A DNA stretch of 64,000 nt from Anaeromyxobacteraceae bacterium (GTDB taxonomy: Bacteria; Myxococcota; Myxococcia; Myxococcales; Anaeromyxobacteraceae), in assembly GCA_047602405.1 (NCBI GenBank), contig JASGHJ010000002.1, positions 448,001 to 512,000 on the forward strand. The letters run 5' to 3'. How positions within the stretch are numbered: position 1 is the stretch's first letter; the number at the start of each line of letters is the position of its first letter. Below are positions 1 through 64,000 of the stretch, piece after piece. The notes beneath the pieces were generated by a model. It did no database searches. It was not told the DNA's origin and saw nothing but the letters and a program-made list of their open reading frames with translations. Both the position numbers and the translations under genes were made by a program.

Positions 1-955
<955 letters not shown>

Positions 956-999
956 CGTGTGCTCCTTCTCGGTGTCAGTGAGGCGGTGAGGGCGGCCGG

Positions 1000-1461
1000 C
1001 TACTTGAGGTGACCCACGGAGGCGTGGCAGCGGATGCAGGAGACGCCGCCCCCGTGGGCAACGTTCTCGACGAGATCGGCGTGGCAGTGGCGGCAGTTCG
1101 CCTCGACGACCGCGGAGCTCATGGGCCGCGCGCGGATGACGTCGGGGTAGTTGCCGAGGGTGAACGCCATCGAGTGGTGGTAGCCGTTGATGGCCTTCAC
1201 CACGTACTTCGCCACGAGCGTGTGCGGCGTGTGGCAGTCATTGCAGGTCGCGACGTTGTGGTGCACCGCCGCCTGCCAGCCCTGGTAGTGCCCCTGCATG
1301 ACGTGGCAGTTCGCGCAGGTGGCCGGATCGTTGCCGAGGTAGGAGGAGCCCTTCGCGTAGTGGAACGCGTAGGCGCCGAGCCCCAGCAGGAGGCCTGCCG
1401 TGGCGGCGACGAGCGCCAGGGGCACCGAGAGCAGGGTCATTCCGCGGGTCGTCTTCTTCAT
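1000..1461 (-). CDS. nrfH: Cytochrome c nitrite reductase small subunit NrfH (tetraheme quinol dehydrogenase)
   Basis: TM helix, then CANCH, CNDCH, CRHCH, CIRCH; ends SVGH; start reassigned to ATG 1461. Confidence 0.93.
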
Positions 1462-1519
1462 GAAGTGGCCTCGTGGGGGGCGTGCGGCTTGGCTGCGTGC
1501 ATCGCGGCGTTTCCCCCGA

Positions 1520-1537
1520 TCGCAAGCCCCGCGCCAG
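1520..1537 (-). promoter_or_regulatory. sigma54 -24/-12 promoter of nrfHA
   Basis: Minus strand CTGGCGCGGGGCTTGCG, GG-N10-GC, about 60 nt upstream of nrfH. Confidence 0.7.
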
Positions 1538-1619
1538 CGACGAAGGGTCGGAGCACCCCTCCAAGACCGCGGAACCACGGCCCGTCGTTCCGGGAGGAGG
1601 CACGTCCATCTTGCCAGGA

Positions 1620-1657
1620 TCGGATGGAGGACGCCGCCTTCGGATGTGCGCATCCGA
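1620..1657. promoter_or_regulatory. Candidate enhancer (UAS) of the nrf promoter
   Basis: Palindrome TCGGATG-TGCG-CATCCGA at 1640-1657 plus a TCGGATG half-site at 1620; motif recurs upstream of nap. Confidence 0.55.
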
Positions 1658-1692
1658 CGGGGAGGCCAGGCGCTCCCTCGGCGGAGGGGCCC

Positions 1693-2484
1693 TCAGCGGC
1701 GCCGCAGCGCGACGAGGGCGGTCGACGGGCAGCGGTCGACGCAGGCCATGCAGGAGGTGCAGCCGTCGAGGCGTCCCAGGGCGCGCGGATCGAGGCCCAG
1801 CGGGCAGGCGTCGCGGCAGGGCGAGGCCGCCGAGCCCGCGCAGCGGCAGGCCTCTGCCTCGAACCGGGGCCCGAAGGTGGCGCGCGTCCGCAGGAGCGCG
1901 ACCGCGGCGCCGGCCGGGCAGAGCACGCGGCAGACGACGCGGCGCGGGCCGAGGACCTCGACGGCGAGGAACACGAGGAGGAGCGCGCCGGTCGCGAAGG
2001 GCAGCGCGCGCGAGGAGAGCGCCTCGAGCGGCAGCGCGGTCGCGAGCCGCGGCGGCGACACCACCGCCGCGAGCGGGACGCCGGCGAGCGCCCCGGCCCC
2101 CAGCAGCCCCAGGAGCCAGGCCAGCCGCGCGCGCGGCCTCGCCGCCGTGGGTCCGGCGGGGCGGCGGGCGCCACGCGCACGCAGCCGGTCGATCCCCTCC
2201 GCGAGCGCGCCCCACGGGCAGAGCCAGCCGCAGTAGACGGGGCCGAGCGCCACCCCGAGCGCGACCGGCGGGAGCACGCCGAGCGCGAGCGCGAGCGGCG
2301 CGCCGCCCGCGGCGAGCAGGGCCCCGAGCGCCGCGGCCGGCTCGACGAGGTCGACGGGGCCGACCCTCAGCGCGACGAGCGTCCCGGTGAGGCGGGGGTC
2401 GGAGAGGAGCGGGAGCGCGAGGTAGAGGAGGGCGACCGCGGCCTGCGCCGCGCGCCGCCAGGGGCCGAAGCGGGCGCGCCTCAC
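1693..2484 (-). CDS. napH: NapH-like membrane polyferredoxin
   Basis: TM helices, YCGWLCPWG, CRVLCPAG, C-terminal CTSCMACVDRCP; GTG overlaps napG stop (GTGA). Confidence 0.88.
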   Translation of the reverse strand: MRRARFGPWRRAAQAAVALLYLALPLLSDPRLTGTLVALRVGPVDLVEPAAALGALLAAGGAPLALALGVLPPVALGVALGPVYCGWLCPWGALAEGIDRLRARGARRPAGPTAARPRARLAWLLGLLGAGALAGVPLAAVVSPPRLATALPLEALSSRALPFATGALLLVFLAVEVLGPRRVVCRVLCPAGAAVALLRTRATFGPRFEAEACRCAGSAASPCRDACPLGLDPRALGRLDGCTSCMACVDRCPSTALVALRRR

Positions 2485-2990
2485 GCGGCCCCCCTCGGCA
2501 CGACGACGATGGCCGCGGGCCCGGCCGGGCAGCGGTGCTCGCACAGGCCGCAGCCCACGCAGCGGTCGGTGACCACCGGGCGCAGCTCGTCGTCCTGCGC
2601 GATGGCCTCGCCCACGAGCGGGCACGCGTCGAGGCAGGTCCGGCACATGACGCCCTGGTGCGCGTAGCAGCGGCCCGGGTCGACGCGCGCGCGGCCCATC
2701 CGCACGTCGCGGGGGGCGCGCACGTCGGCGAGCGCGCCGGTGGGGCAGACCGGCGGGCAGCGCATGCAGAGCCAGCACGGCGCCTCGCGCGCCACGACCT
2801 CGGGCGTGCCCGCCTCGAGCAGGCGCCGCGCGCCCGCCGGGCGGAGCGCCCGGTACGCGCAGACCTCGGCGCAGCGCCCGCAGCGGATGCAGCGCGCCGC
2901 GAAGGCCTCCTCGTCGAGCGCGCCCGGCGGACGGAGCGGGGGCGACGGGAGGCCGAGCAGCCGCGCGAGCCACGCGCGCGCCACCCTCAC
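2481..2990 (-). CDS. napG: NapG-like 4Fe-4S protein
   Basis: LRPPGA motif, CIRCGRCAEVC, CWLCMRCPPVCP, CRTCLDACP, CVGCGLCEHRCP; no obvious Tat signal. Confidence 0.85.
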   Translation of the reverse strand: MRVARAWLARLLGLPSPPLRPPGALDEEAFAARCIRCGRCAEVCAYRALRPAGARRLLEAGTPEVVAREAPCWLCMRCPPVCPTGALADVRAPRDVRMGRARVDPGRCYAHQGVMCRTCLDACPLVGEAIAQDDELRPVVTDRCVGCGLCEHRCPAGPAAIVVVPRGAA

Positions 2991-3229
2991 CCCTCCCGGT
3001 CGTCGCCCACGAACGTCGGGAACACCCCGAGCACCTCGGGGTCCTCCGCGAGGAGGCGCGCGGCGAGGGCCTCGAGGCCCTCGCCGTCCTCCGCCTCCCA
3101 GACGGCGGCGACCCGGCTGTCGCCGTCGCCGCCCGCGAGCGTCATGCCCTCCGCCGTGGCGAGGCGCGCCGCCACCCGCGGGGCGGCGCCCGGGACCGTG
3201 ACGAGGAGGACGCCCGCGACGGTGGTCAT
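2987..3229 (-). CDS. napD: NapD chaperone
   Basis: 80 aa MTTVAGVLLVTVPG..., ATGA overlap with napA stop; size and position fit NapD. Confidence 0.75.
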   Translation of the reverse strand: MTTVAGVLLVTVPGAAPRVAARLATAEGMTLAGGDGDSRVAAVWEAEDGEGLEALAARLLAEDPEVLGVFPTFVGDDREG

Positions 3230-5478
3230 GCCTTCTCCACCTTCACCGCGCAGATCTTGAACTCCGGCTGGCGGGACACCGGGTCCACGGCGTCGATCGT
3301 GAGCAGGTTGCACATGCGATCGGGGTCGTGCATGTGCGCGAACACGAGCCCCTTCCTCGCGGTCGGCGTGACGCGGGTCCGGAACACCACGTTGCCGCGG
3401 CGGGAGGTGACCTTGACCGGGTCGCCCGACTTCACGCCCAGCGCCGCGGCGTCGTCCGGGTGGAGCTCGGCCAGCGTCTCGTAGTTCGCCTGGCGCAGCT
3501 CCCTGCAGTTGCGGGTCATCGTGCCGGTGTGCCAGTGCTCGATGATGCGCCCGGTGGTGAACCAGAGCGGGTACTCGGCGTCCACCACCTCCTCGGGCGC
3601 CTTCTGCGGGCGGAGCCACACCACCGCCTTCCTGTCGGGCCGGCCGTAGAACTGGATCCGGTCGGGCGCGTCGGCGGGGACGAGCGGGTCCTCGCCCTTC
3701 ACGTAGCGGCGGTTCGTACCGGGGTGGCCCTCGGCCGGGAGCGGCCAGAGGAGGCCGGGCGCCGCCTTCAGTCGGTCACGCGTCATGCCGGTGAAGTCGT
3801 AGGCGGTGCCCTTTGCGAGCGCGCGGAGCTCGTCCCAGGCGGCGGCGGGCGTGGCGGGCAGGAGCGCGCCGTGCCCGAGGCGCGCCGCGAGGTCGCGCAG
3901 GATGTCGAAGTCGGGACGGGCCTCGCCGAGCGGCTTCACGGCGCGCTCGAGGAGCTGGTAGCGCCGCTCGCCGCAGCCGTACACGCCCTCCTTCTCCGCC
4001 CAGAGCGCGGCCGGCAGCACCACGTCGGCGAGCTCGCTCGTGCGGGTGGGGTGGAAGGCCTCGGTCACCACCACGAAGGCGCCCTCCTTCTCGAGCGCCT
4101 TGCGGTAGCGGTTGGCGTTGGGGAGGCTCTGGCCCGGGTTCGTGCACATCACCCACATCGCCTTGAGCTTCCCCTCCTCGAGGGCGCGGAACATGTCGAT
4201 CGTCGCGAGCCCGGGCTTCGGGGCGATCGTGCCGGCCGGCACGTTCCAGAGCTTCTCGACCTCGGCGCGGTGCTTCTCGTTCGCGACCTGCCGCCCGTAG
4301 GGCAACAGGTGCGCGAGCGCGCCGCCGTCGCGGACGCCGCCGCACGCGTTCGGCTGGCCGGTGAGCGAGAACGGCGTCGAGCCGGGGAGGCCGATCTTGC
4401 CGGTGACGAGGTGGAGGTTGTGGACGAGGTTGTTCGCCCAGACCCCCTTCGTGCGCTGGTTGAGCCCCATGGTCCACATCGACATCGCGGTGCGGCCCTT
4501 CTCGCCGAACCACCGCGCCGCCTGGACGATGTCCTCGGCCCTGGCGCCGGAGAGCTCCGCGGCCTTCTCCGGGGTGTAGGCCGCGAGGAAGGCCCTGTAG
4601 TCGGCGAGCGCCTTGTTGGCCTCGGTGCCCTCGCCGAACGCGACGTGCCTCGCGATGAACGCCTCGTCGACGAGCCCCTCGGCGAAGAGGACGTTCGCCA
4701 TGGCGTTCAGGATGGCGAGGTCGGTGCCCGGGGTGAAGGAGATGTGCAGGTCGGCGACCCGCGAGGTGGGCGTGCGGCGCGGGTCGAGGACGATGATCTT
4801 CACGTCCTTCCCGGTCTGCTTCCGCTTCACGATCCGGCGGAAGATGATCGGGTGGGCCTCGGAGGTGTTCGACCCGATGAGCAGCATCACGTCGGCGTGG
4901 TCGATGTCCTCGTAGCAGCCCATCGGCTCGTCCTTGCCGTAGGTGCTCACGTAGCCGGCCACCGCGGAGGCCATGCAGAGGCGCGGGTTGCCGTCGACGT
5001 TGTTGGTGCGCAGGCCGGCCTTGAAGAGCTTGTTCGCCGCGTAGGTCTCCTCGGTGAGCCCCTGGCCCGACCCGTAGAAGCCGACCGCGTCGGGGCCGCC
5101 CTCGGCGATCGCGGCCTTGAAGCGCGAGGCGACGAGCGTCATCGCCTCCTCCCAGCTCGCCCGGACGAGCTTCCCGTCCTTGCGCACGAGCGGGTGGGTG
5201 AGGCGGTCCCCCGCGTTCATGATCTGCGGCAGCAGGAAGCCCTTGAGGCACAGGAAGCCGGCGTTGTGGTTCTTCGGGTCGCCCTTCACGGAGACGACCT
5301 TGCCGTCCTTCGCGCCGACGAAGAGGCCGCAGCCGGTGCCGCAGTAGCGGCAGACGCTCTTCGTCCAGGTGAGGCCCTCGGGGTCGGCGGGCGCGGCCTG
5401 CGCGCGCGAGCCGATCGCGACGAGCGCCGAGGCGGCGGCGGAGGCCTTGAGGAAGTCGCGGCGGTTCATGGAGCTCAT
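3226..5478 (-). CDS. napA: Periplasmic nitrate reductase catalytic subunit
   Basis: Tat signal NRRDFLK, CRYCGTGC...LCLKG, RLCMASA, SLTGQPNACG, TGRIIEHWHTGTMT, QPEFKICAV. Confidence 0.96.
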   Translation of the reverse strand: MSSMNRRDFLKASAAASALVAIGSRAQAAPADPEGLTWTKSVCRYCGTGCGLFVGAKDGKVVSVKGDPKNHNAGFLCLKGFLLPQIMNAGDRLTHPLVRKDGKLVRASWEEAMTLVASRFKAAIAEGGPDAVGFYGSGQGLTEETYAANKLFKAGLRTNNVDGNPRLCMASAVAGYVSTYGKDEPMGCYEDIDHADVMLLIGSNTSEAHPIIFRRIVKRKQTGKDVKIIVLDPRRTPTSRVADLHISFTPGTDLAILNAMANVLFAEGLVDEAFIARHVAFGEGTEANKALADYRAFLAAYTPEKAAELSGARAEDIVQAARWFGEKGRTAMSMWTMGLNQRTKGVWANNLVHNLHLVTGKIGLPGSTPFSLTGQPNACGGVRDGGALAHLLPYGRQVANEKHRAEVEKLWNVPAGTIAPKPGLATIDMFRALEEGKLKAMWVMCTNPGQSLPNANRYRKALEKEGAFVVVTEAFHPTRTSELADVVLPAALWAEKEGVYGCGERRYQLLERAVKPLGEARPDFDILRDLAARLGHGALLPATPAAAWDELRALAKGTAYDFTGMTRDRLKAAPGLLWPLPAEGHPGTNRRYVKGEDPLVPADAPDRIQFYGRPDRKAVVWLRPQKAPEEVVDAEYPLWFTTGRIIEHWHTGTMTRNCRELRQANYETLAELHPDDAAALGVKSGDPVKVTSRRGNVVFRTRVTPTARKGLVFAHMHDPDRMCNLLTIDAVDPVSRQPEFKICAVKVEKA

Positions 5479-5491
5479 GGCGTCCTCGGGA

Positions 5492-5842
5492 TCAGCGGTG
5501 CGGGTTGGCGGTGAGGTCGTGCGGTGCGTGGCAGGCGAAGCAGTCCTTCACGGGCTTCTTCGCGAGCGCCTCGGCCTGGGCCGGGTGGCAGGAGCGGCAG
5601 GCCGTCGCGGCGGGCCGCGCCTTGAAGTCGGCGCCGGTCGAGCCGTGGCACGCGACGCACTTCACGAGGGCGAGCCCGTGGGGCGAGCCCTCCCACGCGG
5701 CGAAGACCTTCTCGGTGTCGGTGCGGTGGCAGGTCGCGCACTCCGGCTCGCCCTTCGTGTCGAGGTGGCGCCTCGCTCCGGCCGCGAGGGCCGGGGCGGC
5801 GAACGAGAGGGCGGCGAGCGCGACGAGGATGCGGGATCGCAT
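5492..5842 (-). CDS. Small periplasmic tetraheme cytochrome c (NapM-like)
   Basis: Signal peptide; CATCH, CVACH, CRSCH, CFACH; first gene of the nap operon. Confidence 0.85.
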   Translation of the reverse strand: MRSRILVALAALSFAAPALAAGARRHLDTKGEPECATCHRTDTEKVFAAWEGSPHGLALVKCVACHGSTGADFKARPAATACRSCHPAQAEALAKKPVKDCFACHAPHDLTANPHR

Positions 5843-5873
5843 GGGGCCTCCGGGTGGTGGACCCGAGGAGGCG

Positions 5874-5891
5874 TAGCAACGCGTGCGCCAG
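5874..5891 (-). promoter_or_regulatory. sigma54 promoter of the nap operon
   Basis: Minus strand CTGGCGCACGCGTTGCTA, GG-N10-GC, about 30 nt upstream of ATG 5842. Confidence 0.75.
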
Positions 5892-5942
5892 TCCCCGGGA
5901 GGCGGCGGGACGGGGGGTTACGGTCGGTGGAAGGGGCCGCGG

Positions 5943-5981
5943 TCGGATGCGCGGATCCGGGGCGCGGACCGGGCCATCTGC
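5943..5981. promoter_or_regulatory. Candidate enhancer (UAS) of the nap promoter
   Basis: TCGGATG-CGCG-GATCCGG (5943-5960) and a degenerate GCGGACC-GGGC-CATCTGC 21 bp away. Confidence 0.5.
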
Positions 5982-6007
5982 GGCGGGGTGCCGCGGCGCG
6001 CTCACGC

Positions 6008-6082
6008 ATCGCGATCCCGATCGGGATCCTGGTCCGGATCGCGCTCCGACTACGATTCGCGATCCCGACTCCCGACTCCGGC
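6008..6082. repeat. Degenerate TCCCGA-type low-complexity tract
   Basis: atcgcgatcccgatcgggatcc...cgatcccgactcccgactcc. Confidence 0.5.
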
Positions 6083-6089
6083 CGCCCTC

Positions 6090-7471
<1,382 letters not shown>

Positions 7472-7475
<4 letters not shown>

Positions 7476-8815
7476 GTCGCCACCTCCGCCGCGGGCGCCG
7501 CGAGCCGGCGGAGCGAGAAGCGCAGGGTCGCGACCGTGCCGCCGCCCTCGCGGCGCGCGAGGTCGAAGCGCGCCCGGTGGACGCCCGCCGTCCGCTGCAC
7601 GATCACGAGGCCGAGGCCGGTGCCGTGGGTCTTCGTGGTGACGAACGGCCGCTGGACCTCCTCGAGCTTCTCCTCCGGGATCCCGCAGCCGCGGTCGCGC
7701 ACCTCCACGACCACCTCGCCGGTGCCGCCGTCGGACTCGAAGCGGCAGGCGAGCTCCGGCGGCTCGGCGCCCCCGGCGTCGAGCGCGTTCGCGAGCAGGT
7801 TCACGACCGCCTCGGTCACGAGCGGCGCGTCGAGGTCGAGGGGCGGGACGTTCTTCGCGAGGTCGAGCCGGATGGCGTCGGCGGGGAGGCCGCGCGCGAG
7901 CGCGGCCCGCTGGGCCGCCTCCCGCAGGATCCTGCCCACCGCCGTGGGCGAGTACACGGGCTCGATCGGCCGGGAGAGCCCGAGCAGCTCGGAGATGAAG
8001 CGGTTCACCCGCTCGACCTCCTCCCCGATGAGCGCGGCGTACTCCTTCACGTCCGGATCGTCCGGCAGCCGGCGGGCGAGGTACTGGGCCGCGCCGCCGA
8101 TCGCGTTCAGCGGGTTGCGCAGCTCGTGGGCGATCTGCGCGGACATCTGCCCGAGGCCGGCGAGCCGCTCCGCGTCGAGGAGCCGGGTCTCGAGGTGCCG
8201 CCGCTCGGCGATGTCGCGGATGACCATCACGGTGCCGAGGTACGCGCCGCCGCTCGACCGCACCGGCGCGTAGGTCGTCTCGAAGCGCCCCTCCTTCTCC
8301 TTGATGATGGAGTGGGCCGGCCCCGAGTCGTCCCCGGCCTGCAGCCAGCCCATGACGCGGTCGAGCATCGGCTTCGCTGCCGCGGGGTGGCAGTCGTCGA
8401 GCGCGCCGCCGGGGCCGTCCTTCAGGTTGCGCAGCGACCGGCCCGCCTTGTTGACGAGCGCGATCTGCCGCTGCGCGTCGATGAAGAGGAGGCCGTCGGC
8501 CATCGAGTCGATGACGGCCTGCATGGTCTCGAGCTCGGCCCGGCGGGCCGCCCGCTCGGCCTGGGCCTCCGCGAGGGCCGCCTCGGTCGCCCGGTTGCGC
8601 TCCGCCAGCGCCCGCAGCAGGAGCACGATCGCCAGGGTCGCGATGGCGATGGAGACCGCGGCGACGGTGGCGGTGCGCCAGGCCTCGCCGGCGAGGGCGG
8701 GGTCGAGCAGCGTCACGTCGCGCAGGAACAGGATCGCGGCGACGGTGGTGACGAGCGCGGCGAGCGCCACGAGCGCGAGCGCGAGGCGGGCGCCAGGGCC
8801 GAGGGCGCGGAGCAT
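7472..8815 (-). CDS. Membrane sensor histidine kinase with PAS domain
   Basis: Two TM helices, PAS (SMADGLLFID), AHELRNPL, NLLANA, DRGCG, GTGLGL; start placed 7 nt after TAGGAT. Confidence 0.92.
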
Positions 8816-8939
8816 GCCGCGCATCCTAGACCATGGCTCGCGCTCGGGGGGGCTTCGCCTGCCCGTTTCCGGATCGCGATCCTGCCGATGGGCCAGGGGG
8901 GTATCGACGCGGGCGCTCGCGAAGCGGTACGGTGGCTTC

Positions 8940-9146
8940 ATGGCCCGTAGCCCCGTCATCCCATCGCTGCCCGTGCGGCCCGTGACCTTCGTCGTCGGGA
9001 GCCACGAGATCGTGGTCACCAAGGTCGCGGAGCAGCGCTGGACGGCGGCCATCGACGGGCGGCCCCTGGACGGCTCGCACGCTACGCAGGCCGAGGCCTG
9101 GGAGTCGGGCGTGCGCGCGGCGTCGAAGATCGACGCGGGCGGCTGA
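8940..9146 (+). CDS. Small hypothetical protein (68 aa)
   Basis: MARSPVIPSLPVRPVTFVVGSHEIVV...; GC-rich third positions, fills intergenic gap. Confidence 0.6.
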   Translation: MARSPVIPSLPVRPVTFVVGSHEIVVTKVAEQRWTAAIDGRPLDGSHATQAEAWESGVRAASKIDAGG

Positions 9147-9158
9147 GGCCGGGAGCGG

Positions 9159-10250
9159 TCACCCGGTCAGCCGCTCGCGCAGCCGCGCGGCGACGGCCGG
9201 CAGGTCCTCGCGCCGCTTCACCGGCTCGAACCGCGAGGCCGCGGGCGGCTCGCGCGGCACCTCGAGGTAGGCGGCGGGCAGCGCCGGGCGGCCGTCCGGA
9301 CCGTCGACCGCGGTGATCTCGCCGGCCACCTGCTCGAGCTGGAGCACCTCCTGGCCCTCCACCGTCTTCTCCACGACGCGCCAGGGCAGCTCGACCGGCC
9401 CCGCGAGCACGCGGTCGAGGTCGAGCCACAGGTTGTTGGTCGAGATGAGGGGATGGCCCGCCGGCTCCACCTGCTCGACGAGCCGCACCCGGCCGCCGAG
9501 GCGCACCGGGGCCGCGCCGGCGTCGAGCGCGCCCGCCGGGCTCCGGCGGGCGGTCACCTCGACCGTGAGGGCGGCGCCGAGCGCGAGGTGCGCACCGAGC
9601 GGCACCGGGTCGAGGGTGGCGGCGAGGTTGTCCACGTTCGAGAAGAGCAGCGTCCGGACGCCGCGGGCGCGGAGCGCCTCGCCCACGCCGGAGTCGCGGA
9701 GCGCCCGGAACACGTCGCCGTGGCCGGCGGGCGCGAGCGAGGGGCGCCCGCCGGCGTCGAGCCAGAGCTCGAGCGCGCGGGTGAGGCGCGGCAGGGAGCG
9801 CTGGCGGAACACCAGCACCTCCTCGGCGCCCGCCACCTCGGCGTCGACCGCCTCCTGGGTCGACGCCGACGTCATGATCGCGACGGGGGCCGGCCGGCCC
9901 GCGGCGTCGCCCGCCCGCCGCGCGTCCTCCAGCTTGAGCGCGACGAAGGTCCGGTCCCCGAGGACCGGCACGAGCGCCTTCACCGCCGCGCCGAACCGGG
10001 TCCCGGCCCCGCCCGCGACGACCAGGCTCCCGACCTCGCCCCGGCGGAGCGCCTCCTCTCCGGTCGCCTCCAGCTCCGCCCAGCGCGGCCCGCCCTCGAG
10101 CGGCCACGGCTCCACGTCGCCCGGGCGGAGCGGCTCCTCGACGCCGGGCGGCCGACCGCCCAGCTCGCCCCGTCGCAGCTTGCGCAGCACCCGCTCGAAC
10201 GCCTCGCGCTCGGGCGCCTCCAGCGAGCCCCCCAGGATCGCCTCGTCCAT
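9159..10250 (-). CDS. UDPGP-family sugar-1-phosphate uridylyltransferase
   Basis: AGGAGTRFG...K, PAGHGD, FSNVDNL, QLEQ, RFEPVK motifs. Confidence 0.85.
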   Translation of the reverse strand: MDEAILGGSLEAPEREAFERVLRKLRRGELGGRPPGVEEPLRPGDVEPWPLEGGPRWAELEATGEEALRRGEVGSLVVAGGAGTRFGAAVKALVPVLGDRTFVALKLEDARRAGDAAGRPAPVAIMTSASTQEAVDAEVAGAEEVLVFRQRSLPRLTRALELWLDAGGRPSLAPAGHGDVFRALRDSGVGEALRARGVRTLLFSNVDNLAATLDPVPLGAHLALGAALTVEVTARRSPAGALDAGAAPVRLGGRVRLVEQVEPAGHPLISTNNLWLDLDRVLAGPVELPWRVVEKTVEGQEVLQLEQVAGEITAVDGPDGRPALPAAYLEVPREPPAASRFEPVKRREDLPAVAARLRERLTG

Positions 10251-10320
10251 GCCCGAAGTTGGGGCAGGACGAGGCGGTCAGCAGCCGCCCGACGGGCGCC
10301 CGGCCGGCGGACGCAGGGAC

Positions 10321-10869
10321 CTAGAAGCGGTACGCGAGGCTCGCGAACGGCGCGAGGTTGCCGCGCGTCTCGGACTCGCCGTACGGGCCGCCCGAGGTCA
10401 GCTCGTGGCGCAGCGTGAGGCCCACGTCGAGCGCGCCCCGGCGGAGCGTCGCGCCGACCGCCGAGTAGAAGTGGAAGTCGGTCTGGGTCTCGAGGCCGGC
10501 GTGCCGGAAGTCATAGGTGCGCGTGCCGACGCCCACGCCGGCGAACGGCTTCAGGGTCCACGCGGCGCCGAGCGCGTACGGCAGCTGGCCCTGCAGGCCG
10601 ATGTCCCACTGGAACAGGTCGAGCGCCTCGCCCGCGCTCTTCGTGCCGGCCCAAGCGAGGGAGCCCACGAACGCGACGTTCGGGTGGAAGTCGTAGGTGC
10701 CGACGAGGCCGAGGAGGAGCGCGCGGTCGAGCGACTGGCGCTGGTCGAGGATCGGCAGGTAGGCGCCGACGAGCGGTGCGACCTCGATGCGCGCGGAGGG
10801 CTCCTCGGCGCGGGCAGGGACGGCGGTGAGGACGGCGAGGGCGGCGGCGATGGCGAGGACGTTCTTCAT
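10321..10869 (-). CDS. Small outer-membrane beta-barrel protein
   Basis: Signal peptide MKNVLAIAAALAVLTAVPARA, amphipathic strands, C-terminal LAYRF. Confidence 0.8.
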   Translation of the reverse strand: MKNVLAIAAALAVLTAVPARAEEPSARIEVAPLVGAYLPILDQRQSLDRALLLGLVGTYDFHPNVAFVGSLAWAGTKSAGEALDLFQWDIGLQGQLPYALGAAWTLKPFAGVGVGTRTYDFRHAGLETQTDFHFYSAVGATLRRGALDVGLTLRHELTSGGPYGESETRGNLAPFASLAYRF

Positions 10870-11067
10870 GACGGTGTTCCTTCCGGGGTCGATGGACGGC
10901 ACGGGCCTCACGGATTGCACGCGCCGGGCCGGGCCCGGGGCGCAGGTAACCACCTGGTTACTTTGAACCCGGCCGGACCCCACCGTCAAGGGGTGCGAAC
11001 AGCGCGTTCGGAAGTGCTTACAGGTCCCGGCGGCCGGGGCCCTCGCCGCGGGGTGCGGCGGACCGCC

Positions 11068-12288
11068 CTACGGGCACTCCAGCGGGTCGGGCGCCGCGGC
11101 GAGCGTCGAGGTGCCGTCGGTCGTGCAGGTGACCCCGCAGGGCAGGCAGCTGCCGGCGCCGGGTGACGGGTAGGCGCAGTAGAAGGCGCTCGTCGCGCAG
11201 GCGGTGGGCGCGCAGAACTCGATGGCGGAGGCGGGGCAGAAGCTCACCGACGCGGGGACGAGCCCGGCGGGCGGCGCGAAGCCGGTCGCGCAGACCCCGG
11301 AGGTGCAGGTGCCCGTGCAGGAGCCGTCGAGGCAGGCGCAGTCGGCGGCGCCGGTGCACGCGCGGGCGGCGCGGGTCGCGACGTCGGGCTTCACGAAGTA
11401 GAGGGTGCCGCCGTCGGCCACGAGGTCGGCGATCACCACGAGCTCGAGCCCCGCGCCCGGGCCGTCGAGCGCGGCCGGGCCCTGCGCCTTCACGACGTAG
11501 TGGCCCTCGGGGACGGTGACGTCCACGAGGCCGGTCGAGTCGGCCACCGCGCCCGGCAGGCCGGTGATCGTGACCGCGCCCGCCCCGAGGTCGGCGCCGA
11601 CGCCGCGCACGCGGAGCTGCGCGCGGCCGTTGCCGGCCGCGGCGTGGAGCGTGACCGGGGCGAGGTCGATGACCTTGCCGGCGTCCGCCTCCCCGAGCGC
11701 GAGCACGACCGGCCCGCCCACGAAGTGGCCGAGGACGCCGGCCGTGTCGCCGAGCACGTACAGCTTCAGCCGGTGGTCGCCGGCCGACAGCACCGGGAAC
11801 GAGAACGCGCCGGAGGCGTCGATGCGCGCGGTGGCGCCCGAGACCTCGTCCACCGCCACGCCCCAGCGCCGCACCGCGCCGCCCGCGAGCGGCAGGTCGG
11901 CCTGGCCGGTCACCGCGACCGCCTTCGGGAGCAGCACGTCCCCGAGCGCGAGCCCCTCGAGCTGACCGTCCTTGCCGAACGCGATCTCCACCTCGCGCTC
12001 GGCGGCGAGCGCCGTCCCCCTGCGGAGGAGGACGGTGTGCCGCCCGGTGGGCAGCGGCGAGAGCGAGAACAGCCCGGTCGCGCGCGAGGCCTGGCTGAGC
12101 GCCGCGCCCTTCAGCGTCACGGTCACGCCCGCGGCGGCCCCCGTGGTGCCGTTCCGATCGGCGACCGCGCGGCCGCGGACCTCGCCCGCCGAGAGCGCCT
12201 CGGCGGCGTTCCGGTAGTCGTAGCTGCACGCGCCGAGCGCGAGCGCCGCGGCGACCGCCGCCGCGGCAGGAGCGGGGCCGGAGCGCAT
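11068..12288 (-). CDS. Lipoprotein with carboxypeptidase-regulatory-like beta-sandwiches and Cys-rich tail
   Basis: Lipobox LGAC; ATG overlaps the PEGA gene stop; paralog of 13429-16122. Confidence 0.75.
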   Translation of the reverse strand: MRSGPAPAAAAVAAALALGACSYDYRNAAEALSAGEVRGRAVADRNGTTGAAAGVTVTLKGAALSQASRATGLFSLSPLPTGRHTVLLRRGTALAAEREVEIAFGKDGQLEGLALGDVLLPKAVAVTGQADLPLAGGAVRRWGVAVDEVSGATARIDASGAFSFPVLSAGDHRLKLYVLGDTAGVLGHFVGGPVVLALGEADAGKVIDLAPVTLHAAAGNGRAQLRVRGVGADLGAGAVTITGLPGAVADSTGLVDVTVPEGHYVVKAQGPAALDGPGAGLELVVIADLVADGGTLYFVKPDVATRAARACTGAADCACLDGSCTGTCTSGVCATGFAPPAGLVPASVSFCPASAIEFCAPTACATSAFYCAYPSPGAGSCLPCGVTCTTDGTSTLAAAPDPLECP

Positions 12289-13418
12289 CAGAACCGCCCC
12301 CCGACCGCGATCATCGCGCCGCCGGGCACGGGCACCGGCACCACCGTGGCGGTGCCGTCGGCGAGCTCGCGGGCCGCCCGCGCGTCCTGGATCGCGGCGG
12401 TGGTGAGGAGCGCGCCCGCCGCCACCGCGCCGGCGCCGGCGAGCCCCCAGGACGTGTTCGCGAGCGTCGCCCGGAACCTCGTCTGGTCGCGCAGGTCGAC
12501 CGCCTGCGAGCGGCTGGTGGTGGCCTTGTAGTCCTGGTACTTCGCGTCGGCCATCCGGCCGAAGACGATCCCGCCGACGGTGCCCGCGGCGGCGAGCCCC
12601 GCGGACGCCCAGCCCCAGCTCCACAGCCGCGAGCGCGCCGACTCGCCGAGGAGCGCGAGCGGCACGAGCTGGACGTCGACGAGCGCGTCCTGGCCCGCGC
12701 GCACCGTCACGGTCTGCGAGGCGCGCACGAAGCCCTTCTTCTGGATGACCACGCTGTGCGGCCCCTCGAGGAGCCGCGCCGCCTGCACCGGCGAGTCGCC
12801 GAGGGCCTTGCCGTCGAGCGTGACGGCCGCGCCCGGGCGGTCGACCCGGATGCGGAGCGTGCCGGTGGTGTCGAGCTTCTGGCCGGTGACCGCCTCGTGC
12901 GCGAGCCGCCGGGCCGCGTCGGCGAGCTCGGCCTCGGTGGGGTCGACGAGCGTCGTGGTGGCGCGGGCGAGGGAGCGACCCTCCTTGACGTCCACGTACT
13001 TCACCGATAGGAGCGCGGTGCGGTCGAGGAGCGTGAGCGAGCCCGCGAGCACCCGGTTGGCCTCGGTGGCGCCGGTGAGCCTGGAGAGGCAGGCCACCTC
13101 GTCGCCGCAGCCGAGCATCTGCTTCATCCGGTCGAGGCCGAGGGCGGCGACGATCTCCGACTGCGAGAGGACCGCCGCGTCCGGCGCGGCCTGCGCACCC
13201 TGCGCGGCCGCGTCGGAGAGCACCCGCGCGAGGTCGGGGTGGGCGGAGCCGGCGAGCGTGAAGTCGGGCACGACGAGCCGGTTGGCCTTGACGGGCGGCT
13301 TCGGCGCCGTGACCGGCCGGGTGCCGGCCGGGGGCGGCGGGAGGGGGGGCGGCGGCAGCGGGACCGCCTGCGCGAGCGCGACGGCCGGGAGGAGCGTGGC
13401 GAGGGCGAGGGCTCTCAA
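12288..13418 (-). CDS. PEGA-domain protein
   Basis: TTG start with GGAG; signal peptide, Pro linker, GTLRIRVDRPGAAVTLDG...GPHSVVIQKKGF, C-terminal GGRF. Confidence 0.8.
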   Translation of the reverse strand: MRALALATLLPAVALAQAVPLPPPPLPPPPAGTRPVTAPKPPVKANRLVVPDFTLAGSAHPDLARVLSDAAAQGAQAAPDAAVLSQSEIVAALGLDRMKQMLGCGDEVACLSRLTGATEANRVLAGSLTLLDRTALLSVKYVDVKEGRSLARATTTLVDPTEAELADAARRLAHEAVTGQKLDTTGTLRIRVDRPGAAVTLDGKALGDSPVQAARLLEGPHSVVIQKKGFVRASQTVTVRAGQDALVDVQLVPLALLGESARSRLWSWGWASAGLAAAGTVGGIVFGRMADAKYQDYKATTSRSQAVDLRDQTRFRATLANTSWGLAGAGAVAAGALLTTAAIQDARAARELADGTATVVPVPVPGGAMIAVGGRF

Positions 13419-13428
13419 GGTGATCTCC

Positions 13429-16122
13429 CTACGGCGTGAAGATCGCGGTGACGTTGGTCGCGAGGTGGAACGGGAAGTCGTTGACGTACGGGGAGAGGGA
13501 CTCGAGGCCGTCGTTCGTCGTGGCGATCGCGCTCACGAAGGCGACGTACTCGTTGCCGGCCGTGAGGATCGACTCGGGGAGCTGCAGGTGCGTCGTCGAG
13601 TAGACGTGCCAGTACCCGACCGGCAGGAGCGCGGTCGTGCCGCCCTGGTTCACCACCTGCTCGAGGATGACCTGGTAGCGGGTCGGGGTGCCGAGGGAGG
13701 GGGCGGACCACGCGAGGAGCGGCGTCGTGCCCACGCCCGCGATCGGCTTCGACGTGTCGGTGCCGTTGATCGTCAGCGCCCGCGGCGCGCCGACCACCGG
13801 CGTCGGCGCGGCGGGCGCGGCCGCGGTGGGCCAGTGGCCGTAGGCGGAGAGCTGCGCGAGCGCGGGCACCGAGGCGCCGCTCGCCGTGAACGAGGCCTGC
13901 CAGACGTAGCGGACCCACAGCACCTCGAGCCAGCTCGAGTCGAGCGGGAAGCCGTACGTGGTGTCGACCGCGTAGTCGCCGGCGCCGGTGGGCGTCTGGG
14001 CCAGCCAGAGCGTCGCGTCGACGCCGGTGGGGCAGGGGAACGCCACGCCGTGCGGCAGGGCGTGCACGCGGACCGCCGACCGGAGCGGCGTCACGAAGGC
14101 CGGCATGTCCGCGCCGAGCCCGAGCCAGGGGCTCTCCTGGAAGGTGTACGCGAGGGGGTGCGTCGCGCCGGGGGGCCCGAGGGGGAGCACGAGCGCCGAG
14201 CCGTCGCCGATCAGGGGAGGCGTGAGCTGGGTGACGGCGACGGTGTCGCGGACCACGGTGCCGGGGGCGGTGTTGGCGACGGTCACGGTCCCGAGCTGCC
14301 ACACCCGCAGGGTGTCGCCCGCCGCGGCGTCCGGGAGGCCGGAGCCGGGGAGATCGACCCGCCAGTCGAGCGCGACGCTCCCGCCCGTCGCACCGGCCGT
14401 GAAGGCGGGCGCGAGGAAGTCGCCGTTCGTGCCGGCGCCGGCGCTGATCACGCTCAGGCGATCCGACGCCTGCCACGCCGCGAGCCCGCTCACGGTCAGG
14501 TTCACGGTGGTCGTGGCGGTCGGGAGGGCGGCGGCCTGCCGGCCGGAGACGAAGGTGACGGCCGACTTCACCGGGCTCGCGCTCTCGACGGCCCCGTAGA
14601 CGCCGCCGCCGACCCGCTCGTCGGTGACGAAGAAGTAGTTGCCGGGCGGGACGTCCGGGATGGTGAAGGCGGCCGAGGCGGCGTCGTAGGTCCCCGGGAG
14701 GAAGCGCGTCGTCCCCACCGGCACGGCGCCGACGACGACGCCGGGCGCGAGGCGCGGCGGCCCGGCGGTGGGCTGTCCGAACTCGTCCAGGTACTCCGCG
14801 ATCAGGGTCCCGGTCACGGCGGCCGGCCCGGTGGTCACCCCGCACTCGCCCGCCACCGGGAGGGAGACGCTCAGGCCGTCGAACGTGCAGGTGGAGCCGC
14901 AGGGCAGGCAGAAGCCGAACGACCGGGTGGGGCCGGGCAGCGGGACGCAGAACTGGCCGGCCGCGCAGCCGGTCCCGGTCGTCCCCCCCGGGAAGCAGGT
15001 GTTGCTGTCGACGGGGACGACGCAGAAGGGCGTGGTGGCGGGCGCGGCCGGCGGCGGCGTCCAGTTCTGGCAGAGCCCGGTGGCGCCGCAGGTGCCGTCG
15101 CCCGTCTTGCAGGACGTCTCGAGGCACGCGCAGTCGGCGTCGATCGTGCAGCCGAGCAGGGTCTGCGAGAGGGCGTCCGGGGCCACGAGGTAGATGGGGC
15201 CGGCGTCGGCCACCTCGTCCTCGATGACGACCACCTTCACGCTCGCGGCCGGCGGGTTCACGAGCGGCGCCGCGATGCTCGCCACGTCGCCGTGGCCGGG
15301 CACCGACACCACGTTCGCGGGCGGCGCCGCGAGGAAGATCTCGTGCAGCCCCTCGGGGACGAGGCGGTCCACGACGCCGTTCGCGTCCGGCGTGACCGCG
15401 CCCGCGACGCCCGAGATGGTGACGACCACCTTCGTCGGATCGACGGAGGCGCCGACCGCCTGGACCTTGAAGGTGAGGCGGCCCTGCCCGGCGGCGGGGC
15501 GCATCACGATGGCGGGGAGCTTCATCGCCTGCTGCTGCGCGCCCTCCGGCACCACGAGGTCGACCGGTCCGCCGACGAGGTCGCCGCTCCCGGTCGTCGC
15601 GGCGACGCTCAGCCGGTGCCGTCCGGTGGAGAGCACGGGGAAGGAGAAGGTGTCGTTCGAGAAGCCGGAGAGGGTCGCGGTGAGACCGGTGGTCTCGTCG
15701 ACGACCATCCCGCCCTGCACCCCGAGGGCGCCGGCGCCGGCGAGCGTCCCGGAGACCTCGGCCGAGTAGAGGAGCCGGACGTCGCCGAGCGACACGCCCT
15801 CGGGCTGCCCGTCGCTCCCGAGCGGCACCTCCACGCTCCGCTCGATCGCCCAGGTCGTGCCCTTGCGGAAGAGCAGCGTGTGGCGGCCCGCCGGCAGCGG
15901 CAGCACCACGAAGAGCCCGGTCTCGCGGGAGACCTGGGTGAGGTCGGAGTTCTTGAGGCTGACGGAGATCCCGGCCCCCGGCTCGACGCCCGCGCCGGGA
16001 TCGTACAGCACCCGGCCCCGGACCTCGCCCGCGCGCAGGGCCTCGGCGGGGTTCCGGTACTGGTAGCTGCACGCGGCGAGCGCTGCGCAGAGGAGCGCGG
16101 GAAAGAGGCGGGGGGACCTCAT
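13429..16122 (-). CDS. Large lipoprotein (beta-sandwich and Cys-rich modules, long C-terminal extension)
   Basis: Lipobox LAAC after MRSPRLFPALLCAA; N-terminal half resembles 11068-12288. Confidence 0.75.
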   Translation of the reverse strand: MRSPRLFPALLCAALAACSYQYRNPAEALRAGEVRGRVLYDPGAGVEPGAGISVSLKNSDLTQVSRETGLFVVLPLPAGRHTLLFRKGTTWAIERSVEVPLGSDGQPEGVSLGDVRLLYSAEVSGTLAGAGALGVQGGMVVDETTGLTATLSGFSNDTFSFPVLSTGRHRLSVAATTGSGDLVGGPVDLVVPEGAQQQAMKLPAIVMRPAAGQGRLTFKVQAVGASVDPTKVVVTISGVAGAVTPDANGVVDRLVPEGLHEIFLAAPPANVVSVPGHGDVASIAAPLVNPPAASVKVVVIEDEVADAGPIYLVAPDALSQTLLGCTIDADCACLETSCKTGDGTCGATGLCQNWTPPPAAPATTPFCVVPVDSNTCFPGGTTGTGCAAGQFCVPLPGPTRSFGFCLPCGSTCTFDGLSVSLPVAGECGVTTGPAAVTGTLIAEYLDEFGQPTAGPPRLAPGVVVGAVPVGTTRFLPGTYDAASAAFTIPDVPPGNYFFVTDERVGGGVYGAVESASPVKSAVTFVSGRQAAALPTATTTVNLTVSGLAAWQASDRLSVISAGAGTNGDFLAPAFTAGATGGSVALDWRVDLPGSGLPDAAAGDTLRVWQLGTVTVANTAPGTVVRDTVAVTQLTPPLIGDGSALVLPLGPPGATHPLAYTFQESPWLGLGADMPAFVTPLRSAVRVHALPHGVAFPCPTGVDATLWLAQTPTGAGDYAVDTTYGFPLDSSWLEVLWVRYVWQASFTASGASVPALAQLSAYGHWPTAAAPAAPTPVVGAPRALTINGTDTSKPIAGVGTTPLLAWSAPSLGTPTRYQVILEQVVNQGGTTALLPVGYWHVYSTTHLQLPESILTAGNEYVAFVSAIATTNDGLESLSPYVNDFPFHLATNVTAIFTP

Positions 16123-16162
16123 CGGGAGGATGGTAACAGGGGAGCGGGCGAGCGGCATGTGA

Positions 16163-17602
<1,440 letters not shown>

Positions 17603-17641
17603 GCCGGAGCCGGAGCCGGAGCCCGGTTCCGGCTCGCCATC

Positions 17642-17659
17642 TGTTGCACCAATGCAACA
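17642..17659. promoter_or_regulatory. Palindromic operator upstream of yceI
   Basis: TGTTGCA-CCAA-TGCAACA perfect inverted repeat, AT-richer than surroundings. Confidence 0.55.
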
Positions 17660-17750
17660 CTGAAGTGCTCTCCGCCATCTGGCGGAACGGCGGCAGGGCC
17701 GGCTAGATCGCTCGGGTCACGCATCGAACCCGAACCGAAAGGATCTCGCC

Positions 17751-18350
17751 ATGAAGAAGCTGCTCCTCGTCGCCGCCGCCCTCGCCCCTGCGCTCGCCTC
17801 CGCGGGCAACACCACCTGGAACGTCGACCCGACGCACTCGAAGGTCGGCTTCGCCGTGAAGCACCTCGTCATCTCGACGGTGCGCGGCGAGTTCAGGAAG
17901 TACGAGGGCAAGGTCGTCCTCGACGACGCCGACGTCACGAGGTCGACCGTCGAGGCGACCATCGACCCCTCCACGATCGACACCGGCGTCGCCGACCGCG
18001 ACGGCCACCTCCGCTCGCCGGACTTCTTCGACGTCGCGAAGTACCCGACGGTCACCTTCAAGAGCACGAAGGTCGCCGCCGCCGGGCCGGGCAAGCTCGC
18101 CGTCACGGGCGACCTCACCCTCCACGGCGTCACGAAGCCGGTCGTGCTCGACGTCGAGACGAGCCCCGAGGTGAAGGGCATGTTCGGCGAGACCCGCCGG
18201 GCCTTCGCGGCGACCACGAGGTTCGACCGCAAGGCGTTCGGCCTCACGTGGAGCAAGGTCGTGGAGGCGGGCCCGGTCGTGGCCGACGAGGTCACCATCA
18301 CGCTCGAGCTCGAGGTCGTGAAGGCGCAGCCGAAGGTGACGCAGCGGTAG
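17751..18350 (+). CDS. yceI: YceI-family polyisoprenoid-binding protein
   Basis: Signal peptide, WNVDPTHSKVGFAVKHL, RDGHLRSPDFFD, GDLTLHGVTKPV. Confidence 0.93.
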   Translation: MKKLLLVAAALAPALASAGNTTWNVDPTHSKVGFAVKHLVISTVRGEFRKYEGKVVLDDADVTRSTVEATIDPSTIDTGVADRDGHLRSPDFFDVAKYPTVTFKSTKVAAAGPGKLAVTGDLTLHGVTKPVVLDVETSPEVKGMFGETRRAFAATTRFDRKAFGLTWSKVVEAGPVVADEVTITLELEVVKAQPKVTQR

Positions 18351-18414
18351 TCGCCCGGAAGGGCGCGACCGGCGCCGCGGGGTGGGCGCCGGTCGCGCCG
18401 CGAACCCACCGTCC

Positions 18415-18455
18415 ACGAAATACGAAGGGCCGGCCCCTGGGGGAGCCGGCCCTCC
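18415..18455 (-). terminator. Intrinsic terminator after DUF4382-like gene
   Basis: AGGGCCGGC...GCCGGCCCT stem followed on the minus strand by TCGTATTT. Confidence 0.6.
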
Positions 18456-18479
18456 GGTCCGCGGAGCGCGGAGCTTCCC

Positions 18480-19382
18480 CTACAGGTTGGCTGCAGGGGT
18501 GATGGACTTGAGCGTGAAGGCGAGGCTCGCCGACTGCTCCGCCACGATGGTCACGTCGAAGGGCGTGGCGGGATTGGTCGTGATCAGGAAGCCGGTGGGA
18601 CCCTTGAAGGTGACCGTGTAGTCGCCGGCGGTGAGGAACAGGAACTTCGCGGCGAAGTCGGTGCCGTTGTCGGCGAGCGGGACGACGACGTCGGTGCCGC
18701 CGGCCTTCGGCGTCAGCACCGCGGAGAACCCGGCGAGCGTGACGCCCTCGGGCAGGGTGACGCCCTCGCCGAGCCCCAGCGTGACCGTGAGGTCGGTCGG
18801 CTTCGCCTCGTCGATGATCGTGCCCTTCACCACGGGGTGCATGACCCACGCGTCGCTCGAGCCGGCCACGTGGCCGAAGCTCTGCGCGACGTCGAAGTCG
18901 ACGAGCACGGTGGTGGTGCCCGCGCCGACGACCAGCGCGTCGCCGGGGAGGATCACCTTCAGGCCCGACTGGCCGAAGCTCGGCATGCGGAGCTCGCCGT
19001 CCACGACGGCGCCCGCCGGCAGCCCCTCGTAGTCCGGCGCCGACGCGTAGATCTTGCCGCCGACCTCGAGGTAGCCGCCGCTCATCTGGAAGCGGAGCTG
19101 GGTGTAGGTGCCGGCCGGGATCTCCTTGCCGTCGACGAGCGTGTTCACGTCGTTCGCGAGCGTGAGGAGGTCGGTGGTGACGGTCTCGTCGGAGAGGACG
19201 ACGGCGCCGCCCGCGCCCTGGAGGGAGACCTGCGTGATGGTGACGACCGCCTTGTCCACCGGGGCGGGGGCGTCCTTGAGCAGCACGGTGATGCGGCCGG
19301 CCTGCGTGGACGTCGACGTCTGGCCGCAGGCCGCGACGGCGACGGCGAGGGCGGCGGCGAGGGTGAGGCGAGACGAGCTCAT
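18480..19382 (-). CDS. DUF4382-like lipoprotein
   Basis: Lipobox VAAC, VLLKDAP, DLLTL, GTYTQLR, PSFGQSGLKV, LVDFDVAQSF, MHPVV. Confidence 0.8.
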   Translation of the reverse strand: MSSSRLTLAAALAVAVAACGQTSTSTQAGRITVLLKDAPAPVDKAVVTITQVSLQGAGGAVVLSDETVTTDLLTLANDVNTLVDGKEIPAGTYTQLRFQMSGGYLEVGGKIYASAPDYEGLPAGAVVDGELRMPSFGQSGLKVILPGDALVVGAGTTTVLVDFDVAQSFGHVAGSSDAWVMHPVVKGTIIDEAKPTDLTVTLGLGEGVTLPEGVTLAGFSAVLTPKAGGTDVVVPLADNGTDFAAKFLFLTAGDYTVTFKGPTGFLITTNPATPFDVTIVAEQSASLAFTLKSITPAANL

Positions 19383-19437
19383 GCGTGTTCCTCTCGGGTC
19401 CAGTTGACCAGCGGTGTTTCCGTTGCCGGCGATCAAG

Positions 19438-19454
19438 TGCAACGGCCGTTCCCA
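19438..19454 (-). promoter_or_regulatory. sigma54 promoter of DUF4382-like gene
   Basis: Minus strand TGGGAACGGCCGTTGCA, GG-N10-GC. Confidence 0.65.
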
Positions 19455-19728
19455 CCCGCCGCGCGGCCGCAAGTTCGTCAGTTCTCGCGGCTCCGCCGCG
19501 ATCCCTCCGCACCCCGGCCTTCGCGGGACGTACGGAACGGGACATGTGGCCGTACCTGACCGGCTCCGCGCGTCATCGCTCTGGGTGAAGGCGCACATGT
19601 GCCGCGCGGGTGCGCGCGGGCCCGCCCCGGCGGGCGGCTCGCCTAACCCCCGGGATCCGGTAGACTCCTGCCGCGACCCGTCGCTGCCGGCGGCGCGCGC
19701 GCGACCTCCAGAACGAGGGGAGGTGGGG

Positions 19729-19744
19729 CGGCACGCCGGTTGCT
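19729..19744 (+). promoter_or_regulatory. sigma54 promoter of the 19805-24894 operon
   Basis: CGGCACGCCGGTTGCT, close to the TGGCACG-N4-TTGC consensus. Confidence 0.75.
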
Positions 19745-19804
19745 CTTCGCTGTGGAAGCGCGTCGAGGCCCCGGTGCGGGACCTCGAGCGGACCACGAAA
19801 AGCC

Positions 19805-20221
19805 ATGAAGCGTCACCTCTTCCTGCTCGCCACCGCCGCCGTCCTCGCCGCCGCCTCGCCGGCGCGCGCGGACGACGCCGCGACGAAGGCCGCCCGCGAT
19901 GCCCTCGCGGATCGGGCCGGCGTCCCGGCCGCACCGCCCGCGCTCCCCAGCCGGGCGGCCGACCGCGCGGTGGAGGTGCAGGGGGAGATCGCTCACGGCA
20001 AGCAGGGCGAGGCGATGCGGGAGGCCAGCGACGCGGCAGCCGAGCATGGACGCTCGGCGGCGGCGCATGCCGACGCGGCCACGCGCGCAGCAGAGCGCGC
20101 GGCCGAGAAGGCGGCCAGCGCGGCCCAGGCCGAAGCCGGGAAGGCGGCTGGCCAGGCTCGCGCCGCGGAGGCGCGGAACAAGCAGAAGAACAAGCCTCCG
20201 AAGCCCCCTCGTGGTCCCTGA
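19805..20221 (+). CDS. Secreted Ala-rich low-complexity protein
   Basis: Signal peptide ending ARA, Ala/Glu/Arg helical body, basic Pro-rich tail. Confidence 0.75.
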   Translation: MKRHLFLLATAAVLAAASPARADDAATKAARDALADRAGVPAAPPALPSRAADRAVEVQGEIAHGKQGEAMREASDAAAEHGRSAAAHADAATRAAERAAEKAASAAQAEAGKAAGQARAAEARNKQKNKPPKPPRGP

Positions 20222-20227
20222 CGCCTG

Positions 20228-20851
20228 ATGCCCCTACTCCCCGGCTTGGCCGTGCTCATCGGGTCGTTGCTGGCGGCTGAGCCGCCCGCGGCGGACGCGC
20301 ACGTGCTGGCGGGGGCGAGGCTGTTCCGGGAGAACCGCTTCGCCGAGGCGCTCGTCGAGTTCCGGGTCGCGGAGCGGCAGGGCTCCGCCGAGGCGCGCGG
20401 CTACGTGGCCGCCTCGCTCGTGAAGCTCGGGCGTGAGGAGGAGGCGCTCGAGCTGTTCGAGGGGGGCGCGGCCCCGGCCGGCGGGCGCGACGCGCTCCTC
20501 GACTACTACCACGCGCTCGCCTGCTACGGCGCGCGCCTCTACCTGCAGGCCGACGAGCTCCTCGCACGGCTCGGGCCGCGCACCGGCCCGCGCATCGCGG
20601 AGCAGGCCGCGAAGGTCCGCGCCGACATCGCCGCGGCCATCCCGCGGGACCCGCCGAGGGACGCGATCGAGTGGTACCTGGCGCGCTCCGACGCGCACGC
20701 GGCGGCCGGGCGGGGGGCGCTCGCGCTCGCCCACGCGCGGGAGGCGCGCGCCCTCGGGCTGCGGCGGGCGGATTGCTTCGGCGTGGCCGAGGGCGAGGCG
20801 CGCCTCGGCCGCGCCATCCCGGCGAAGGCCACCACGGAGCGCCGGCCATGA
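20228..20851 (+). CDS. Secreted TPR-like protein
   Basis: Signal peptide, GARLFRENRFAEALVEF and further helical repeats. Confidence 0.7.
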   Translation: MPLLPGLAVLIGSLLAAEPPAADAHVLAGARLFRENRFAEALVEFRVAERQGSAEARGYVAASLVKLGREEEALELFEGGAAPAGGRDALLDYYHALACYGARLYLQADELLARLGPRTGPRIAEQAAKVRADIAAAIPRDPPRDAIEWYLARSDAHAAAGRGALALAHAREARALGLRRADCFGVAEGEARLGRAIPAKATTERRP

Positions 20852-22285
20852 CCGGGCTCGTCCTCGCGCTCGCGCTCGCCGTGGGCCCCGACGCGGAGCG
20901 GCCGCGGGAGGGCAGCCCCGCCTGCGCGCCGGTGGAGGCGGCCGCGAGCCCGGATCCCGGCGCGGCGGCGGACTACCGCGCGGTGGCCGAGGCGGAGGAG
21001 GCCGCCGGCCGCGCCGACACCGCCGCCGCGGCCTGGCGCGCGGCCGCGGAGCGCGACCCGGCCGATCCCCGCGCGCGCGCGGCGCTCGAGGCCCTGTGCC
21101 GCGGGCCGCAGCCGGGGCCCTTCGAGCGGGGCCTCGCCCTCGTGCGGGCCGGGAGCTGCGCGGAGGCGCTCGGCCCCCTCGAGGAGGCGCGCGCCGGCGG
21201 CGATCGCGCCGCGGCGCTGCTCGCCGGGATCTGCCACTACGAGGCCGGCGAGGACGCCGCCGCGGGGCCGCTGCTCGCCGAGGCCGCGGCCGACCCGGGC
21301 ACCCGCGCGCCGGCGCGCTTCTTCCTGGGGCTCCTCTCGCTCCGGCGCGGGCGCGGCGAGGAGGCGGCGACGCTCCTCGACGCCGCCGCGGCCGACGCCC
21401 GGCTCGCCCCGCTCGCGGCCGAGCTGTCGCGCACGGCCCGGCGGACGGGGCGGCTCGTCGCCTCGGTGGCGTTCGAGGCGGGGTGGGACTCGAACGTGGA
21501 CCTCTCGCCGGGCGGCTCGCCCATGCCCACGGGCGCCTCCGACACGAACGCGGGCCTCGCCGCCGCGCTCACCTTCGCCCCCCGCGGCGAGGAGGGCTTC
21601 TACGCGCGCGCGTCCGGCCTCCTCTCCGGACAGCGGACGCACGAGGCCTACGACGTCACCGCCGGCGCGCTCGCCGCGGGCTGGCAGGTCGGGCACGGCG
21701 GGCGGGCCGGCGTCCTCGAGCTCGGGTGGGACCACCGCCGGCTCGGCGAGGTGCCGCTCGTGTGGGTCGCGCGGGCGCTCGCCTCGGCGCGGGCCCCGCT
21801 CGGCGACCGGGCGATCGCGTCGCTCTCCTGGGAGTCCGCCCGCGACGCGTACCTCCCCACCGCGCGCTCGGACTACAGCGGCTTCCGGCACGGGCTCGAG
21901 GCCGGCGCCGCGTTCGACCTCGCCGGCGGGGCCGTGGTCTCCGCCGCGCTCCGCGCGGGCCACGACGGGGCCCGCGACCGCTCGCTCGCGATGTGGGAGC
22001 TCGGGCCGCGCGCCGCGCTGCGCCTCCCGCTCGGCCGCGCGCTGCGGGTCGGGCTCGACGCGGGCGCGACCTGGCAGCGGGCGGACGCGACCGATCCCGT
22101 GCTCGGGCAGCGCCGCGAGGACTGGCTGTTCGACGCGACGGGGGCGCTCGAGTGGGATCTCGGCGCCAGCCTGACCCTGCGCGTCTCCTGCGCGGGCCGC
22201 CGCGCGCGCTCGAACGTGGGCGAGCTCTCCTACGGCCGGATCGTCCCGGGGATTCTCGCTCGGCTGGGTGCGGGGGATCCTGTGA
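20848..22285 (+). CDS. TPR plus outer-membrane beta-barrel protein (Slam/DUF560-like); apparent frameshift near 22253
   Basis: ATGA overlap, TPRs, AGWDSNV, amphipathic strands; removing one T from GATTCTC gives ...GISLGWVRGIL-stop with TGA overlapping the kinase GTG. Confidence 0.65.
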
Positions 22286-23535
22286 GGCCCGGCGCGCCCG
22301 TCGTCGTGCCGCTCGCCGCCGCCCTGCTCGGGCTCGCGGGCTCGCTCGGCGCGACGTACGGGCTCTACCGCGCGGCGAGCGGCGCCGTGGACCGCGTGCT
22401 CGAGGAGCGGCTGCGGGGGGCCGGGGTCACCGCCGCGGAGCTGCTCGCCGACACCGCCGCCACCGGCGAGCGGCTGCGCGGCATCATGGACTCCAACCGG
22501 CTCGACGGCGCCTACGTGGTCTCCCCCGCGCTCGAGGTGGTCGCCGACGCCACCGGCCCCTCGGGCGTGAGGGCCGACCTCCTGCGCGTCGACGCCGAGC
22601 GGGTGCGCGCCGCGCTCCAGGGGCGGATCACGATGGCCCGCGCCTACGACGTGGGCCCCCTCGCCATCGAGACGGCCTACTTCCCGATCCGCGCGCCGGA
22701 CGGGGCGGTGCCGGCGGTGCTCGCGCTCGAGGCGGGCCAGGCCTTCGCGGCGGCCCGGAGCGGGCTGCGCCAGGCGCTCGCCGTCGGCGTCCTGCTCGCG
22801 TGCCTCGGGGCCGTGGCGCTGGGCGTGGTCGCGGCGCGCTTCGCCGCGGCGGAGCGGCGGGAGCGCGACGCCGCCGCGCGGGCGGCGCGGGGCGACGCGA
22901 TGTCGCGGATGGCGGCCGTGGCCGCCCACGAGATCCGCAACCCGCTCGGCATCATCCGTACCGCCGTCGAGCTCGTCCGCGAGCGCGCCGCCGCCACCCT
23001 CGAGCCGCGCAGCCGGGAGCACCTCGAGGACGTGCTCGGCGAGGTGGAGCGCCTGAGGCGCCTCACCGAGGACTTCCTCGATCTCTCCGCCGAGCGGTCG
23101 ATGGCCCTGCACCCGATCGACCTCGCCGAGGTCGTCGCGGACGCGGCCCGCGGCAGCCTGGCCCTGCACCCGGGGCTCGAGGTGCGCGAGGACCTCGCGC
23201 CGCTCCCCCGCGTGCCCGCCGACGCCCGCCGGCTCCGCCAGGTGCTCGCGAACCTGCTCGACAACGCGGCCCAGGCCGGGGCGCGCCGGGTGGAGCTCTC
23301 GGCGCGGAACGGGGCCGGGGCGGTCCAGCTCACGATCCGGGACGACGGCCGCGGCGTCCCCCCCGAGCTGCGCGAGCGGCTGTTCGAGGCCTTCGCGACG
23401 GGGCGGGAGCAGGGGACGGGCCTCGGCCTCGCGGTGTCGCGGCGGCTCGTCGAGCTGCACGGCGGATCCCTCGTGCTGCTCCCGGCCGACGGGCCGGGCG
23501 CGGCGTTTCGCATCACGTTGCCGACGGAGAGGTAG
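22282..23535 (+). CDS. Sensor histidine kinase
   Basis: Two TM helices around a periplasmic domain, AHEIRNPL, NLLDNA, DDGRG, GTGLGL. Confidence 0.9.
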   Translation: MRPGAPVVVPLAAALLGLAGSLGATYGLYRAASGAVDRVLEERLRGAGVTAAELLADTAATGERLRGIMDSNRLDGAYVVSPALEVVADATGPSGVRADLLRVDAERVRAALQGRITMARAYDVGPLAIETAYFPIRAPDGAVPAVLALEAGQAFAAARSGLRQALAVGVLLACLGAVALGVVAARFAAAERRERDAAARAARGDAMSRMAAVAAHEIRNPLGIIRTAVELVRERAAATLEPRSREHLEDVLGEVERLRRLTEDFLDLSAERSMALHPIDLAEVVADAARGSLALHPGLEVREDLAPLPRVPADARRLRQVLANLLDNAAQAGARRVELSARNGAGAVQLTIRDDGRGVPPELRERLFEAFATGREQGTGLGLAVSRRLVELHGGSLVLLPADGPGAAFRITLPTER

Positions 23536-23544
23536 GAGACCGAC

Positions 23545-24894
<1,350 letters not shown>

Positions 24895-25023
24895 AGCGCC
24901 CCGTTCCACGTGGGGGGCCGTGGGGAAGGGTGCGCCGTGGCGACGCGATGCGCGAGATCTACCCGGACGCCGCGGAGGTCGAGCCGGCGCGGCCCGCGTA
25001 GCGCCGCCCGCCGGGGCGCGCGC

Positions 25024-26273
25024 CTACTGCGCCGCCGCCTGCTGGCGGAGCCAGAGCCCGAGCTTCCGGTCCGCGCCGGTCACGTGCCCGCGGAGCCAGC
25101 CCTCGAGCAGCGTCGCGAGGGTCTCGGCGGAACCCGGGGCGTCGCGCTTCGCGGCCACCTCGGTCACGCGGCGCGCGAACTGCTCGTGCTCCCAGGCGTG
25201 CCCCTCGACGTACGGGTACCCCCGGCTGCGCATGAGGTTCTCCTCGCAGCGGAAGTGCACCGAGATGTAGTCGAGGGCGAACTCGAAGAAGCTGGTCCGT
25301 CTCCTCGCGGGAGGCGTTCTCCCGCACCGCCTCGCCGTACCGCCGCGCGGTCCCGAAGAGCACCTTGTGCTGGGCGTCGATGGTCGGCTCGCCGAGCTCG
25401 AGGGAGGCGTCCCACGCGAGCGGCGCGGCCTGGCCGATCGCCTCCGCGGGCGCGGGGGGCGGCAGGTGCGGCTGGCGGATCCCGTCGAGCCACGCGCGCA
25501 GCTCGGCGAAGGCCTGCAGCCGGACCAGGCCCGGCCCGGGCTCCGGCCAGGTGCCGAGCCCGGTGAGGGCGATGGGCGTCGCGTTGCGGGCGCCGACCTC
25601 GGCGAGCTCGCGGGCCAGCCGGGCGAGGAGGGCGGGGTCCTTGTCCGCGCTCGCGTTCACGAGGACGCCCCCGGCCGGCTCGCGCGCGAGCTCCACGGTG
25701 AGAATCGTGCGCGGTCGCCGGGCCGGCGATGCGGGGCGTCCAGCCGGCCTCGGCCGCGACGAGCTCGCCGAGCGCCGCGCCGTGATGGAGCCGGTCGCCT
25801 GGCGCCGTGGAGATGAGGAGCGACGGCCGGCCGGCGATGGGCGCCAGCGGGTCGGCGAGGCCGCCGAGGGCGACCCGGAGGCGCTCGAGCGAGGCCAGCC
25901 ACTGGACGGCGGTGATCGAGCCCGACTGGCGGCGGCGGTGCAGCTCGATGATGGCGGGCCGGAGGGTGTCCCCGAAGACCGCCCACGAGCCGCTCTCGCG
26001 GCGACCTCGGACCGCGAACGCGGCGAGCTCCGCCACGGTCGTGCTGCGCAGCAGCTCGTCCGCCTGGCCCGCGGCCGGGGTGGGCCCCGACGCGGGCGGC
26101 GCGGCGAGCACCTCGAGCGCGGCGCGGGAGAAGCGGCGATGCCCGCCCTCGGTGCGCTCGGAGGCGACGAGCCCGGCCTGGGCCCAGCGCTTCAGCGTGG
26201 CGACCGAGATCTTGAGCATCGCCGCGGCTTCGGACGTCGTCAGGAACTTGCGGGTCGCGGCGGGCTGTCGCAT
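25024..26273 (-). CDS. MerR/excisionase HTH + degenerate cobalamin-binding fold + hemerythrin; two apparent frameshifts (about 25703 and 25290)
   Basis: LTTSEAAAMLKISVATLKRW...GGHRRF; IDAQH, HFRCEE, HAWEH, HVTGAD across three frames; 1250 nt minus 2 = 416 codons. Confidence 0.75.
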
Positions 26274-26598
26274 CGGAACTCCTTTCTAGCACGCCGGCGC
26301 GAGCGGCAGCGCCGCTCGCCTGCTCCGCCCGGGCGGGTGCGGCGGGTGGTCGGCGCTCGCGGGGTCGAGCCGACCCCGCGCGGTTCCGCCCCTGGCCGCT
26401 CGCGATCCGCTCGGGTGTACGAGGTGGTACGGGCCACTTCACGCAAGGTGTCGGTAACCCCACGGAGCGTGGACCGGCGACCGGCGCTCGACCGGTTGCC
26501 GTGGCGTCCGGGCGTGCGGCCAGGCAGGGGGTTGCCGCGCTCGACCGGCACCGCGGTCGACGCGCCGCCGCCGAGGGAGAGGCCTCCGAGGGCGGGGC

Positions 26599-27429
26599 CT
26601 ACGCGCGGGCGTCGAGGAACTTCTGGAGCGCGGCCCGCACGCGGTGCTCCACGTCGGGCGGGACCGGCTGGTCCTCGCCGGCCCGCTGGCAGAGCGTGAG
26701 GGTGGAGCGCAGCGAGTCGCAGCGGCCCCTGCAGTGGGGGCACCGCTTCAGGTGCTCCTCGAGCTCGGCGCACGCGCTCCCGTCGATCTCGCCCTCCATC
26801 CGGCGCGAGAAGATCTCGACCACGTCCCGGCAGCCGGGGCCGGCCGGCGCGGCGGAGGCGTCGGGGACGCCCAGCGCGGGGGCGACCGACTCCCGCACGG
26901 CGACCCGGGCGCGGTGGAGGCGGCTCTTCACGGCGTCGACCGTGAGCCCGAGCGTCTCGGCGACCTCGTTCGCGGACAGCCCCTCGACGTCGCGCAGGAC
27001 GAGCACCTCGCGGTAGCCCTCCTCGAGGTTCGAGATCGCACCGTCGAGCGCGTCCTGCAGCTCCTTGCCGGCGGCGGTCTCCTCCGGCGTGCGGGACGGG
27101 TCGGGCACCGCGTGCGCGCGCTCGGCCTGGTCGTCGAGGGAGTCGACGTGCCGGGGCGCGAACTTGCTGGTGCGGCGCCGCTTGATGCAGAAGCTCCGCG
27201 CGATCGTGTAGAGCCAGGTGGAGACGGAGGACGCGCCGCGGAAGTCGGGCAGCGTGCGCGCCGCGGCGAGCAGCGTCTCCTGCAGGACGTCGGCGGCGTC
27301 CTCCTCGTCGCCGCACATCCTCCGCCCGAAGCGGAAGACCTGCCCCTGGTGACGGGAGAGCAGCTCCTCGAGGGCACGGCGGTCACCGGCCCGGGCGGCG
27401 GCGACGAGCGCGGCGTCGTTGCTCTGCAT
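26599..27429 (-). CDS. ECF sigma factor with fused C-terminal zf-HC2 (ZAS) domain
   Basis: DAADVLQETL, STWLYTIAR, VKSRLHRAR, then C...HLKRCPHC. Confidence 0.9.
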   Translation of the reverse strand: MQSNDAALVAAARAGDRRALEELLSRHQGQVFRFGRRMCGDEEDAADVLQETLLAAARTLPDFRGASSVSTWLYTIARSFCIKRRRTSKFAPRHVDSLDDQAERAHAVPDPSRTPEETAAGKELQDALDGAISNLEEGYREVLVLRDVEGLSANEVAETLGLTVDAVKSRLHRARVAVRESVAPALGVPDASAAPAGPGCRDVVEIFSRRMEGEIDGSACAELEEHLKRCPHCRGRCDSLRSTLTLCQRAGEDQPVPPDVEHRVRAALQKFLDARA

Positions 27430-27477
27430 GCGCCGCAGCCTTAGCCGAACCCCGCGGCCAAGACAACCCGGGCGGGC

Positions 27478-28008
27478 TCAGAGGAGGAGCCGGAGCAGCA
27501 TCCCCGCGGTCGAGGTGTACCCCGCGACCGAGCGCTTCACGCGGCCCTCGCGGTCGAGGAAGTACACCGTCGGGAAAGCCTCCACGCGGAACGCCTTCAC
27601 CGTGGCGTCGTCCGCGAGGAGGACCGGGCCGGGGCCGCGAGCCTCCGGCGCGGCGCGCACCTCGGCCACGTCCTCGAACCCCGCGGCCACCTGGATCACC
27701 CGGGCGCGGTGGCCGGCGAGCCGGGCCACGCGCTCCACGTTGTCCGCCTGCGCCTTGCAGACGCCGCACCACGGCGCCCAGAACACGACCATCGCGGGCT
27801 TCCCGCGGAAGGACGCGAGCGAGACCGGCGCGCCGTCGAGGGCGGGCAGGGTGAGCTCGGGGGTGGTGCCCGCGTCGAGGTGGTGGCGGGCCTGGAACGC
27901 GCTCACCCCGAGGACGAGCGCGAGGACCCAGGCCACCTCGAGGGTGATCCTGCGCCACCGGCGCTGCCGGGGAGGGGCGGGGAGGGGCGGGGGCGGCGCG
28001 GTCGTCAC
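27478..28008 (-). CDS. Membrane-anchored TlpA-like thioredoxin
   Basis: TM helix, FWAPWCGVC, AFPT cis-Pro loop. Confidence 0.88.
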   Translation of the reverse strand: MTTAPPPPLPAPPRQRRWRRITLEVAWVLALVLGVSAFQARHHLDAGTTPELTLPALDGAPVSLASFRGKPAMVVFWAPWCGVCKAQADNVERVARLAGHRARVIQVAAGFEDVAEVRAAPEARGPGPVLLADDATVKAFRVEAFPTVYFLDREGRVKRSVAGYTSTAGMLLRLLL

Positions 28009-28056
28009 GGGGGTGAGAGCCTGGGCAGGGTCCCGGGGATGCGTCCCGGACGAGGG

Positions 28057-28545
28057 TCAGCGCACCGGGGCGGCGGCCCGGCCGAGCACGGCCCCGAGCC
28101 GCTCCAGGATCCCGAACAGCGCCTCGCAGTCGTCCCGCTCGAGCAGGGCGAGCAGCGCGGCCATGCGCTCGAGGATCCGCGCGTTCAGGGCCCGGTACGC
28201 GGCGGTCCCCTTGCGCTCGAGGTGGACCCGGACGACGCGCCGGTCGTCCTCGGCCCGCGCCCGGCGGGCGAGGCGCTCCCGCTCGAGGCGGTCGACGATG
28301 CCCGTCACGGCGCGCTCGGAGGAGCCGAGCCGCCGCGCGAGCTCCCCCATGGTGAGCGGCCCATCGCGGCCGATCCACATGAGCGCGTGGATCTGCACCG
28401 GGGTGAGCTGCATGTCCTCCACGACGCCCGCGACCGGGTCGCGCAGCGGGCTCCGCCGGCCGAGGGCGGAGAGCAGCTCGAGCAGCCGCTCCGCGTCGGC
28501 GAGGCGGCTGGACGAGATACTTTCCTTCGTGGATAATCCACGCAT
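28057..28545 (-). CDS. MarR-family regulator
   Basis: LTPVQIHAL...MGELARRL...VTGIVDRLE...DDRRVV; start uncertain (ATG 28545 chosen). Confidence 0.88.
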   Translation of the reverse strand: MRGLSTKESISSSRLADAERLLELLSALGRRSPLRDPVAGVVEDMQLTPVQIHALMWIGRDGPLTMGELARRLGSSERAVTGIVDRLERERLARRARAEDDRRVVRVHLERKGTAAYRALNARILERMAALLALLERDDCEALFGILERLGAVLGRAAAPVR

Positions 28546-28582
28546 CCGGGGTATCGTTCCCACGCCGCGGACGGCCCGTCAA
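28528..28582 (-). promoter_or_regulatory. marR promoter and palindromic operator
   Basis: TTGACG at 28582-28577; CGTGGAT-A-ATCCACG palindrome at 28528-28542 next to the start codon. Confidence 0.55.
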
Positions 28583-28658
28583 GGCGTCCCCGGCGATGAA
28601 CCCCTCGCGCGCCACCAGGGCCCGCGTTAGGACACCCGCCGCCGCACCCGAGCCGCCT

Positions 28659-29886
28659 TTGAACCCCTTGAACGAGCTTTCGACCACCTCGACCGACGGC
28701 GCCGTGTGGCTCACGCTGCTGCCCGGGCTGCTCGCCGCCGCGTACTTCCTCGGGGCGCTGGCGGTGTTCTCGGTGGTCACGCTGGTCCGCGGGCTGCCGC
28801 GCGACGCCGAGGTCGGGCCGCGCGGGCGCACCGTCATCCTCGGCTACTACCTGCGCCACTACTTCTTCTGGGCGGTGAAGCCGCTCTGGGCGGTCGTGCT
28901 GAAGAAGCGGGCTGCCCGCGACCGGCATCACGATGCTCTCGGCGCTGCTCGGGGCGGCCTCGGGCTTCGCCGCGGCCTCCGGGCACTTCGCGCTCGCCGG
29001 CTGGGTGTTCCTCTTCTCCGGCATCCTCGACACGCTCGACGGCCGGGTCGCCCGCGCCCGCAACGAGGTGACGAAGGCCGGGTCGGCCATCGACTCGATC
29101 CTCGACCGCTACACCGACTCCGCCGCGCTCATCGGCCTCGCCTGGTATTACCGGGAGAGCTGGGTCCTCCTGCCCACGCTGCTCGCGCTCTTCGGCGGCT
29201 CGATGGTCCCGTACGTGCGCGCGAAGGGGGAGAGCCTCGGTGTCCCGGTCCGCGGTGGCCAGCTCCAGCGCGCCGAGCGCGTGCTCATCCTGGGCGGCGC
29301 GCTCGCCATCTCGCCGGCCATCGAGGCCGCGGTCGGCCACGTGCGGCCGACCCACGGCCTCGTCGTGACCGCGCTCGTGTTCCTCGCGGTGGGGTCCAAC
29401 GTGACCGCCATCGCCCGGCTGGTCGAGCTCCTCCGGGCGCTGCGCGGCCCGCGCCCGGCGGGGCAGCGGCGCTGGTCCACCCAGGTGCTGCTCGGCTCGG
29501 TGGCGGCGACGCTCGCCACGGTCTTCGACTACGGCATCGTCCTCGAGCTCGTCACGAAGATCGGCATGAAGCCCGCGCTCGCCACCGGGATCGGCGCCGC
29601 GGCGGGGGGCCTGCTCAACTTCCACCTGAACCGCGTCATCACCTACCGCGCCGCCGGCGCGCAGCTGCCGCAGGCCGCGCGCTACACCGTGGTGTCGGCG
29701 ATGAGCGCGCTCCTCAACTCGGGCGGCGTGGCGGTCCTCACGATGAACCCGCAGCTCGACTTCCGCGCGGCCTGGTGGATCGTGCGCGGCGCGGTGTTCC
29801 TGCTCTGGAACCTCCCGCTGCAGCGCATCTACGTGTTCCCGCCGGAGGCGGTCCCCGCCGAGGGCGAGGGCGATGCCGCGGCCTGA
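28659..29886 (+). CDS. CDP-alcohol phosphatidyltransferase fused to GtrA-like domain; apparent frameshift near 28905
   Basis: DTLDGRVAR...GSAIDSILD motif; C-terminal 4-TM NFHLNRVITY...WNLPLQRIYVF; start uncertain. Confidence 0.8.
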
Positions 29887-30844
29887 CCTGGCGCTCGCGG
29901 CCGCCGCCGCCCTGTGGGCGGGGCCCGGGCCGGCCGTGGGCCCCCGCGACGCGCTCCGCCCGGAGCCCCTCGCCGAGGACGAGTACGTCGAGAGCTTCAC
30001 CTTCGTCGCGGACCTCGACGACGGCACCTACGTGCAGGTGCAGCTCGGGGTGACGAACATCGGGCCGGACGACCGGAACGGCTTCTGCCGCGCGTTCGTG
30101 CGCCGGCCCGGGGCCGACGCGTGGAGCGGCTCCGCCCGCGTGGGCCACCAGTGGGGGCACGGCCATCCTGCGGACGGCGGCGAGCGGCTCGACGTCGGCA
30201 CCTGCTCGGCCTCGACCGGCGCGGGGGGCACCGCGGTCCGGGCGACGCTGTCCGGCCGCACGGTCGAGCTCGCGTACCCGCAGCCGGCCGCGCCGCCCGA
30301 CGCGCCCGTGGCGGAGGTCGCCCTCGACGGCCGCCGCTACACGAGCTGGATCGTGCAGCCCGCCGGGGCCGCCTCCGTCCGGCTCGAGGGCTTCGGCGCC
30401 ACCGCCGCGCTCTCCGGCGGCGGCTTCGCCGACCACTCCCGCTCGAACGTGCCGTACCGCAAGCTCGCGCGGAGCTGGGTCCGCTTCCGCGCGCTCCGCG
30501 GGGAGCGGAAGGTGGTGGCCCTCGCGCGGCAGGCGCCCGACGGCGGCTGGACCCCGGCCTGGCTGCGGCGCGGCGACGGCCCGTCGCTGCCCCTCACCGG
30601 CGTGCAGGTGGCCCGGGGCGCGAGCGGGGCCTTCACGGTCGCCCTCGCGGGCGACCACGCGGGGCTGGTGAAGACGGTCTCGCCGGTGTACCGCTTCGCG
30701 TCGCTCTCCGAGCTCGGGCTCCTCGGCCGCATGGTCGCGCCCTTCGTGGGCAACTCGGTGACCTACACGCTCCGTGCGCGCCTCGAGCCGCCCGGCGAGG
30801 CCCCGATCGACGGCATCCTCGAGGTCTCGGTCTTCGAGGACTGA
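29873..30844 (+). CDS. Secreted beta-rich protein (possible lipocalin/Svf1/CrtC-like fold)
   Basis: Signal-like N-terminus, YVESFTFVADLDDGTYVQVQL; overlaps upstream gene. Confidence 0.6.
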   Translation: MPRPDLALAAAAALWAGPGPAVGPRDALRPEPLAEDEYVESFTFVADLDDGTYVQVQLGVTNIGPDDRNGFCRAFVRRPGADAWSGSARVGHQWGHGHPADGGERLDVGTCSASTGAGGTAVRATLSGRTVELAYPQPAAPPDAPVAEVALDGRRYTSWIVQPAGAASVRLEGFGATAALSGGGFADHSRSNVPYRKLARSWVRFRALRGERKVVALARQAPDGGWTPAWLRRGDGPSLPLTGVQVARGASGAFTVALAGDHAGLVKTVSPVYRFASLSELGLLGRMVAPFVGNSVTYTLRARLEPPGEAPIDGILEVSVFED

Positions 30845-30859
30845 CCCCATGGGTTCCCC

Positions 30860-32242
30860 ATGAACGCCCTCCTCGCGCTCCCCTTCACGATCGTCTGCGG
30901 GGCCGTGGCGCTCGCGCCCGTCGCGGCCCGCGCCGAGGGCCCGGACCTCGGCGCGCGCGCCGTGCGGGTCGAGGGGCTCACGCTCGCCGACTGCGTCGCC
31001 CGCGCGCTCGAGCGCAACGGCCAGGTCGCCGAGCTGCAGGGGAAGGTGCGGGAGTGGGAGGCGAAGGCCGCCGAGGCCCGCTCGGTCTACTACCCGAAGC
31101 TCACCGCCACCGCGTTCGGCGCCCCCATCTACGCCGTGAAGGGCGACCAGCGCACCCTCGACGTGCACCGCGACTGGTCGGACTGGGGGCCGTACCTCCG
31201 CTTCGACGGGCTCCTCACCCAGCCGCTCAGCACCTTCGGCCGCGCCGAGGCCGGCGAGGACGCGGCCCGCGAGCGGGCCGCGGTCGAGCAGGGCGCGCTC
31301 GAGCTCGCCCGGCAGAAGGTCGCGCTCGACGTGCGCCGCTACTGGCTCCTCCACCTCTACGCGCGCAGCCTGCAGCCGCTCCTCGACTCGACCGCGAAGA
31401 CGCTCGGCGAGGCCCGCGCGAAGGCGAAGGAGCTCCAGGCGGAGGATGCGGCCTCGGTGTCGCTCGTGGACCTCATGCGGCTCGAGGTCGGCTGGGCGGA
31501 GCTCGAGAAGTACCGGGTGCAGGCGGAGATTGGCGCGGGCCTCTCGCTCGCCGCGCTGAAGCAGGCGATGGGCCTGCCGCCGGAGGCGCCGCTCGTGCTC
31601 GCCGACGCCGTGCTCCCGGCGGTGCCGCCGGAGCCCCTGCCGCCGCTCGAGGAGCTCGTGCGGCTCGCCCGCGAGCGCCGCCCCGAGGCGGCCCAGCTCG
31701 CGCACGGCAGGCGCGCCGCCGAGAGCCTCGCCCGCGCCGAGGCGAAGGCGGACCTCCCGGTCATGGCGCTCGTCGGCCAGCTCCAGGCGAGCTGGACGCC
31801 GAACCGCACCGACGCCGAGAACCCCTACGCGAACGATCCCTGGAACGACCTCTACGGCGGGGTCGCGCTCGCCTTCCGCTTCGACCTCGACCCGGCCCGC
31901 TCGCACGCCCGCGCCGAGGGCGCGCGCAGCCTCGCCGCGCAGGTCGAGGGCCTCGCCCGCGTCGCCGCCACGGGCATCCCGGTGGAGGTCCGCAAGGCCC
32001 GCGACGAGGCCGACCAGGCGGCCCGCCTCGTCGCCATCGCCGACCAGGGCTCCGCCGCCGCCAAGCGCTGGATGGTCTACGCCTCCACCGCCTACGCGAC
32101 CGGCACCGGCGAGACGAAGGACCTCCTCGAGGGCGTGGCGGCGTACGCGCAGACGCGCAAGGGCTACCTCGACGCGCTCCTCGCCTACCACACCGCCCGC
32201 GCGCAGCTCGACCTCGCGACCGGCGCGCCTCCAGGCCGATAG
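30860..32242 (+). CDS. TolC-family outer membrane protein
   Basis: Signal peptide, LTLADCVARALERN, YYPKL, LTQPLSTFG, long helices, AQLDLATG end. Confidence 0.88.
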   Translation: MNALLALPFTIVCGAVALAPVAARAEGPDLGARAVRVEGLTLADCVARALERNGQVAELQGKVREWEAKAAEARSVYYPKLTATAFGAPIYAVKGDQRTLDVHRDWSDWGPYLRFDGLLTQPLSTFGRAEAGEDAARERAAVEQGALELARQKVALDVRRYWLLHLYARSLQPLLDSTAKTLGEARAKAKELQAEDAASVSLVDLMRLEVGWAELEKYRVQAEIGAGLSLAALKQAMGLPPEAPLVLADAVLPAVPPEPLPPLEELVRLARERRPEAAQLAHGRRAAESLARAEAKADLPVMALVGQLQASWTPNRTDAENPYANDPWNDLYGGVALAFRFDLDPARSHARAEGARSLAAQVEGLARVAATGIPVEVRKARDEADQAARLVAIADQGSAAAKRWMVYASTAYATGTGETKDLLEGVAAYAQTRKGYLDALLAYHTARAQLDLATGAPPGR

Positions 32243-32619
32243 ACCTCCTCCTCCTCCTTCCTGGTCTCCCCCTCCGTAGGCATGCGTGTCCGTGGGAGCC
32301 AAACGGGCCTCCGCGACAGCGCTTGCTCGGACGGGTTTGAGACGGAAGAGATCGCCGGAACCGTTGCCGTTCCACGGCGGTGATCGTGCAGCACGCCTGC
32401 GGACCATGTGCGCGTGACGACGCCGTGCGCTTCGCGCACGTCGCCGTCCTCGCGCGATGGTTCCTTGGCCTGCAATGCGAGATGTGGTGGCGGTACCTCG
32501 CCCGTCGCTCGCTGCGCGCTGCTGCGGAGGCCCGTTTGGCTCTCGGGCGGAGTGGACGGCGGTGCGGCCGTGACTGCTGGGTGGCTGGAGATGAACTGAT
32601 ATGGTTGGACCCGTCAACG

Positions 32620-32655
32620 AAGCCGGCCCGGTCGCAGGGTCGGCTTTTTCGTTTC
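32620..32655. terminator. Hairpin at the IS downstream end
   Basis: AAGCCGGCCC...GGGTCGGCTT followed by TTTCGTTT on the plus strand. Confidence 0.6.
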
Positions 32656-32656
32656 T

Positions 32657-32867
32657 GCGTTCGGGCGGCCAAGGCGGTGGTCGACCTGAACTAGAGCGAC
32701 GGCGGATCAGACTGATATTCGCGGGTTGGGTACCGCATGACCTGAATCCGTCGGGGGCTGCCTCGGTCTAACAGCGGGCATCAGGCTTCACGGCCCTGCC
32801 CATAGTTCATACGAGGATTCCCCTTTGGGCCGGACCAAGTCGTCCACCGCCCTCGCCGCCCGAACGC
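32657..32867 (-). ncRNA. Bridge/seek-type guide RNA of the IS
   Basis: 29-bp closing helix (32657-32685 with 32839-32867, 3 mismatches) enclosing two stem-internal-loop-stem domains whose loops match the flanks and the IS end. Confidence 0.82.
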
Positions 32868-32874
32868 GTCACAG

Positions 32875-33969
32875 CTACGCCTTTAGGAGTTGTGGCTGGC
32901 GCCCGATGGCCCAGACGAATCCCGCCAACTCGCGCGCGATGGCAACGACGACGCGGTTCTTGTTCATCCCGCGTCCCGTGAGCTTCCGATAGCGACCGCA
33001 GAGCCGCTCCTGGGCACGCCAGGCGATTCGCAAGACCTCCTCCGACAAGCCTCGACTTCTCTTCCTGAGGGCAGGGCTGTTCGCTGCTCGGTACCGGTAA
33101 GCCCAGGCGGCCTCGACGAGAATGCGCCGAGCGTGGCCGTTCCCGGCGCGTGTGATTCTCCCTTGCTGCCGAGTTTCTCCGCTCGAGTGTTCCGAGGGGA
33201 CGAGGCCGAGGTAGCCCATCAGCTCGGGGGCAGTGGCGAACCGGTCCAGGTCGCCGAGCTCCGCTGCGAGCACCGTGGCCGTGATGAGGTTGACGCCGCG
33301 TAGCGACTGTAGCGCCTTCACCAGGGGCATCCGGCTCCAGCTCTCCACGAGCTCCTCGATGCTGCGGGTATGCCGGCGAACCCTCTCCCCCACGTCTTCC
33401 ACCGTCTTCAGGTAGTCCTCGAGGACCCGTTGCTGCGCCTCGTGCTCGAAATGCTGGACCCGAACCCACGCCAGGTGGTCGCGAGTCCACCGTGTCTTCC
33501 CTGTCCAGCGCCGCCCATGACGGAGAAGGAACTTCCCGAGCTGGTGACGGGCTACGCGCTCAGCCTTCTTCGCGGCATCTCGCGCGCGCTCGAGATCGCG
33601 CATGGCCTCGGTGGCTTCGTCGGGCACGTGGACTTCGGTCAGGTCTCCAGACCTCAGAAACCGGGCGAGCTTCACGGCATCCCGCCGGTCGGTCTTGACG
33701 CGATCGCCGGCCTTCATAGGCACCAACGAAGGCGCGACCACGACGCATTCGACGCCGCCGGCGTTGAGCGCTCGGTAGAGCCCGAACCCTGTTGGACCAG
33801 CCTCGTAGCAGCATTTGATGGTACCGAGCCGTCGCAGGCGCTTCAGCAGTGCCGCGGTGTCGTTGGCGACGACCGCCAAAGCGCTCGGCTCTCCCCGGCC
33901 GGGCTCAGCGACCGCGATGGCGATGCTGTCTGCGTGGACGTCGAGACCGACGAATCGTACGCTCTCCAT
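32875..33969 (-). CDS. IS110-family DEDD transposase/recombinase (364 aa)
   Basis: VGLDVH, CYEAGPTG, VKTDRRDA, GLVPSEHSSG, GRITRAGN, AIARELAGFVW; GGAGG RBS. Confidence 0.96.
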   Translation of the reverse strand: MESVRFVGLDVHADSIAIAVAEPGRGEPSALAVVANDTAALLKRLRRLGTIKCCYEAGPTGFGLYRALNAGGVECVVVAPSLVPMKAGDRVKTDRRDAVKLARFLRSGDLTEVHVPDEATEAMRDLERARDAAKKAERVARHQLGKFLLRHGRRWTGKTRWTRDHLAWVRVQHFEHEAQQRVLEDYLKTVEDVGERVRRHTRSIEELVESWSRMPLVKALQSLRGVNLITATVLAAELGDLDRFATAPELMGYLGLVPSEHSSGETRQQGRITRAGNGHARRILVEAAWAYRYRAANSPALRKRSRGLSEEVLRIAWRAQERLCGRYRKLTGRGMNKNRVVVAIARELAGFVWAIGRQPQLLKA

Positions 33970-34502
33970 GGTTGGACCCGCCTCCCGCTGTGGCTCTGCG
34001 CCGTGGGGTTTCGCAGCTTCGCGGAGTAACCCACGTTCGCGTGACAGCGGGTCCAACCATTCTGTCTAACGGTGGAGCGAAGGCGCCTACGGAGAGAGAA
34101 GAACGGCATCACCGTCACCGCTCGTGCGTCAGTCTCTCCGCTGCCGCCTCATCACCATCAGTTCAGCACTTGCTACCCAGCATCTACGGCCGATCTCAGT
34201 GCAATGCATCCGTGGGCGAGACGTGCCCCCGCAGCGCCGGCCGGCGGAGGTCGGGCTCTCCACGTGTCCAGTATCTCAGCGAATGCAGGCCAAGGGATGT
34301 GGGCGTGTGACGGCATGGCGCGCGCAGCGCGCTGTGCCGTCACGCGCAACTCAACCGCAGGCCTGCCGCGGCCTGAACGATCGCAGCGGCCCCGGTCCCG
34401 GGCGTCTGTTCCATACACGGACCGACGCAGCCGGCCGGCGTCGCGGGGGCGCGTCGAGCCCCCTCGGCACCGCACCTCCCTCGAGCCTGGAGGAGCGTGA
34501 GG

Positions 34503-36611
34503 TCAGTTGCTGGGAGCCGCCGCCGGCACCGGGAAGCCGCGCTTGCGCATGAGCGCCGCGATGCCCGGGTCCTTGCCGCGGAACGCGCGGTAGCCCTCGT
34601 CGGGATCGACGGTGTTGCCCGCGGAGAACACGTGCTGCTTGAGGCGGGCCGCGACCGCGCGGTCCCAGGGGCCCTTCGCCTCGGTGAAGGCCTCGTAGGC
34701 GTCGGCGGAGATCGTGTCCGCCCAGAGGTAGCTGTAGTAGCCCGCGGAGTAGCCGTCGCCGGTGAAGAGGTGGTTGAACTGCGGGAGGCGGTGGCGCATC
34801 ACGAGCTCCCTGGGCATGCCGAGGGCGGTGAGCGTCTCCTTCTCGAAGGCCGCCGGCTCCACCGGGCCGGTGGCGAGGTGGGCCTTCATGTCCACGAGCG
34901 CGGAGGAGAGGTACTCGAGGGTGGCGAAGCCCTGGTTGAAGCGGGAGGCGCGCTGGAGCTTCTCGAGGAGCGCCTTCGGCATGGGCTTCCCGGTGCGGAA
35001 GTGGACCGCGTGGCGGGAGAGGATCTCCGGGGTCTCCAGCCAGCGCTCGAGGAGCTGGGAGGGGAACTCGACGTAGTCGTTCGGGACGTTCGTGCCGGAG
35101 AGGGTGGGGTAGGTGACGTTCGAGCAGAGGCCGTGGAGCGCGTGGCCGAACTCGTGGAAGAGCGTCTCGGCGTCGGTCCAGGAGACGAGCACCGGCTCGC
35201 CGGGCTTGCCCTTCACGAAGTTCGAGTTGTTCGAGACGATGGTGGTGATCTCGCGGTCGAACCGCTCCTGGTTGCGGTACTGGCTCATCCACGCGCCGGA
35301 CTGCTTGCCCTCGCGCGCGTACGGGTCGAAGTACCAGAGCCCGACGTGCTTGCCCTTCGCGTCCTTCACCTCCCAGACGCGCACGTCGGGGTGGTAGACC
35401 GGCAGCCCCTTCACCGGCGTGAAGCGCAGCCCGAAGAGGCGGTCGGCCACCTCGAACATGCCCTCGCGGAGCTTCTCGAGCTGCAGGTAGGGCTTCACCT
35501 CGTTCTCGTCGAGGTCGTAGCGGGCCTTGCGGACCTTCTCGGCGTAGAAGCGGTAGTCCCAGGGCTCGATGGTGATTCCGGCCTTGTCGGCGTCGGCGAC
35601 CTTCTGCATGTCGGCGACCTCCTCGCGGACGCGCGCCACCGCGGCCGGCCAGACCGCCTCCATGAGCGCCATGGCGCGCTCGGGGGTCCGGGCCATCGAG
35701 TCCTCGACGCGCCAGTGCGCGTGGGTCGGGTAGCCGAGGAGCCGGGCGCGCTCCCCGCGGGCCTGGAGGATCTCGGCGATGACCGCCTTCGTGTCGTGCG
35801 CGTCGCCGTGGTCGCCGCGGGTGACGAAGTTGCGCCACACCTTCTCGCGCAGGTCACGGCGGGACGAGAACGCGAGGAACGGCTCCACCGACGAGCGGGT
35901 GTTCGCGACGAGCCACTTCCCGGGCTGGCCCTTCGCGGCCGCGTCGGCCGCGGCGGCGGCGCGGTAGGACTCCGGCAGCCCGTCGAGGTCGCTCGCCTCG
36001 AGCACCGTCGCCCAGCCGGCCTCGTCGGCGAGGACGTCCTGGGCGAAGGTCGTGTAGAGCGACGCGAGCCGCTCGTTCAGCGCCGCGACCTTCTGCTTCG
36101 TCGGGCCGTCGAGCCGCGCCCCGGCCCGCACGAAGCTCGTGTACCAGCGCCACGCGAGGCGGCGCTGCTCGGGCGAGAGCGCGGCGCGCGCCTGGTACAC
36201 GGCCGCGACGCGCGAGAAGAGCCGCTCGTTCTGGTAGAGCCGGTCGGAGAAGGCGGCGAGCTTCGGGGCGAGGTCCCGCTCGACGGCCTGGAAGTCCGGG
36301 GTGGAGAGCGTGCCCGACCAGACGCCGAACACCGAGGAGACCTGGTCGAAGGTGCGGCTCGAGCGCTCGAGCGCGGCGAGCGTGTTCGCGAAGGTCGGCG
36401 CGGCGGGGTCGGCCGCGATCCGCTCCTGGTTCGCGAGCGCCTCGGCCATCGCCGCCTCGAACGCGGGCGCGAAGTGCTCGACCTTGACCGCCGCGAAGGG
36501 CGGGACGCCGCCGTGAGGGCCTGACCATGGGGCGAGGAGCGGGTTCGTCACGGGGGCCTCGGTGCCGGCGAGGGTCGCGGTGAGGAGCAACCCCAGGGTG
36601 AAGGTGGTCAT
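34503..36611 (-). CDS. dcp: M3-family metallopeptidase (peptidyl-dipeptidase Dcp-like)
   Basis: NPLL, PWDYRFYAEK, KQSGAWM, FHEFGHALH, VEFPSQ, GYSAGYYSYLWA; signal peptide. Confidence 0.92.
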   Translation of the reverse strand: MTTFTLGLLLTATLAGTEAPVTNPLLAPWSGPHGGVPPFAAVKVEHFAPAFEAAMAEALANQERIAADPAAPTFANTLAALERSSRTFDQVSSVFGVWSGTLSTPDFQAVERDLAPKLAAFSDRLYQNERLFSRVAAVYQARAALSPEQRRLAWRWYTSFVRAGARLDGPTKQKVAALNERLASLYTTFAQDVLADEAGWATVLEASDLDGLPESYRAAAAADAAAKGQPGKWLVANTRSSVEPFLAFSSRRDLREKVWRNFVTRGDHGDAHDTKAVIAEILQARGERARLLGYPTHAHWRVEDSMARTPERAMALMEAVWPAAVARVREEVADMQKVADADKAGITIEPWDYRFYAEKVRKARYDLDENEVKPYLQLEKLREGMFEVADRLFGLRFTPVKGLPVYHPDVRVWEVKDAKGKHVGLWYFDPYAREGKQSGAWMSQYRNQERFDREITTIVSNNSNFVKGKPGEPVLVSWTDAETLFHEFGHALHGLCSNVTYPTLSGTNVPNDYVEFPSQLLERWLETPEILSRHAVHFRTGKPMPKALLEKLQRASRFNQGFATLEYLSSALVDMKAHLATGPVEPAAFEKETLTALGMPRELVMRHRLPQFNHLFTGDGYSAGYYSYLWADTISADAYEAFTEAKGPWDRAVAARLKQHVFSAGNTVDPDEGYRAFRGKDPGIAALMRKRGFPVPAAAPSN

Positions 36612-36659
36612 GTCGGTGGTCTCCGGAGAGCGCAGGTCTGCCCGGAGGGAGGCGCGCCG

Positions 36660-37367
36660 TCAAGGCGCGTGACGTCCGGCCCCCGGACGGCGCGGCCGCT
36701 CCGGGGCGGGCGGCGCGAGGAGCCGGTGGAGCGCGTCGAGCTGCGGCTTCGACGCGGTGAGCCGCGCGGCGAGCACGAGGCGGCGCGCCCCGCCGGGCGT
36801 GCAGCCCTCATCTGCGGGCCCGTCCACCTGCACGTACACGAGGTCGCGCGGGAGCAGCTGCGCGGGATCGAGCTGCGTGCGCGTGAAGGTGCGGGTCTCG
36901 CCGGGCTCGACGGGGAGCCGCGCCGCGAGCGCCGCGAGCAGCGCGTTCGGCGGCCCGGGGTCCACGATCACGGTCAGGACGACCGGCCTCTCGTCGCCGC
37001 CGAGGTGCACGAGGTGCACGGCGAGCGGGTGCTTCCCGCCGTGCGCGTCGGCGCCCGGCGCGTGCAGGTGCACGTTGAGGAGCTCGAAGGACTCGCCGCC
37101 GACCGTCAGGATGCTCCCCGGCGGGAAGGGGATGCGCACGGTCCCGCCGTCGTGCACGGTCGTCAGCGGGACGGGCCGGTAGCGGACCTCGAGGGCCTTC
37201 GCCGGGCGCCGCGGCTCCGCGTCCGCCGGCTCGGACGGCGGCGGGGGCGCGGCCGGGTGCCTCTCGCGGGCGGCGCGCGGCGGAGGCGAGCGCCGGGGCC
37301 GGCCCTCCGCCACGGCGGGGGCCGCGAGGGCGAGCGCGAGCGGGAGGAGGGCGAGCCACCGGATCAC
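36660..37367 (-). CDS. Secreted degenerate alpha-carbonic-anhydrase-like protein
   Basis: GTG start, signal peptide, NVHLHAP...LAVHLVH, LLP..YVQVDG; catalytic motifs altered. Confidence 0.7.
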   Translation of the reverse strand: MIRWLALLPLALALAAPAVAEGRPRRSPPPRAARERHPAAPPPPSEPADAEPRRPAKALEVRYRPVPLTTVHDGGTVRIPFPPGSILTVGGESFELLNVHLHAPGADAHGGKHPLAVHLVHLGGDERPVVLTVIVDPGPPNALLAALAARLPVEPGETRTFTRTQLDPAQLLPRDLVYVQVDGPADEGCTPGGARRLVLAARLTASKPQLDALHRLLAPPAPERPRRPGAGRHAP

Positions 37368-37553
37368 GGGCACCCGAGGTGCAAGACCGGGGCCTGCCTC
37401 ACCCACCGAAGCTCGAAGGGATTCGAGCCCTTCCGGCACCACCCCGGGTGTCAGCACACCCTTCCTGGGGCTCCGGGGGCGGGCGTATGGACGCCGGGAC
37501 AGGGTCCGGGAAAGCTCCGCGGATCGTGAAAAGGCCGTAGCATCGACCCCTCC

Positions 37554-38408
37554 ATGGCGAGCGACGGCTGGAACGACGGGTGGGAGCGCCGGAGGCAGCG
37601 GCGGCGCGAGCGCCGGGAGCAGCAGGGCGAGGCGCTGCAGCATCGCCGGCGCGGGTGGGGCGAGGTCCCGGGCTTCGTGTCGCACGCGGGCGTCTGGGCC
37701 ATCCTGAGCTTCGGCCTGCACCAGCTCCCCGAGGTCGCCGTCTGGTGGTGGGGGTTCGCGGTCGCGATGCACGGCGTCGGCATCCTGGGCCGCGTGCTCT
37801 CCCGCCGGCCCCCCGAGCCCGCCCCGCCGCTGCCCGAGCCCACCGCGCGCCGCGAGGCGCCGCCCGCGCTCGAGCCCGCGGCCTCGCCCGCGCCGGCGGA
37901 TCCGTTCCTCGCCGAGGTGGACGCCGCCATCGCGGCGCTCGAGCAGGCCGCGGGGGCGAGGACGCTCCCGGGCGTCGATCTCGCGGCGTTGCGAACGACC
38001 GCGGCGGAGCTCCGGCGCCGGCACCTCGCGCTCCTCGCGCTCGGCGACGAGGCCGCCTGGGAGCGCCTCGCCCGGGAGCGGGCCGAGGCGCTCGAGCGCG
38101 CGCAGGCGGCGGCCGACCCGCGCACCGCCGAGGTGCTGCGGGCGCAGGCCGACAGCGTCGCCGGCCGGCTCGCCGCGCTCGAGCAGGCGCTCGGGGCGGC
38201 CGCGCGTCTCGAGGCGCGGGAACGCACGCTGCTCCACCAGGTGGAGGCGCTGCGGCTCTCCCTGCTCCAGACCGGGGTCGACGAGGCCGCCGGGCCCGAC
38301 CTCGCCGCCGAGGTCGAGCGGCTCCGGCTCGACCTCCGCGCGGAGGCGGAGCTCGAGTCGGACCTCGCCCGCGCCCGGCTCGGGGCGCGCGCCCACCAGC
38401 GGACCTGA
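37554..38408 (+). CDS. 2TM-like membrane protein with coiled-coil C-terminus
   Basis: FVSHAGVW...WWWGFAVAMHGV, then Pro linker and helical region. Confidence 0.7.
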   Translation: MASDGWNDGWERRRQRRRERREQQGEALQHRRRGWGEVPGFVSHAGVWAILSFGLHQLPEVAVWWWGFAVAMHGVGILGRVLSRRPPEPAPPLPEPTARREAPPALEPAASPAPADPFLAEVDAAIAALEQAAGARTLPGVDLAALRTTAAELRRRHLALLALGDEAAWERLARERAEALERAQAAADPRTAEVLRAQADSVAGRLAALEQALGAAARLEARERTLLHQVEALRLSLLQTGVDEAAGPDLAAEVERLRLDLRAEAELESDLARARLGARAHQRT

Positions 38409-38426
38409 GCCGGTGGCCCCGCTCGG

Positions 38427-38894
38427 TCAGTCGACCGCGGCGCCGGGCTCGGGCATCCGCGAGCTGCCCTGGAAGACGACGCCGCGGTCGATGAGGATCG
38501 CGGGCGTCTCGATGTCGCCCTTCACCCGGGCGGTCTCGCGCAGCTCGACGAGCTGGCTCGCCTTGATGTTGCCGGTCACCTCGCCGAACACGATCACCGT
38601 GCCGCAGGTGATGTCGGCCGCCACCTTCGAGCGCTCGCCGAGCACGAGCACGTCGTTCGTGGTGATGGAGCCCGTGAAGCGCGCGTCGATCCGCACGGTG
38701 CCCGCGAACTTCAGCTTCCCCTCGAACTCGGCGCCGTCGCCGAGGAGGAGATCGCCCGGGGAGGCGGGGGGCTCGCGCTTCGAGGTGACGTTCATCGCGG
38801 TGTTCTCCGTGGGGGGCGGTGCAGGCGGGGAAAAGGCGCCGAGCGCGACGTTGCGCACGGGATCGAGGTCGGACTTCTCTCTCCAGAAGGGCAT
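38427..38894 (-). CDS. Bactofilin (polymer-forming cytoskeletal protein)
   Basis: LLGDGAEFEGKLKFAGTVRID...GEVTGNI...VKGDI...GVVFQG beta-helix repeats. Confidence 0.9.
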   Translation of the reverse strand: MPFWREKSDLDPVRNVALGAFSPPAPPPTENTAMNVTSKREPPASPGDLLLGDGAEFEGKLKFAGTVRIDARFTGSITTNDVLVLGERSKVAADITCGTVIVFGEVTGNIKASQLVELRETARVKGDIETPAILIDRGVVFQGSSRMPEPGAAVD

Positions 38895-39017
38895 GGTCCC
38901 TCGCGCGGGCCGCGTGAGTGGGCCCGTGTCCACGGGGAGTTGCGCACGCGCGGCGCGGCCGGCATCCACGGATTGGGGCGCGGGCCCCTTCACGCCGGAG
39001 GTGGGGAACGGTGGGCG

Positions 39018-40178
39018 TCAGTCCGCGAGGAGCCGCGCGTCCGCGCCGAGCAGCGCGGCCCCGCGGGCCACCGCCGTCTGCGGATCGTCCTCGACCGCCT
39101 GGGGGCGCGCGAACGCGGCCGCCACCGCGGCGCGGACCTGCGGGACGAAGGTGGTGCCGCCGATGAGCAGCACCGCGCCGAGGTCCTTCACGGCGAGGCC
39201 GGCCTCGAGCACCGTCGCCGAGGTCGCCTCGATCGAGCGGTGCACGAGGTCCGCCCACGTCGGGGCGAGGTGCTCGCGCGAGAAGGTGTAGTCGAGGTGC
39301 TGCATCCGGCCGCCGACCGAGAAGGCCTCGGCGAGCTGGTAGCGCACCTCCTTGCGGGCCGACAGCGCGCGCTTCACGAGCTCGCACTGGCGCTGGATGC
39401 GCTCCCACAGCACCGCGTCCCGGGTGACGTCGATGCCGTGCACCCGGAAGATCCCGCTCGCGACGTAGCGCGCGAAGGCGGCGTCGAAGTCGTCGCCGCC
39501 GAGGACGTCGTCGCCGCCGCTCGAGAGGACGCGCAGGGCCTGCCCCTCGCGGCGCACGACCGTGGCGTCGAGGGTGCCCCCGCCGAAGTCGTACACGAGG
39601 AGCGGCGCCGAGCCCCAGGAGGCCCCGGTGAAGCCGCGCGCGACCGCGCCCGCGCAGGGCTCGGCCACCGTCCGCAGGACCTCGAGGCCCGCGGCCTTGC
39701 CGGCCCGCACCATGGCGGCCTTCACCGCCTCGTCGGCGGTGACCGGCACGGTCAGCACCACCTTGCGGACGCGCTTGCCGAACTTCGTCTCGGAGCGCTC
39801 CTTCAGGTACCGCAGGATGAACGAGGCGACCTCGCTCGCCTGGAACTCGCCCCCGCGCACCTGCACCGCGGCCTCGCCGTCCGGGCCGGGCTGGCGGATC
39901 TTGAAGCCCGCCACCTGGTCGAGCAGGCGGCCGGCCGGTGAGTCGGCCCGCCGCCCGACGATGCGCTTCACGCCGAAGACCGTGTTCTGGGGGTCCTGGG
40001 TGCGCAGGCGGTCGGCGTCGGAGCCCACGATCGGCGGCCCGCTCTTCGGGAAGTGCACGACGCTCGGCACGCAGGCCTCGCCGCGGCCGTCGACCGCGAA
40101 GTGGAGCTTGCCGTCCACGACGGCGGCGGCCGTCGAGAACGTGGTGCCGAGGTCGATGCCGAGGACGAGCTCGCTCAG
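39018..40178 (-). CDS. Short Hsp70-family ATPase (nucleotide-binding domain only), probable CTG start
   Basis: LGIDLGTT, PSVV, VLTVP, EPCA, YDFGGGTLD, LGGDDFD, LIGGTT, AVARGAA, then stop. Confidence 0.85.
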   Translation of the reverse strand: MSELVLGIDLGTTFSTAAAVVDGKLHFAVDGRGEACVPSVVHFPKSGPPIVGSDADRLRTQDPQNTVFGVKRIVGRRADSPAGRLLDQVAGFKIRQPGPDGEAAVQVRGGEFQASEVASFILRYLKERSETKFGKRVRKVVLTVPVTADEAVKAAMVRAGKAAGLEVLRTVAEPCAGAVARGFTGASWGSAPLLVYDFGGGTLDATVVRREGQALRVLSSGGDDVLGGDDFDAAFARYVASGIFRVHGIDVTRDAVLWERIQRQCELVKRALSARKEVRYQLAEAFSVGGRMQHLDYTFSREHLAPTWADLVHRSIEATSATVLEAGLAVKDLGAVLLIGGTTFVPQVRAAVAAAFARPQAVEDDPQTAVARGAALLGADARLLAD

Positions 40179-40378
40179 GCGGCCCTCCCCGGACTTGCGT
40201 GTCGCAGCGCCTTCACCCGGCGCAGTCTGGCACGAACCCGTTCGGGGATCACCTCGGAGCGGCCCACCCCGCGGCCATGCCGCCGGGGTAGCGGGTCGGT
40301 CGGGGGCCTACCTCGGAACCGCCCTCCACCACGCCCCGCGGTCCGCGCCCGGGACCGCACCGCCTCGACCGCCGCGCC

Positions 40379-40846
40379 TCAACGTACGGGGACCGGCCCG
40401 AGCGCCGCCGGGACGAAGCAGGTGCCCCCGAAGACGTAGCGGCGTGCGTCGACCACCCGCCCGCCACGCACGGAGAACACGAGCTGCTCGGCGCCCGGCA
40501 GCGCCGGCTCGCCGTCGAGGACCGCGTCGGCCTGATCCTTCTCCGAGAAGACCGCCGGCGCCTCCACGTGCGAGTGCCAGACCGCCACGATCTCCGCGCC
40601 CTCGCGGGCGTGCCGCTCGAAGGTCGCGAGCAGCGCGTCGGGGTCCATCACGTACGCGTCGCGCGAGGTGCGCGGATGGTGCAGCGGGTCCTCGGCGTGG
40701 GCCGCGTCGGCGGCGTTGGGCAGCTCCTCGCCGTGGAGGCCGCCCGCCCGCCGCACCACGAACCCGCAGGCCTCCCGCGCGGGCGAGGCCTCGCACAGGG
40801 CCGCGAGGTGGGCGAGGAGCTCGGGGGGGTAGGGGAGCGCGTCCAC
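40379..40846 (-). CDS. JAMM/MPN+ (M67) metallopeptidase
   Basis: EACG...WHSH...FSEKD motif. Confidence 0.9.
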   Translation of the reverse strand: MDALPYPPELLAHLAALCEASPAREACGFVVRRAGGLHGEELPNAADAAHAEDPLHHPRTSRDAYVMDPDALLATFERHAREGAEIVAVWHSHVEAPAVFSEKDQADAVLDGEPALPGAEQLVFSVRGGRVVDARRYVFGGTCFVPAALGPVPVR

Positions 40847-40881
40847 GGTCGAGGAGGATACACCGCGGCCCGCCCCGGTTG

Positions 40882-40933
40882 CGACTACAGCTGTAGTTGA
40901 CCGCGCGGCGGCGGGTGACTACAGTCGTAGTCA
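40882..40933. promoter_or_regulatory. Two BlaI-type operators overlapping a sigma70 promoter
   Basis: GACTACAGCTGTAGTT (40883-98) and GACTACAGTCGTAGTC (40917-32); TTGACC-17nt-TACAGT. Confidence 0.85.
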
Positions 40934-41322
40934 TGACGAAGCCGACGCTGGGCGACCAGGAGCTCAACCTCCTCCGGCACGTGGCCGAGGCCGGCCCCCT
41001 CACCGTGGGCCAGGCCGCCGACGGGTTCGGGGAGCGAAATGGCCTCGCGCGCTCCACCGTACTCACCGTGATGGAGCGGCTCCGGCAGAAGGGCTACCTG
41101 ACCCGGCGCCGGGTCGAGGGCGTCTACCAGTACCGCTCGGTCGAGGGGGCGGACGCGCTCCTCCGCGGCGTCGTGGGCGAGTTCGTCGAGCGGACGCTCG
41201 CCGGGTCGGTGTCCCCGTTCGTCGCGTGGCTCGCCGAGGCGGGGGAAGACGTGTCGAAGGAGGACCTCGACCGCCTCGAGGCCCTGGTGCGGCAGCTCCG
41301 GGAGAAGGGGGAGAAGCCGTGA
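40933..41322 (+). CDS. BlaI/MecI/CopY-family repressor
   Basis: LGDQELNLL...LARSTVLTVMERLRQKGYL...YQY; followed by M56 gene. Confidence 0.92.
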   Translation: MTKPTLGDQELNLLRHVAEAGPLTVGQAADGFGERNGLARSTVLTVMERLRQKGYLTRRRVEGVYQYRSVEGADALLRGVVGEFVERTLAGSVSPFVAWLAEAGEDVSKEDLDRLEALVRQLREKGEKP

Positions 41323-43215
41323 CCGCGCTCGTCGACCTGCTCCTCCGGGCCTCGCTCGCGGGCGCCCCCTTCGCGCTGCTCGCGCTCGCGGCGGCGCGGT
41401 TCCTGCCGCGCCTCCCCGCCGCGCTCCGCGCCGGGCTCGTCTGGCTCGCGTGCGCGCGGTTCCTCGCCGCGCTCGCACCGCTGCCCGCGGTCGAGCTCAG
41501 GGTGCTGCCGGGGGCGGTCCGGGACGCTCATCCTTCGACTTCGCTGCTTCGCAGCTCCGCTCAGGATGAGCGGGGAGCGGTCCGTTCTCTGGCTCGCGCT
41601 CCCGATCTCGCTCCCGCTCCCAATCCCAATCTCGCTCCCGTTCCCGATTCTCGCTCCCAATCCCGCTCCCGCTCCCGCTCCCGTTCCCACTCCCGCTCCG
41701 CCCACGCCCGACGTCCGCAGCGTCCTCGGCGCCCTCTGGCTCCTCGGCGCGGCGGCGGCGGCGTGGCGCCTCGCCCGCGGCGCACGGGGGGTTCGCGGGC
41801 TCGTGGCGCGCGCGACGCCGCTCCCGCCCGGCCACCCCGCGCACGCGGCGCTCGCCGCGCTGGGCAGGTCGACCCGGCTCCGCCTGCCGCGGCTCGCGCG
41901 CTCCGGCGAGATCCGCGCGCCGCTGTGCGCGGGCCTCCTCGATCCGGTCATCCTGCTCCCGGACTGGCCGCTCCCTCCCCGCGCCCTGCGGCTCGTCCTC
42001 GCGCACGAGCTCGGCCACCTCCGCCGCCTCGACCTCTGGCTCGCGTGGGTGCCCGCGCTCGCGGAGCTCGCGCTCTGGTTCCACCCGCTCGTCCGGCTCG
42101 CCGCGCGCGAGCACGCGCAGGCGCGCGAGGAGGCCTGCGACGCCCTCGCGCTCGAGCTCACCGGCGACGCGCCGGCCGACTACGGCCCGCTGCTCGTCGC
42201 CTTCGGCACGGGCCACCCCCGGCTCGCGCTCGCCGCGGCGGCCGGCGCTCCCCACGTCCGCCAGCTGGAGAGGAGACTCAGGATGCTGTCGTCCCACGGA
42301 ACGAAGGCCGCCCGCCGCGCGCGCTGGCTCGGCGCGGTGGTGCTCGCCGCGATCGCCCCCGCGCTCGTGCCGTTCGCGCTGGCCCAGGCGCCCGCGCCGC
42401 AGCCCCCGGCCCCGCCAGCGCCCGCCCCGGCGGCGCGCGCACCGCTGCCGCCCGCGCCCGCGGCCCCCGCCGCGGCGGTGCCGGCCGCGCCCGCGACGCC
42501 CGCCGCGCCGCCCGCCCGCCCCGGCCGCGTCGCCCGGGCTGCCCCGCTGCCGCCCGCGCCGCCGGCACCTCCGGCGCCCCGCGCCGGGAAGGTGCCGCCG
42601 CCCCCGCCCGCGCCCGCCGCGCCCATCCCGCCCGACGACGGCGAGTTCCTCGTCCTGCGGGACGGGAAGTCGAGCATCGTCGCGAACGGCGCCAACGTGA
42701 ACGTGAGCTCGTCGAACGGGGTCCTGCACCTCAGCGTCGGCGACCGCGACGTCGTCCGCACGCTCACGGCGCCCTACGTCGCGTTCGGGCGGGACGGCAA
42801 GGCCTGGGTGGTGACGGATCCGGCCGAGGTGGCGCGCCTGCGCAAGCTCTACGAGGGCATCCACGACGAGGAGATGGACCGCGCCTCGGCGGAGATGACG
42901 AAGCTCGGCGCCGAGCAGTCGAGGCTCGGCGACGAGCAGTCCAGGCTCGGCGAGCGGCAGGGCGAGCTCGGGCGGAGGATGGGCGCCGGTCACGAGGACC
43001 TCGACGCCCTCGGCAAGCAGATGGACCAGCTCGGCGCGCAGATGGACGTCCTGGGCGGCCAGATGGACGCCATCGGGGAGAAGATGGACGCCGTCGGGAA
43101 GCGCATGGACGCGGCCGGCAAGCGCATCGAGGCCCGCGCCCACGCGGCGGACGAGGCCTCGCGGAAGCTGCGCGACGAGTGGATCCAGCGCGGCGTCGCG
43201 AAGCCGCTGGAGTGA
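41319..43215 (+). CDS. M56 (BlaR1-like) peptidase with Pro-rich linker and heptad-repeat C-terminus; apparent frameshift near 41649
   Basis: GTGA overlap, LAHELGHLRRLD, WFHPLV, REEACD, LERRL; N-terminus in a different frame, rejoined by removing one T. Confidence 0.85.
41525..41700. repeat. REP-like palindrome plus hexamer tract inside the M56 gene
   Basis: CGCTCATCCT...AGGATGAGCG stem (41525-41572) with inner GCTGC-TTC-GCAGC; then GCTCCC-type hexamers, one of them 7 nt. Confidence 0.7.
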
Positions 43216-43476
43216 TCAGCGCCGTTCGCGCTGCGGCTGCCCGCCCGGCTGGCTCCGGGCGGGCAGCACGAAGAACGGCAGGAAGGCGAGCAGCACCAGC
43301 ACCGCGAGCTCGCCCCAGCCGACCCGCCGGGCGAGGACCCCGATCGCGAGCACGATCCCGACGGTCAGGAACCAGAGCCGCCCACGGCGCCACCGCCCGC
43401 TCCGGAGCAGCCACGCGAACGTGACCGCCGAGAGCAGGAGCGCGACGAGCGTCAGGAGCGCGGGACGACCCCACAT
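43216..43476 (-). CDS. Small membrane protein (86 aa)
   Basis: Three hydrophobic segments; TACCAT 7 nt before ATG. Confidence 0.65.
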   Translation of the reverse strand: MWGRPALLTLVALLLSAVTFAWLLRSGRWRRGRLWFLTVGIVLAIGVLARRVGWGELAVLVLLAFLPFFVLPARSQPGGQPQRERR

Positions 43477-43494
43477 GCGGCCGATGGTAGTCCA

Positions 43495-43719
43495 TCACCG
43501 GCGCCCGACCCAGCGCGCCGGTTGCGCCTGGGGATCGGGCTCGGAGGCCGACCCGTGCCGCGCGAGCCTCCCGGCCGGCCCCACCACGCCCTCCATGAAG
43601 AGTGACCAGAGGGCCACCCACACGACCGACAGGAGCAGGCCCGCCAGCCACTCCTCCCGCACGTCCTGCCAGAGCCCCCGTGGGGGCGGTGCGCTACGCT
43701 TCGCGATTTGAGAGTTCAT
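43495..43719 (-). CDS. Small single-TM protein (74 aa), divergent from LysR
   Basis: AAGGAG RBS, MNSQIAKR...WLAGLLLSVVWVALWSLF. Confidence 0.6.
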   Translation of the reverse strand: MNSQIAKRSAPPPRGLWQDVREEWLAGLLLSVVWVALWSLFMEGVVGPAGRLARHGSASEPDPQAQPARWVGRR

Positions 43720-43848
43720 GACGTCCACTCCTTCTCCTCGCGCGGCCCGCCCGTCGGGCCGCGGCGACGGATTCGAGGTGTACCGATGCCGAAGGCCGTC
43801 CGGAACGCGCAGGCGAGCGCCGCCCCCGCGCAGCAACGCGCGGCCTCC

Positions 43849-44727
43849 ATGGACTGGGGGCACCTGCGGTTCTTCCTCGAGATGGCGCGCACCGGCAGCC
43901 TCTCGAAGGCGGCGCGGCGGCTCGCGGTCGACCGGAACACCGTGGCCCGCCGGGTGGCCGCCCTCGAGGACGCGCTCGGCCTCACGCTGTTCGAGCGCGG
44001 GCCGCTCGGCTGGACCCGGACCGCGGCGGGGGAGGAGCTCGCGGAGCTCGCCTCTCGCGTCGAGGCCGACGTGCTCGCGCTCGCGCTCCACGCCGGGGCG
44101 CGGGATCGCGCGCTGACCGGGGCGGTGCGCCTCACCACCACGATGCACCTCACCACCTACCTCCTCACGCCGGCCGTGCCGCGCCTGCGGGAGCGCCACC
44201 CGGGGCTCGTGCTCGAGATCGCCGCCGACGCGCGCGCGTTCGACCTCACCCGGCGCGAGGCGGACCTCGCGCTGCGCATGGGCCGGCCGCAGGCGCCCGG
44301 GCTCGTGACGCGCAAGCTCTCCCCGATCCAGTTCCGGTTCTACGCGGCGAGGTCGCTCGTCGGGAGCCGCCGCACCGTCGACCTCGCGAGGGACCCGTTC
44401 GTCGGCTTCGAGGAGAGCCTCGTGCAGACGCCGCAGGAGAGCTGGTTCGCGCGCACGGCGCCGGAGCGGCGGGTGGTGTTCCGCTGCAACTCCACCGCCG
44501 CGCTCGCCGCGGCGGCGCGCGCCGGCGTGGGGGTCGGGCTGCTCCCCTGCTTCGTCGCCGAGCCCGACCCGGACCTCGTGGCGCTCGACGGCCCGCCCGC
44601 GCCGGACCACGAGCTGTGGCTGCTCGTGCACGGCGAGCTGCGCCGTTCACCACCCGTACGCGCGATCATCGAGTGGGTCGACGAGCTCGTCGCGCGGGCC
44701 CGGCCGCTGCTCGTGCCGGGCCGCTGA
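43849..44727 (+). CDS. LysR-family regulator
   Basis: MDWGHLRFF...GSLSKAARRL...TVARRVAALE...LFER; READLALR. Confidence 0.93.
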   Translation: MDWGHLRFFLEMARTGSLSKAARRLAVDRNTVARRVAALEDALGLTLFERGPLGWTRTAAGEELAELASRVEADVLALALHAGARDRALTGAVRLTTTMHLTTYLLTPAVPRLRERHPGLVLEIAADARAFDLTRREADLALRMGRPQAPGLVTRKLSPIQFRFYAARSLVGSRRTVDLARDPFVGFEESLVQTPQESWFARTAPERRVVFRCNSTAALAAAARAGVGVGLLPCFVAEPDPDLVALDGPPAPDHELWLLVHGELRRSPPVRAIIEWVDELVARARPLLVPGR

Positions 44728-44851
44728 GGCGCCGGGGGTCGTCTCGCGGGAACATGTCCTGTCCGGCGGTGTTCAGGTGTCAGGATCTGCGGCAAGCTGC
44801 CGCAAGCGTTCTGGCTCGACACCACGCACCCACTGGACGAAGGCTCCCCGA

Positions 44852-45511
44852 ATGCCGAGACGCCTCCTGACGCTGCTCTGCTGCCTCGCCGCGGCGGCCC
44901 CCGTCCTCGCCCGCGCCGGCGAGCTGCTCGACGACGCGCTCACGCCCCCGCTCGCCGCGCCCGACCTGACCGCGCGCGCGGAGGACGGCAAGGCCGCGCA
45001 GCCCGCGCCGGGTGGGCTCGACTTCGACCTCCTCGGCGAGGCGAAGCCGCCGCCCGACGCGCCCGACGCGGAGGACCTCCGCCTGCGCCGCAAGCTCCTC
45101 ACCTGGCACCAGGGGCTCGGGCTCGGACTCCTCGGCCTCGAGCTCGCCACGACCGCCGTGGGGCAGCTCAACTACCGCGACAAGTTCGGGACGCCGGCGA
45201 ACACCGGGAAGTGGCGCGCTCCTCACGCCGTGCTCGCGTACGCGACCGCCGCGGCCTTCGCGGTGAACGCCGGGTTTGCCCTCGCCGCGCCCGCGCCGGT
45301 GAAGCGCGAGTGGAAGCTCGATCGCGTCATGGTCCACCGGATCGCGCTCTTCACCGCCTCGGCCGGCATGCTCACCCAGGTGGGCCTGGGCATCTACACC
45401 GCGTCGCGCGAGGGCTACGTGAACCAGCGCCAGATGGCGAGGACCCACCTCTACGTCGGCTACGGCACGCTCGCGGCCATCCTCACGGGCGTCGGCGTCA
45501 TCGTCTTCTAG
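44852..45511 (+). CDS. Signal peptide plus 4-TM protein with one His per helix (cytochrome b561-like)
   Basis: WHQ, PHA, VHR, THL at the start of four hydrophobic helices. Confidence 0.6.
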   Translation: MPRRLLTLLCCLAAAAPVLARAGELLDDALTPPLAAPDLTARAEDGKAAQPAPGGLDFDLLGEAKPPPDAPDAEDLRLRRKLLTWHQGLGLGLLGLELATTAVGQLNYRDKFGTPANTGKWRAPHAVLAYATAAAFAVNAGFALAAPAPVKREWKLDRVMVHRIALFTASAGMLTQVGLGIYTASREGYVNQRQMARTHLYVGYGTLAAILTGVGVIVF

Positions 45512-45521
45512 GAGGCCCGCC

Positions 45522-46085
45522 ATGATCCCCCTCGCCGCAGCCCTCCTCCTCGCCACCGCCCCCGCCGCCGCCCGCGCGCTCGCCGTCCAGCCCGGGGCGA
45601 GCAGCGTGTCCTACCAGATCATCCACAAGCTCCACGAGGTGGAGGCCCGCGCGACGAGGCTCGAGGGCAAGGCCGTCGTCCAGCCGGACGGCAAGGTCCT
45701 CGCGATGGTCCGCGTCCCGGTGGCCTCCTTCGACTCCGGCGACGCGAACCGCGACGCCCACATGCAGGAGGCGACCGAGGCCGGCCGCTTCCCGTTCGCC
45801 GTCGTGAAGGGCATCGCCGCGCTGCCGGTGGGGGCCCTCGACGGCGGCCGGCCCTCGACGCTCGCGACGACCCTCGCCGGCGAGCTCGACTTCCACGGCG
45901 TGAAGCGGCCGCTCTCGGTCCCGCTCACCGTGTCCCTCGACGCGGGCGGGGTGGTGAGGGTGAGGGGAGCGTTCATGGTGAGCCTCGACGCCCACGACGT
46001 CGAACGGCCCTCGCTGCTCTTCGTGAAGGTGGACGACGCCTGCAAGATCACCCTCGACCTCACGCTCGCGGAGGTGCGGCCGTGA
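45522..46085 (+). CDS. YceI-family protein
   Basis: [35 protein letters not shown]. Confidence 0.85.
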
Positions 46086-46510
46086 AGGCGCTCCTCGTGG
46101 TGGCGGCGGCGCTCGCGGCCGCGGGCTGCACGATGGAGGAGGGGCCGCTCATGGAGCCGGGCAGCGACTGCCTGCGGTGCCACGGCGGCGGTGGGGGCGG
46201 CGGCGAAGAGGAGGGCGGCCCGGCCTGGTCGTTCGCCGGCACCGTCTACCCGGGCGGGAAGGGCGTGCAGGGCGTGACCATCTCGGTGCGCGACGCGAAC
46301 GGCAAGACCGTCTCCGTGCGCTCCAACGAGGCGGGCAACTTCTACTCCGCCGAGAAGCTGCAGCCGCCGGTCACGATCTGGATGAGCTGGGGCGGCGCCG
46401 TCCGCCAGATGCCGGCGCTCACCGGCGCCGACGTCGCGCGCTTCGGCCGCTGCAACGCGTGCCACCGGCCGGGCGGCGACGCGGAGGAGTACCTCGCGCC
46501 GCCGAACTGA
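46082..46510 (+). CDS. Diheme c-type cytochrome lipoprotein
   Basis: Lipobox AAGC; CLRCH and CNACH around a beta-sandwich (SNEAGNFY). Confidence 0.75.
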
Positions 46511-46575
46511 ACGGACCCGTCAGGGGCGCGCTCCCCGGTTGGGTAAGAGTCCGTTCGGGCTTACAGTCCCCCCCC

Positions 46576-46957
46576 GTGACGCTGCTCCGCGTGCTCGTCG
46601 TCGACGACCACCCCGACGCGGTGGAGTCGCTCGGGGAGCTCCTCGAGCTCGAGGGCCACCGCGTGCTCCAGGCCCGCGACGGCCGGAGCGCGCTCGCGCT
46701 CCTCGAGGCCGAGCGCCCCGACGCGCTCGTGTGCGACCTCGGGCTCCCGGATCTCTCCGGGCACGAGGTCATCCGCGTCGCGCGGGAGCAGGGCTTCGCT
46801 CCCCGGGTGGCGGTGTCGATGAGCGGGTACGCGGGGCCGGAGGACGAGGCCCGCGCGCTCGCCGCCGGGTTCGCCGCGCACTTCCAGAAGCCGGGCTGCG
46901 CGGACCTCATCGCGCACCTCGCGTCCGCGGCCCGGGAAGCTAGTCTCCCGCGCGTGA
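46576..46957 (+). CDS. Response-regulator receiver domain (reads in frame into hutU as sequenced)
   Basis: VLVVDD, CDLGLP, SGY, FQKP; end inferred by removing one A at about 46938. Confidence 0.75.
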
Positions 46958-48645
46958 ACGCACCGACCGATCCGATCCGGGCCCCCCGGGGCACCGAGCG
47001 CACGTGCCGCGGCTGGCCGCAGGAGGCCGCGCTGCGGATGCTCATGAACAACCTCGACCCCGAGGTCGCCGAGCGGCCGGCCGACCTCGTGGTCTACGGC
47101 GGCGGCGGCAAGGCCGCCCGCGACTGGACGAGCTACCACCGCATCGTCGAGACGCTGCGCCGGCTGGGCGACGACGAGACGCTCGTCGTCCAGAGCGGGA
47201 AGCCGGTGGCCGTGTTCCGGACCCACGAGGACGCGCCGCGCGTCCTGCTCGCGAACGCGAACCTCGTCCCCCGCTGGGCGACCTGGGACGAGTTCCGCCG
47301 CCTCGACGCGCTCGGCCTCACGATGTACGGCCAGATGACGGCCGGCTCGTGGATTTACATCGGCTCGCAGGGGATCCTGCAGGGCACCTACGAGACCTTC
47401 GCCGCGTGCGCGCGGCGCCACTTCGGCGGCACCCTCGCCGGGCGGCTCGTCGTGACCGGCGGGCTCGGCGGCATGGGCGGGGCCCAGCCGCTCGCGGCCA
47501 CCATGAACGGCGCCGCGTTCCTCGGCGTCGACGTCGACCCCACCCGCATCGCGCGGCGGGTCGAGACCGGCTACTGCGACGTGCAGTGCGAGCGGCTCGA
47601 CGAGGCGCTCGAGCTCGTGCTCCGGGCGAAGGCGGAGCGGCGGGCGCTCTCGGTGGGGCTCGTCGGCAACGTGGCCGAGGTCGTGCCCGAGCTCGCCCGC
47701 CGCGGGATCGTCCCCGACGTGCTCACCGACCAGACGAGCGCGCACGACCTCCGCGTCGGGTACGTGCCGGCCGGCCTGACCCTGCCGGCGGCCGCGAAGC
47801 TGCGCGAGGCGGACCCGGCCGGCTACGAGGCGCGCGTGCTCGACTCGATGCAGGCGCACGTCGCCGGGATGCTCGCCCTCCAGAAGCAGGGCGCCGTCAC
47901 CTTCGACTACGGCAACAACCTGCGCGGGCAGGTGGCCGACCGCCGCGGCATGAAGGAGGCGTTCGAGATCCCGGGCTTCGTGCCGGAGTACATCCGGCCG
48001 CTCTTCTGCAAGGGTGCGGGGCCGTTCCGCTGGGCCGCGCTCTCCGGCGATCCCGCCGACATCGCCGTCACGGACGACGAGGTGCTCGCCGCGTTCCCCG
48101 ACAACGAGCCCCTCGCGCGCTGGATCCGCCACGCCCGCGAGAAGGTCCACTTCCAGGGGCTGCCCGCGCGCATCTGCTGGCTCGAGTACGGCGAGCGGGC
48201 GGAGATGGGGCTGCGCTTCAACCGGCTCGTGCGCACCGGCAAGGTGAAGGCGCCGATCGTCATCGGCCGCGACCACCTCGACGCGGGCTCGGTCGCCTCG
48301 CCGAACCGCGAGACCGAGGCCATGCGCGACGGCTCGGACGCGATCGCCGACTGGCCGCTCCTCAACGCGCTCCTCAACACCGCCTGCGGCGCTTCCTGGG
48401 TCTCGATCCACCACGGCGGCGGCGTCGGCATCGGCTACTCGCTCCACGCCGGCATGGTGATCGTCGCGGACGGCACCGAGAAGGCCGACCGCCGGCTCGA
48501 GCGCGTGCTCACGGCCGACCCGGGCATGGGCGTCGTGCGCCACGCCGACGCGGGCTACGAGCTCGCGACCGAGGCCGCCCGCGCCCGCGGGATCGACATG
48601 CCGATGCTCGGGACCTCCGGGCCGGCGAGGCCGGCGAGGGGGTAG
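46954..48645 (+). CDS. hutU: Urocanate hydratase
   Basis: [60 protein letters not shown]. Confidence 0.97.
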
Positions 48646-48650
48646 GGCGG

Positions 48651-49862
48651 GTGACCGTCCTCGCGAACATCGGCGTCCTCGAGACCTGCGCGCCGGGCGC
48701 CGGCCCGGTGGAGCGCGCCGCGGTCGCGTTCCGGGACGGGGTCGTGCGCTTCGCCGGCCCCGAGGCGGCGCTGCCGGCGGAGTTCGCCGCGGACGCGCGG
48801 TGGGACGCGGGCGGGCGGCTCGTCGTCCCCGGCCTCGTCGACTGCCACACCCACGTCGTGTTCGGGGGCTGGCGCGCCGACGAGTTCGACGCGCGCCTGC
48901 GCGGCGCGACGTACCAGGAGCTCGCGGCCCGCGGCGGCGGCATCGCCGCCACCGTGCGCCAGACCGCGGCGCTCGACGACGCGGCGCTCGCCGCGCGGGC
49001 GCGCGGGTTCCTCGCCGGCATGTCGGCGCTCGGTGTCACCACCGCCGAGTCGAAGAGCGGCTACGGCCTCGCGCCCGACGCGGAGCTCCGGCTCCTCGGG
49101 GTGATGCGCACCCTCGCGGCGGACGCGCCGGTGCGGCTCGTCCCGACCCTGCTCGCCCACGTGGTGCCCGCCGACGAGCGCGCGCCCGACCGGCGCGCGG
49201 CGTACGTCCGGAGCTTCGCGGAGGAGCTCGTGCCGCGGGTCGCCCGGGCAGGCCTCGCCGCCGCGTGCGACGTCTACGTCGACGACGGCGCGTTCTCGGC
49301 CGACGAGGCACGGCGGATCCTCTCCGCCGCGCGCGCGGCGGGGCTCCTCGCGAAGCTGCACGGCGACCAGCACCGGGACGGCGGCGGGGCGGCGCTCGCG
49401 GCGGAGCTCGCCGCCGCGTCGGTGGACCACCTCGAGCACGCGGGCGACGCCGGGATCGAAGCGCTCGCGCGGGCGGGCACCGTCGCCGTGACGCTGCCCA
49501 TCGCCGCCCTGCACCTGCGCTCGCCGTTCGCGCCCGCGCGCCGGCTGCTGGACGCCGGCGTCCCGGTCGCGGTCGCGACCGACTTCAACCCGGGCACGGC
49601 GCCGAGCTACCACCTGCCGCTCGCGATGATGCTCGCCTGCACCGCCCAGCGCATGACGCCGGCGGAGGCGCTGCGCGGCGCGACGATCGTGGCGGCGCGG
49701 GCGCTCGGGCTCGACCGGACGGTGGGCTCGCTCGAGCCGGGCAAGCAGGCCGACCTCGCGGTGCTCGACGCACCCTCGGTCGCGCACTGGCTCTACCACT
49801 TCCGCCCGAACGACTGCGCCCTGACCGTGAAGGGCGGCGAGGTCGTGTGGAGGGCCCCGTGA
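48651..49862 (+). CDS. hutI: Imidazolonepropionase
   Basis: PGLVDCHTH, GGGIAATV, KSGYGL, KLHGDQ, DHLE, ATDFNPG. Confidence 0.95.
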   Translation: MTVLANIGVLETCAPGAGPVERAAVAFRDGVVRFAGPEAALPAEFAADARWDAGGRLVVPGLVDCHTHVVFGGWRADEFDARLRGATYQELAARGGGIAATVRQTAALDDAALAARARGFLAGMSALGVTTAESKSGYGLAPDAELRLLGVMRTLAADAPVRLVPTLLAHVVPADERAPDRRAAYVRSFAEELVPRVARAGLAAACDVYVDDGAFSADEARRILSAARAAGLLAKLHGDQHRDGGGAALAAELAAASVDHLEHAGDAGIEALARAGTVAVTLPIAALHLRSPFAPARRLLDAGVPVAVATDFNPGTAPSYHLPLAMMLACTAQRMTPAEALRGATIVAARALGLDRTVGSLEPGKQADLAVLDAPSVAHWLYHFRPNDCALTVKGGEVVWRAP

Positions 49863-50795
49863 ACGCGCTCGTCCCCGCCCGTCCCCCGCTGCCCGCGACC
49901 GCCCCCGACGACCCGCGGGTGGGGCACCTCCTCGGCCGCGACCTCGCGCCCGGCGAGGCGCCGCGGGCCGTGATCCTCGGGTTCCCGACCGATGTGGGCG
50001 TGCGCCGGAACGGCGGGCGGCCCGGCGCCGCGGAGGGCCCGGCCGCGATCCGGCGCCTGCTCTGGAAGCTCACGCCGGACGCCCGGGCCCCGGGGCGCTT
50101 CGGCGCGCTCCTCGGGAAGACGCTCGACGCCGGTGACCTCGCCGTCACCGGCGACCTCGAGGGCGACCAGGCCGCGTTCGGCGAGCACGTCGCCGCGTGG
50201 CTCTCGCGGGGAGCGTTCGTCATCGTGCTCGGCGGCGGGCACGAGACCGGGTACGGCCACTTCCTCGGCCACGCCGGGGCGGGGCAGCGGGTCGACGTGC
50301 TCAACCTCGACGCGCACGCCGACGTCCGCCCGACGAAGGACGGGCTCGGCCACTCCGGCTCCCCGTTCCGCCAGGCGCTCGACCACCCCTCCGGCGCCTG
50401 CGCGCGCTACCGGGTGGCGGGCCTCTTGCCCTGGTCGGCGGCGCGCGCGCACCTCGACCTCGTCACCGCCCGCGGCGGCGACTGGTGGACCGCGGACGCG
50501 CTCGACGCCGCCCTCGTCGAGGAAGCTCTTCGGCGGCCTCGCCGGCCCGGCGATGGTCTCGTTCGACCTCGACGCGGTGGACCAGGCGCACGCGCCGGGC
50601 GTCTCGGCGCCGGCGGCGGCCGGGCTCGGGCCGGCCCGGTGGCTCGAGGCGGCGTTCCTCGCCGGCCGGACGCCGGCGGTCGCCTCCGCCGGGATCGCGG
50701 AGTACGCCCCGCCGCTCGACCGCGACGACGCGGCGGGCCGGGTGGCCGCCGCGACGATCTTCGAGATCCTTCGCGGACTCGCGGCCCGCGGCTGA
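49859..50795 (+). CDS. hutG: Formimidoylglutamase (arginase family); apparent frameshift near 50523
   Basis: GVRRNGGRPGAAEGP, GGGHE, NLDAHAD, SGSPF; FDLDAV...APGVSAP in the next frame. Confidence 0.88.
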
Positions 50796-50850
50796 GCGCC
50801 GCAGGGCCGCGTCTTCACCGCGGCCGCCGAACCGGCTATCTCCTGGGTCG

Positions 50851-51330
50851 ATGGAGACGGGGACCGTCAGGTGGTTCGACGACAACCGGGGCATGGGCCA
50901 CATCCGCCCGGACTCCGGCGGCGAGGACGTCTTCGTCCACCACACCCACATCCACGCCGACGGCTGCTTCAAGGCGGTGGGTGAGGGGCAGCGGGTCGAG
51001 TACGTCCACTCGGCGGGCCCGGACGGCGTGCCCTGGGCGCTCGACGTCCGGCGGGTCTTCGGCGAGGACGGCTTCGTCGTCACGGTGCTGTGCGGGGACG
51101 CGGTGCAGGTCAGGACCGCGGCCTGGGGCCGCCCGAACCTCGAGCGGATGGCCGAGAAGCTCCGGGCGTTCGGCGAGGTGAAGGGCGGGCCTTGCCTGGT
51201 CCGGCTGCGGGCGCCGCCGCACGAGCTGACCGTCTTCGACGACGGGCGGGCCATCGTGAAGGGCACCGGCGAGGAGGACGAGGCGCGCCGGCTCGTGTCC
51301 ACGTGGCTCGGCATCCGGCTGCCGTCGTGA
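50851..51330 (+). CDS. Cold-shock domain fused to a ThiF/MoeB-C-terminal-like domain
   Basis: METGTVRWFDDNRGMGHI...DVFVHH; then LCGDAVQV...LTVFDDGRAIVKGT. Confidence 0.8.
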   Translation: METGTVRWFDDNRGMGHIRPDSGGEDVFVHHTHIHADGCFKAVGEGQRVEYVHSAGPDGVPWALDVRRVFGEDGFVVTVLCGDAVQVRTAAWGRPNLERMAEKLRAFGEVKGGPCLVRLRAPPHELTVFDDGRAIVKGTGEEDEARRLVSTWLGIRLPS

Positions 51331-52451
51331 GCCCACGCGAGCGCGTCGACGTCGACGTGGCGGTGATCGGCGCCGGCGTGGTGGGGCTCGCCGTGGCCCG
51401 CGCGCTCGCGCTCGCGGGCCGGGGCGTGGCGGTGCTCGAGGCCGAGGCGGGGCCCGGCCGCGGCGCGAGCGCGCGCAACTCCGGCGTCCTCCACGCCGGC
51501 CTGCACCACCCCCCGGGCTGGCTGAAGTCGAGCCTGTGCGTCGAGGGGCGCCGGCTCCTCGTGGAGTACTGCGCCGCGCGCGGGGTACCTCACGCCCGCA
51601 CGGGGAAGATCGTGGTCGCGACCGCGCCCGACGAGGTGCCCGCGCTCGAGGCGATGGCGGCGCGGGGCCGCGTCGCGGGGGTGAACGACCTGTTGCTCCT
51701 CGACGCCGCCGACGTCGCTGCGCTCGAGCCCTCCGTCCGCGCCGTGCGCGGCCTCCTCTCGCCTTCGACCGGGATCGTGGACCCCGAGGCGCTCGTGCGC
51801 GCGCTCGCCCGCGACGCCGCGGACGCCGGCGCGATTGTCGTGTACGGCGCCCCGGTGGTCGGCGGCGCCGGCGCGCCCCGCGGCCTCGTGCTGGAGGTCG
51901 GCGGCGCGACCCCGTTCACGGTCCGCTGCCGCGCCGCCGTGAACGCGGCCGGCCTCGGGGCGCAGGCGGTGGCGCGGGCCATTCGCGGCGTCGCGCCGGC
52001 CTCGATCCCGCCGCTCCACCTCGCGAAGGGGAGCTGGTTCGTGCTCCGCGGCAAGGCGCCCTTCCGGCGCCTCGTCTACCCGGTGCCGGTCGAGGGCGGC
52101 CTCGGCACGCACCTCACGCTCGACCTCGCCGGCGCCGCGCGCTTCGGGCCGGACGTCGAGTGGGTCGAGGCGCCGGGCGCGCTCGCCGTGGACCCCGGCC
52201 GCGCCCCGGCGTTCGAGGCGGCGGTGCGCCGGTTCTGGCCGGGCCTGCCGCCGGGCGCGCTCGCCCCGGGGTTCGCCGGGATCCGCCCGAAGCTCTCCGG
52301 TCCCGGCGAGCCGGCGCGGGACTTCGAGCTCTCGGACGCGAGCGCGCACGGCGTGCCCGGCCTCGTGTGCCTCTACGGAATCGAGTCGCCCGGCCTCACC
52401 GCCTGCCTCGCGATCGCGGCGCGGGTGAGGAAGCTGCTCGGGGTGCGGTGA
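51327..52451 (+). CDS. FAD-dependent oxidoreductase, L-2-hydroxyglutarate oxidase family
   Basis: VIGAGVVG, SARNSGVLHAG, GLGTHLT, FGPD, GIRPKL, GIESPGLT. Confidence 0.88.
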   Translation: MSPRERVDVDVAVIGAGVVGLAVARALALAGRGVAVLEAEAGPGRGASARNSGVLHAGLHHPPGWLKSSLCVEGRRLLVEYCAARGVPHARTGKIVVATAPDEVPALEAMAARGRVAGVNDLLLLDAADVAALEPSVRAVRGLLSPSTGIVDPEALVRALARDAADAGAIVVYGAPVVGGAGAPRGLVLEVGGATPFTVRCRAAVNAAGLGAQAVARAIRGVAPASIPPLHLAKGSWFVLRGKAPFRRLVYPVPVEGGLGTHLTLDLAGAARFGPDVEWVEAPGALAVDPGRAPAFEAAVRRFWPGLPPGALAPGFAGIRPKLSGPGEPARDFELSDASAHGVPGLVCLYGIESPGLTACLAIAARVRKLLGVR

Positions 52452-52532
52452 CTGACTCATGGAGGGGCGCTCGGCGCGCCCCTCCCCGCGGAGCGGAGCT
52501 CCGCGGGGCCCCTCCCTGGCAGAAAGGCATCT

Positions 52533-53624
52533 TCAGGCCCGGCGCGGGACGATGCGCACCGCGGGCGTCTTCACCGCCGCGGTGACCGGCCGGCCCGGGA
52601 CGAGCCCCATCCGATCCGCGCTCGCGCGCGTGACGAGCGCGACGAGCGTCACGCCGCAATCGAGCGTGAGGCGCACGAGCGGCCCCTCGTCGCGGCGGGC
52701 CGCGACGACGCCCGCGAGGGCGTTCCGCGCGCTGATGGCCGCGCCGATGTCGGGCAGGATGACCACGTCCTCGGCGCGCACGCAGGCGTAGGCCTCGTCG
52801 AACGCGCCGCCGGGGTCGACGCCGACGAGCTCGGCCTCCCCGGCGCGCACGACGAGCAGGCCCTCCTCGCGGCGGACCGCCCGCGCCGGCAGGACGTTCT
52901 CGGTGCCCACGACCCGCGCGACCTCGGCGTCCACCGGCGCCGAGAACACCTCGTGCACCGGGCCCACCTGCCGGACCGTGCCGTCGACGAGGACCACCAG
53001 CCGGTCGCCGAGCGCGAGCGCCTCGGCGCGGTCGTGCGTGACCACGACCGCGGGGACGCCCGAGGACTCGAGGAGGTGGCGGAGCTCGCCGCGGAGCGCC
53101 TCGCGCGACGGCGCGTCGAGCGCGGAGAGCGGCTCGTCGAGGAGGAGCAGCCGCGGCCGCGGCGCGAGCGCCCGGGCGAGGGCCACCCGCTGGCGCTGCC
53201 CGCCGGAGAGCTCGGCCGGACGGCGGTGCAGGAGCTCCTCGACGCCGAGCCGGCGGGCGAGCTCGGCGACCCGGGCCTCGCGCTCCGGGCGGGGGAGCCG
53301 GTGGAGCCCGTAGCCGACGTTCGCGGCCACGGTGAGGTGCGGGAAGAGCGCGTACTCCTGGAACAGGAAGCCGAGGCCGCGCCGCTGCGGCGACACGTGG
53401 ACGCGCCGGGCGGCGCTGTACCAGGTCTCGCCGGCGAAGGTGATCTCGCCCGCGTCCGGCCGGTCGAGCCCGGCGAGCGCGCGCAGCACCGTGGTCTTGC
53501 CCGAGCCGGAGGGGCCGAAGAGCACCGTGACCGGCGCGCGGTCGAGCGGCCAGCCCGCCTGGACGGCGATGGTCGGTCCGCGGTGGAACCGCCGGACGAC
53601 GTCGAGGGTCAGCGCTCGTTCCAC
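52533..53624 (-). CDS. modC: Molybdate ABC transporter ATPase with TOBE domain
   Basis: GPSGSGKT, LSGGQRQR, LLLDEP, VTHD, ISARN; GTG start inferred. Confidence 0.92.
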   Translation of the reverse strand: MERALTLDVVRRFHRGPTIAVQAGWPLDRAPVTVLFGPSGSGKTTVLRALAGLDRPDAGEITFAGETWYSAARRVHVSPQRRGLGFLFQEYALFPHLTVAANVGYGLHRLPRPEREARVAELARRLGVEELLHRRPAELSGGQRQRVALARALAPRPRLLLLDEPLSALDAPSREALRGELRHLLESSGVPAVVVTHDRAEALALGDRLVVLVDGTVRQVGPVHEVFSAPVDAEVARVVGTENVLPARAVRREEGLLVVRAGEAELVGVDPGGAFDEAYACVRAEDVVILPDIGAAISARNALAGVVAARRDEGPLVRLTLDCGVTLVALVTRASADRMGLVPGRPVTAAVKTPAVRIVPRRA

Positions 53625-54283
53625 CGGAAGAAGGGGCGCCGCTGCAGGGCGTAGACGAGGGAGAGGACCGCGAACGAGACGACCAGGAGCAGGCCGGCGG
53701 TGAGGTGGGCGGCGCGGTATTCGAGCGCCTCCACGTGGTCGAAGATCGCGACCGACATCGTGCGGGTCTTGCCCGGGATGTTGCCGCCGACCATGAGCAC
53801 CACCCCGAACTCGCCGAGGGTGTGCGCGAAGGTCAGGACCGCGCCGGCGAGCACGCCGGGCCAGGCGAGCGGGAGCGTGACCTTCAGGAAGGTGCGCAGG
53901 CGCGAGACGCCGAGCGTGTGCGAGGCCTCGATGAGCCGGCGGTCGACCCCGGCGAGCGCGGCCGCGAAGGGCTGCACCGCGAAGGGGAGGGAGTAGAGGA
54001 TGGAGGCGAGGAGCAGCCCCTCGAACGAGAACGGGAACGGGTGCCCCGCGGCGGCCTCGAAGAGCCTCCCGGGCGCGCTCCGCGGCCCGAGCGCGGTGAG
54101 GAGGTAGAACCCGAGCACGGTCGGCGGCAGCACGAGCGGCAGCGCCACCACCGCCTCCACGAGGAACTTCCCCCGGAAGCGGCTCGTCGTCAGCCACCAC
54201 GCGACGGGCAGGCCCACGACGAGGAGGACGAGGGTCGTGAGGGCGGAGAGCCGGGCCGAGAGTGCGATCGCCGCCGTGTCCAT
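53609..54283 (-). CDS. modB: Molybdate ABC transporter permease
   Basis: LPLVLPPTVLGFYLL, FAHTLGEFGVVLMVGGNIPG. Confidence 0.95.
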   Translation of the reverse strand: MDTAAIALSARLSALTTLVLLVVGLPVAWWLTTSRFRGKFLVEAVVALPLVLPPTVLGFYLLTALGPRSAPGRLFEAAAGHPFPFSFEGLLLASILYSLPFAVQPFAAALAGVDRRLIEASHTLGVSRLRTFLKVTLPLAWPGVLAGAVLTFAHTLGEFGVVLMVGGNIPGKTRTMSVAIFDHVEALEYRAAHLTAGLLLVVSFAVLSLVYALQRRPFFRWNER

Positions 54284-54289
54284 CGCGCG

Positions 54290-55063
54290 TTACGGCAGAC
54301 CATATCCGTACTTCGCCAGGATCGCGCGCCCCTTCTCGCCGGTGACGAAGGCGAGGAACGCGCGGGCGGCGGCGGGCTCCCGCGCCGCCGCGAGGACGAT
54401 CCCGGACTGCTCGATCCTCGGGTAGAGCGCCTCGGGGACGAAGATCGTCCGCCCGGCCTTCAGCTCCGGCGCGAAGGTGAGCGAGTACGGGAGGAAGGCG
54501 ACGTCGGCGGCGCCGGTGGTCGCGAACTGGGCGGCCTGGGCCACGCTCGCGCCGAGGACGAGCTTCTCCTTCACCGCGTCGTGCACGCCCGCCGAGCGGA
54601 AGGCCCACACGGTCGCGCGCCCGAAGGGCGCCACGGCCGGGTTGGCGATCGCGATCCGCTTCACCGAGGGGTCGGCGAGGCCCGCGAGCCCGGTCCTCAT
54701 GAAGTCGAGCTTCGAGCCGGGCGGCGTCCAGGCGACGAGCTTCCCGAACGCGTAGACCCGCTCGTCCGCGGCCACGGCGAGCCCGGCGGCGACGAGCTTC
54801 GCGGGGTACTCGCGGTCGGCGGAGAGGAGCACGTCGAAGGGCGCGCCGTTCTGGAGCTGGGCGAAGAAGGTGCCCGACGCGCCGAGGGTGAGGGCGAGCT
54901 CGACGCCGGGCTGCTCCGCCTCGAAGCCCTTCTTCAGCTCCTCCGCGGCGGTCTTGAGGTTCGCCGCGGCGGCCACCGTGAGCGTGCTCCGGGGCCCGGC
55001 GGCGCGCGCGGCGGGGGTGAGGGCGAGCGCGGCGAGGAGGGCGAGCAGCGGGAGGCGAAGCAT
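54290..55063 (-). CDS. modA: Molybdate-binding protein
   Basis: Signal peptide, AAAANL, GASG, GAPFDVLLSA, IANPAVAPFG. Confidence 0.93.
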   Translation of the reverse strand: MLRLPLLALLAALALTPAARAAGPRSTLTVAAAANLKTAAEELKKGFEAEQPGVELALTLGASGTFFAQLQNGAPFDVLLSADREYPAKLVAAGLAVAADERVYAFGKLVAWTPPGSKLDFMRTGLAGLADPSVKRIAIANPAVAPFGRATVWAFRSAGVHDAVKEKLVLGASVAQAAQFATTGAADVAFLPYSLTFAPELKAGRTIFVPEALYPRIEQSGIVLAAAREPAAARAFLAFVTGEKGRAILAKYGYGLP

Positions 55064-55078
55064 GGGGGCTCCGTGAGG

Positions 55079-55122
55079 ACGTTTAAGAAACAATTGGACA
55101 CGTTTAAGAAACAATTGGACAC
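55079..55122. repeat. Perfect 21-bp tandem direct repeat, probable operator
   Basis: ACGTTTAAGAAACAATTGGAC twice, AT-rich, between divergent modA and porin starts. Confidence 0.85.
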
Positions 55123-55175
55123 CTTGTACCCCACGCGGGTAGCGTCCGGCAACGTCGATCTCACCTGGAGGCCTC

Positions 55176-56237
55176 ATGCCGCTCTGCTCGCTCGCCGCCG
55201 CCCTGCTCCTCGCCCAGACGCCCGCGCCGTTCGCGGCGAAGGTGACGCCGTACGGCTTCATCAACTTCCAGTACTCCCGCCTCTACCCATCGCAGCCGAA
55301 GCCGGGCGTGAACACCTTCGAGTTCCGCCGCGCCCGCCTCGGCCTCAAGGGCGACGTCACGCCGAACGTGGCCTTCAACGTCGTCTACGACGGGGCGGAC
55401 AGCGCGCTGAAGGACGCCTGGATCACGCTCAAGGGCCTCCCGGGCGTCGAGGCCCGGCTCGGCCAGTTCAAGACGCCGTTCGGCCACGAGCAGCAGGAGT
55501 CCGACACGAAGCTCCTCTGGCTCAACAACTCGTACGTCGTCGCGGCGCTCGCGCGCGGGAAGGACTCGCGCGACGAGGGCGCCATCGTGAACGGGAAGTG
55601 GACGCTCGGGCCGGTGGCGGTGGACGCCGCGACGGCCTACGTGAACGGCGCCGGTCCGAACGCGAAGGACGATCTCGACGACAAGGGCGTGTGGGCCCGC
55701 GCGGGCGTCGCGACCACGGTCGCCGGCGTGACCCCCCGCCTCGGCGTCTCCTACGGGTACGGCCACCAGGTGGCCGCGCTCGGCGCCGACGCGAAGCTCG
55801 GCCTGCAGGGCACGGGCGCGACCGCGACGTTCGACGACACGACCTTCTACTTCCACGCGGCGGGCCTCGACCTCACGATCGACTCGCCGTGGTTCTTCGC
55901 CGTGTACGAGGCCGTCCAGTCTCGCCGCCACGTGACGAAGCACACGAACCCGACCACCCTCGCGGTCACCAACATCGTGCCGGAGGGCTGGTACGCCGGC
56001 GTCTACGGGAAGACCCCGTGGAACGCCGGGCCGGTGCTGCGCGTCGAGGAGGCCCGGCTCCCGACGGCCGCCGCGACGGCCGTGAACGCGCAGTACAACA
56101 GGCGCACGACCCTCGGCGCCTACTACGACGTCGCCCCGCTCAGCGCGCGCTTCGTCGCCAACTACGAGTGGGACCGGTCGCCGCCGGCCATCCGGACCGG
56201 CAACCGGCTCATCCTGCTGGCGCAGGTGCTGTACTGA
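55176..56237 (+). CDS. OprO/OprP-like anion-selective porin
   Basis: FEFRRARLGLKG, LKDAWI, RLGQFKTPFG; C-terminal QVLY. Confidence 0.8.
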   Translation: MPLCSLAAALLLAQTPAPFAAKVTPYGFINFQYSRLYPSQPKPGVNTFEFRRARLGLKGDVTPNVAFNVVYDGADSALKDAWITLKGLPGVEARLGQFKTPFGHEQQESDTKLLWLNNSYVVAALARGKDSRDEGAIVNGKWTLGPVAVDAATAYVNGAGPNAKDDLDDKGVWARAGVATTVAGVTPRLGVSYGYGHQVAALGADAKLGLQGTGATATFDDTTFYFHAAGLDLTIDSPWFFAVYEAVQSRRHVTKHTNPTTLAVTNIVPEGWYAGVYGKTPWNAGPVLRVEEARLPTAAATAVNAQYNRRTTLGAYYDVAPLSARFVANYEWDRSPPAIRTGNRLILLAQVLY

Positions 56238-56291
56238 GGGGGCGCCCGCGTCCCGCCCGAGGCCAGGGGGGTGAGGTATCCTGGCGGACGC

Positions 56292-57170
56292 ATGGCCGAT
56301 CAGCTCCTCACCACGGTCGAGATCGCGGCCGTCCTCCGGGTCCACCCGAAGCACGTCTACCGGCTCCTGAAGCAGGGGCTGCCGGCGCGCCGGGTGGGCT
56401 CGGAGTGGCGCTTCTCCCGCGCGGACGTGCTCGCCTGGTCCGGGGGCGCGCCCGGGGAGGCGGCGGAGGAGGCCGCCACGCCGGCGCCCGCCGCGGGCGT
56501 CGCCCCCGACGCGGCCCCGGCGCTCGTGGCAGCGAACGGCGACGTGGCGGTGCAGGTGCTGCTCCGGCTCGCGGCGGCGAAGGGGCCGCCGCTCATCGGC
56601 TTCCTGCAGTCGGACATGGGCACGGCGACCGAGCTGCTCCGGTGCCGCGCGGTGCTCGCGGCCGGCGCCCACGCCGGCGGCTTCCCCGGCCACGTGGGCG
56701 ACGAGCGCGTCGCGCGCATCCACCTCGTGATGCGCGAGGTCGGGCTCGTTCACCGGGAGAAGAAGCCGGTGCGGCTCGCCGAGCTCGGGAAGCGGAAGCT
56801 CGCCACGCGCCCCGCCTCGGCCGGCGTGCGCGGGTACCTCGAGGCCGCGCTCCGCGCGGAGAAGCTCGACCCGTCGAGGATCCAGAGGCACGCGCTCGTG
56901 CTCGAGTCGCACCTCGACGTCGCGCTCGCGGTCGCCTCCGGCCGCGCCGACGTCGGCGTCGCGAGCCGCGCCTGGGCCGAGCGCGCCGGGCTGTCGTTCC
57001 AGCCGCTCGCGACCGAGGCCTACGGCCTCATCGTGAAGGCCCGCGATCTCGGCGACCCCAGGGTGGTGCGGCTCTGCGAGATCGCCCAGGGCAAGGCGTT
57101 CCGCGCCGAGGCCGGCGCGATCCCGGGCTACGACCCGGCCGGCTCGGGCGACATCCGATACGACGCCTGA
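56292..57170 (+). CDS. Excisionase-type HTH + PBP-like (molybdate/tungstate) regulator
   Basis: LLTTVEIAAVLRVHPKHVYRL...WRF; SHLDVALAVASGRADVG...LSFQPLATEAY...GYD. Confidence 0.85.
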   Translation: MADQLLTTVEIAAVLRVHPKHVYRLLKQGLPARRVGSEWRFSRADVLAWSGGAPGEAAEEAATPAPAAGVAPDAAPALVAANGDVAVQVLLRLAAAKGPPLIGFLQSDMGTATELLRCRAVLAAGAHAGGFPGHVGDERVARIHLVMREVGLVHREKKPVRLAELGKRKLATRPASAGVRGYLEAALRAEKLDPSRIQRHALVLESHLDVALAVASGRADVGVASRAWAERAGLSFQPLATEAYGLIVKARDLGDPRVVRLCEIAQGKAFRAEAGAIPGYDPAGSGDIRYDA

Positions 57171-57201
57171 CGCGCCTCGGGGTGCGGGGCGGGGGCCGGG
57201 A

Positions 57202-57628
57202 TCGTCCCTCGTCTCCGCGGCCGCTGCGCGGCCGCTACGCTCGGGACGAACGGGGGGAAGGAGTCGGAGTGGGAGTTGCCCCGCCCCAACCCGCCCCGCC
57301 CCAACCCAACCCAACCCAACCGCTCCTCGGCGGCCGCCTCGACGGGCCTCTCCGCCCGGAGGGCCCTGCGGCTGACCCGCCCGATGATCGGACCGGATGC
57401 GACGACCGCGTCAGGACGAGGCCGCGCTCGTCCATTCCCGTGACGCCGATGCGGCCTCGTCCTGGCGCGCATGTCGTCGCAGCGGGCCGCCCCTTCTCGC
57501 TTCCTCCCCGGCCACCGTGAACCGGCGGGGCTTTGCCTCAGGGCCCGAGGACGGAGAGGCCCGGCGAGGCGGCCGCCCAAGGTCACGCCGGCAGGGAAGA
57601 CGCCGGCAAGGAGACGCCGGCAGGGAAC
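57202..57628. repeat. Cluster of intergenic repeats
   Basis: REP-like hairpin 57202-57249, CCCAA tract 57279-57321, about 44-bp inverted pair 57329-57372 and 57535-57577, three ACGCCGGCARGGA copies 57585-57628. Confidence 0.7.
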
Positions 57629-57632
57629 GGTT

Positions 57633-58040
57633 CTAGGAGCGGATCACCCGGCGCCCGAGGAGCGCCGAGGGTGACCAGTGCCGCCAGGCCGAGGGCATGT
57701 GGGAGCCGACGGAGGTCACCGCGGTGGCCGCGAGGTACCAGCCGAGGCGGCCGCCCGGGAAGAGGTTCCCGAGGCCGAGGAGGGCGAGCTTGAGGAGGAT
57801 CGCGAGCCCCGAGCCCTGGCCGAGCGTCATGCAGCCCCAGGTGAGCGAGGTCGCGAGGAGGAGCACGCCGCTCGAGACGGTCACGCAGATCGGCACGAGG
57901 AGCGTGTCGTGCGTGCCGCCCATGGCGATGCCGCCGAGGACGAGCCCCATCGCGGCGATGTGGGCCGAGCGCAGGCCGATCTCGACGGCGCGCTGCCAGC
58001 CCGGCTTCGCGCCCTGCGGGGCGATGGGGAGCGGCGCCAT
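57633..58040 (-). CDS. Hypothetical 4-TM membrane protein
   Basis: LRSAHIAAMG...GSHMP; starts 2 nt after the moaA stop. Confidence 0.7.
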   Translation of the reverse strand: MAPLPIAPQGAKPGWQRAVEIGLRSAHIAAMGLVLGGIAMGGTHDTLLVPICVTVSSGVLLLATSLTWGCMTLGQGSGLAILLKLALLGLGNLFPGGRLGWYLAATAVTSVGSHMPSAWRHWSPSALLGRRVIRS

Positions 58041-58042
58041 GG

Positions 58043-59044
58043 CTAGCCTCCGATGGCCGCGAGGTTGCGCACGTTGCCGGTGCGGCCCTCGGCGAGCGCG
58101 TGCGCCGGGGGCTTCGCGCCGACGGCCGCGCGGAGCGCCGTGACGAGCGCGCCCCGCTGGTCGTCCGCCGCGAGGAGCGGGCGGAGCGGGATCTCCCGGT
58201 CGGCGAAGAGGCAGAGCTTCAGGTTGCCGGTCGAGGAGACCCGCAGCCGGTTGCAGGAGGTGCAGAACCCGCGCGCGTAGGGCGCGATGAGCCCGATGCG
58301 CCCGCGGTGGCCGGGGTGGGCCCAGTCGGTCGAGGGGCCGCCGACGCCCTCCCGGGGCACCGGCCGGAACCCGCGGGCCTCGAGCCAGCCCTCCACCACC
58401 GAGGCGGGGAGGTGGTGCTGCTTGAAGAACGCCGCGTCGCCCGCCTGCATGAGCTCGATGAAGCGGATGGTGATGGGCACGTCGCGGGCCCACCCGAGGA
58501 ACCGCTCGAGCTCGCCCTCGTCGGTGGAGCGGAGCAGCACCGCGTTCACCTTGATGCGCGGGATGCCCGCCTCCAGCGCGGCCTCGACGCCGGCGATCAC
58601 CGGGTCGAGCCGGCCCACGCCGGTGAGCGCCGCGAACCGCTCCGGGTCGAGGCTGTCGACGCTGACGTTGAGGCAGGTGAGCCCGGCCGCGGCGAGCTCG
58701 CGCGCGATCGAGCGGAGGCGGTAGCCGTTCGTCGTCAGCCCCACGTGCTCCACGCCGGGCGCGCCGGCCGCGGCGGCGACGAGCTCGAGCACGTCGGGGC
58801 GCAGGGTGGGCTCGCCGCCGGTGAGGCGGACCTTCCGGAAGCCGAGCGTCGAGAACGCGGCGAGCAGGCGCCGCACCTCGGCGAGGGAGAGGGGCGCGTC
58901 GTCCGTGCCCTTCGGGCAGCCCTGGGGGAGGCAGTACGCGCAGCGGAAGTTGCAGCGCTCGGTGACGGAGAGGCGGAGGTACTCGAGCCGCCGCCCGAAC
59001 CCATCCACCAGCGGTGAACTGCTCGCCCCGTGCTCCTCGGCCAC
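58043..59044 (-). CDS. moaA: GTP 3',8-cyclase
   Basis: YLRLSVTERCNFRCAYC, RLTGGEP, RFIELM, FCTSCNRLR...LCLF, C-terminal IGG; GGAGG before GTG 59044. Confidence 0.96.
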   Translation of the reverse strand: MAEEHGASSSPLVDGFGRRLEYLRLSVTERCNFRCAYCLPQGCPKGTDDAPLSLAEVRRLLAAFSTLGFRKVRLTGGEPTLRPDVLELVAAAAGAPGVEHVGLTTNGYRLRSIARELAAAGLTCLNVSVDSLDPERFAALTGVGRLDPVIAGVEAALEAGIPRIKVNAVLLRSTDEGELERFLGWARDVPITIRFIELMQAGDAAFFKQHHLPASVVEGWLEARGFRPVPREGVGGPSTDWAHPGHRGRIGLIAPYARGFCTSCNRLRVSSTGNLKLCLFADREIPLRPLLAADDQRGALVTALRAAVGAKPPAHALAEGRTGNVRNLAAIGG

Positions 59045-59213
59045 GCGCGCCTCCCCCACCCGATGACGGCCCGCAGTCTAGTCCCCTCGGGCGAACCCGG
59101 CACCCGGTGAGATGCCCGGCCGGAGGCGGTGTTTCCACCGACTCGATGCCTGCGGCAGAACGCCCGGCCGCGGGAAAGCCCTGCCCCATGCGCGTTCTGG
59201 AGTACCGCCTCGG

Positions 59214-59229
59214 TGGCACGCCGGATGCT
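59214..59229 (+). promoter_or_regulatory. sigma54 promoter of the barrel-cytochrome-oxidoreductase operon
   Basis: TGGCACGCCGGATGCT, GG-N10-GC. Confidence 0.75.
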
Positions 59230-59323
59230 CAAAGGGGGCGGGCCGGGCAACACATCCGAGATGCAGGGGAACGCGCAGTGCGGGCTCCATGCGAAGCAAC
59301 CTGAAGAGAACCGAGGCGAACGA

Positions 59324-60562
59324 ATGCGGATCGACAGATTGGTCGCCCTCCTCGCCGCCGCCGCCCTCGCGCCCGCAGTGCGCGCAGGGGACGTGCAGGT
59401 GACGAGCTCGACCCAGTACCTCCGTTACGCCGATTTCCTCTCCGACAAGACCGACCAGCAGGACGTCGCCGAGTACCTCCGCCTGAGCGCGACGTTCGGC
59501 GACCAGAAGAACGTGACCGTGGCCGGCTACGGCCGGATCGTGGGCACGCTCACGACGAGCTTCGAGAGCGACAGCCGCAACGAGCTCGCGAACGACGTCA
59601 CCGGCCGGCTCTACTACCTCTACCTCGACTACCGCGACGCCGTGCCGGGGCTCGTCGACCTGCGCGCCGGCCGCACCTTCGTCGGGACGAACGCGCTCCC
59701 GGCGGTGGTGGACGGCGGGCAGCTCCGGCTCAAGAACGCCGGCGTGAAGGGGCTGAGCCTCACCGGGTTCGGCGGCCGCCGCGTCTGGTTCGACAACAAG
59801 AGCGAGCTGCCCTACGACGGCGACTGGATCTGGGGCGCCGGCGCGGCGTTCGACACGGTCGCCATGACCCACGTCGAGGCCTCCTACGGGCGCGAGTACC
59901 ACGCGTCCGAGGTCGCCCGCGACGAGGTGGCCCTCGACGTCGAGACGACGCCGTTCGCCTACGTCAGCGTGTTCGGCCGCGGCAAGGTCGACCTCGTCAC
60001 CTCGAAGGCGAACGAGCTGTCGCTCGGCGCGAAGGTCGCGCCGCTCGCCGGCCTCGTCCTGCGGGCCGAGCTCTACCAGAGCCGCCCGACCTTCGAGCGC
60101 AGCAGCTTCTACCGGTACTTCGAGGTCGAGAACTACCAGCAGGCCTCGCTGGCCGCGGAGTACCGCGTCCTCCCGTGGCTGCGCCTCGACGCGAGCTACG
60201 CGTACGAGCGCTTCGACAAGGACGAGAGCGCCAACGTCTACGAGGCGGGCGTGAAGGCGAAGCCGCTCGCGAACCTCTTCGTGAACGCGAGCTACGAGGG
60301 GCGCCAGGGCTACGCCGGCAAGCTCGGCGGCCTGCGCGCCAGCGCGGGCTACACGTTCTGGAAGGCGACCGTGCTCGCGGGCGCCGACTACGACGACTTC
60401 AAGCGCCAGGCGAGCCGCGACGGCTCCTCGAAGAAGTTCTGGGCGGGCGCCGACGTCGAGATCACGAAGACGGTCAGGGGCGTGCTGCGCCTCGAGCGCG
60501 ACACGAACTACCTGTACGACGCCGCCTACCAGGGCTTCGTCGCCGTCGACGTCCACCTCTAG
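59324..60562 (+). CDS. Outer-membrane beta-barrel (porin-cytochrome type)
   Basis: Signal peptide, RLYYLYLDY...LRAGR, many aromatic amphipathic strands; precedes a multiheme cytochrome. Confidence 0.75.
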   Translation: MRIDRLVALLAAAALAPAVRAGDVQVTSSTQYLRYADFLSDKTDQQDVAEYLRLSATFGDQKNVTVAGYGRIVGTLTTSFESDSRNELANDVTGRLYYLYLDYRDAVPGLVDLRAGRTFVGTNALPAVVDGGQLRLKNAGVKGLSLTGFGGRRVWFDNKSELPYDGDWIWGAGAAFDTVAMTHVEASYGREYHASEVARDEVALDVETTPFAYVSVFGRGKVDLVTSKANELSLGAKVAPLAGLVLRAELYQSRPTFERSSFYRYFEVENYQQASLAAEYRVLPWLRLDASYAYERFDKDESANVYEAGVKAKPLANLFVNASYEGRQGYAGKLGGLRASAGYTFWKATVLAGADYDDFKRQASRDGSSKKFWAGADVEITKTVRGVLRLERDTNYLYDAAYQGFVAVDVHL

Positions 60563-60580
60563 AGAGGACGGGGAGACACC

Positions 60581-61201
60581 ATGAAGACGCAGAGCATCCT
60601 CATCCTCGCGGCGGCGGCCCTCCTGGCCTCCGGCGGGGCCGCGCGCGCCGAGGAGCACCGGCAGTACGCCGACTCGAAGCCCGAGGAGTGCGCGGAGTGC
60701 CACCGGTCGTCCGGCGTGATGGAGAACCACGGCGCCGACTTCCTGAAGGACCACCGCCGCCTCGCGCAGAAGACCGGCAACAACTGCGAGCAGTGCCACC
60801 AGCAGTCCTGGTGCTCCGACTGCCACCACGGCGGCAACCTCACGCACCGCTTCGACAGCAGCCTGTCCCGGCGCGGCGAGCCGATGCCGGTCACGCACAA
60901 GGCCGACTTCGTCTCGACGCACGCGATGAAGGCCAAGGACGACCCGCAGTCCTGCGCGCGCTGCCACCGGACGCAGAGCTTCTGCTCCGACTGCCACCAG
61001 CGCGAGCTCTCCTGGAAGCGGTCGGAGATGTCGATCAAGAAGCACGCTCCCGTCTACGTGGGGGCCGGCGTGCTCGACCCGGCGTGGATCTCGCTGCACC
61101 GGGGCGACGCGCGGCGCGACCTCCAGTCGTGCCAGGCGTGCCACCCCTCGAAGTCGCAGTGCTCGAACTTCGCCTGCCACCCGGGGCTCGGTGGGCGGTA
61201 G
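60581..61201 (+). CDS. Periplasmic multiheme cytochrome c (6 CXXCH + 1 CX4CH)
   Basis: CAECH, CEQCH, CSDCH, CARCH, CSDCH, CQACH, CSNFACH; signal peptide. Confidence 0.9.
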   Translation: MKTQSILILAAAALLASGGAARAEEHRQYADSKPEECAECHRSSGVMENHGADFLKDHRRLAQKTGNNCEQCHQQSWCSDCHHGGNLTHRFDSSLSRRGEPMPVTHKADFVSTHAMKAKDDPQSCARCHRTQSFCSDCHQRELSWKRSEMSIKKHAPVYVGAGVLDPAWISLHRGDARRDLQSCQACHPSKSQCSNFACHPGLGGR

Positions 61202-61270
61202 CCGCAAGGAAACTTCAGGAATCTCGAGGAATCGAAGAAGCGAATCGGAGCCAGAGCAAGGAGAGGTCAA

Positions 61271-62092
61271 ATGGCAGGCAACAAGCTTCCAGTCGTCGCT
61301 GACACGATCGTCGAGCTCCCCGCGGAGCTGACGACGCTCGAGCAGGTCAAGGCGTTCATCCAGCAGACCATCGGTCGCCGCAGCTTCGTGAGCGGCATGG
61401 GCGTGGCCGGCCTGGGCGCGGTCGCGTTCCAGTTCGGGTGCGCGAGCGATCCCAAGGCCGCGACCCCGCGCCAGGTGTACGTGCCGAACGCGAAGGGCAT
61501 GATCGTCGCGGACCCCGGCCTGTGCGTCGGCTGCCGGCGCTGCGAGTCGGCGTGCTCGGCCTACAACGGCGGCACCGTCCGTCCGGCCGTGTCGAACGTC
61601 AAGGTGAACCGGAACGTCCAGTACGGCGTCGAGGGCACCTGGAACGGCGCGCGCGGGATGGGGCTCTACGGCAACTTCCGCATCGTCCAGGACACCTGCC
61701 GGCAGTGCCCGCACCCGGTGCCCTGCCAGCTCGCGTGCCCGAACGCGGCGATCGAGGTCGTGGGTGACCAGAACGCCCGCATCGTGAACACGGACAAGTG
61801 CGTCGGCTGCGGCATCTGCGTCGACGCGTGCCCGTGGGAGATGACGGCGCTCGACGGTCCGGTCAAGGGCGAGAACACCAAGTCGCACAAGTGCCATCTC
61901 TGCGCCGGTCAGCTCGGCCTGGACGACGGCGTGAACGGCCTCATGACGCGGCCCAACTGCGTCGAGGCGTGCCCCGCCGGCGCCCTGCAGTTCGTCCCCT
62001 GGGACGACCGCACCGACATCGTCCCGACGCGGCAGGTGGTCACGCCGAACTACGCGGCGGACGTCAAGGACACCTGCAAGCAGTGCCACTGA
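61271..62092 (+). CDS. YdhY/DmsB-like 4Fe-4S protein with Tat signal
   Basis: GRRSFVSG...FQFGC; CVGCRRCESAC, CRQC...CP, CVGCGICVDACP, KCHLC...CVEACP; terminal CKQCH. Confidence 0.88.
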   Translation: MAGNKLPVVADTIVELPAELTTLEQVKAFIQQTIGRRSFVSGMGVAGLGAVAFQFGCASDPKAATPRQVYVPNAKGMIVADPGLCVGCRRCESACSAYNGGTVRPAVSNVKVNRNVQYGVEGTWNGARGMGLYGNFRIVQDTCRQCPHPVPCQLACPNAAIEVVGDQNARIVNTDKCVGCGICVDACPWEMTALDGPVKGENTKSHKCHLCAGQLGLDDGVNGLMTRPNCVEACPAGALQFVPWDDRTDIVPTRQVVTPNYAADVKDTCKQCH

Positions 62093-62134
62093 CCCCTTTC
62101 GGATTCCGGAACCCTAGAAGAGAGGTAGAGGAAC

Positions 62135-64000
62135 ATGGCTGAGACCTACGGATGGGCAGGCAAGGTGCTGCGGGTCGACCTGACGACGAAGGCGATCACG
62201 GTCGAGAGCACCGAGAAGTACAAGGCGTTCATGGGCGGCACGGGCCTGGGCTGGAAGGTGATGTGGGACGAGGTCCCGCCCGGCACGAAGGCGTTCGACG
62301 CGGCCAACAAGGTGATCTTCGCCGTCGGCCCCGCGACGGGCTCCGGCTCGCCGTGCTCGGGCCGCACCTCGGTGTGCTCGCTGTGGCCGGTCAACGGTGA
62401 CGATCTGCCGGCCGCCGGTCACGTCGGCGGGCACTGGGGCCCGGAGCTCAAGTACGCCGGCTACGACGCGATCATCGTGCAGGGCGTCTCCGACAAGCCG
62501 GTGTGGCTCCGCATCGAGGACGACAAGGTCAGCCTCGAGGACGCCTCCGTGGTCTGGGGGCAGGGCATCTACCGGACCAACAACCACATCGTGAACCTGC
62601 TCGGGCCCGAGGCGCACGTCATGGCCATCGGCCAGGCCGGCGAGAACAAGAGCCGGCTGGGCGCCATCTTCACCGACCGCTCGCACCGCGCGGGCGGCGT
62701 GGGCGGCATCCTCGGCTCGAAGATGCTGAAGGCGATCGGCGTCCGCGGCACGGGCGCGGTGAAGATCGCGGCGTCGAAGGCCGAGTGGAAGAAGCTCAAC
62801 AACTACTACCTGAGCATGATGGGCGCGAACAACCAGTGCGTCGTCGCCCGCGAGCTGCAGGCGTGGTCGGAGTACTCGCCGGGCGGCACCCGCTGGTCGG
62901 GCCGTGACGGCGTGCTCTGGGGCTCCGCGCTCCCGCCGGTCAACACCGGCACCTGCCCGGACGCCGAGCACCCGACGGTGGACGCGCCGTACCCGCTCAA
63001 CAAGATCGGCCTCCGCACGCAGAAGGGCTTCAACGACTTCGGCGAGGAGGGCCTCAAGCGCACGGTCCGCATGGACGGCTGCCACTCGTGCCCGATCCGC
63101 TGCCACATCGCGGCGGACCACCCGGAGCTCGAGAACTACGGCGTCTCCCGGTACAACATGAACACGTGCATGGGGAACAGCGGCATCGTCTCCACGTACC
63201 CCAGCACCGCCGGGACGAACCCGCAGCAGAACCCGATGCTGCTCACCTACATGTCGAACCACCTCGAGGGTGACTACGGCATCTGGAACGACTACGGCGG
63301 CTGGAACTACGTGTTCAAGTGGATGTACACGCAGAAGGACACCGTCGCGACGATCCCCGACCCGGCGAACGCGGGCCAGACGATCGCCAACCCCTGGCTG
63401 AACAAGACGTACATGGAGAAGTACCTCTCCCAGGGTGACTTCCAGCCGGTCGACAAGACGACGGGCCTGCCGACGGCGAACACGAGCGAGTACTACCGGC
63501 TCCGCACGACGAAGATCTGGAACTCCGGCAAGAGCCCGTTCGACCTCCTCGACGGCGCGGACCCGCGCTGGCTGCAGTTCTACGCCGCCAGCGTGGCCGC
63601 CAACGTCGGTCCGACGTACTGGACCGCCGCGGACGGCGCCGCCCCGGCCGTGGTCGGCAAGTGCCGGACGGCCGGCACGATCGGATGGCTGATGGGCATG
63701 GGCCCGCCGAACATGGCGAAGCGCATCCCGGAGCTCGGGCCGGCGTTCGAGACCGACTACACGAACCTCCACATGTGGAAGCTCGGCCACACGCTCCACC
63801 ACTCGGTGGAGTCGATGGCGCAGGTCGGCGGGTTCGTGAACGTGTTCCAGGCGGTCCGCGACGCCAACGCGCACACGCACCACAACTTCTTCACGAACGG
63901 CCTCCCGAACTCGGCGGCCGTCCCGCTGAAGCGCGCCATCTCCCAGGAGATCGCCTGCTCGCCGTACTCGAAGTCGTTCTTCGCGGCGGGCGGCATGACC
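62135..64000 (+). CDS. AOR-family oxidoreductase, YdhV-like (runs off window end)
   Basis: Manual translation from ATG 62135: MAETYGWAGKVLRVDLT...GGTGLGWKVMWDEVPPGT...GGHWGPELKYAGYD...IGQAGEN...GSKMLKAI...GCHSCPIRC. Not in ORF track. Confidence 0.9.
   Translation, partial: MAETYGWAGKVLRVDLTTKAITVESTEKYKAFMGGTGLGWKVMWDEVPPGTKAFDAANKVIFAVGPATGSGSPCSGRTSVCSLWPVNGDDLPAAGHVGGHWGPELKYAGYDAIIVQGVSDKPVWLRIEDDKVSLEDASVVWGQGIYRTNNHIVNLLGPEAHVMAIGQAGENKSRLGAIFTDRSHRAGGVGGILGSKMLKAIGVRGTGAVKIAASKAEWKKLNNYYLSMMGANNQCVVARELQAWSEYSPGGTRWSGRDGVLWGSALPPVNTGTCPDAEHPTVDAPYPLNKIGLRTQKGFNDFGEEGLKRTVRMDGCHSCPIRCHIAADHPELENYGVSRYNMNTCMGNSGIVSTYPSTAGTNPQQNPMLLTYMSNHLEGDYGIWNDYGGWNYVFKWMYTQKDTVATIPDPANAGQTIANPWLNKTYMEKYLSQGDFQPVDKTTGLPTANTSEYYRLRTTKIWNSGKSPFDLLDGADPRWLQFYAASVAANVGPTYWTAADGAAPAVVGKCRTAGTIGWLMGMGPPNMAKRIPELGPAFETDYTNLHMWKLGHTLHHSVESMAQVGGFVNVFQAVRDANAHTHHNFFTNGLPNSAAVPLKRAISQEIACSPYSKSFFAAGGMT

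Follow-up and report, generated by a model that had tools for sequence, protein, structure and literature searches.

The question raised by this locus is whether the non-coding RNA predicted downstream of the recombinase gene of an IS110-family insertion sequence (IS) reads both the site at which the element lands and the end of the element itself, or the landing site alone. The element lies within the window, by which we mean the whole 64,000-nt stretch of DNA analyzed here. For IS1111-type elements, bispecific and target-only RNAs are described differently in two 2024 reports (PMC11187229; PMC11208160), and the donor loop and handshake-like positions presented below bear on this distinction. 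In the present element, the guides fit both the insertion site and the right end of the element and covary with them, and the element probably moves as a complex of recombinase and RNA, the loops of which would read the target and the joined ends. The coordinates of all features are collected in Table 1.

Table 1. Features of the insertion sequence, its predicted RNA, and the surrounding repeat (window coordinates unless a contig is named).
Feature	Position	Strand	Remarks
Insertion sequence	32596..34067	-	1472 bp with CT core counted at both ends; common boundaries in four copies
IS110-family DEDD recombinase, 364 aa	32875..33969	-	PF01548 and PF02371; D10, E56, D94, D97, S263-G264
Left subterminal inverted repeat, 13 bp	34048..34060	-	After 7-nt extension 34061-34067
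Right subterminal inverted repeat, 13 bp	32601..32613	-	Followed by 3-nt extension 32598-32600, then core
Third, internal repeat copy	33968..33980	-	Over start codon; predicted pairing with left repeat hides start region
-35 hexamer	32612..32617	-	With -10-like hexamer 34059-34064, promoter with 17-nt spacing only in circle
Predicted bridge/seek RNA	32657..32867	-	Two guide domains enclosed by an interrupted 29-bp helix
Target guide 1	32803..32810	-	Complementary to core and five flank bases 32591-32595; covariation at 32806-32810
Target guide 2 (GUUAG)	32768..32772	-	Complementary to core and three flank bases 34068-34070 (+ strand); covariation at 32770-32772
Handshake-like dinucleotide after target guide 2	32766..32767	-	Matches donor left end
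Partial second donor guide (GUC)	32739..32741	-	Complementary to 3 nt of left end
Donor guide	32712..32718	-	Identical to right end plus core
Handshake-like base after donor guide	32711..32711	-	Matches first target base beyond core
Terminator-like hairpin and T run	32619..32655	+	Pattern match only; faces inward from right end, antisense to RNA
Repeat arm bearing target at inner end	32270..32597, on to 34068-34076	+	From repeat search
Second, inverted arm of the pair	34152..34478	-	Equivalent site has two mismatches and is empty
Second IS110-family element, copies	C1:164238-165200, C1:1073760-1074722, C1:1256789-1257751, C2:3207121-3208092		From genome search

The preliminary description placed the element at 32596..34072. 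Its start holds, but the true end is 34067, and bases 34068-34072 are target flank. Under the no-duplication convention (Siddiquee 2024, PMC11187229), the IS covers 32598-34067, the CT at 32596-32597 being counted as target. The recombinase scores 254 bits against NF033542 (cut-off 140), and an alignment places D10, E56, D94, D97, and S263-G264 at the catalytic positions of ISCro4 and IS621. The traits of the IS110 family found here are a DEDD RuvC-like domain plus a Tnp domain with the SG motif, as well as site- and orientation-specific insertion with a shared core of at most 2 nt in all four copies. Those of the IS1111 group are subterminal repeats of 11–13 bp with 7/3-nt extensions and a long downstream non-coding region (274 nt from the gene through the repeat, against 91 nt on the upstream side). 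The RNA also has the order that defines this group in PMC11187229, a complement of the top strand followed by a match to the bottom strand. The same genome contains four copies of a second, distant IS110-family element with an open frame of approximately 474 aa.

The 6.16-Mb genome (74% GC) carries four full copies of the element with 99.86–100% identity, which differ from the window copy at 0–2 of 1472 bases. All of them are inserted in a single orientation at a single site with 11–13 nt in common. Removal of the IS restores ATGAA-CT-AACGG, as had been proposed, and each of the four copies proved to sit at a guide-matching site. The 9-nt and 11-nt target strings obtained by in-silico removal occur exactly four times genome-wide, and all four occurrences are occupied.

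For the comparison with related elements, we used a pool of 190 homologous loci (L001-L110 and L129-L208), of which 155 contain a near full-length gene. Ends could be assigned in 124 of these 155 by a rule that is blind to the RNA but requires the left end to have AG and the right core to have A; the other 31 full-length loci gave no ends under this rule. Matches at the core positions are partly built into the rule and were not counted as evidence. Removal of duplicates and loci with short flanks left 112 insertions and 79 distinct RNA cores, which we divided by end sequence into four groups that are working labels and not a tested phylogeny. The significance of covariation was estimated with 2,000 within-clade permutations per position.

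Covariation between guide and flank, suggested earlier as a check, is present at eight target positions across the 79 cores. Positions 32806-32810 are complementary to flank bases 1–5 on one side in 67, 69, 58, 60, and 45 of the 79 elements, where 37, 34, 26, 33, and 26 matches are expected, and positions 32770-32772 match flank bases 1–3 on the other side in 77, 75, and 52 elements (66, 39, and 24 expected); at each position, the permutation count was 0 of 2,000. An unbiased scan of 7,620 RNA-DNA position tests returned predicted guide-flank pairs, all in register, as its seven best within-clade z-scores (7.5–10.6, compared with a 99.5th percentile of 3.8). Among 39 disjoint nearest-neighbor pairs, picked without the guide columns, there are 128 cases at the eight positions where the guides differ; both flanks track their own guide in 81 of them and the partner's guide in one. 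Relatives with 83–84% identical proteins likewise have different flanks, each tracking its own guide bases. Poor self-matches were also found, with four of the 79 elements fitting their own flanks at only three of the seven tested positions and two at only two. A target loop in which both guides covary with the target is expected of a bridge RNA, and the predicted RNA has one.

The two guide strings of the preliminary description were retained in part. AUGAACU (32804-32810) is present, but its 5′ A matches the flank in only two of the four copies. Within CUGUUAG (32768-32774), the GUUAG portion is supported, but 32773 and 32774 do not covary: matches number 30 of 79 against 24.9 expected at 32773 (147/2,000 permutations) and 24 of 79 against 18.7 at 32774 (127/2,000), and own-guide tracking in the nearest-neighbor pairs was seen at only 4 of 32. 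The one mismatch counted earlier falls at 32773 and would form a U-G wobble. As additional guide positions, 32773-32775 and 32811 were rejected, showing no excess matches. Because 32773 and 32774 show no clear excess, the target supported by these comparisons is about 10 nt long (five bases, the core, and three bases).

Many alphaproteobacterial loci (L020, L035, L040, L041, L066-L070, L073, L175, and L206) have a longer common right flank that continues past the guided bases and that may be an IS5-like end, which suggests that these relatives target the end of another mobile element. In seven others (L053, L056, L060, L075, and L078-L080), the two junctions do not have the same second core base. 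This base agrees with the target guide, and the donor guide has a G throughout (wobble), as would be expected if the right core came from the target and were not truly duplicated.

As for the RNA itself, all strings and helices reported for it, including the three loop strings, are present, and the target-domain stems CCUCG/CGAGG and GGGCA/UGCCC are recovered in the predicted fold. The minus strand of 32657-32867 folds with a predicted energy of -114.9 kcal/mol (z = -6.35), and none of 200 shuffled sequences was equally stable. The closing helix does comprise 29 bp but is interrupted (13 + 10 + 6 bp). In the alignment of the 79 cores, pairing at the 24 named pairs is retained in 93% of cases, a level reached by none of 500 shuffles and compared with 35–51% in slid controls, and 11 of them show compensatory change. 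The closing helix has compensatory changes in 13 close relatives, and 17 of 53 predicted pairs do so overall. The fold of the donor domain is as conserved as that of the target domain. An Rfam search over 32100-34600 gave no relevant match (single match, E = 0.66). The terminator-like hairpin beside the RNA would stop transcription entering antisense to it; most close relatives have a similar hairpin.

The string AUAUCAG in the donor domain, described earlier as identical to the IS end, was confirmed as such: at each non-core position, 78–79 of the 79 homologous cores match their own right end. At 32716, all 79 match against 73.5 expected (0/2,000 permutations). The guide follows singleton end variants (L004, L047, L082, L083, and L084), and its covariation with the end consists mostly of between-group differences plus a few singletons. 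The other strand of the donor domain had been said to match the opposite end only partly, and the match indeed amounts to 3 nt. The GUC register is found in 22/22, 16/16, and 6/7 members of three end-sequence groups, is one base over in the fourth and largest group, and shows no excess over the within-clade expectation in the 79 cores. When measured against the donor loop of a bridge RNA, with two guides for both donor halves, one strand of the present loop is 7 nt long and the other 3 nt, without within-clade excess.

This weak second strand invites a reading in which a short RNA with the target domain alone is the working guide, the ends are read mainly by the protein at the subterminal repeats, and the donor domain belongs to a precursor or acts in just one step, e.g., excision. 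The 13-bp subterminal repeats are long enough to be read by the protein, and for ISEc11 a 70–100-nt seekRNA with target matches alone is reported to be sufficient for transposition (PMC11187229). ISEc11, however, represents a different branch, being approximately 20% identical to ISCARN28. Since the donor guide matches the right end almost without exception and tracks singleton end changes, and since the folds of the two domains are equally conserved, we regard this reading as unlikely.

Handshake bases have been described for IS621 (PMC11208158). In the present RNA, 32767 matches the third left-end base in all 79 elements (77.0 expected within the clade, 40.6 overall), an agreement that is strong between groups and reached by 50 of 2,000 permutations within groups. 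Base 32711 agrees with its target base in 48 of 79 against 41.8 within the clade (11/2,000 permutations), a modest excess. By their correspondence with the IS621 positions, 32767 and 32711 may have a handshake role. The second handshake positions, 32766 (61 of 79 matches) and 32710, were rejected, having no excess matches.

A dispersed repeat provides the target site, which occupies the inner end of an arm. We found 31 arms of approximately 330 bp at 16 loci, comprising 15 inverted pairs and one single arm. Each arm is an imperfect palindrome with similar ends, and the spacers within pairs measure 23–229 bp. Each copy of the element resides inside one arm of its repeat, at the inner-end target. 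Among 29 arms, two truncated arms without an inner end being left out, those with the perfect 11-mer are occupied in 4 of 4 cases and those with one to six mismatches in 0 of 25 (Fisher p = 4e-5, which is overstated because the arms are kin). Three of the empty arms differ by a single mismatch, located inside the covarying positions. Since the tail of the element matches the 10-base site at four copies and covaries across related elements, the RNA likely steers insertion into one family of long repeats. A metagenome contig of run X1 contains the left end with three differences over 255 nt and the same 7-nt flank, followed by a different continuation that resembles the repeat spacers, which fits a further insertion into the same repeat family (one short contig, depth 3.5).

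Common flanks could also arise if the element were copied together with a mobile repeat, by gene conversion between arms, or from a site preference of the protein alone, the RNA match being incidental here. The repeat is itself dispersed at 16 loci, two of the occupied loci resemble each other in their arms (90%) and spacers, and an orthologous empty site was not found in the relatives checked, including the closest one, G010. However, the occupied arms are only 64–90% identical to one another; the insertions are younger than the divergence of the arms because the IS copies are about 99.9% identical. In addition, the 83–84% identical relatives occupy different flanks that track their own guides. 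We consider co-copying or its variants very improbable. That the loop matches are merely chance 7-mers in a GC-rich hairpin region has a negligible likelihood, for although a match of seven bases is short and covariation failed at two of the originally proposed positions, the scan, the permutations, and the nearest-neighbor pairs refute it, the seven best of 7,620 tests all being guide-flank pairs in register.

Among 40 relatives, the repeat has a strong match in one (G010) and short, weak matches in nine more. The flanking efflux and peptidase genes are approximately 1.6 kb apart in G010, and the part that was read (L214:2294-2900) is without the repeat; it contains another gene, TetR-like by eye. 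A search for a Y1 transposase as the mover of the repeat gave weak matches, with one of six over the cut-off. The idea that the inner ends are attC sites was dropped for its inexact fit to the motif. As regards a neighboring gene that might read into every copy, the gene upstream of the recombinase is on the same strand in all four copies, as found by a crude ORF caller with unreliable distances.

Joining the ends in silico brings TTGACG and CAGAAT together at a spacing of 17 nt. The -35 sequence (TTGAC/TTGAA) is found at the equivalent place in 77 of the 79 elements, and no consensus promoter was found in the linear element. Contigs from four runs with distant and patchy coverage were without the circle junction and are uninformative.

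The third repeat copy may link this junction to translation. When a transcript contains the left repeat in full, the start region is predicted to be covered by a 15-bp helix; the predicted unpaired probability of -12 to +3 increases from 0.01 to 0.29 for a transcript that begins within the repeat, the start site being an assumed one. We compared 76 distinct leaders, requiring at least 7 nt of complementarity between left repeat and start region. Such complementarity is found in 20/20 and 32/33 members of two groups and in 1/16 and 0/7 of the other two, against a background of 1.3% of 11,509 coding windows, and from group to group it changes along with the sequence of the repeat. For the group of 33, the ribosome site is predicted to stay mostly paired in the short junction transcript, and a constant damper is therefore as plausible as a switch in these models.

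From the family literature, we infer that the element forms circles, that gene and RNA are transcribed together from the junction (PMC11187229), and that strands are exchanged at the core. Read-through transcription would likely supply a little RNA and recombinase; low-level read-through RNA that supports excision has been reported for IS621 (PMC13626964). The element would then excise as a circle, and the joining of its ends would create the -35/17/-10 promoter driving both gene and RNA. One loop would read the target of approximately 10 nt, and the second the joined ends of the excised circle. At the 2-nt core, strands would be cut and exchanged by S263 together with the four DEDD residues, aided by the handshake bases. 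With a guide that spells the inner-end motif of a lineage-specific paired repeat, the element would find intergenic landing sites. The hairpin between left repeat and start codon would keep recombinase translation low, above all in read-through transcripts.

We tentatively extend this model to the whole branch, which could be a fully bispecific bridge system in the IS1111 layout, with a working donor loop, IS621-like handshakes, and circle-coupled translation, although we hold this wider proposal to be somewhat doubtful. The coupling would rest on the left subterminal repeat, which would act as an anti-start strand and be truncated by use of the junction promoter. If true, the branch would offer a ready-made test case for bridge versus seek RNAs, in which single-mismatch discrimination is readable from the element's own genome.

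Reading the locus as an intact IS110/IS1111-type recombinase element with readable guides, as the preliminary description did, is supported by the sites of the copies and the covariation of guides with flanks. Judged by its sequence, the element is intact and recently active. It provides a clean worked example and a candidate tool from a genome with 74% GC, in which natural covariation fixes the guide register, five bases on one side and three on the other, and the three empty one-mismatch sites constitute a built-in specificity control.

The element is a member of a known IS110 branch that is already in print (ISSfr2 and ISCARN28) and leaves the known picture of the family unchanged; the earlier statement that the system class had been described extends to the clade, i.e., ISSfr2, ISEc45, and ISCARN28. 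What the present analysis adds are the candidate handshake-like positions and the predicted, covarying hairpin between left repeat and start codon. We found no description of such a repeat-over-start-codon hairpin, and no experimental study of the ISSfr2/ISCARN28 branch, in the open-licence literature. In a plasmid collection, the nearest named elements are ISSfr2 and ISEc45, with 54% and 44% identity to the recombinase, respectively; identity to ISShdy1 is 25%. ISCARN28 has 50% identity with ISSfr2 and 44% with ISEc45 (source data of PMC11187229), through which we placed it in the clade; it is labelled IS1111 even though it is approximately 21% identical to IS1111A and 19% to IS110 (PMC11187229). 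The ISSfr2 locus (L209) has a like end layout and RNA scaffold, as judged by eye. The present element differs from these three in its guide and target and in the internal repeat over the start codon. Bridge RNAs, including target and donor pairing, have been predicted for six elements, of which ISCARN28 is one (Durrant 2024, PMC11208160); the ISCARN28 model may already cover the handshake or donor-loop points. The same report predicts bridge RNAs in 93% of IS1111 elements.

The guide order, junction promoter, and 7/3 extensions have been described for IS1111 (PMC11187229). As in the ISEc11, ISKpn4, ISPst6, and ISPa11 elements of that report, the present element has a 3′ non-coding region, 11–13-bp subterminal repeats, 7/3-nt extensions, a candidate junction promoter (here in silico), and a top-strand complement that precedes the bottom-strand match. 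ISPa11 also targets a dispersed repeat (REP). Compared with these IS1111 seekRNA elements, the protein is distant (25% identical to ISShdy1) and longer (364 vs. 330–350 aa), and a covarying donor-matching loop is evident.

With IS621 and ISCro4 (PMC11208160; PMC11208158; PMC13626964), the element has in common the DEDD residues and serine, the CT core on the + strand of the window, a predicted RNA with two loops and with handshake-like bases that follow the complementary guides on their 3′ side, and natural targeting of a repeat, even if the protein similarity is weak (E ~3e-8). Unlike in these two elements, the RNA lies downstream of the gene and not upstream, the subterminal repeats are long, and the second donor strand is 3 nt. 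ISPpu9 (PMC8450116) is another IS110-family element located in repeats with a leader structure that limits translation, as predicted here. Its leader of approximately 245 nt hides the ribosome site of the transposase and is opened by an antisense RNA, whereas the pairing partner in the present element would be the left subterminal repeat itself.

Follow-up and report, generated by a model that had tools for sequence, protein, structure and literature searches.

The window analysed here is the whole 64,000-nucleotide stretch of contig JASGHJ010000002.1 (positions 448,001 to 512,000) of an Anaeromyxobacteraceae genome (GCA_047602405.1). Its last part holds an operon of five genes, coding for an outer-membrane beta-barrel, a seven-heme cytochrome, a ferredoxin with a Tat-lipoprotein signal, a YdhV-like enzyme (here WorL) and a YdhW-like protein (Table 1). 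Reading on downstream, a check that the original prediction had proposed, completed WorL beyond the edge of the window and added the YdhW-like gene. The sigma54-type promoter motif that had been claimed ahead of the barrel is present, and it recurs before 37 of the 68 barrel genes that have sufficient upstream DNA, against an expectation of 0.010 per 300 nt in the source genome. No terminator-like sites were found on the plus strand within the operon. Another contig of the same genome (C1) carries a second complete copy, also preceded by a sigma54 motif. Two soil metatranscriptome runs from one study contain 6-7% of the words, with only short contigs mapping and in a comparison without a silent control, and we did not take them as evidence of expression.

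Table 1. Features of the operon and its upstream neighbours (positions in the window unless a contig, C2, is given).
Feature	Position	Strand	Evidence or remark
modA (54290-55063) and modB (53609-54283)	53609..55063	-	TIGR01256 over cut-off; ORF translations
Porin_O_P-family anion porin	55176..56237	+	Local neighbour; near 3/17 WOR-type loci
Putative molybdate-responsive regulator, HTH and PBP-like	56271..57170	+	HTH_17, PBP_like
Small hydrophobic protein behind moaA	57633..58040	-	Near 5/17 WOR-type loci
moaA, divergent from the operon	58043..59059	-	TIGR02666, 320 bits, over cut-off
Sigma54-type -24/-12 promoter motif	59214..59228	+	Sequence; 111 nt 5' of the barrel gene
OmbB-family outer-membrane beta-barrel, 412 aa, signal peptide	59324..60562	+	AF2 model, structural neighbours, family columns
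OmaB-family periplasmic cytochrome c, 7 hemes, stops after heme 7	60581..61201	+	6 CXXCH and one CX4CH
YdhY/WorS-like ferredoxin, four predicted [4Fe-4S] clusters	61271..62092	+	NF007382 best match, 137 bits (cut-off 213)
YdhV/WorL-like AOR-family catalytic subunit, 825 aa	62135..64000	+	AFOR_N, AFOR_C; ends at G000:C2:512612, 612 nt past the window
YdhW-like gene, 3' of WorL, outside the window	C2:512689-513579		NCBIfam match under its cut-off

The DSSP list of the AlphaFold2 model of the barrel (pLDDT 82) gives a count of 22 strands, and the structural neighbours listed for it are membrane beta-barrels, which bears out the outer-membrane barrel claimed originally. Fold searches retrieved general barrels only (best Z 18.8, rmsd 4.0, 358 residues aligned), the ESM Atlas only unnamed clusters, and NCBIfam only weak matches far under the cut-off. 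Pfam and a plasmid search gave no match to the barrel, and sequence searches of the PDB, run with the barrel, the cytochrome and the OmcB-like protein, found no relatives. By eye, in a comparison that carries no alignment score, 28 of the 36 invariant columns of the barrel family agree with Geobacter sulfurreducens OmbB, as printed in the supplement of PMC4282303. Taking 18-22 strands and homology to OmbB as the definition of the type, we assign our barrel to it from the model and the by-eye columns. The cytochrome, which has the seven hemes and the single CX4CH motif first read from it, is 39-51% identical to the eight-heme cytochromes that precede OmcB homologues. These proteins, lying between a barrel and an OmcB homologue, are the comparison set by which we assign it to the OmaB type, with seven hemes here. 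All 17 OmcB-linked cytochromes have eight CXXCH motifs, while 28 of the 32 WOR-linked ones stop after heme 7, and this loss of OmaB heme 8 is restricted to the WOR-linked group. A DmsE-family profile did not match the seven-heme cytochrome. By sequence, barrel and cytochrome are related to the OmbB and OmaB proteins of Geobacter.

All the motifs predicted for the ferredoxin were found (twin-arginine motif, FGC lipobox at Cys57 and terminal CKQCH), together with 16 cysteines in four cluster motifs. RR, GC and the terminal CXXCH are invariant in the 23 aligned ferredoxins (23/23), and lipobox and heme tail are kept in 27/27 full-length barrel-linked ones. Position +2 after the lipobox cysteine is G, A or S in the same 27/27 and never Asp or Lys. 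An Ala at +7 is the lipoprotein export signal of M. xanthus (PMC3222651); the source ferredoxin has it, yet only 10/27 homologues do, and we discarded this rule as evidence of location. The lipobox alone was also rejected as proof of an outer-membrane location, as it occurs in the YdhY of E. coli and Proteus, as well as in 3/8 tail-less Bacillota WorS. The E. coli Ydh system is predicted to be periplasmic (PMC4257093). Nor can the heme tail be considered a conduit-specific adaptor, since it is present in 14/22 distinct Bacillota WorS, and seven tail-bearing Bacillota loci have no multiheme neighbour. It mostly co-occurs with an HP(V)PC histidine motif among the representatives, neither being specific to conduits. 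Among the tail-bearing Bacillota relatives with a readable N-terminus, 0/12 have a lipobox.

WorL exceeds the cut-offs of PF02730 and PF01314 and has neither an N-terminal hydrophobic stretch nor a signal peptide, in agreement with the AOR-family subunit lacking its own signal that had been proposed. Its CxxCxxxC motif and distal cysteine align with those of YdhV. The match to the YdhV equivalog of NCBIfam (NF007354, 597 bits) is under the cut-off of 868, and the ferredoxin and the YdhW-like protein are likewise under theirs. Following the subunit definition of class V WORs in PMC13328260, the operon has the adjacent Fe-S small subunit with a Tat signal and a further subunit, the YdhW-like protein. 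A quick tree, which had no outgroup and included no other WOR clades, places the barrel-linked WorLs together on one branch (SH-aLRT 100), apart from the E. coli, Cetobacterium and Bacillota sequences. The class V (clade 41) WORs, represented by E. coli YdhYVWXUT and Cetobacterium somerae WOR41 (PMC13328260, PMC9103625), share with this operon the order small subunit, large subunit, YdhW, the Tat signal on the small subunit and the signal-less large subunit, which is 33% identical to E. coli YdhV. They differ in that the inner-membrane link (YdhX, YdhU and YdhT, the quinone module) is missing from our operon, where barrel and cytochrome are found instead, in a smaller WorL (686-705 aa versus 721-902 aa here) and in the heme tail, which is absent from the small subunits of E. 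coli, Proteus and Cetobacterium. Class V WORs are described as co-exported via Tat by means of their small subunit, matching the route originally suggested for the signal-less subunit, and neither a substrate nor a role is known for any of them (PMC13328260, 2026).

The upstream region holds the moaA, modABC and anion porin genes that the original prediction took as the enzyme's own metal supply, with an ABC ATPase frame following modB. This idea held up only loosely: some pterin or metal-uptake gene lies near 13/17 WOR-type and 0/10 OmcB-type loci, with moaA near 9/17 and 0/10. The transporter and the porin are local features, modA being near only 2/17 WOR-type loci and the porin near 3/17. 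As modABC is adjacent and the Cetobacterium TupA query found no match in the source genome, the metal is probably molybdenum.

A synteny search, another check put forward at the outset, was carried out with loci collected via the barrel; a contig scan with a single protein query gave 2 loci. The 85 barrel genes are followed by the cytochrome in 70 cases and by a contig edge in 15. Where the third gene is readable (57 loci), it is the ferredoxin in 34, an OmcB/OmcC homologue in 17 and another gene in 6; WorL was seen in 28 of the 34 ferredoxin loci and is cut off in 6. One third-position lipoprotein with 12 hemes shares 53% identity over its length with an OmcB-named protein of G. sulfurreducens subsp. 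ethanolicus. Ferredoxin and OmcB homologue are both lipoproteins with a Gly/Ser-rich stretch after the cysteine. In the source genome, the place of the outer-membrane multiheme lipoprotein (OmcB/OmcC) is thus taken by the ferredoxin, and an OmcB query found no match there (G000) or in G195 and G339. With near-duplicates removed, the barrel tree contains 26 WOR-type and 12 OmcB-type barrels in interleaved positions, and the modules have therefore been exchanged more than once; the starred branches require at least 3 changes, and one WOR-type barrel (L044) falls within an OmcB group at 99/96. The WorL branch was checked for occurrence without a barrel in 401 Myxococcota genomes. G339 codes for the ferredoxin, WorL and the YdhW-like protein and gave no barrel match, but its contig breaks off 326 nt from moaA, at the place of the barrel in G130, and we did not count it as barrel-free.

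Synteny and the occupation of the OmcB gene position strongly support the link between pterin enzyme and conduit, and the enzyme is very probably wired to it. It seems quite improbable that the genes share only a sigma54 promoter and its regulator while their products do not form one complex, the heme tail of the WOR serving a soluble periplasmic carrier. The tail-bearing Bacillota without any conduit fit such an arrangement, as do two loci (L059 and L125) with the ferredoxin and WorL genes several kilobases from the barrel-cytochrome pair and two others (L019/L020) where a 1.6-kb insertion splits the modules. However, direct adjacency has been kept after independent exchanges, the distance to the pair is no more than about 10 kb even for the separated copies, and the loss of heme 8 is confined to WOR-linked cytochromes. 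A complex prediction with barrel, cytochrome and ferredoxin (score 0.00, mark 0.32), whose controls did not fold, weighs neither way.

The homologous system is the OmbB-OmaB-OmcB porin-cytochrome complex of G. sulfurreducens (PMC4282303, PMC4245776), which has a homologous barrel and periplasmic cytochrome, the same gene order and a lipoprotein in third place. The systems differ in the third gene, which codes there for a 12-heme cytochrome and here for the Tat-lipoprotein ferredoxin, accompanied by the pterin enzyme, and in the periplasmic cytochrome, which here usually has seven hemes instead of eight. As the enzyme genes occupy the usual place of the surface cytochrome gene, the enzyme likely works on the cell surface, an exposure that, judged from gene order and sequence, we consider somewhat more probable than a location inside.

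A connected enzyme that faces the periplasm seems rather unlikely, though it has several points in its favor. In that case the lipoprotein ferredoxin would be anchored in the inner membrane, or in the outer membrane on its inner leaflet, and would contact the cytochrome at its periplasmic end. The cytochrome would exchange electrons with outside acceptors, either by itself or by way of surface cytochromes encoded elsewhere. Class V WORs have been described as periplasmic (PMC13328260), the YdhY of E. coli likewise bears a lipobox, and Anaeromyxobacter has porin-cytochrome pairs of two genes that lack an outer partner (PMC4245776). The source genome has 34 ORFs with at least three CXXCH motifs, among them several large multiheme proteins that might take over the capping of the barrel, and WorL-WorS, at more than 110 kDa, would be a large cargo to take across the outer membrane. 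Against this, the module fills the exact gene slot of the outer-membrane lipoprotein OmcB, and more than once, and the cytochrome has mostly been cut to seven hemes, while the cytochromes of the stand-alone pairs in Anaeromyxobacter are longer, with 12 hemes.

The original prediction knew of no characterised example of a conduit-wired surface molybdoenzyme; Shewanella oneidensis DmsEFAB, an extracellular DMSO/iodate reductase, is one, albeit of different families (PMC9048795). Both systems combine a periplasmic multiheme cytochrome, an outer-membrane barrel, an Fe-S subunit and a molybdopterin subunit, and type II secretion machinery is also present in our source genome, which encodes TatC and GspD (over its cut-off). 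DmsEFAB has an MtrA/MtrB-family conduit, with the decaheme DmsE and a 28-strand barrel; our conduit, with seven hemes and a predicted 22 strands, is of the OmbB/OmaB type, described as unrelated to Mtr proteins. The catalytic subunit here is not a member of the DMSO reductase family but belongs to the AOR/WOR family. In our operon, it is the ferredoxin that has the Tat-lipoprotein signal, along with a heme motif, and the surface location, shown for DmsAB, is here a prediction.

Our preferred reading, held tentatively and a little short of an even chance in its full form, is that an OmbB/OmaB-family pair carries a YdhYVW-type pterin enzyme docked on the barrel's outer face in the place of OmcB, forming a cell-surface terminal reductase. 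Still in the cytoplasm, WorL would acquire bis-molybdopterin and a [4Fe-4S] cluster, perhaps with the aid of the YdhW-like protein, which has no signal; it would then bind the ferredoxin and cross the inner membrane via Tat as its passenger. The ferredoxin would be lipidated at Cys57 and receive a heme at its terminal CXXCH, and the pair would reach the surface, plausibly via type II secretion as for DmsAB. There, the tail heme may replace the lost eighth heme of OmaB, linking the cytochrome inside the barrel to the four Fe-S clusters and the pterin. This substitution is not strict, as 4/32 WOR-linked cytochromes retain eight hemes. Electrons would come from quinol, via periplasmic carriers encoded elsewhere.

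If the enzyme is on the surface, it is likely to be a reductase. A surface oxidase in the place of OmcB would oxidise an extracellular donor, aldehyde-like or otherwise reduced, and pass electrons inward to quinones and terminal reductases. Heme wires are reversible, the solved relatives are mostly aldehyde:ferredoxin oxidoreductases, and the synteny evidence applies equally to both directions. Nevertheless, we consider this option improbable: partially purified C. somerae WorL, without its small subunit, was inactive on 46 aldehydes (PMC13328260), the characterised OmbB-OmaB-OmcB conduit works outward (PMC4282303), and small aldehydes could presumably be oxidised in the periplasm without any conduit.

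The genes show a modular conduit, the same barrel and cytochrome accepting either OmcB or a pterin enzyme. To our knowledge, OmbB/OmaB conduits have been seen only with cytochrome heads. The chances are about even that the AOR/WOR family has here its first cell-surface enzyme, an interchangeable head of class V type that replaces OmcB on an OmbB/OmaB wire with the ferredoxin heme as connector, and that it points to an extracellular substrate whose use in respiration by anaerobes of soil and sediment has gone unrecognised. The substrate of a surface enzyme would probably be one that is kept outside (particulate, polymer-bound or toxic), which would narrow the search and mean that assays could use whole cells or electrodes, with no need to purify a labile enzyme. 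Among the sources named in records of WorL homologues are Anaeromyxobacter, Geobacter and Geomesophilobacter (gene context seen for neither of the last two), so cultured hosts may exist.

The operon runs along one strand of the window, with intergenic gaps of 18, 69 and 42 nt, through genes for a barrel protein (412 aa), a cytochrome (206 aa) and a ferredoxin (273 aa) into that of an AOR-family protein (825 aa), of which the window includes the start. Past the window end, where the original prediction pointed for further genes, we read a fifth, 296-aa YdhW-like gene; next come a sigma54 activator in convergent orientation and a sensor kinase carrying a single CXXCH, the latter likely a heme-based redox sensor that serves the operon. 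The best family matches of the ferredoxin, the large subunit and the fifth gene are E. coli YdhY, YdhV and YdhW, all below the curated cut-offs (137 versus 213 bits, 597 versus 868 and 124 versus 203, respectively). No pterin genes lie near the second copy of the operon found in the source genome (see the table).

A pterin-dependent oxidoreductase, perhaps surface-exposed, had been predicted to be wired to an outer-membrane conduit; the underlying observation is real and conserved, and co-conservation of the barrel-cytochrome pair with the oxidoreductase module is borne out. A metagenome scan confirmed 145 stretches, the best 80 of which (79 loci) were retained and, with four genome loci, gave 85 barrel genes, followed by the cytochrome in 70 cases and by a contig edge in 15. 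As 13 of the 70 pairs stop before a third gene, 57 were readable, near-duplicates counted. Within this set (best 80 of 145 stretches plus four genome loci), the third gene is the ferredoxin in 34 of the 57 (WorL seen in 28, cut off in 6), an OmcB/OmcC homologue in 17 (34-53% identity) and otherwise in 6, comprising four loci with a ferredoxin gene within 10 kb, one with a broken ferredoxin and one with a different cytochrome. Among those four, WorL is seen in L020 and L125; the sequences of L019 and L059 break off within the ferredoxin gene. Of the 51 full-length barrels whose third gene is known, 8 at ≥95% identity were dropped and the other 43 placed in a tree; WOR-type barrels (ferredoxin-WorL loci) and OmcB-type barrels interleave in it, and its starred branches force at least three changes, their direction being undefined in an unrooted tree. 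This gene-position argument is the strongest evidence for the mechanism proposed below. Of 68 barrel genes, 37 have a sigma54 promoter motif ahead of them, versus 0.010 expected per 300 nt, and the kinase's sensor region is found near 9 of 17 WOR-type versus 2 of 10 OmcB-type loci. That the pair and the WOR are merely co-regulated is, in our judgment, very unlikely. A strong YdhV-like match occurs in 4 of 401 Myxococcota genomes, and the system is therefore patchy in the phylum; three of the four have a strong barrel match, and the fourth breaks at the expected barrel site.

Judging by sequence, the barrel and cytochrome are relatives of OmbB and OmaB. The barrel model (pLDDT 82) has 22 strands, and its closest solved folds are mostly outer-membrane barrels of 22 and 24 strands at 8-14% identity. 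Its alignment (55 of 70 homologues aligned) has 36 invariant columns; in a comparison by eye with no alignment score, 28 of them agree with G. sulfurreducens OmbB as given in the PMC4282303 supplement. Elsewhere, this pair precedes a lipoprotein with 12 hemes. One such lipoprotein shares 53% identity along its length with a G. sulfurreducens subsp. ethanolicus protein that bears the name OmcB, and 51% with OmcC. Again in the best 80 of 145 stretches plus four genome loci, all 17 OmcB-linked cytochromes have 8 CXXCH motifs, and 28 of 32 WOR-linked ones stop after heme 7, the remaining 4 keeping all 8. By analogy with MtrA, we take heme 8 to lie at the outer end of OmaB. The large predicted lipoproteins directly downstream of some operons (table), that of L043 belonging to the OmcA/MtrC family, could be alternative conduit heads.

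Each of the 27 full-length ferredoxins linked to a barrel (best 80 of 145 stretches plus four genome loci) combines a twin-arginine motif with a GC lipobox and ends in CXXCH; their collection pattern demanded neither the Cys nor this heme tail. As in OmcB, the lipobox Cys is followed by a stretch rich in Gly and Ser. The invariant His148 is a candidate distal ligand of the tail heme. In L083, a tandem ferredoxin copy upstream of a barrel has lost the Cys. GspD and TatC are present in the source genome, where OmcB and TupA have no match. The operon has no counterpart of the E. coli inner-membrane genes YdhX/U/T, so the cytochrome is the sole electron partner encoded there. We tentatively favour a surface terminal reductase, in which electrons would pass from quinol through periplasmic carriers to the 7-heme cytochrome inside the barrel, on to the tail heme and through four Fe-S clusters to the pterin; we infer the export route, docking side, electron direction, metal and substrate. 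An enzyme on the same wire that faces the periplasm is a somewhat less probable arrangement, and a surface oxidase is doubtful.

Both ferredoxin motifs occur outside barrel loci. A YdhV-like gene was found in 19 of 401 Bacillota genomes, and 14 of 22 distinct Bacillota small subunits have the heme tail, not counting two YdhX rows, three reference rows and a duplicate. The lipobox is present in none of the 12 tail-bearing sequences with a readable N-terminus and in three of the eight tail-less ones; seven of these loci have no multiheme neighbour. E. coli and Proteus YdhY have the lipobox and no tail. With the tail common in Bacillota and the lipobox in these YdhY proteins, surface export cannot be read from either motif by itself; in this data set, the barrel was tracked by the two in combination only. 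The heme tail predates the conduit link. Many Bacillota class V-like small subunits with a C-terminal CXXCH have no evident cytochrome partner (L144-L153, L159-L161, L163, L164, L167-L173), and we found no mention of such a heme-tailed type in the parts of PMC13328260 that were searched.

DmsEFAB is alike in operon design, but the operon falls outside that system, as it does outside the three-part OmbB-OmaB-OmcB complex, and the enzyme is a divergent class V-like WOR. The word "porin" is not in the text of PMC13328260, on class V WORs (the search covered its words and not the figure that shows which genes class V systems contain), and "porin", "Geobacter" and "Anaeromyxobacter" are in none of its three text supplements. 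The literature searched, a scope outside which most subscription journals lie, contained no description of a conduit with a WOR, and the arrangement is apparently undescribed.

Coordinates of the operon copy, neighbouring genes and further features (G000, source genome; C1 and C2, its contigs; L001, locus of the window operon; other L-numbers, fetched loci)
Feature	Location	Strand	Remarks
Second complete five-gene copy	G000:C1:445194-451541		55-65% identity; own sigma54 motif and regulator pair, activator convergent
Sensor kinase and NtrC-type activator	L001:10585-13439	minus	Directly past window; CXXCH in N-terminal sensor region
FKBP/SlyD-like isomerase	L001:13490-14257		Near 6/17 WOR-type, 0/10 OmcB-type loci
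GC-rich inverted repeat, strong	L001:9640-9671		Between worL and ydhW-like gene; no T-run
135-aa hydrophobic protein	window 57633-58040	minus	Near 5/17 WOR-type loci
21-nt direct repeat	window about 55080-55125		Between divergent modA and anion-porin genes
Split arrangement	L059:11980-13221; also L125, L138		Ferredoxin-WorL-W upstream of, or apart from, the pair
9-10-heme predicted lipoproteins	L024:15765-18179; L042:7403-9757; L043:4757-7162
12-heme cytochrome with barrel-like neighbour	G000:C2:236266-238166		Resembles two-gene Anaeromyxobacter porin-cytochrome clusters (PMC4245776)
moeA and formate dehydrogenase operon	G000:C2:519572-526338	minus	Alpha subunit in two frames, broken at stop

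A quick, outgroup-free tree, drawn from loci chosen by barrel, groups the barrel-linked WorLs in a single branch. Among loci of at least 8 kb, 13 of 17 of the WOR type and 0 of 10 of the OmcB type have pterin or metal-uptake genes nearby. SlyD, whose relative is listed in the table, binds Tat signals. In L059, the cytochrome is followed by a predicted lipoprotein whose repeats match a stretch of GlxA. The 21-nt repeat, noticed as repeated peptides, is a possible regulator site, and the stop splitting the formate dehydrogenase alpha subunit is probably a selenocysteine codon.
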